Of a stretch of DNA of 20,000 nucleotides, positions 1 through 20,000 are shown one piece after another. The stretch lies in assembly GCA_001724265.1 (NCBI GenBank), contig MEDY01000108.1, forward strand, positions 55,742-75,741, in the 5' to 3' direction. The DNA is from Rhizaria sp. SCN 62-66. Taxonomy: Eukaryota. The notes beneath the pieces are model-generated. The model ran no database searches. It saw only the letters and a program-made list of their open reading frames with translations, and was not told the origin of the DNA. Position numbers and translations under genes: made by a program. Every line of letters begins with the position of its first letter. Position 1 is the first letter of the stretch.

Positions 1-232
1 ATAAGCGAACCTCGATCGATCGATCAACGCAGAGAGAGAGGTACCGGTTACAGCACAACAACAGCAACAGTGGTAGCAACAGCAGAAGCAATAAACGTCA
101 CAGCAGCAAAAGTAACAGTGGAGGCAGAAGCAAGAAGCCAGAAGCTTCGCACGCACACGCTAGTTAGCTAGATAGTTACCGTAAGTTAGTTCGTTAGTTA
201 CTGTCATATACAGTCAAGACAATAACAATAAC

Positions 233-583
233 TCATACAGGGAGACTGCAGACTGCGATACCGGCATCAAACACAGTACCCACGGCCACCAATACCCGCT
301 CTGGGCCGGTCACCATCTCGAACGCATCCTCAAACTGCTCTGACTCGGACTTAGACTCTGTTTTTGACTGCGCCTTTGACTGCGACTGTGAGGGTAAGTG
401 CGAGTGTAAGTGCGAGCGCGAGCGCAGCCGCGGCAGTAATGGTGACGGCAATGGGACGGCGACCGACGATCCGCCGAGCTTGAGCCCTGCGGCCGCTGGC
501 TCTGGCTCCGAGAGCAACGTGATGGCCGCCTGTTTGGGCTCACCAGTCGCCGATAAGGGCACGAACGATACATGCAATGGCGC

Positions 584-636
<53 letters not shown>

Positions 637-3600
637 TTGTAATCAAACCAAACAAACACGAACGAGAAATAAAAGCAATTTAAAGAGAGAAACGCAATTA
701 AGGGAGAGAAAAAACAATTAATGGGAGTAATAACATAAAAGGCAGCAGAGGAGATGCAAAGAAAGGGGAAAAGCATTGGGAGCAATACAAAATGGGGAGA
801 AAAGCACAGGGAGAAGAAGAAGAAAGACAAAAAGCGCAGTTGTTAAATGTGAGAGTAAATGTTTGTTTGTTGTTTTTCGAGATAAGCACGCATCCATTGA
901 CATAAAGCCATGTAAAGTTATACATCGTGTGCAACAGATTGAGATGATTTTAGAGCAGCAGATGCTGATATAACAAACACACAACTCAAAGTGTCAATTA
1001 CGCTGCTCGATAGTAGTTGCAATTAGTCACCAAATATAAACGAAACGAAATAAACACGGATCAAAGTTCTCAGCTGAACCAGTATAAACAAAGCAAACAC
1101 TGTCACTCACCAAGTTTGATTAACGTAAACAAAGCTAAACAAAACCGCAACGCTAAATAAAGCGAAGCTAAGCAAAGCTAAGAGAAGTTCCGATATTCAA
1201 AGAGAGCTCGTATACTATGACATCTCTCTCTGAAGTATTAATAGTGCAGGAATGGCAGACGTACCTAGACTGGAGGGATCAGACGCAGTTGCGATAAAGC
1301 GGTGAATCAACGGATGTGACGCCACCCAAAGCCCCCTCTGCTGCCCATGGTCATTCTTCAGCTGCTCACGGTCACTCTGCTCACCACTGCGAGGATGATT
1401 GTGCACATCGAAGGGGCGGCTTACTTTACTGTCAGAAAGCCAGAGGTTATCAGCAGCACCATCAATCGCCACTGTAGCCACCGCTTTCGTCCCCACCTTG
1501 TACTCATAATACCTCACCTGCTTATTCTTATTCTTCTTCTTACCGACAGCGTCGTCCGCAGTCGCCGTGTAAGTGTCCTCAGTGTGAGTGTCATTGGTGT
1601 AAGGGTGCGCAGTGCAAGTGTAAGGGTATGCGGCTAAACTTCGGTCCTGCGTGGAAGCCACCCAGATTCGTTTCGCTGCCTTATCAATAATGACGCCATT
1701 GGGCTGAGACAGGCCCTCCACCACTAATGAGCACTCAGTACCCATGAGTGCGTTCTCCTTTTTGTTGTTGTTCTTGTTGTTATTGCGGTTACTCGTGGGT
1801 GTAGCACCCGTGAGTGAACAGAGGGCAAGGGAGCCCCAACGACGAAATGAAGCCATTTCGAACAGAGTGCCAGGGCCGTCTGCGGCAGGGGTGTTTAAGA
1901 AGTTACTATTGATGTTGTTGTTGTTGTTGTTGTTGTTGTTGAGAAAGAGGAAAAGAAGGAAACAGCGAGAGATAAAAGAATCAACAGTAAAAAGACGTGA
2001 GAGTGAGTGGGTCAAGTTAGAGGTGGTAAGATTGCGCACGTGCTCATAGCTGCACACATGCTTACGAGTTGTTTCGATGTACAAGAGCGTCATATCCACA
2101 GAAAAATAAATCGACTTATATCAACAAAACACGTGGAGTACATCGAATCATGCGTTTCTTGTGATATCACACTACAAAGCAAACATGTTTAAAGCAAACA
2201 CGTATGCATTCATCAAGCCAATCACATCAAAGCACTCACATCCAAAGCATTGACTCCGTAGCGTCTTATCAAAACATGTGTAAAAGAATTGCCTCCGTAG
2301 CATCACTTCAAAGCGTGTGAGAAACATTGACTCTGTCACAGTCGCAGTGACAGCTTCGTCAAAGCATAACCAACAACTTGCAAAGCACAAGAGTATCTTA
2401 TACAGGCGGCAACCAAAGCTTCTTGTTTTCTCCGACCGATACTTTTGAATAATTAAAGAGTCAAAACAGCACACTTATAACAACAAATAATTAGCATATA
2501 TAACATCAATAATGAAGCAAGCGTGGTAATATGTGAGTAACTAAGCAAACGTACGTCGCCACAAAGGTATCCCTATCGAGAAATGCAACCCCGTTAAGAT
2601 TCCTCAGTTGTTTGGGATGTGATTGGGCATCTGCCACTGCAACTAGCCTCAAAGCCAGAGATGGTAAAAGATCGGTTACGTTTGCACGTAGTTGGCTCAC
2701 AGTTACAACACTCTCACTCTCATCGAAGCGATGACTACCATCACCGTCGCTTTTGTTGTCACCGTCGCTGTTGCTGTTGCTGTTGTTGTTGTTGGTCTCG
2801 TTGTCCCTGTTGCTTGTCGTAGGAGTGGGAGTAATTGAAATGAGGTCAAAAACGGCCACTGCAGGCCCTTTCCGAGCCACCAAAACCACAGCAACTCGAA
2901 TGCCCCCCGCCTCCTTATTATGACTCCTTGTAGTTTCACCACCATTATCACCATCACTATTGTCGTTGCCGTCATCTTGTGATGACGGTGTTGATGATGT
3001 TGACGTTGATTCATCAGTTACTGAGAGTGTGAAACCTAAGGGTTGAAAGTCAGGCCGCGTTTCAAAGTCCCAACCCCTTAGAGGCAGTGCTCGAAACAAG
3101 CCGCCCCCCTTAGATACATCACCCTTAAACTCATTCGACGCGCCCTACTTAGACGCATCCCCCTTAGACGCAGCCAACGCGTTTGCAGCGAGCTTGTTGG
3201 CAGCTTCAATAGCAACATCGTTTGCAATTGCGACTAAAACTGCCCCTTGGTATTGTTGTTTCCCTAACATCGCCAGCCTTCCGGCCGAGGTGGAGAGATC
3301 AAGCCCTTCCCCCGCCCCCGCCATAGTAGGATCCCCTGCCTCCCTCATAGTCGCGGTGGCAACCGATTGGTCGCCGAAAGCGCGGCGATAGGGGGCGGAG
3401 GCGGCGAACAGCAGAGGACCAGCTAAGCGTAAATCCTCAGCTGCACGCATGAGGGGCGAAGAGGCGTCGATAGCGACACAGGAGGACGCTGATGATGCCG
3501 ATGCTGGTGCAAGGGCGCTGTCGATATAGGGCCGGAGAGCGACAGAGAGGAGGCAAAGTATAGCAGAGCACACGTGTTTGGTTTGCGAGAGACACAAAGT

Positions 3601-3919
3601 GAGAGGGATAAAGCGGCATGGCAATAGGACAAAAGGAAATAAACAAGTAAGGTTAATTAAGGATTAAGGAAACGCACGTATACTTGCTTACAAAACGATT
3701 GGCGCCAAGACTAGCGAGATATATGAGAAGATATGTTTCCGGGGAAAGACATCGATGACGAAGGACGGACCTGTTTTTTGTCATAAGAAGCGGTAGCCTT
3801 GCATTGTTGGGGGTGAGAGTGGTGAAAAAGTCGAGAGCTGCAAGGTAGTTATATATGCCATAGGCGAGCGCGAGCGCTAGGAACGCTGATACAGAAGCAC
3901 AACGACTCTTGAGAATCAT
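233..3919 (-). CDS. Paraoxonase/arylesterase (PON-family, Ca2+-dependent six-bladed beta-propeller) protein, ~700 aa. Four exons: 3919-3771, 3517-2555, 1905-1265, 582-233. Contains an in-frame TAG at 3147-3145.
   Basis: Exons joined by hand at GT-AG sites keep phase (2,2,1) and total 2103 nt = 701 codons. The product has an N-terminal hydrophobic segment (VSAFLALALAYGIYNYL) and PON motifs in the correct order: AAEDLRL (PON1 GSEDLEI), DFQPLGF (FNPHGI), LRNLNGVAF..FVAT|N (SVNDIVAV..FYATN), LFEMASFRRWGS, SQPNGVII (FANGINI), GAADNLWL (LVDNISV), WVASHP (WVGCHP), VGTVFDAGIAVCSLPV* (IGTVFHKALYCEL*). Ends in TGA at 233-235. An upstream in-frame ATG at 3997 is also possible. Confidence 0.88.
583..1264 (-). 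other. Intron 3 of the PON-like gene (682 nt, phase 1)
   Basis: Donor AG|GTACGT, acceptor (AAC)n-AG|CG; frame joins DPSSL-A-PLHVSFVP. Confidence 0.8.
584..635. repeat. (GTT/AAC)~17 microsatellite immediately 5' of the intron 3 acceptor
   Basis: Perfect trinucleotide run read directly from the sequence. Confidence 0.95.
1906..2554 (-). other. Intron 2 of the PON-like gene (649 nt, phase 2)
   Basis: Donor AC|GTACGT, acceptor (CAA)n-ATCAATAG|T; splicing rebuilds the conserved FVATN motif. Confidence 0.85.
1913..1941. repeat. (GTT/AAC)~9 microsatellite just 5' of the intron 2 acceptor
   Basis: Perfect trinucleotide run read directly from the sequence. Confidence 0.9.
3145..3147 (-). other. In-frame TAG within exon 2 of the PON-like gene (candidate sense/recoded codon)
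   Basis: ORFs 3145..3624 and 2506..3099 are in the same frame and separated only by this TAG plus 15 open codons (ASKGDASK*GASNEFKGDVSKGGGLFRALPL). Confidence 0.8.
3518..3770 (-). other. Intron 1 of the PON-like gene (253 nt, phase 2)
   Basis: Donor AG|GTCCGT, pyrimidine-rich 3' part, acceptor GACAG|C; reading frame preserved (..KN-S-ALAPAS..). Confidence 0.7.
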
Positions 3920-4286
3920 CGTCCCAGTCGACTTTGCTATGGGTCGGTGGCAGCAAACGGGGGAGTCGGAGGTGTGAGAGCTCGAGGATATGATCATAGA
4001 TCGGGAAATTAATAACCATCCGAACTTTAACGCGCTGTTTAAAACATTAATCTTTAATTATATTCCTTGAAGTTCCGTTTTCACGCTAGGGGATATCTTT
4101 TCGTTAACACTCGCAGCCTTGCCCGGAGCAGCGCGACGAGAGCGACCTAAGTTTGAATTCCTTCCTTCATTTTTCTTCCGCTCACATCTTTCTGGCTTTA
4201 AACAACCACACCTTTGCATTTTTATACTTCTTAAAACCACTCGCACGTGTTTTTAGGGTCGTCTAGATCTTTCGCAGAGCTTGCGA
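3920..4286. promoter_or_regulatory. Short head-to-head intergenic region (likely shared/bidirectional promoter plus 5' UTRs)
   Basis: About 370 bp between the divergent inferred start codons at 3919 (-) and 4287 (+); more AT-rich than the exons. Function is inferred from position only. Confidence 0.5.
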
Positions 4287-7200
4287 ATGCGTCCCTCAGG
4301 CTCAGGCTCAGGCTCTGTCAGTGGCAGCGGTGGCAGTGGCATTCCTATTGCTCCCCCTCCTACTCCTCTCCCGTACGCTCTATCACTTTTTAACAACATT
4401 TATACCAACTTACACCATTATTTTGTGTTATCTCCTGATCATTTGGCTTAGCCACAACGTATTATCTCTTTGAAACCCTGTTTCGTCAACCACAATCATC
4501 CCTCATCGTTTTCGTTTCTCCTATCTTTACTCTTTGATACCTTCCTCCCTTTTAGCCCCGCTGCATTGCTCTCCAAGCTCCGCGCAATTCCGGCCGTTTC
4601 GCAAGCGTCCCTTACCCCTCAAGCCGTTACCGACCTCAAATGGGGGTTTGTCGAGCCTACCTTAGCTGCTTTAGCAAGGGCTTCTGGATCAACAGCTATT
4701 GATGATCTAGTTGAATCACGTCGTAAAGAAAGGGCGTTTGAACGGGCATCTCCTCTGGGACCGAACAAAGCGCGCGAGGCGGCGTATCAGGTACGCGTAC
4801 TTCCATGTATACTAATTAGATTCGCACTGTTACTGCACTTACATTCAAACACTCGCTTGAGATTGAGAAGTCTTGATCTGATTTGCAGATGTGATGCTTG
4901 TAGACTATACTTTGCTTTGGCTTGATGAGTCGCTACGATATTCGCTATATATATGAGTTATTTACTCACAAAATGCAGTTTTCCTTCAAGATTGATTCAT
5001 ATTCGCTCACATCTTTGCTGTTTCATTCTTGCTTCTCTTGTTTGGTTCATGTTGTTCACGACTACCATTTACCTTGCGTTTACATATTGCATATATCTGT
5101 CGACACTTTGTGCTGTCACTCTATCTTTTCGCTTTGTATATGTGTCTTAGGCGGCTTGTCTTAAAACAGCGGCTAATATTGCATCTGTTTCCTTACCCGC
5201 CCCCTCACAGTCACAAGCTGTTATAAGCCGCCTTTCTCAAAACTCTCATAACTCTCAAAACTCAGCCTCTAATGCTGCTGCTGCTGCTGCTGGTTTGACT
5301 GGTGACAAAGGGGGGGTTTCAGTTTCAGTTGTTGCTGTTGAGAAAGTGACTGTAGCATCGGTTTTGACTGCTTTGGCCGCAAAGGCGGCTTATGTTTCGA
5401 CAGCGACTGAGAGTATGCCTGGCCAGGGCGTTTCCACCAAACAACAACAACAACAACAACAACGCTTGCAACAACAACAACAACAACAACAGCAACAGCA
5501 ACATCAGCAGCAGCAACAGTCTCAAATGCAGTCACAACTGAAATCTCCACCTCAACCTCAGCCTCAGCCTCAGCAGCAGCCTCAGCAGCAGCCTCAGCAG
5601 CAGCAACAGCAACAGCAACAGATTACAGAGTTGCAGCAGCGTTTGTCGCAATTGCAAGCTATGGTTGCTCACCAACATCAACCTCAGTCTTTACAACAAC
5701 AACAACAACTACAACAACAACAGCAGCAGCAATTACAACAGCATCAGCATTTGCAGCAGCAGCAACAGCAACAACAAAGGGGTATGATTGCAACACCTAG
5801 CCGTTTTTCAGCAAGGCCACAGTCACCTATCATCACCCCTGCCTTTGCCGCTGCCCCTTTTGCCACATCTGACCCTCATGCAGAGTCTATTTCTCATCAA
5901 TCTCAGTCTGCGAATGCGCAGGGGCGGGGGCCTGGTGCCAGAGTAGAGAGACGGGGGCCTGCGGGTTTAACAACGGCACAGCTGCAGCGGCCACAATCAG
6001 GTCGTGGCCTAGTAAATACTGTTAACAATAATAACACTATCAACAACATCAACAATATCAGTCCTAGTAACGCTACGAATAACAGCATTGTCAATCCTAG
6101 GAGTACGAATCACAATAGTATCGTTTACTCTGATTCTTCGAATGCCGGCTCTGCGAGTGCTGCTTTCACTGCTAATGCCAACGCTGTTTCTTCCTCCTCC
6201 AACGCGACTGCAACTGGGGCTGCCACGGTGACTGATGTTTTCAGCACAGGCCTCGGCCGCCGCCGACCTGCCCCCGCTACTATGGCGGGGGCGGGGGGCG
6301 CTATGGCGGGAGCGGGGGGGTCGTCGTCATCGTCGATGTTGTTGGAGAAGGGAAAAGTAGGGGCTACGCTGGCAGCTTTGGCTGGAGGGCCTGATGTTGA
6401 CGATGATGACAACGGTCACGCTGCGCAAAAACAGCAACAACAACAAAAACAGCAGCAGCAGCAACAACAACAACAGCAGTTTCAACAATAGCAGCAGCAG
6501 CGGCGGCCTCAGCAGCCTCGATGGCATCATCCTGATGACGACCACGACGACGATAATGATGGCCGCTTTAACGCCGATAACGATGACGTCAACGGTCGTT
6601 TCCGTTACCACAGCGCCACTGAGCCCGAGCCGGAGCCAGAGGCTGAGGCTGAGTTTGAGAATGGAGCTGTGACGGAGGCTGGAGCAGGAGCTGCTTTGAG
6701 TAATCACAATTCCCGTGTCAATACTAAAAAAACACCCCTTCCTGGCTCTAGCTCAAACTCAAAATCTAAACCCAGCAGCAGCAGCAGTAGCGGCGGCGGC
6801 GGCGGCAGCGGCGGCGGCGACAAAGGGGGTGATGCTGGTAGTAATAACGGTAGTTTGATGGCTACTTTACGCCGGGCTCAGGCCCGAGCTTCAGCTGAAT
6901 CCTCTCGGGCTGAGAAGGCTGAACGCATTGCCGCCGCCGCACAACGGGAGATAGCTTTATTACGACAACAGCTCGAAAGGTCCGAGGCTGCTTCCGCCGC
7001 CGCTGCCGCCGCCGCCGAACTTGTTGCTGAAACGGCTGAGGCTGCTGAAGCCGAGGCTGCTGAGGCGACGAAAGCAGCAACTGCAGTCGCGGCGGCGTCA
7101 GCGGGGGCGGGGGCGACTCATGCAGCCTCTCTCTCTCACGCTGCTGCCGTTGGCTATAACAATAATAATAACTCTAGCAATGGCACTGCTACTGGGAGTG

Positions 7201-10200
7201 GTTCTACTGCGTCTGGCTATGATCGTGGCAGCCCTCTCCCTATGCCTCCGCGCAATCGTACTCGCACTAGCAACATCAGTAATAATTACAGCAACAGCAA
7301 CAGCAACTCAACTGCTGCTGCTACTACTAATCCTGCTACTGCTGCTTCTCATCCCACTGCTGCTTCGAATGTATCAACAGCGGCAGCGGCGGCGGCGGCG
7401 GCGGCGGCGGCAACTCGATGTGCTTCCTTAGCACCTAACGCCAATAGTTGCCCCCACTGTCCCTTGTCATTACTTGCCGCGTTAGATGCCGTAGCCCTTG
7501 CAGCCGGCGCCACAGCCGCTTTGACTGGGCTCCATCAAGATGCTGAATCTATGCTCGCGTCGGCAAGCGCTCACAGTCAAAGCCACGGCGGTGGCGGCGG
7601 TGGGAGTAATCTTTCTACGGCAGTGCCAGTGGTTGCAGTCAGGGCATTAGCAAGCTCTCTAGCTGCTGCTAAGGCTGCCACTGCTGAAGGGGTCTTGGCG
7701 TTACGCTCCCGCATTGGCTGCGGCGGCAGTGGTCAGAGCCACCACAACAACAACGGTTACGGTGATAGTAATAATGATGGTGATTATGGTGTTGGCGGCA
7801 ATAGTAGCGATGGTGTCTTTGCTTCAGCTCCTTTCCGTAGCCGCTATTCAAACTCATCTCACAACTCCTCAGTTTCTCCTCATACTGTCACACTCGTGGC
7901 GGGCAACGGTGTGTCGATGACTCTCGAAGCACAGCCCTTCATGGCTGTCCCTTCCGCACATGTAAGTGCACATGAAAATGTAAGTGTGGGTCCTACAACA
8001 CCTGCTGCGAATGTGAGTGCGAGTGTAAGTGCGAGTAATACACTTGCTGCGTCTGCTTCCCTCGCAGCCTCAACAGGTCTTTCATTCCTTCACGTCTCAA
8101 CTCCTACAACAACAGCAGCAGCGGCGGCGGCGGCGGCGGCGGCGGCGGCCGCAGAGTGCGGCTTAACTTCCTGCGCCGGGGCTGACCCAGCCTCCGTCCG
8201 CCGCCTCTTAACCGCCGCCGCTACCATGGCGGGGGCGGGGGGCGGTGTAATAGCGGCGGTGGCGGCGGTGGCGAAGACTGTGACTATACCTGGAGGAGCT
8301 TTGCAATCGTGGGCTGAGGCTGAAGCTGCTGCTGAAGCTAGTTATCTATTCCCCTCTCGCCCACAGCCGGAATCGCACGTACACTCGCAATCTCAGTCAA
8401 ACGCGCAGAGGTTGCCTAGTTTAGTGTTGACGCGTGCTTCCTTATCCACACTTGCTGCTTCGCTGCAGAGGTTACAAACGGCTTTATCAGCACACGCACC
8501 GTTACTCGCAGCCGCCTCTGCCGCCGCACCCTTAGGCGCTGCCTTAGGGCTGTTGAGCCACGACGCCCGGGCGCTCGCTAATGCTGACGCGTCTTCTAAC
8601 TCGAATGCGAGCGCGAGAAAGCGCGGGTTAGGCGGGTCGCAACAACGAAGCGGCGGTTTTGCCAGCGGGCAACGGCAGTCAGCTACTACTACTGCGCGGA
8701 ATAGCAGTAGCAAGAGTGGCGGCAGCCAGAACAACAACAGCAACAATCGACCTAAATGGTCCCACGTCGCCGCTAATAATAACAGCAAGAACAACGCGTT
8801 TGACGAAGATGACGGCTATGACAACAACCACTACGACGATGTCAATAGCGATGATGCTTATGATGCAGACTCTGATTCTGACGCTGATGCTCGTCCCAGC
8901 GGCAGCTCTGCGGCGGCGGCGGCGGCGTTATCTGGTCTTTCCCCGTTTTTATGTCTCGCCGCCTCGTCCTACTCTGATAGTAGTAGTAATTCTAACAGTG
9001 GTGGTGGTTTTGGGAGTGATGATGGTTCAACTGTCGCCGCCCCAGGTTTGCCTGATCTCATCACTGCAGTCGCTGCCGCTCAAAGCGCAATCGCATCGGT
9101 CGCCCCTTTGCTTACAACACCATTAACCCCCGCCACCCTCTCTGCCCTCGGTAGTAACTCACCACTCTCAAAAATGGCAACATCAACACCAACAACAAAT
9201 GCGACTAAAACAAACTCAAATGCGGTCAAAACAGTTCCGAACGCAACGAAACGCTCTGCAGCCGCCGCTGCTGCCGCTTCTGCAAATAGCAATGCTGCCA
9301 ATCGGGCCAACACTATGTTTCGGTTCAACTTTGGCGGCGAGTCACCTGCTGTTTTGCGTGGCTTAGCAGTGTTGGGGGCGCATTCAATCGCCCCTCCTGC
9401 CGCGGCCGCGGCGGCAGCGAACGCAGCCGCCTCCACACTCGCCAAAAGGGCCTTTAACGCTGATGCCGCTACTGCTGCTTCTGCTACTGCTGCTGCTGTT
9501 GGGAGTAGTGGTTTAAATGTCGCCAGTGCTTTAGATGCTGATTTACTCCGCGGGGACTCGAGGCTCGCCCTCTCAGCCCTCCGGGCCACAGCTTTGCTAG
9601 CGGCTGAACAACACGCTCTCGCCCGCCGTGCTAATGCAGCTGCAGCTTCTTCTAACCGAGGTACCACTGGTGTTTATAAGACTGTTGGTAATGATTACGA
9701 TGATGATGATTCGGTTAAGTTCGACAGGGACGCAGATATTGAGGCAGCGTTGGCGGCTTCCGCAGACCCAACTACTGTGACCGATTACCGTAACCGTTTT
9801 GCTATTCCTTCTGTCTCATGCTTCTTTAACAACAACAATAACAACAACAGCAATAGCAACAATAATGGCAACAGTGGTAATAATGAGAATATGAGGTGGT
9901 TACCGCTACTATTACAAGGTCTCGGCCAATCAACAGCAGCAGCAGCAACAACAGCAAATGCATCAACCTGTGCGACTACTGCTGCTGGGGGAGCAGGTGC
10001 CGTCACGGACTCCCTTTTAGCCCTTGCTGTCGACCACGCAACCTCCACCCTTTCCCCTGATAACACTCTCAGCAACAACTCCTCCCACTCTGACCTAAGC
10101 CCGAGTAGTAATCACGCTCATGCCAGCGCTAGGGCACTGTTAGCTGTCTTGTTGTCCCTGCGCAATAGTTTAGCCGCCGAGCGTTCCGCCGCCCGCACCT

Positions 10201-12782
10201 TAACCCACGCGTTACTCCTCGAGCGCGGCTTCCTGCGCCGGGCACTCCACGCACACACTCGAGCTCTGGCTCCGCTTTTGACCCGTGTCGACGCTGTCTC
10301 GGCAGCGTTTGCGGCCGCGGCGGGCGGGGCGTATAGGCAGCTTGATGCGCTGCTGAGGGAGGGGCTGGCTCCTGGTGTAAGGGTTGATGCCGGACCCTTA
10401 GTTGACGGCCTTGGCGGAAACAGCAGTAATAACGGATCAATAGGCTCTGGCGCTGGCGCTGGCGCTGGTAATGTTGGTGTAAGTGCTAATGTAAGTGCTT
10501 CGCGTTTGACAGTGCCATCGTCACAGTTCGCTCTCTCAACTCTCGCCGCTACAGTGCCACACTTGCTACCACTGCTTAAAGGAGCAGCACGTGCCTTAGG
10601 GTGCCGCCCAGTCACTCGCCCTCATAGCAGTAGTATTATTGCGCAGCCACCGGTGGCATTGGGATATTACGCCGGTTTCGCACCGCCGCCGTCGCCGCCG
10701 TCGCCCTCCTCCGTTGCTGATGCTATTGTCAAGACCGCATTGGTTTCAGATGCTGCGTCAGCGTCAAATGCAGCATTTTCTGCTGATTCAGCGGCAGCAG
10801 CATCGGCGGCGGCGGCGGCGGCGTCAGAAGCAGCGGTTGCAGAGGCGGTTCGAACTGGAACATTGTTGCCGTGTCACTATTCGCTGTCGCTGGCGCGGTG
10901 GAGGTCGGCTGTCGCCGGGTCAGTGGCGGCTTATATTCGCGCTTTGAGTAGTCTCGACGCATCGTCACTGCAACCCACTTCCTCTCATCACCCCACTCAC
11001 CCTGGTATTCACAACGCGTACGCTGCTGCTGCGGGTCCACGCTGGAGTCCGTATGGCTGGGGCGATCTCTGCGCTGTTTTGGGAGCTGTGGCGCGCTCTA
11101 AAGCCAAAGTAAGGGCTCGTAGCAATCGCAATAACAACATCAACAACAACAATATCAGTACCAGTGGCGGCAGTAAAGCTAAGGTGACGGTCAAGATAGG
11201 TGTTGGAGCGAGCGCGATTGTAACCAAACCTGCTGCTGCTGCTGCTGCTGCGGCAGGGAGTAGGACTCAGACTAAGGCTACCACAACATCATCAGCAGCA
11301 GCAACAACAACAGCAGCAGCAGCAGCGGCAGCAGAAGTTAAAACAGCGGTTTCACGGACAGTCTCTGGCCGGGGAGATGTGCTTGGCGACAACGCCAGTG
11401 ATGTGAGTGCTGCTGCTGGCTCTGCTGCTGATGCAGTTGCAGTTAAGAATGCGACTGTGACGGAAGAAAGTGAACTTGAGTCGGAGTTAGAGTCAGATTT
11501 GGATGTTGATATGGACACTGGACTTACCGATGACGCGGTTGACGCTGATGACAACAACAACAGCAACAGCAATGATGATGACGACGATAATGACGAAGAT
11601 AATGCTGATTCTGATGGCTATGACGATGACGACGACGAAGGTGATGACAGTGTCAACGACGATACGACCAACGATACTACTGCTAATTACGATGACGACG
11701 ACGACGGCGACGCTGATCGTAACAATAGTTACAGCGCTGCCGTTGGAAACAACCACAACAACGAAGACGATGACGTCAACGTCAGTCGTGGCGGCAGCAC
11801 CGGCGGCGGCGGCGACGACGACGAGTCAGTGCCAGGGCCAGCGCCAGTGTCAGAGTATGTGCCAGTCAAAGTGCCAGAGTCTGCGCTCGAGTCTGTGTCA
11901 GTGCCAGTCAAAGTGCCAGTGTCAGTACCGGTGAGGGCGTTGACTAAGCGCGTGCATTTCGATGCTAGTGTCTATCAAAACAGTTCCGGTTTCGACGACA
12001 GCGGCGATGGCTACGACAGCAACCAGGGTTATCTCAGCAACGGCGGCGGCGGCAGCAGCAGCAGCAACAGCAACGCTGCCGCCGTTGCAGCGGCAGCCGC
12101 CTCTCGACAGCAACAGCAGCAGCAGCCTCAGCCTCAGACGAGGGCTCGATGGGCGGTTCCTCCTGCTGCCGCTGCTGCTGCTGCCACAAACCGTCAGGAA
12201 CACTCAGGCATGAGTACCGGCGACTTAAGTACCTCCGGTGTAAGTACCGGTGGCGCAGTGAGGCCGGCGTGGATTGATCATCTCAGTGACTGGGGACCTG
12301 CCCACAGTCATTTAGCTGCTGCTCACGGTCACTCCGCTACTGCTGCTCACGCTCAGTCGGCTGCTCACGGTCACGCACAGTGGCTTGATGAAGAAAGCGC
12401 TGACGACGATAATACTGGTGACAACAACAACAGCAGTAGTGGCGATAACAGCGGCCGTTCCGCACTCGCTCCCGCCCATGCCCCTGCGACTGCCGCTGCT
12501 GCTGCTCATGCTGCTGCTTTTCTGCCTGTGTCGAGGACCGCGACCGCTGCTCCGACTGCGGCTGCTGCTAGGACTGCAACCGTTACAAGGACTGCGAATG
12601 CAGCTGCGGCTGGGAATGCAACTGCGACGAAGAACGCTGCTGCTGCTGCTCCTGCGGCTGCGAGCGCGGCTGCTGTTGTGCCTGTCGGCGCGCTAACAAG
12701 TGGCACTGGTTCAATAGCGTCGACGACGGCGATGTTGAGTGAAATGCAGCGGCTGCAAGATATGCTAGATCGATTCCAGTAA
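4287..12782 (+). CDS. Very large (~2650 aa) low-complexity protein of unknown function with poly-Q/A/N/D/G tracts and probable coiled-coil segments. Three exons: 4287-4372, 4556-4790, 5151-12782 (alternative acceptor at 5211). Contains an in-frame TAG at 6489-6491.
   Basis: ATG at 4287 (MRPSGSGSGS..), donors GTACGC at 4373 and 4791, acceptors TTTAG|4556 and CTTAG|5151, all phase-compatible (2,0). ORFs 5295..6491 and 6669..12782 share a frame and the 59 codons between them are open. Heptad-like stretches include LRRAQARASAESSRAEKAERIAAAAQREIALLRQQLERSE and the C-terminal MLSEMQRLQDMLDRFQ. Ends in TAA. No family recognised. Confidence 0.8.
4373..4555 (+). other. Intron 1 of the large gene (183 nt, phase 2)
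   Basis: CC|GTACGC ... long polypyrimidine tract ... TTTAG|C; frame preserved. Confidence 0.75.
4791..5150 (+). other. Intron 2 of the large gene (360 nt, phase 0; alternative acceptor CACAG at 5210 is also in frame)
   Basis: CAG|GTACGC donor, AT-rich interior, pyrimidine-rich 3' end, acceptor TCTTAG|GCG. Confidence 0.7.
5441..5777 (+). repeat. CAA/CAG poly-glutamine and QP-repeat region (coding)
   Basis: Several runs of CAA/CAG and CCTCAG units in the reading frame of the large gene. Confidence 0.9.
6489..6491 (+). other. In-frame TAG inside a poly-Gln run of the large gene (candidate sense/recoded codon)
   Basis: CAG CAG TTT CAA CAA TAG CAG CAG CAG CGG; the frame stays open for more than 2000 further codons. 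Confidence 0.8.
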
Positions 12783-12784
12783 CT

Positions 12785-13092
12785 CGCATCACGTCGGTTA
12801 AATGGGATCAACATCTGCAGTGCAATTTGCGATGTTAGATCGACTCTAGTGAGCCCGCATCACGCCACGTCAAAGCAAGCGATATGATATCGGCGACACT
12901 GCAGTGTAATACGCAGTAGTCACGATCACACGACGTCAGGGCATATCAACGACACTGCAGTGCATTGTGCAGCGAACTTATACACGCATTACAGTCCCGA
13001 TGTCTGCGGTGTCGTATCGACGACTGCAGTGCAGTGTGACATCAAGCACTACTATGCAGTGCAATGCGGAGTCAAGGACTGCAGTGCACTGC
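12785..13092. repeat. Degenerate tandem repeat built around a (CGACA)CTGCAGTG core in the convergent 3' intergenic region
   Basis: CTGCAGTG at 12815, 12899, 12955, 13024 and 13079, plus TGCAGTG at 13055; three copies are preceded by TATC-RR-CGAC. Confidence 0.7.
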
Positions 13093-13319
13093 GACATGTT
13101 CGACCAGAGGTTCTAGTTAACAATGCTATTGCATGCATTCATAACAAAACTGATTCTTTAGTAAAATTATGTTTTATTTAGCTTAATCAACGTATACATA
13201 TCAACAATAAACAAATTACCTTTTCATAACTCAAAAATTGCTCGAAATATGAACATAAAGCGGCGAAGATTGCAGCTCAGTAAACATCGGTAAACATATT
13301 ACGTCATCGTCATGGTCAG

Positions 13320-15514
13320 TCACTTCAACTCGTCGCGATTTGCGCAAATATCCCCGACAATCGGCGTGAGACAGCGGTACAACTCCATCGCTTGCTCATA
13401 CCCTTGCCCCGTCACCATCCCATCCAACAGCAACTGCGACAACGCCTGCCGTCCGCCTGCAGCGAAAAACGCCGCAATGTACTCATTCCTCGCCGCGCTG
13501 CGCGGGGAGGTGGTGGTGGCGGGGACCTCCCATAGCAAAGGGTCGGGGAAGATGTCGCCGAGCTGGATCATAATTCGCACAGTGTCTAAAACGCGGTTCA
13601 GCGTCCTACCTGAAGGGGCGATCCCAGCTTCGGCAGCAGCGGCAAGAGTACGTGCGCAGTATTGCATTGCGCCAGACTCTAACATAGTATGAGCAACTTG
13701 GGTAACGAGACTGGGAGGGGTATTTCGCCCGCTGCCGCCACGACCACCACCGCCGCCACCGCCGTCAGTCATCGCTGCCGCGGCAGTCGCCGCCACCGCG
13801 GCTTCACTTAAAGCGACATCAGTCCCAGTCGCAGTCGCAGTGGTTGACACGGCTTCACTTAAAGTAGCCGATGCGGATTCACTTTGATTAACCGCAGCGG
13901 CTTCACTTAACGCGCTGTATAGCACCCACGACATTTCATACGCCACTCCCCACTTCGGACTGGCGATATCCCTCACAGGTACCGGCACCCGCGGTAACAA
14001 CACCTGCAGTACACGTGACTGCAGCACCACGCGTGCCACCATCACAGGTCCGTCGCTGATAAGATTACCCAATAACCATGCCAATTCTTTCCATTGAACA
14101 AAGACATCTGCGCTAATGCGCCTTTCTCCTTCCCCGCCGCCGCCTCCGCCGCCGCCTCCGCCACCGCCTCCGCCGCCGCCGCCTCCGCCCAGCCCCAGAG
14201 GCAGCGGCCCCAGAGGCCCGGGAGCCTCTATCTCTATAGCAGCAGCAAGATGGGTCAAATGCGCCAGTACATCCAGGGTGAAAATGCGTGTCACGAATGC
14301 GCTGTTAAGCATCGCCGCGTTGCCAAGTAGCCTGAGCGCGGGTAGCCGTAACATCCGTAGCCTGGAGCTGTTCAGAGATGACTGCTGAGACTGAGACTGG
14401 AGGGATGAGAGGACAAGCTGGAGCAACTCGCTCCCCATCCCCTCACTATGGGGGGACGAGAAGTCCCCCGCCTTGTGACTATGAGAGTCACCCGCCTCTT
14501 CACTATAGGAAGGGAGGAGGAGGCGCTGGAAACACGCGAGTGCGCTCGGCGCGCTAAAAACAAACGAGAGCGCGTTTAAAGTCTCAGAAAGTATACTGAT
14601 ATCATCATAATCACTTTCGCTATCATTATCATCGTCGTTATTGCCATTATTGGCAAGAGCACGTGCGTGATCGGAGTTGTACTGGTCAGAGTTAGAACCC
14701 CCATTGCGGCCATTGACGTCAGTAGCAGCAGTATCAGCATTGCCAGCAGCAGCACCGATAGCGGCATTATAATCGTCGTTGTCAGTGTCGTTCATAAGGA
14801 GACTGCGGCGGCTGCTGTGGCTGCAGCCACGGTTTTGACTGGTGGTGGTGGTGATGGTGATGATATTGAGGCTGAAACAGAGTCTGTGCAGAGCCAAAAG
14901 AAGCGGCCTAACATATTGCTCAGTCACAATGAATGGTAATGGCGGTTTTACGGCAAGACACGCGTTTACGGTCTCTATCAGAGCCTTTCGCACTGGGGCA
15001 AAACCAGTCGTAGCAGGAATGTGAGTTAGCCCTGCCTCTCCATAACCAAGACGATTGCTATAAAGCTGAAGCTGAGGCAGAAGATAGCTATTATTTGGAT
15101 TATTAATACTATTGCTATGATTGTGGTGAGCTCCTCGAGTGACACAAGTTCCTTCGTTGGAGTGATAGTGGCCGATACAGTTACGGTCGTTACTGCTACT
15201 GCTGCTGTTGTTGTTGTTGTTGTTGTTGTCATAACCGTATATTTGCAGGGTACACCGGCACAAGTGGGTGACGACTCCAGTGTTAATGAGCGTGCTGACA
15301 GCGGCTCGGGAGCCGCTACGTGCGAGGTTACCTATGATCACAAGTGCCAGATCAGCTGTTGTCGCATCGAATATCGGCGGTGAAGCAACCGTTACTGCAT
15401 TTACTGCTTTCACGGTCACAGTCGTAGGCACTCCAACCGCAGTGACAGCGGCAGTCGCATCGGTGGCAACAACATCAGCAGCATCAGGTGTCTCAGAAGG
15501 AGTAGGATCATCAA

Positions 15515-15546
<32 letters not shown>

Positions 15547-16025
15547 TTGTTCAAGGAGGGAAGTGGCAGAAAACGGGAACATAGTTTCTCAGGAATCTTG
15601 CACTTAAACAGTGCAATTGACCCCACGTGTGTTTCGGCGAGGTTCGCGAAGAAGACGAGAATATGCCTTTTCCACGCACAGTCGATTTGATTGTTGATTG
15701 TGACAGAGTTCAGCAGCCAGTCAAACACGTGATATTCTTCGCATAGGTTGATACCGGTCCAGAGATCGCTGTCAAGGAGAGTCTTTAACCGAACGAACGC
15801 CGTTGCTGCCGCCGCCGCCGTTGCAGCCGCCGCTGCTGCTGCTGTTGCTGTTGCTGTTGCTGGGGCGGTAGCGGCGGCGGCAGCAGTGGTGGCGGCGGTG
15901 GCGGTGGCAGTTGAGACAGGTGCGGCTGTGGTGACTGTGGCAGCGACAGAAGCAGCTGACAGAGAAGTTAGGTCGGCTAAGATGTTGTGAAACTCAACAT
16001 AAAACTGATCATCTTCCCGCAACAT
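13320..16025 (-). CDS. Divergent importin-alpha-like armadillo (ARM) repeat protein, 901 aa, with low-complexity insertions
   Basis: Long uninterrupted ORF with ARM helix-3-like motifs: LVFFANLA, ALVIIGNLA, CLAVKPPLPF, ILSETLNALSFV, LPALRLLGNA, KELAWLLGNL, YEMSWVLYSA. No basic IBB domain visible. Ends in TGA. The 5' end may be preceded by an intron acceptor (CCTTAG at 16037-16032). Confidence 0.7.
14132..14190 (-). repeat. Poly-glycine (GGC/GGA) coding repeat, ~20 Gly
   Basis: Read directly in the ARM ORF. Confidence 0.9.
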
Positions 16026-16804
16026 CTGCGTCTAAGGATAGGGTAAAAGCGAGCAAGATCGCGCAGTATATGTACAGTCGTTTCCACGTAGAAGACAGAA
16101 ACTTGTGAGGGAAGCAAGAGACTTCACGGAATTAACGGAATATCTTAGGCTCGCGATGGTTTGCGGCTGTCAAGGTTTCTGTTGTCGTTGTGTACCGAAG
16201 GCAATTAAACCAACACAATAAAATGAATAATATGGCAAAATACCCGCAGATATACACCTAAGTGACATGTGAAGCGCGAGGTAATGTGAGATAAAAAGGC
16301 AATATGACATGAAATGATGAGTTGCGCTTGGAGCAACGGGAGTGTGGTTGGCGTGGAAAAGTAGGATCAGTTCGTGGCAATCAACAGCGCATATAAAGAT
16401 TCTGCAAATGTTTACACATAGAATTATACGTTTTAATTCTATTGATTGCAGGCGAATGTGCTTACACGGTTATTTAACAGCGCACATCTCTCCCAAACTT
16501 TAGCTTAGCCTTGTCGATCCAAGTCCAGGTGGAAAGGGTCGATTTGTAGTGAGTTACTAGTACGTACGGTACATGTACTAGTATTGTTATATCATGAATT
16601 GCACCATTATAACAGTGATATTGTTGTGTATGTACACGTAGCAGACATAGATTCATATATATATATATTATAAGCATCGAGGCTCACTCACAATTGGCCA
16701 TTTTTCTTCATTCAACAATCTCTCTCTATCACAGTCCAAACTAAAGCATTCAGGCACGCGCAGTAACTCAAGCTCTCACGATGTCACGGTCCGAGGCGCC
16801 GGGC

Positions 16805-18091
16805 TCACATCTGCGCGCACTGCGGGCCCGCACCGCCGTGGCCGCGGCCGTGCGCGTGCGCCAGCTCCTCCTCCTGCGCCTGGATGGCGGCCTCATCCTC
16901 CTCCTGCTGCTCCTGCAGCCGCTTGGCGACGGCGGCGGAGAACTGGCCCGCCTCGACCACCTCTGGATCGACGCCCGCAGGCAGCTCGGGCGCGGGCGCG
17001 GGCGCGGGCAGCAGCGGCCTCAGCGCGGCGAGCAGCGCGGGGGACACGTCACGCGGCATGCGCACCCGCAGCTTGATGTAGAGGTCGCCGCGGTGCGCCG
17101 GGTCGCCGACCTTGGGCATGCCCTCGCCCGGCACGATGACCAGGTCGCCGGTGTTGGCCGCGGCGTTGGCGGGCGAGACGACGGTAACGAGGCGCCCGTC
17201 GTAGTGCTCGAATGTGTAGGTCCAGCCGCCGAGCGCCTCGATGAGCTCGATCTCGCGCTCCAGCAGCAGGTTTGTCACGCTGTCGCCCATAAGCGAGAAC
17301 ATCGGACGCAGCGGCGATGGTGGCGTCTTGCGTTTGCGCGCGCGGACCTCATCCGACTCGAGCGTGAGCGTGACGATCACGTCGCCGGGCTCCACGTCGG
17401 GCGCCTCGTCAGCCTCGCCGGGGAAGACGATTTGCTGGCCCGCACGCATGCCGCGCGTGACCACGACCTCGATCTCCTTGGTCACAGGAACCGTCTTGGT
17501 GCCCTTGCAGCCCGTGCACGCGTCTTCGGGGCGCAGCACGGAGCCCGTGCCGCGGCAGCCGTCGCAGGGCCCGACGAACTGCTGCACCATGTTGCCCTGG
17601 CGGATCATGCGCATGCTCTGGCCAGAGCCGCGGCACTTGCCGCAGGTCGCGTCGACGCCGGGTTTCGTGGTGCCCTTGCCCGCGCAGTCCACGCACACGC
17701 GCTTGCGCGAGATCTTCAGCCGCGCTGTCTTGCCGTTGTACAGGTCCTCCAGCCCGACCGAGAGGGAGAAGGGCACGTTCTGCGTGCGCTGTGGCCCGCG
17801 GCGGCCGCCGCCGAAGCCGAAGAAGCCGCCGGCGCCGGCGTCGGGGTTGCCGCCCGCCTCGAGCCCCTCCTGGCCGTACTCGTCGTAGATCTTGCGCTTC
17901 TTGGCGTCCGTCAGCACCTCGTAGGCGTTGTTGATCTCCTTGAACGTCTGCTCCGCCGTCGGGTCGCCCGGGTTGCGGTCTGGGTGCGTGCGGATCGCGG
18001 CGCGCTTGAACGCCTTGCGGATTTCGTCATCGGACGCCGTGGGAGCAACGCCCAGGAGGTCATAAAGCTTGGTGTCTTTCGCTGCAGGCAT
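16805..18091 (-). CDS. DNAJA: Type I DnaJ/Hsp40 co-chaperone (DNAJA/Ydj1 family), 428 aa, intronless, C-terminal CaaX prenylation box
   Basis: N-terminal J-domain (DTKLYDLLGV..HPD..FKEINNAYEVL), G/F-rich linker, LEDLYNGKT motif, four CxxCxGxG-type zinc-finger repeats (CVDCAGKG, CGKCRGSG, CDGCRGTG, CTGCKGTK), C-terminal domain (GEGMP..GDLYI), ends PQCAQM* (TGA). Confidence 0.97.
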   Translation of the reverse strand: MPAAKDTKLYDLLGVAPTASDDEIRKAFKRAAIRTHPDRNPGDPTAEQTFKEINNAYEVLTDAKKRKIYDEYGQEGLEAGGNPDAGAGGFFGFGGGRRGPQRTQNVPFSLSVGLEDLYNGKTARLKISRKRVCVDCAGKGTTKPGVDATCGKCRGSGQSMRMIRQGNMVQQFVGPCDGCRGTGSVLRPEDACTGCKGTKTVPVTKEIEVVVTRGMRAGQQIVFPGEADEAPDVEPGDVIVTLTLESDEVRARKRKTPPSPLRPMFSLMGDSVTNLLLEREIELIEALGGWTYTFEHYDGRLVTVVSPANAAANTGDLVIVPGEGMPKVGDPAHRGDLYIKLRVRMPRDVSPALLAALRPLLPAPAPAPELPAGVDPEVVEAGQFSAAVAKRLQEQQEEDEAAIQAQEEELAHAHGRGHGGAGPQCAQM

Positions 18092-18861
18092 TGTGACGAC
18101 AAATGGGCTGCTTGAGGAAAGTGGTGTGGTTTACTGAGACGGTAAGTGGAGAGGAAGAAGTGAAGGAAGGCAGTGAGTTAGTCTGAAAGGGAGTTTGAAC
18201 GAATGTGGCGTGCAATCGTCAGCACAATAAATATAATTAATGTAAGTAAAACTCAGTGTTGATTTAGTGCGTTTTATCGCTGATTTGCGTTGAAATACGA
18301 CGCAGATGTATCAATATGCTTGAAACAAAATTCCCCCCAGTCCCTCTTCGGTCGGTCGTTGGAAAGATTTATTCGAGAGAGTTCTCGAACTTGTGGCCGA
18401 GACCTCCCCACCACAAACGCATTTTTGAAACACACAATCACGGATATAACGCGCCTAAACAATGTTTAATCATTTGACATAATGAATAAAGCGATATTTT
18501 TGGAGAATACATTATATATATCAAATTCGCCTTCATTTGACATGTTTGTCCTGCTTATAAATGCTTTATGTGTGGCTCAAATCGAACCTCTCATTGCCCT
18601 TATAAACTAGCTCTAGGTTATGCATGTGTCAGTCGAACTTTCCGTGATTGAGTCCGAGTGGCCCATTAGCATTAGTAGTGATCAATCATGCTGATGATCA
18701 TAGTCTATACTCTTACCATAAACTCTGCATATGACTGAGTGACACTCTCAAGAGGACATCGAACGTGTGACAATACCGTTGCAGATCCATGTTGCAACGC
18801 ACTTCCATGTGATGATTTGTTCTCGTGTGTGCTGTTCTGCTGTTGTTGATGCGCTGAGCAG

Positions 18862-19068
18862 GCCGCTCCGGTGCTGGAGCACCACGCGGCCTTCAACAAG
18901 ATGCTGGTGCTGCCCACGGAGGACACGCTGGTGCAGCTCGCCGTGATGGCCAAGGCGCACCTCGCGCCCCTCATCTCGGCCAAGATCCTCGCAAAGGAGA
19001 AGGGGCCCATGAAGCCGCCCAAGATGCCTCGCAAGAAGGTTGTCGCGCCGCCCGAGGAGGTGTTCTAA
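18862..19068 (+). CDS. Probable terminal coding exon (68 aa) of an unidentified gene; upstream exons not found
   Basis: Abrupt switch to strongly G/C-ending codons like those of the DnaJ gene, right after a T-rich tract and CAG acceptor (18859-18861). Reads AAPVLEHHAAFNKMLVLPTEDTLVQLAVMAKAHLAPLISAKILAKEKGPMKPPKMPRKKVVAPPEEVF* (TAA), followed by a T-rich 3' UTR-like region. Confidence 0.6.
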   Translation, partial: AAPVLEHHAAFNKMLVLPTEDTLVQLAVMAKAHLAPLISAKILAKEKGPMKPPKMPRKKVVAPPEEVF

Positions 19069-19488
19069 GCGCAGCCGGGCGGGAGTAACACGCGTTTGCT
19101 TCATTGTTGTGATTTGTGTTTCAATCTACGTATCGTTTGTTGTTTTTCGACTTGCTTTTTATATTCTTTCTCTTTTGCTCTATATAGTCAGTAATATTAC
19201 TGACTATATCAAGTGCAAATGCGTCTACCCGTGAGTGTAGGCGCCGATAATGCCATACAAAGCTTCCTTTTCAACCTCAAAGCATTACATGCAATATTTG
19301 TACAGTACATGTACCGTACATGTATGTCTGTTTGTCACTCAAAAGTAGGTTGTGGTGGTTGCTGGAGTTGGCTGTTTAGGCGACAATCCTCTTTAGAAGG
19401 ACCAGCTCAAGCTGTAAACATATCGTATCTTGAATTGTCATAGTACAATACATAACATACTTGACTCTTTGATCTCAAGATGACGAAT

Positions 19489-19541
19489 ATGTCTTCGGAA
19501 AACTGAGGGATGTGTTCGGAAAACTGAGGGATGTTCTGGAA
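19489..19541. repeat. 21-bp tandem direct repeat (ATGTSTTCGGAAAACTGAGGG) x2 plus a partial third copy
   Basis: 19489-19509 and 19510-19530 differ at one base; ATGTTCTGGAA follows. Confidence 0.85.
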
Positions 19542-19787
19542 TTGCAGCGCGTGGCAATGCGGCGAGTCGTCGGCATCGATCGAGCTGAATTTTATCACAT
19601 TTACTGTCGTAAATCGGCCGACATCAAGGATAAACATGTATTTATCAAGTAAATTATATATGCCGATGCACTTTCCTAAAATCACATTTCATTATACTGT
19701 AGTTACACGCGGAAATCTATTGAACCAGGCTTCACTTGAGCTTGAACTTCACAATCTTCTTCGTTTGATATCTACGTCAGTATAGCC

Positions 19788-20000
19788 ATGAAGCACTTGC
19801 TTGTCGGTGGCGCCGGCGCGGTGGGCGTAACGTACGCGCTTGCACTACACCGTGCGGGCCATTCCGTTGGCATTTATGTGCGTCCCAAGCGCCACGCGGA
19901 GTACCACGCAGCTGCCAAGGCCAAGATTGAGGGGAGCAAGAACAGCGGTAACATTGTGACCGACACCCAGCCCGTGTTGACGGCTTACGATGTCACACCT
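19788..20000 (+). CDS. 5' end of a ketopantoate reductase (PanE/ApbA)-like NAD(P)-binding Rossmann-fold protein, truncated by the window edge
   Basis: Not in the ORF track. GCC-ATG start, then MKHLLVGGAGAVGVTYALALHRAGHSVGIYVRPKRH..., matching the GAGAVG..Y...L..AGH.V...VR pattern of PanE/ApbA N-termini; 71 open codons to the window end. Confidence 0.75.
   Translation, partial: MKHLLVGGAGAVGVTYALALHRAGHSVGIYVRPKRHAEYHAAAKAKIEGSKNSGNIVTDTQPVLTAYDVTP

Follow-up and report, generated by a model that had tools for sequence, protein, structure and literature searches.

Two in-frame TAG codons in adjacent genes of an unplaced wastewater eukaryote: a possible early stage of UAG reassignment

Only a few eukaryotic lineages are known in which the genetic code treats UAG differently from UAA. 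In those compared here, as far as the published accounts describe them, the reassigned UAG is in wide use already and the early steps of reassignment are not seen. In the rhizarian exLh (Panek et al. 2017, PMC5304391), UAG encodes leucine and UAA and UGA serve as stops, the account giving 384 in-frame UAG codons in 71 genes and leucine at 82 of 86 hyperconserved positions. The same report describes Iotanema spirale, in which UAG is read as glutamine, again with UAA and UGA as stops; in-frame UAG, termed ‘occasional’, was counted 204 times in 126 genes, UAG terminators were found in none of 730 contigs and glutamine occupied 22 of 28 hyperconserved positions (PMC5304391). In the phyllopharyngean ciliates UAG is assigned to leucine or glutamine, 78-91% of genes carry an internal UAG and suppressor tRNAs are described from two of the genomes (McGowan et al. 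2024, PMC11687900). The counts given for exLh and Iotanema spirale correspond to 1.6-5.4 UAG codons per gene.

Here we examine a 20,000-nucleotide stretch of DNA (the window) in which two adjacent genes each contain a single internal TAG. We conclude that both TAGs are genuine in-frame codons of otherwise intact, recently functional genes, and we propose, with a probability of roughly 0.4, that UAG is translated in this organism by way of an early or weak reassignment, with glutamine as the best guess, and that UAA and UGA terminate. This is the single most likely reading, but that of young nonsense alleles is nearly as likely, and 20 kb cannot separate a reassignment of UAG from two young broken genes. 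On the published descriptions, the locus resembles exLh in having only UAG in frame and gene ends formed by UAA or UGA alone, and, just as UAG is rarest in the highly expressed genes of exLh, the strongly biased DnaJ gene of the window is devoid of TAG; unlike exLh, it contains 2 TAG codons in about 4,700, none of them at a conserved position. With Iotanema spirale, as reported, it shares glutamine as the best guess, one TAG lying in a CAA/CAG run, but its UAG usage is clearly lower, as counted in a sample of six genes. With the ciliates, as far as they are described, it shares a change restricted to UAG, the retention of UAA and UGA as stops and an origin in uncultured, metagenome-derived eukaryotes; unlike them, the window has a G+C content of about 50%, modelled introns of 166-682 nt and TGA as its commonest stop.

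The first TAG occurs in a paraoxonase/arylesterase-like beta-propeller gene on the minus strand (233..3919; exons 3919-3684, 3517-2555, 1905-1265 and 582-233), which comprises 730 codons and terminates in TGA at 233-235. It forms codon 203 (3147-3145, context TCT AAG TAG GGC), and the open frame 3663..3145 continues across it into 3144..2506. Both of its flanks align to the unbroken 227-aa ORF of a relative (P0127; BLASTP E 2e-24), with conservation of the segment EDLxLAGxLLFAxSxPYRR upstream and of ALPLxGWD..PDFxPLG, AVFDL, LLPxLALR and RNLNxxxFLD..xSTYV downstream; at the TAG column itself this only homologue is gapped and unalignable. Judged by these alignments, the TAG lies within a conserved coding exon and represents a firm case of in-frame UAG. 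As the conserved propeller motifs carry on into the later exons, termination at codon 203 would cost the protein most of its domain. The motifs may resemble those of PON1, and the profile matches are weak, with Pfam Arylesterase (PF01731) at E 0.0052 and 17.4 bits, under its cut-off of 21.3, and SGL (PF08450) at E 0.014, also under its cut-off. Searches with this protein against the PDB recovered designed propeller blades only, and those with P0127 against the ESM Atlas only low-scoring, unrelated entries. An intron excising the TAG was also considered: 12 in-frame GT..AG candidates would preserve the ALPL segment, and none has a 5' splice site like GTA[AC]G[CT], the form taken from the window's own introns as reference.

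The sequence at this position is recovered unchanged in an independent sample. A contig from run X4, which belongs to a separate study carried out ten years later, covers 2807-3963 with 0 differences and retains the TAG, which argues against an assembly error. Other contigs on record agree, as the ORF piece upstream of the TAG ends at ...GDASK in 3 of 3, and a full-library search recovered only these 3 matches in 1.84 billion representatives and no read-through form. The populations sampled from 2015 to 2025 are nearly identical, with few differing sites over the 20 kb (the tables for runs X2 and X3 are practically the same and were treated as one data set), so that a shared TAG excludes an assembly error yet not a single recent mutation, which would be common to all of them. 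Such a pattern, one nonsense codon, common to a near-clonal population, in a frame that is otherwise intact, is well known from premature-stop alleles and young pseudogenes of natural populations. The reading nearly as likely as translation of UAG is that the code is standard and that in two genes functional until recently one young premature TAG each has become fixed in a near-clonal, cosmopolitan population, leaving truncated proteins or dead genes. Against this, X4 yields no alternative contig, and hence no intact allele, at 3145-3147, although alternative contigs are detected elsewhere in the window; a very young lesion, however, would be accompanied neither by further lesions nor by an intact allele.

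The second TAG is found in a giant gene of low complexity on the plus strand (4287..12782; exons 4287-4372, 4556-4790 and 5151-12782), whose 2651 codons, ending in TAA at 12780-12782, specify a 2650-aa product rich in A, Q, S, N, G and D with no family in a Pfam search. This TAG is codon 554 of 2651 (6489-6491, context CAA CAA TAG CAG CAG), embedded in a poly-glutamine run of CAA and CAG, and the frame 5151..6491 (446 codons) continues across it into 6492..12782 (2096 codons). Read in frame, the large exon has a single stop, the TAG (0 TAA, 1 TAG, 0 TGA), whereas its two alternative sense frames hold 79 and 209; the 446 codons upstream of the TAG include none, compared with 13 and 24 in those alternative frames, and the chance of such an open stretch is about 6e-9. 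On this basis it is probably an in-frame UAG inside the coding region of an intact gene. A word-index search for homologues or strain variants around the TAG found none, the candidates being swamped by low-complexity words, and none of 10 candidate ORF forms of the gene has an exact match on record.

It is in this gene that a combination of ordinary causes has to be weighed, in which the TAG at 6489-6491 would reflect an in-frame intron or an error in the consensus of a repeat and that at 3147-3145 a single pseudogene lesion. The GT..AG pair 6357-6491 (GTAGGG...AATAG) spans 135 nt, a multiple of three, and ends exactly at the TAG; moreover, the neighbouring gene has two phase-placed introns with (CAA)n...AG ends, and the ending ...CATCAATAG of one is similar to the ...TTTCAACAATAG at 6491. 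This segment, however, is open in frame and coding-like in composition, unlike the A+T-rich and stop-rich introns of the window, and it is devoid of a pyrimidine tract and has many earlier AGs. With respect to a consensus error, no listed independent contig piece spans 6489, but no run compared has a differing letter at 6489-6491, and 2,650 codons of the source assembly without a frameshift point to an accurate consensus. We accordingly consider such a combination unlikely. The polyA metatranscriptome (X6) has a depth of 0 in the bin 2669-3335 and of 0.55 in the bin 6004-6670; as its listed contigs cover neither TAG, and those at 3546-3844 and 4297-4720 are colinear through predicted introns, it does not bear on how the TAGs are spliced or decoded.

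Each of the two gene models is free of frameshifts, its GT-AG introns agree in phase, and its one internal stop is TAG, with 0 TAA or TGA. Thus, the first-pass annotation, which had noted one in-frame TAG per gene at these positions together with intact splice phases and the absence of internal TAA and TGA, is borne out in coordinates, frame and splicing. Its observation that gene ends are TGA or TAA and never TAG also holds: of the five ends in the window, three are TGA (233, 13320 and 16805) and two TAA (12780 and 19064-19066). Those beyond the two TAG-containing genes belong to a single-exon gene of 901 aa on the minus strand (13320..16025), which has no known Pfam family, ends in TGA and lacks an internal stop; to a Type I DnaJ/Hsp40 gene of 428 aa on the minus strand (16805..18091); and to a small G+C-rich gene on the plus strand, of which the last exon (18862..19066, its start being approximate) terminates in TAA. 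The DnaJ product concludes with ...CAQM directly before TGA, as the DnaJ of the relative does with CAQA, and this tetrapeptide presumably constitutes a CaaX box; its placement immediately ahead of TGA in both organisms argues that UGA is a true terminator here. The relative's single available gene end (L001) is TGA and not TAG.

The frequency of TAG in these genes is low. The four complete genes hold 4,708 sense codons with 0 internal TAA or TGA, in keeping with both triplets still terminating, and together with two partial genes they agree with the earlier figure of roughly 4,800 codons; TAG accounts for 2 in about 4,700-4,850, or approximately 0.4 per 1000, and is confined to two of the six genes. 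It is indeed missing, as had been remarked, from the highly biased DnaJ gene, which has about 70% G+C, a strong codon bias and 0 TAG. The widespread sense use of UAG seen in the published lineages, as these are described, is absent from the six window genes, and the usage here is well below theirs. If TAG were an old neutral synonym of CAG it should reach CAG-like counts, as T-first and C-first leucine codons are about equally frequent in the same low-bias genes (59 TTG to 45 CTG); yet 95 CAG stand against 2 TAG overall, whatever the TAGs encode. A reassignment would consequently have to be early or weak, given how rare TAG is and its absence from the biased DnaJ. Nor do the numbers in themselves exceed chance. 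TAG makes up 37-45% of the nonsense outcomes and is the most or second-most likely stop to arise by mutation, so that, given the codons present, both internal stops would be TAG with p of about 0.14-0.20. TAG ends 10-30% of genes in standard-code ciliates, going by the figures in PMC11687900, and at such rates 0 of 5 TAG terminators has p of about 0.17-0.59.

Several of these values are compatible with young nonsense alleles, among them the large share of TAG in nonsense outcomes and a TAG frequency so low that occasional lesions account for it more readily than a functioning sense codon would. In addition, one transition suffices to turn CAG into TAG, and the giant gene has 79 CAG codons; furthermore, both genes are plausibly dispensable, one coding for an accessory hydrolase-like propeller and the other for a giant low-complexity protein with no family. 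The locus nevertheless departs from typical premature-stop alleles, in that TAG has struck two adjacent genes, each of them free of other lesions, and no TAG terminator is in view. This explanation requires that two of four complete genes (six in all) were hit independently with exactly one lesion each and that 3,379 codons otherwise acquired 0 frameshifts and 0 TAA or TGA despite abundant trinucleotide repeats; against it, too, stands the lack of TAG at all five gene ends.

A further alternative keeps the standard code and invokes programmed stop-codon readthrough specific to these genes, with UAG leaky at two sites. The motif for leaky readthrough in yeast and tobamoviruses is UAG-CAR-YYA, and the plus-strand site (CAA UAG CAG), with A at -1/-2 and C at +4 followed by CAG, resembles this context, but it lacks the YYA part, and the minus-strand site (AAG UAG GGC) does not match the motif. 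The two contexts differ, a point that the first-pass annotation had already raised against one shared readthrough motif, and the RNA downstream shows no unusual structure at either TAG (z of -0.10 and -0.29 versus shuffles). Moreover, the TAG at 3147-3145 falls within a folded domain, and the truncated product would be of no use. Taken together, these features make readthrough very improbable.

Returning to the translation of UAG, it would entail an eRF1 with little or no recognition of UAG and either a tRNA with the anticodon CUA or a near-cognate tRNA that inserts an amino acid. The inserted residue would most plausibly be glutamine, since one TAG is a single transition away from CAG within a poly-glutamine run; as both TAGs occupy variable or low-complexity, non-conserved columns, neither of them names an amino acid. 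More specifically, we tentatively posit a stage of stop-to-sense change at which UAG would already be gone as a terminator and would only be beginning to reappear in genes, probably as glutamine; if so, it would represent a naturally occurring intermediate on the codon-capture or ambiguous-intermediate route. Thus, of the variant code that the first-pass annotation had put forward, with UAG as sense and UAA and UGA as stops, the reality of the TAGs, their frame and the termination at UGA are sustained, whereas the window statistics behind it proved weak and the usage falls far below that of the published lineages. Were UAG decoded at such low usage, the organism would offer a natural early stage for ordering the loss of TAG terminators and the changes in eRF1 and tRNAs, and it would carry a practical warning, as standard gene callers cut genes at TAG (compare the database entries P0125 and P0126). 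Two young nonsense alleles, by contrast, would be an ordinary finding.

The organism belongs to an unsampled, unplaced, uncultured and cosmopolitan eukaryotic lineage of wastewater reactors, and in a lineage of this kind a change of code could have gone unnoticed. In a DnaJ tree built from 33 selected sequences it groups with two unnamed metagenome sequences, apart from all the named groups included, and its best named match in the taxonomic placement has 39% identity. A scan of metagenomes with the DnaJ alignment recovered a 1,643-bp DnaJ contig of the relative, the only related DNA among at least 80 loci listed, of which L001 alone was examined. Searches of genome contigs with P0003 or a 24-nt motif gave no match, and neither did those of viral contigs with the motif, P0003 or P0127. 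Scans of the window for tRNA genes and Rfam families detected no tRNA gene and nothing else, and a tandem-repeat search of 12700-13200 found nothing. A repeat search returned mostly trinucleotide-repeat noise. At its far end, the window includes the 5' part of a further gene on the plus strand (19788..20000), which begins with MKHLLVGGAGAVG... and continues beyond the window.

The window comes from a metagenome contig of an uncultured eukaryote; its introns are GT-AG, its intergenic DNA is A+T-rich, and its six genes comprise four complete and two partial ones. Two adjacent genes each carry a single in-frame TAG. In the minus-strand paraoxonase-like gene (exons 3919-3684, 3517-2555, 1905-1265 and 582-233; 730 codons ending in TGA), the TAG at 3147-3145 (minus strand, context TCT AAG TAG GGC) is codon 203 and joins the frames 3663..3145 and 3144..2506. 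In the giant low-complexity plus-strand gene (exons 4287-4372, 4556-4790 and 5151-12782; 2651 codons ending in TAA), the TAG at 6489-6491 (context CAA CAA TAG CAG CAG) is codon 554 and joins 5151..6491 and 6492..12782. Intron phases fit in both spliced models, neither of which has a frameshift or an internal TAA or TGA, and the five gene ends in the window are TGA, TAA, TGA, TGA and TAA, with no TAG. The first-pass annotation, which had claimed one TAG per gene with these coordinates and frames, intact splice phases, only TGA or TAA at the visible ends and differing contexts (AAG TAG GGC against CAA TAG CAG), was thus accurate in every checkable detail. Since the two TAGs have no sequence context in common and no RNA structure was found downstream of either (z -0.10 and -0.29), programmed readthrough at both is very improbable. 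Scans of the 20,000-nt window for tRNAs and other known RNA genes found none.

In the large plus-strand exon the TAG is the only in-frame stop (TAA 0, TAG 1, TGA 0), whereas the two alternative sense frames hold 79 and 209 stops. Upstream of it 446 codons are open, in one frame with 2096 open codons downstream; for the upstream part, whose other frames hold 13 and 24 stops, the chance of this is ~6e-9. The 122 codons from the TAG to the next ATG are likewise open, and the two sides form a single coding unit rather than two genes. A CAA/CAG run surrounds the TAG, which is one transition away from CAG, and position 6489 has normal bin depth and no differing letter reported, with none of the listed independent contigs spanning it. 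We considered that this TAG might belong to an unrecognised intron or be an error, the other gene then being a single pseudogene. A GT..AG pair (6357-6491, 135 nt) does end exactly at the TAG, and in the neighbouring gene two phase-placed introns end in (CAA)n...AG; however, 6357-6491 is open in frame with coding-like composition, lacks a pyrimidine tract and has many AGs ahead of its final one, and we regard this explanation as unlikely.

With its TAG written as X, the minus-strand exon retrieved three matches from 1.84 billion representative proteins, two of which are ORF pieces of the window itself, one stopping at the TAG (...GDASK) and the other starting after it. The third, P0127, a single 227-aa ORF from another metagenome, aligns with the sequence flanking the TAG on either side (BLASTP E 2e-24), conserving EDLxLAGxLLFAxSxPYRR before it and ALPLxGWD..PDFxPLG, AVFDL, LLPxLALR and RNLNxxxFLD..xSTYV after it; by this alignment, the TAG sits in a conserved exon. 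The following exon matched the Arylesterase and SGL propeller families weakly, with neither profile reaching its cut-off, and the gene's motifs seem to resemble those of paraoxonase up to its C-terminus; as this resemblance continues past the TAG, a stop at codon 203 would lose most of a folded domain. The TAG itself falls in a variable, repeat-like linker of ASKG-like units, and the P0127 alignment therefore names no residue. An intron that removed the TAG would have to end short of the conserved ALPL motif, which lies 17 codons further on; none of the 12 in-frame GT..AG candidates (5' sites GTTTTA, GTCGCA and GTTGCT) resembles the window's introns (GTA[AC]G[CT]) and all 12 lack a pyrimidine tract, on which grounds such an intron is rejected. 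Assembly error is rejected too: a contig from X4, a sequencing run made in 2025 for another study, matches the window over 2807-3963 without a single difference, so that the TAG is unchanged in DNA from an independent sample, and no run has another letter there, alternative contigs being detected elsewhere in the window. The upstream ORF piece is recorded from three contigs of two sources, all three ending ...GDASK, among them the database form P0128, which differs solely at its intron-derived start; no read-through form across this TAG was found among the 1.84 billion representatives. Because the sampled populations are almost identical, the shared TAG excludes error but could still stem from a recent mutation.

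We tentatively propose, with a probability of roughly 0.4, that UAG is translated in this organism through an early or weak reassignment, glutamine being the best guess. In its favour, two genes out of four complete ones (six in all) carry a lesion, only one per gene and a TAG in both cases; trinucleotide repeats abound, yet the two genes are otherwise undamaged, no TAG occurs among the five terminators, and the lineage is unsampled. Against this, a random nonsense change would yield TAG in 37-45% of cases given the codons present (two of two, p ~0.14-0.20), and with TAG ending 10-30% of genes, the range that PMC11687900 gives for standard-code ciliates, zero of five TAG terminators would be expected in 17-59% of cases. 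A standard code with two young nonsense alleles is nearly as likely as reassignment, and little room is left for any further explanation of both TAGs. Furthermore, usage in the window is very low, at 2 in ~4,700 codons, in contrast to 384 UAGs in 71 genes of the rhizarian exLh (UAG = Leu) and 204 in 126 genes of Iotanema spirale (UAG = Gln), as given in PMC5304391, and far below the internal UAG in 78-91% of genes of phyllopharyngean UAG-sense ciliates (PMC11687900). Leucine codons that begin with T and with C are about equally frequent in low-bias genes (TTG 59 : CTG 45), whereas the CAG : TAG count is 95 : 2 at most, so TAG cannot have been a neutral synonym of CAG for long. Given this and the very low usage, either the reassignment would be of recent date or UAG would be decoded poorly. 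If UAG is indeed translated, this would be a new lineage with a known code type (UAG sense, UAA/UGA stop), unusual in its very low usage; we treat reassignment as a live hypothesis, which a 20-kb window alone is insufficient to decide.

Near-identical sequence is present in bioreactor, wastewater and activated-sludge runs from 2015-2025. The populations in X2, X3 and X4, runs from separate studies of those years (though the X2 and X3 tables are practically identical and may be a single data set filed twice), show few differences from the window, mainly in a cluster at 18.9-19.9 kb, which points to a cosmopolitan, near-clonal organism. The only Pfam family match in the window is the DnaJ gene, whose closest relative among 5.8 billion proteins is metagenome-derived with 62% identity, all remaining matches reaching at most 42%. 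In a tree of 33 chosen sequences, the two group with one further metagenome sequence, and no named lineage joins them. Codon usage falls into two classes: the intron-less DnaJ gene (16805-18091, minus strand) is ~70% G+C and strongly biased (CAG 17 : CAA 1; CTG 19 : TTG 0), and in the low-complexity genes the two codons of each pair are about equally common. The DnaJ proteins end in CAQM in the window (16805-16820) and CAQA in the relative (1420-1434 of its contig locus, L001), each directly followed by TGA; these ends resemble the C-terminal CaaX prenylation box of type I DnaJ proteins.

We also observed several repeats. The 16-mer ATGGCGGGGGCGGGGG has four copies (three exact, one with one mismatch; 0.01 expected) at 3309-3324 (minus) and 6282-6297, 6303-6318 and 8226-8241 (plus), all coding-strand and in frame (..T-M-A-G-A-G..) across two unrelated genes; the copies have ~30 nt in common, and with CCCCCGC just upstream form a strong predicted hairpin (z -2.73 and -2.64). 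ACTGCAGTGCA has five plus-strand copies (at most one mismatch) at 12814-13088, spaced 55-84 nt apart in intergenic DNA between two convergent gene ends; including one minus-strand match there are six, against 0.94 expected, and Tandem Repeats Finder found no tandem array of them. Short GTAAGTGCGAG-like repeats (family D19), resembling 5' splice sites, lie inside coding sequence at 374-428, 8005-8035 and 10471-10501. The minus-strand gene introns at 1906-1960 and 583-640 have a pyrimidine tract, then a long (CAA)n run and, closing the intron, the first AG (...CATCAATAG| and ...CAACAACAG|), an unusual 3' splice-site region as predicted by reading phase. In X6, a polyA metatranscriptome run from activated sludge, contigs at 3546-3844 and 4297-4720 are colinear with the genome across two predicted introns, as could arise from intron retention, nascent transcripts or DNA carry-over, and neither TAG is covered in this run; by clean RNA depth, the DnaJ gene ranks highest there.

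Follow-up and report, generated by a model that had tools for sequence, protein, structure and literature searches.

The window, by which we mean the whole 20,000-nt stretch of DNA analysed here, carries a minus-strand gene that reads as complete except for a single in-frame TAG, and the question it raises is whether that triplet is an error, a mutation, something removed from the RNA, or a codon. The TAG (3147-3145) is flanked by open frames of 172 codons before it and 212 after, and lies in the second of four exons joined by the donors GTCCGT, GTACGT and GTACGT and by AG acceptors (Table 1). The spliced gene measures 2103 nt and holds only two stop triplets, the TAG at codon 174 and a TGA at codon 701; it would yield a full 700-residue protein. 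As stated in the original prediction, the TAG stands in frame within an otherwise complete gene, and the short repeat around it has the sequence described there. Two of the introns end, at 583-660 and 1906-1950 (minus strand), in long (CAA)n runs near the acceptor AG, behind a pyrimidine tract.

Table 1. Features of the window that bear on its two in-frame TAGs
Feature	Position	Strand	Remarks
Exon 1, PON/SGL-like gene	3771..3919	-	ATG; hydrophobic N-terminal segment
Exon 2, PON/SGL-like gene	2555..3517	-	Contains the in-frame TAG; orthologous exon P0275 open across the region
In-frame TAG	3145..3147	-	Codon 174 of 700; predicted sense codon, likely Glu; identical in run X4
Short imperfect repeat around TAG	3104..3171	-	13 residues absent from P0275 begin a few codons past the TAG
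Exon 3, PON/SGL-like gene	1265..1905	-	Weak Pfam Arylesterase and SGL matches
Exon 4, PON/SGL-like gene	233..582	-	Terminator TGA at 235-233
Second in-frame TAG	6489..6491	+	In a poly-Gln run of the neighbouring gene; flanked by open frames of 446 and 2096 codons
Long low-complexity frame	5151..12782	+	Continuous only with the TAG read through; TAA end

A base error at the window TAG is very unlikely, because a contig of run X4, from another study, covers 2807-3963 with 0 differences from the window. That identity contradicts the read-level error that the original prediction had allowed for. Sequencing or assembly error is also an extremely improbable account of the in-frame TAGs found elsewhere in the genome (see below). 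The genome does appear to be derived from a metagenome, its best-matching labelled runs being bioreactor and wastewater metagenomes, but the same letters recur in X4 for the window TAG and in the separately assembled locus L190 for the TAG of the eRF1 gene, and errors would not favour TAG.

A search of 1.84 billion representatives found a single orthologous exon, P0275. It aligns with exon 2 on both sides of the TAG (pairwise E=6e-22), and its last residues suggest that the two exons stop at the same intron; this supports the earlier suggestion that the full-length protein is under selection. The TAG itself sits in a poorly aligned stretch just ahead of the 13-residue insertion relative to P0275, so that this site alone cannot reveal the encoded residue, as had been cautioned. 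Doubt had also been cast on a 72-nt intron across the TAG. The candidate is present as sequence (3148-3077), but we reject it, since splicing it out would delete an ALPL segment that is conserved in P0275.

The assignment of the product to the PON family stood only in part. Exon 3 scores 17.5 bits against Pfam Arylesterase, below the cut-off of 21.3, its SGL match is also below the cut-off, and the other exons, scanned one by one, have no Arylesterase match. The Atlas neighbours of exon 3 are Arylesterase, SGL and strictosidine-synthase-like clusters with a weak recognition score, and the protein's sequence matches to structures are to designed propellers only. Motifs EDL, LNG, PNG, ADN and SHP can be read in it by eye and may correspond to the calcium-ligand motifs of PON1. 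The gene thus resembles the six-bladed propellers of the paraoxonase/arylesterase (PF01731) and SGL (PF08450) families in its N-terminal hydrophobic segment, in these candidate motifs and in its weak Pfam and Atlas matches, and differs from them in falling below the Pfam cut-offs, in its long low-complexity insertions and in that the His dyad of PON1 is not evident. For a gene with such weak matches, 'PON/SGL-like propeller' is a more cautious label than 'PON-family enzyme'. A homologue search with exon 3 returned only the gene's own fragment. Public protein sets contain two fragments of the gene, P0274 and P0122, split at the TAG and at introns; P0274 is the piece of exon 2 left by standard gene calling, an example of how standard gene callers split this organism's genes at TAG.

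Elsewhere in the window, the plus-strand frame with the second TAG (about 2500 codons) is rich in runs of Gln, Ala, Asn, Ser and Asp. Two further genes, both on the minus strand, end in TGA and contain no TAG: a 903-codon frame at 13320-16031, which by eye may resemble ARM-repeat/importin-alpha proteins, and a DnaJ-like gene at 16805-18130 with a GC3 of 0.9.

We then looked at stop-codon use across the genome (G000; 34.9 Mb in 714 contigs), of which about 3% was sampled. With a codon-pair model trained on 585,741 bases, 965,517 bases (~0.97 Mb, some overlapping) were scored; plain counting of long ORFs was abandoned as a test, being swamped by shadow frames. Clean gene ends were defined as coding ends without a splice donor and with AT-rich sequence behind them. 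Among the best non-overlapping frames there were 61 such ends, 37 TAA, 24 TGA and 0 TAG, while all 12 TAG 'ends' led into GC-rich sequence and 11 of them were followed by an open frame of at least 60 codons. When all frames were considered, coding-like sequence continued past 20 of 49 TAGs versus 3 of 181 TAAs and TGAs (Fisher p=1e-12). Most of the 17 TAG cases that failed this continuation test look like shadow frames. True terminators favour G at +4 (38/61 overall; TAA 26/37, TGA 12/24), and the 17 failed TAG cases do not (4/17). In this sample, then, UAA and UGA terminate, and there is no clear case of UAG as a terminator. At L142:1030-1035, two consecutive TAGs follow an acidic tract and precede 44 open codons that run to a TGA; the pair may represent two sense codons, and if not, it is the strongest case for termination at TAG. 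A long open frame also follows the TAA at L066:2194, which was dropped as an in-frame TAA because it looks intergenic.

In-frame UAG occurs in conserved coding regions of many genes, and the window TAG is one of dozens found within genes of this organism. After removal of splice acceptors, internal TAGs were left in eRF1, five kinases, SUV3, a PARP zinc finger, two ubiquitin proteases (UCH) and a Ras-family protein; alignments to PDB structures are gapless at the TAG for eRF1, SUV3, a NEK-like kinase, a CaMK-like kinase and zf-PARP. The TAGs dropped as acceptors lay at domain edges and comprised those of 4 of 9 TAG-only kinase rows and 2 further kinase rows, 2 of 3 helicase rows, the kinesin row, both dynein rows, the DEAD row, and 2 of 3 Ras TAGs. 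All inspected domain rows with TAA or TGA (L107, L108, L114-L116, L186 and L189) proved intronic, with no exonic in-frame TAA or TGA among them; further TAA/TGA rows (kinesin C66, HSP90 C101, kinase C6, and SNF2, UCH and Ras rows) lie outside this inspected set. Scans for ABC and AAA domains found no in-frame stops.

These alignments bear on the idea that the TAGs disappear from the RNA, through cryptic introns or through editing (A-to-I giving Trp, or U-to-C giving Gln). Many domain-edge TAGs did prove to be splice acceptors, and no RNA contig spans the TAG at 3147 or at 6489, run X7 among them leaving the TAG at 3147 uncovered. Against this, the 72-nt candidate intron would remove residues common to P0275, five proteins align without a gap through their TAGs, Trp has the lowest Pfam sum of the seven residues compared below, and removal in the RNA would leave a tRNA with a CUA anticodon unexplained. 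We therefore regard it as quite improbable.

This tRNA gene (L132:1486-1558, contig C84), of which one copy was found in the genome, has all four stems paired when checked stem by stem with G-U allowed, a short variable loop and a U-run behind it; its minimum-energy fold is not the full cloverleaf (z -1.5). Other tRNA patterns and a DNA search with tRNA-Glu found no CUA tRNA, the gene being recovered by one further pattern, and it was not found in viral contigs. Its nearest relative is the organism's own tRNA-Glu(CUC), with 47 of 73 positions identical and a score of 21 versus 9.5 for the next; identities to Glu(UUC), Lys and Gln tRNAs are 46, 42 and 38 of 73. The body is of the Glu type: it agrees with both Glu tRNAs in the first five acceptor pairs, with Glu(CUC) in the T stem and with Glu(UUC) in the discriminator G. 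Since its divergence from the two Glu tRNAs is close to that between them (49/73 identical) and its stems are intact, it looks like an old paralogue rather than a fresh mutant. Position 38 is A, giving C32-A38, and is C in both Glu tRNAs. An engineered human tRNA-Glu(CUA) is reported to read UAG over 20 times better with a C32-A38 change, and in its optimised form to insert ~95% Glu and ~4% Lys; the G30-C40 pair described for that tRNA is absent from the one found here (PMC12204705). The gene is presumably expressed and its product presumably charged with Glu. Among the tRNAs in the loci examined (63 of 506 tRNA candidates scored) none had a UUA anticodon.

The single eRF1 gene found in the genome itself contains an in-frame TAG (L001:1596-1594, contig C63, minus strand), at the position equivalent to Glu107 of the human protein. 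In 117 homologues this position is E in 106, D in 10 and V in 1, and K or Q in none. A metagenome scan for eRF1 returned 1 identical locus and 31 distant ones; no distant locus has a TAG at position 107, and 3 metagenome loci have Q there. The protein also differs from all 117 homologues by T32S, G57S and L124M. The closest relative, P0004 (84%), has V at 107 and keeps T32, G57 and L124. S57 and M124 each recur in one distant locus (L197 and L200, respectively), and T32S is therefore the most specific of the three changes. Thr32 makes a bond to the G of UAG; in Iotanema it is reported to be replaced by Gly, and in the standard-code relatives of Iotanema to be intact (PMC5304391, PMC9161772). 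Going by these positions, T32S and the other changes may weaken UAG recognition, and an eRF1 altered in this way would likely ignore UAG.

The TAG codon is rare. A random sample of 144,713 codons held 21 TAG sites, versus 4255 GAG and 872 GAA, which puts TAG at ~0.4% of Glu codons and below ATA (103), the rarest sense codon listed for the sample. Dynein exons contain 0 TAG in 19,158 codons, with ATA and TTA avoided there too. Selection therefore seems to act against TAG, a hint that its decoding is slow or incomplete. The same rarity would suit a standard code in which each TAG is a nonsense mutation, either of a young pseudogene or of a tolerated allele, with at most leaky suppression, as would the fact that the TAGs fall on variable surface positions. 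Nonsense mutation would, however, produce TAA and TGA as well, and only 3 of 181 of these passed the continuation test and none of their inspected domain rows was exonic. In addition, the sole eRF1 gene found has a TAG, TAG is absent from all 61 clean gene ends, and the divergence of the CUA tRNA from the Glu tRNAs (47 and 46 versus 49 of 73), together with its intact stems, points to an old, selected gene. We consider a standard code hardly probable, and it is highly probable that UAG is a sense codon.

Which residue it encodes is less sharply defined. Pfam score sums over eight TAG sites were 603.4 for E, 603.4 for K, 601.8 for Q, 599.8 for S, 594.9 for Y, 592.9 for L and 588.8 for W; Leu, Tyr and Trp thus lie 8-15 bits below Glu over the eight domains, Leu by 10.5. 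Three further sites showed no clear preference among E, Q and K. A cross-validated context test on 29 of 35 sites (6 low-complexity sites dropped) gave K 8.7 and E 4.3, and the E-K difference, -4.4, fits Lys codons and falls under the 5% point for Glu codons. In a previous, in-sample form of the test the top four residues were K, Y, M and H, with E in tenth place. This test can mislead, because it prefers K at the eRF1 site although the homologues show E there. Homologues have E at the TAG column of eRF1, D or S in SUV3, Q or I in the NEK-like kinase, K or Y in the CaMK-like kinase and S or G in PARP, D also being the residue of human SUV3 and, at the L111 site, of two kinase paralogues; no TAG stood at an invariant Glu column among the sites examined. 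Such a mixture would be expected if a rare codon arose through point mutations where the protein tolerates them, and it leaves room for Lys and Gln. The likely assignment to Glu rests mainly on the body of the CUA tRNA and on eRF1 site 107.

We propose, with a probability of about 0.72, that this organism has a nuclear code in which UAG encodes Glu and UAA and UGA are stops. Its nuclear genes, in this reading, close with UAA or UGA and contain UAG in frame only rarely; these UAG codons would have a tRNA of their own, of the tRNA-Glu type and with the anticodon CUA, and would likely be read as Glu. The analysis also supports a cause for the window TAG that the original prediction had not named, namely genome-wide reassignment of UAG and nothing peculiar to the PON-like gene. 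It is unlikely, though clearly less so than a standard code, that UAG is instead read as Lys, Gln or a mixture. The CUA tRNA keeps U35 and could be charged by LysRS or GlnRS, the context test favours K, the Pfam sums tie E with K, and the TAG at 6489 lies within poly-Gln; amber tRNAs elsewhere are reported to accept Lys or Gln through mischarging (PMC9976931), and the engineered tRNA-Glu(CUA) gave ~4% Lys (PMC12204705). Weighing against it are a tRNA body of the Glu type, not of Lys or Gln, and the E or D found at eRF1 position 107 in 116 of 117 homologues (though Q occurs in the 3 metagenome loci).

The eRF1 TAG stands in strongly codon-biased sequence (local GC3 0.95), a class to which 1 of the 21 sampled TAG sites belongs, and is followed by AAA, the only AAA among the exon's 16 Lys codons. 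At the average TAG rate, a single TAG within ~430 codons has a chance of ~1 in 20. One speculative reading, which we consider doubtful, is that an old and barely used UAG=Glu code persists in a probable cercozoan flagellate, with eRF1 still competing for UAG and its own in-frame UAG acting as a feedback sensor: more eRF1 would truncate more of its own synthesis. Bacterial RF2 limits its own synthesis in a comparable manner. Plant eRF1 is reported to be autoregulated by a different route, readthrough combined with NMD (PMC5397192). If such feedback were real, the organism would offer a natural, stable ambiguous-intermediate code with built-in control.

The identity of the organism was addressed with marker genes. 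The 11 dynein heavy-chain loci in the genome suggest a flagellate. Its cytosolic HSP90 (L189, contig C490) is fast-evolving, with a branch of 0.63 versus a median of 0.054, and nearest to the environmental proteins P0142 and P0229; in a tree of this one gene with few named rows, the long branch falls in a clade (SH-aLRT 88) with the cercozoan Mataza and a row labelled Euplotes, with Leptophrys and Lapot outside. We take the organism to be an uncultured wastewater protist, probably a cercozoan flagellate. A search for the polyubiquitin junction pattern as a lineage marker found nothing. The rDNA of contig C706 (L162:4459-8903, L163:211-7330) is very divergent and AT-richer than the rest of the genome, and may belong to another organism. 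Group I introns match it at 9 places, of which 4 lie in the SSU gene and the other 5 within the LSU gene or next to it. The first of the SSU insertions is long and could contain a putative homing endonuclease frame.

To our knowledge, UAA and UAG almost always change meaning together. The published UAG-only nuclear codes are a handful, to Leu, Gln or Ser (PMC5304391, PMC11687900). We found no published report of nuclear UAG=Glu with UAA as a stop in article texts, whose supplements may list further variants, and no paper on UAG reassignment in a cercozoan in the literature from 2018 on. In Iotanema spirale UAG is reported as Gln and in the rhizarian exLh (Sainouroidea) as Leu, with a CUA tRNA only predicted there (PMC5304391). 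The organism studied here is like both in its predicted nuclear sense UAG with UAA and UGA as stops and, like exLh, is a probable rhizarian; the eRF1 threonine of the GTS motif is replaced by T32G in Iotanema and by T32S here. It differs from them in its predicted Glu and poorly scoring Leu, and in that a CUA tRNA gene was found. An exLh-type code, with UAG at Leu positions and a Leu-type tRNA, does not fit, Leu scoring 10.5 bits below Glu over the eight sites and the tRNA having a short variable loop and a body of the Glu type.

Among other UAG-only codes, phyllopharyngean ciliates are reported to use UAG for Leu or Gln, Protocruzia tuzeti for Gln and Scotinosphaera for Ser, and in five phyllopharyngeans UAG occurs in 78-91% of genes and makes up 6.5-32% of its codon family (PMC11687900); the present organism differs in residue and lineage, and in that UAG is ~0.4% of Glu codons. 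Codes with Glu are reported from Oligohymenophorea sp. PL0344 (UAA=Lys, UAG=Glu; PMC10553269) and from peritrich ciliates and Blastocrithidia (UAR=Glu; PMC11687900, PMC12153298). PL0344 and Blastocrithidia, like the present organism, have a Glu-type CUA tRNA (PMC10553269, PMC12153298). In all of these UAA is reassigned too, with a dual role in Blastocrithidia, whereas in the present genome TAA is the commonest terminator and no in-frame TAA could be confirmed within an exon. A natural tRNA-Glu(CUA) with C32-A38, together with an eRF1 that apparently tells UAG from UAA, could be useful for genetic code expansion and nonsense suppression. With UAG use about a hundredfold below that of the ciliate and Blastocrithidia codes, this genome could also test codon-capture against ambiguous-intermediate models.
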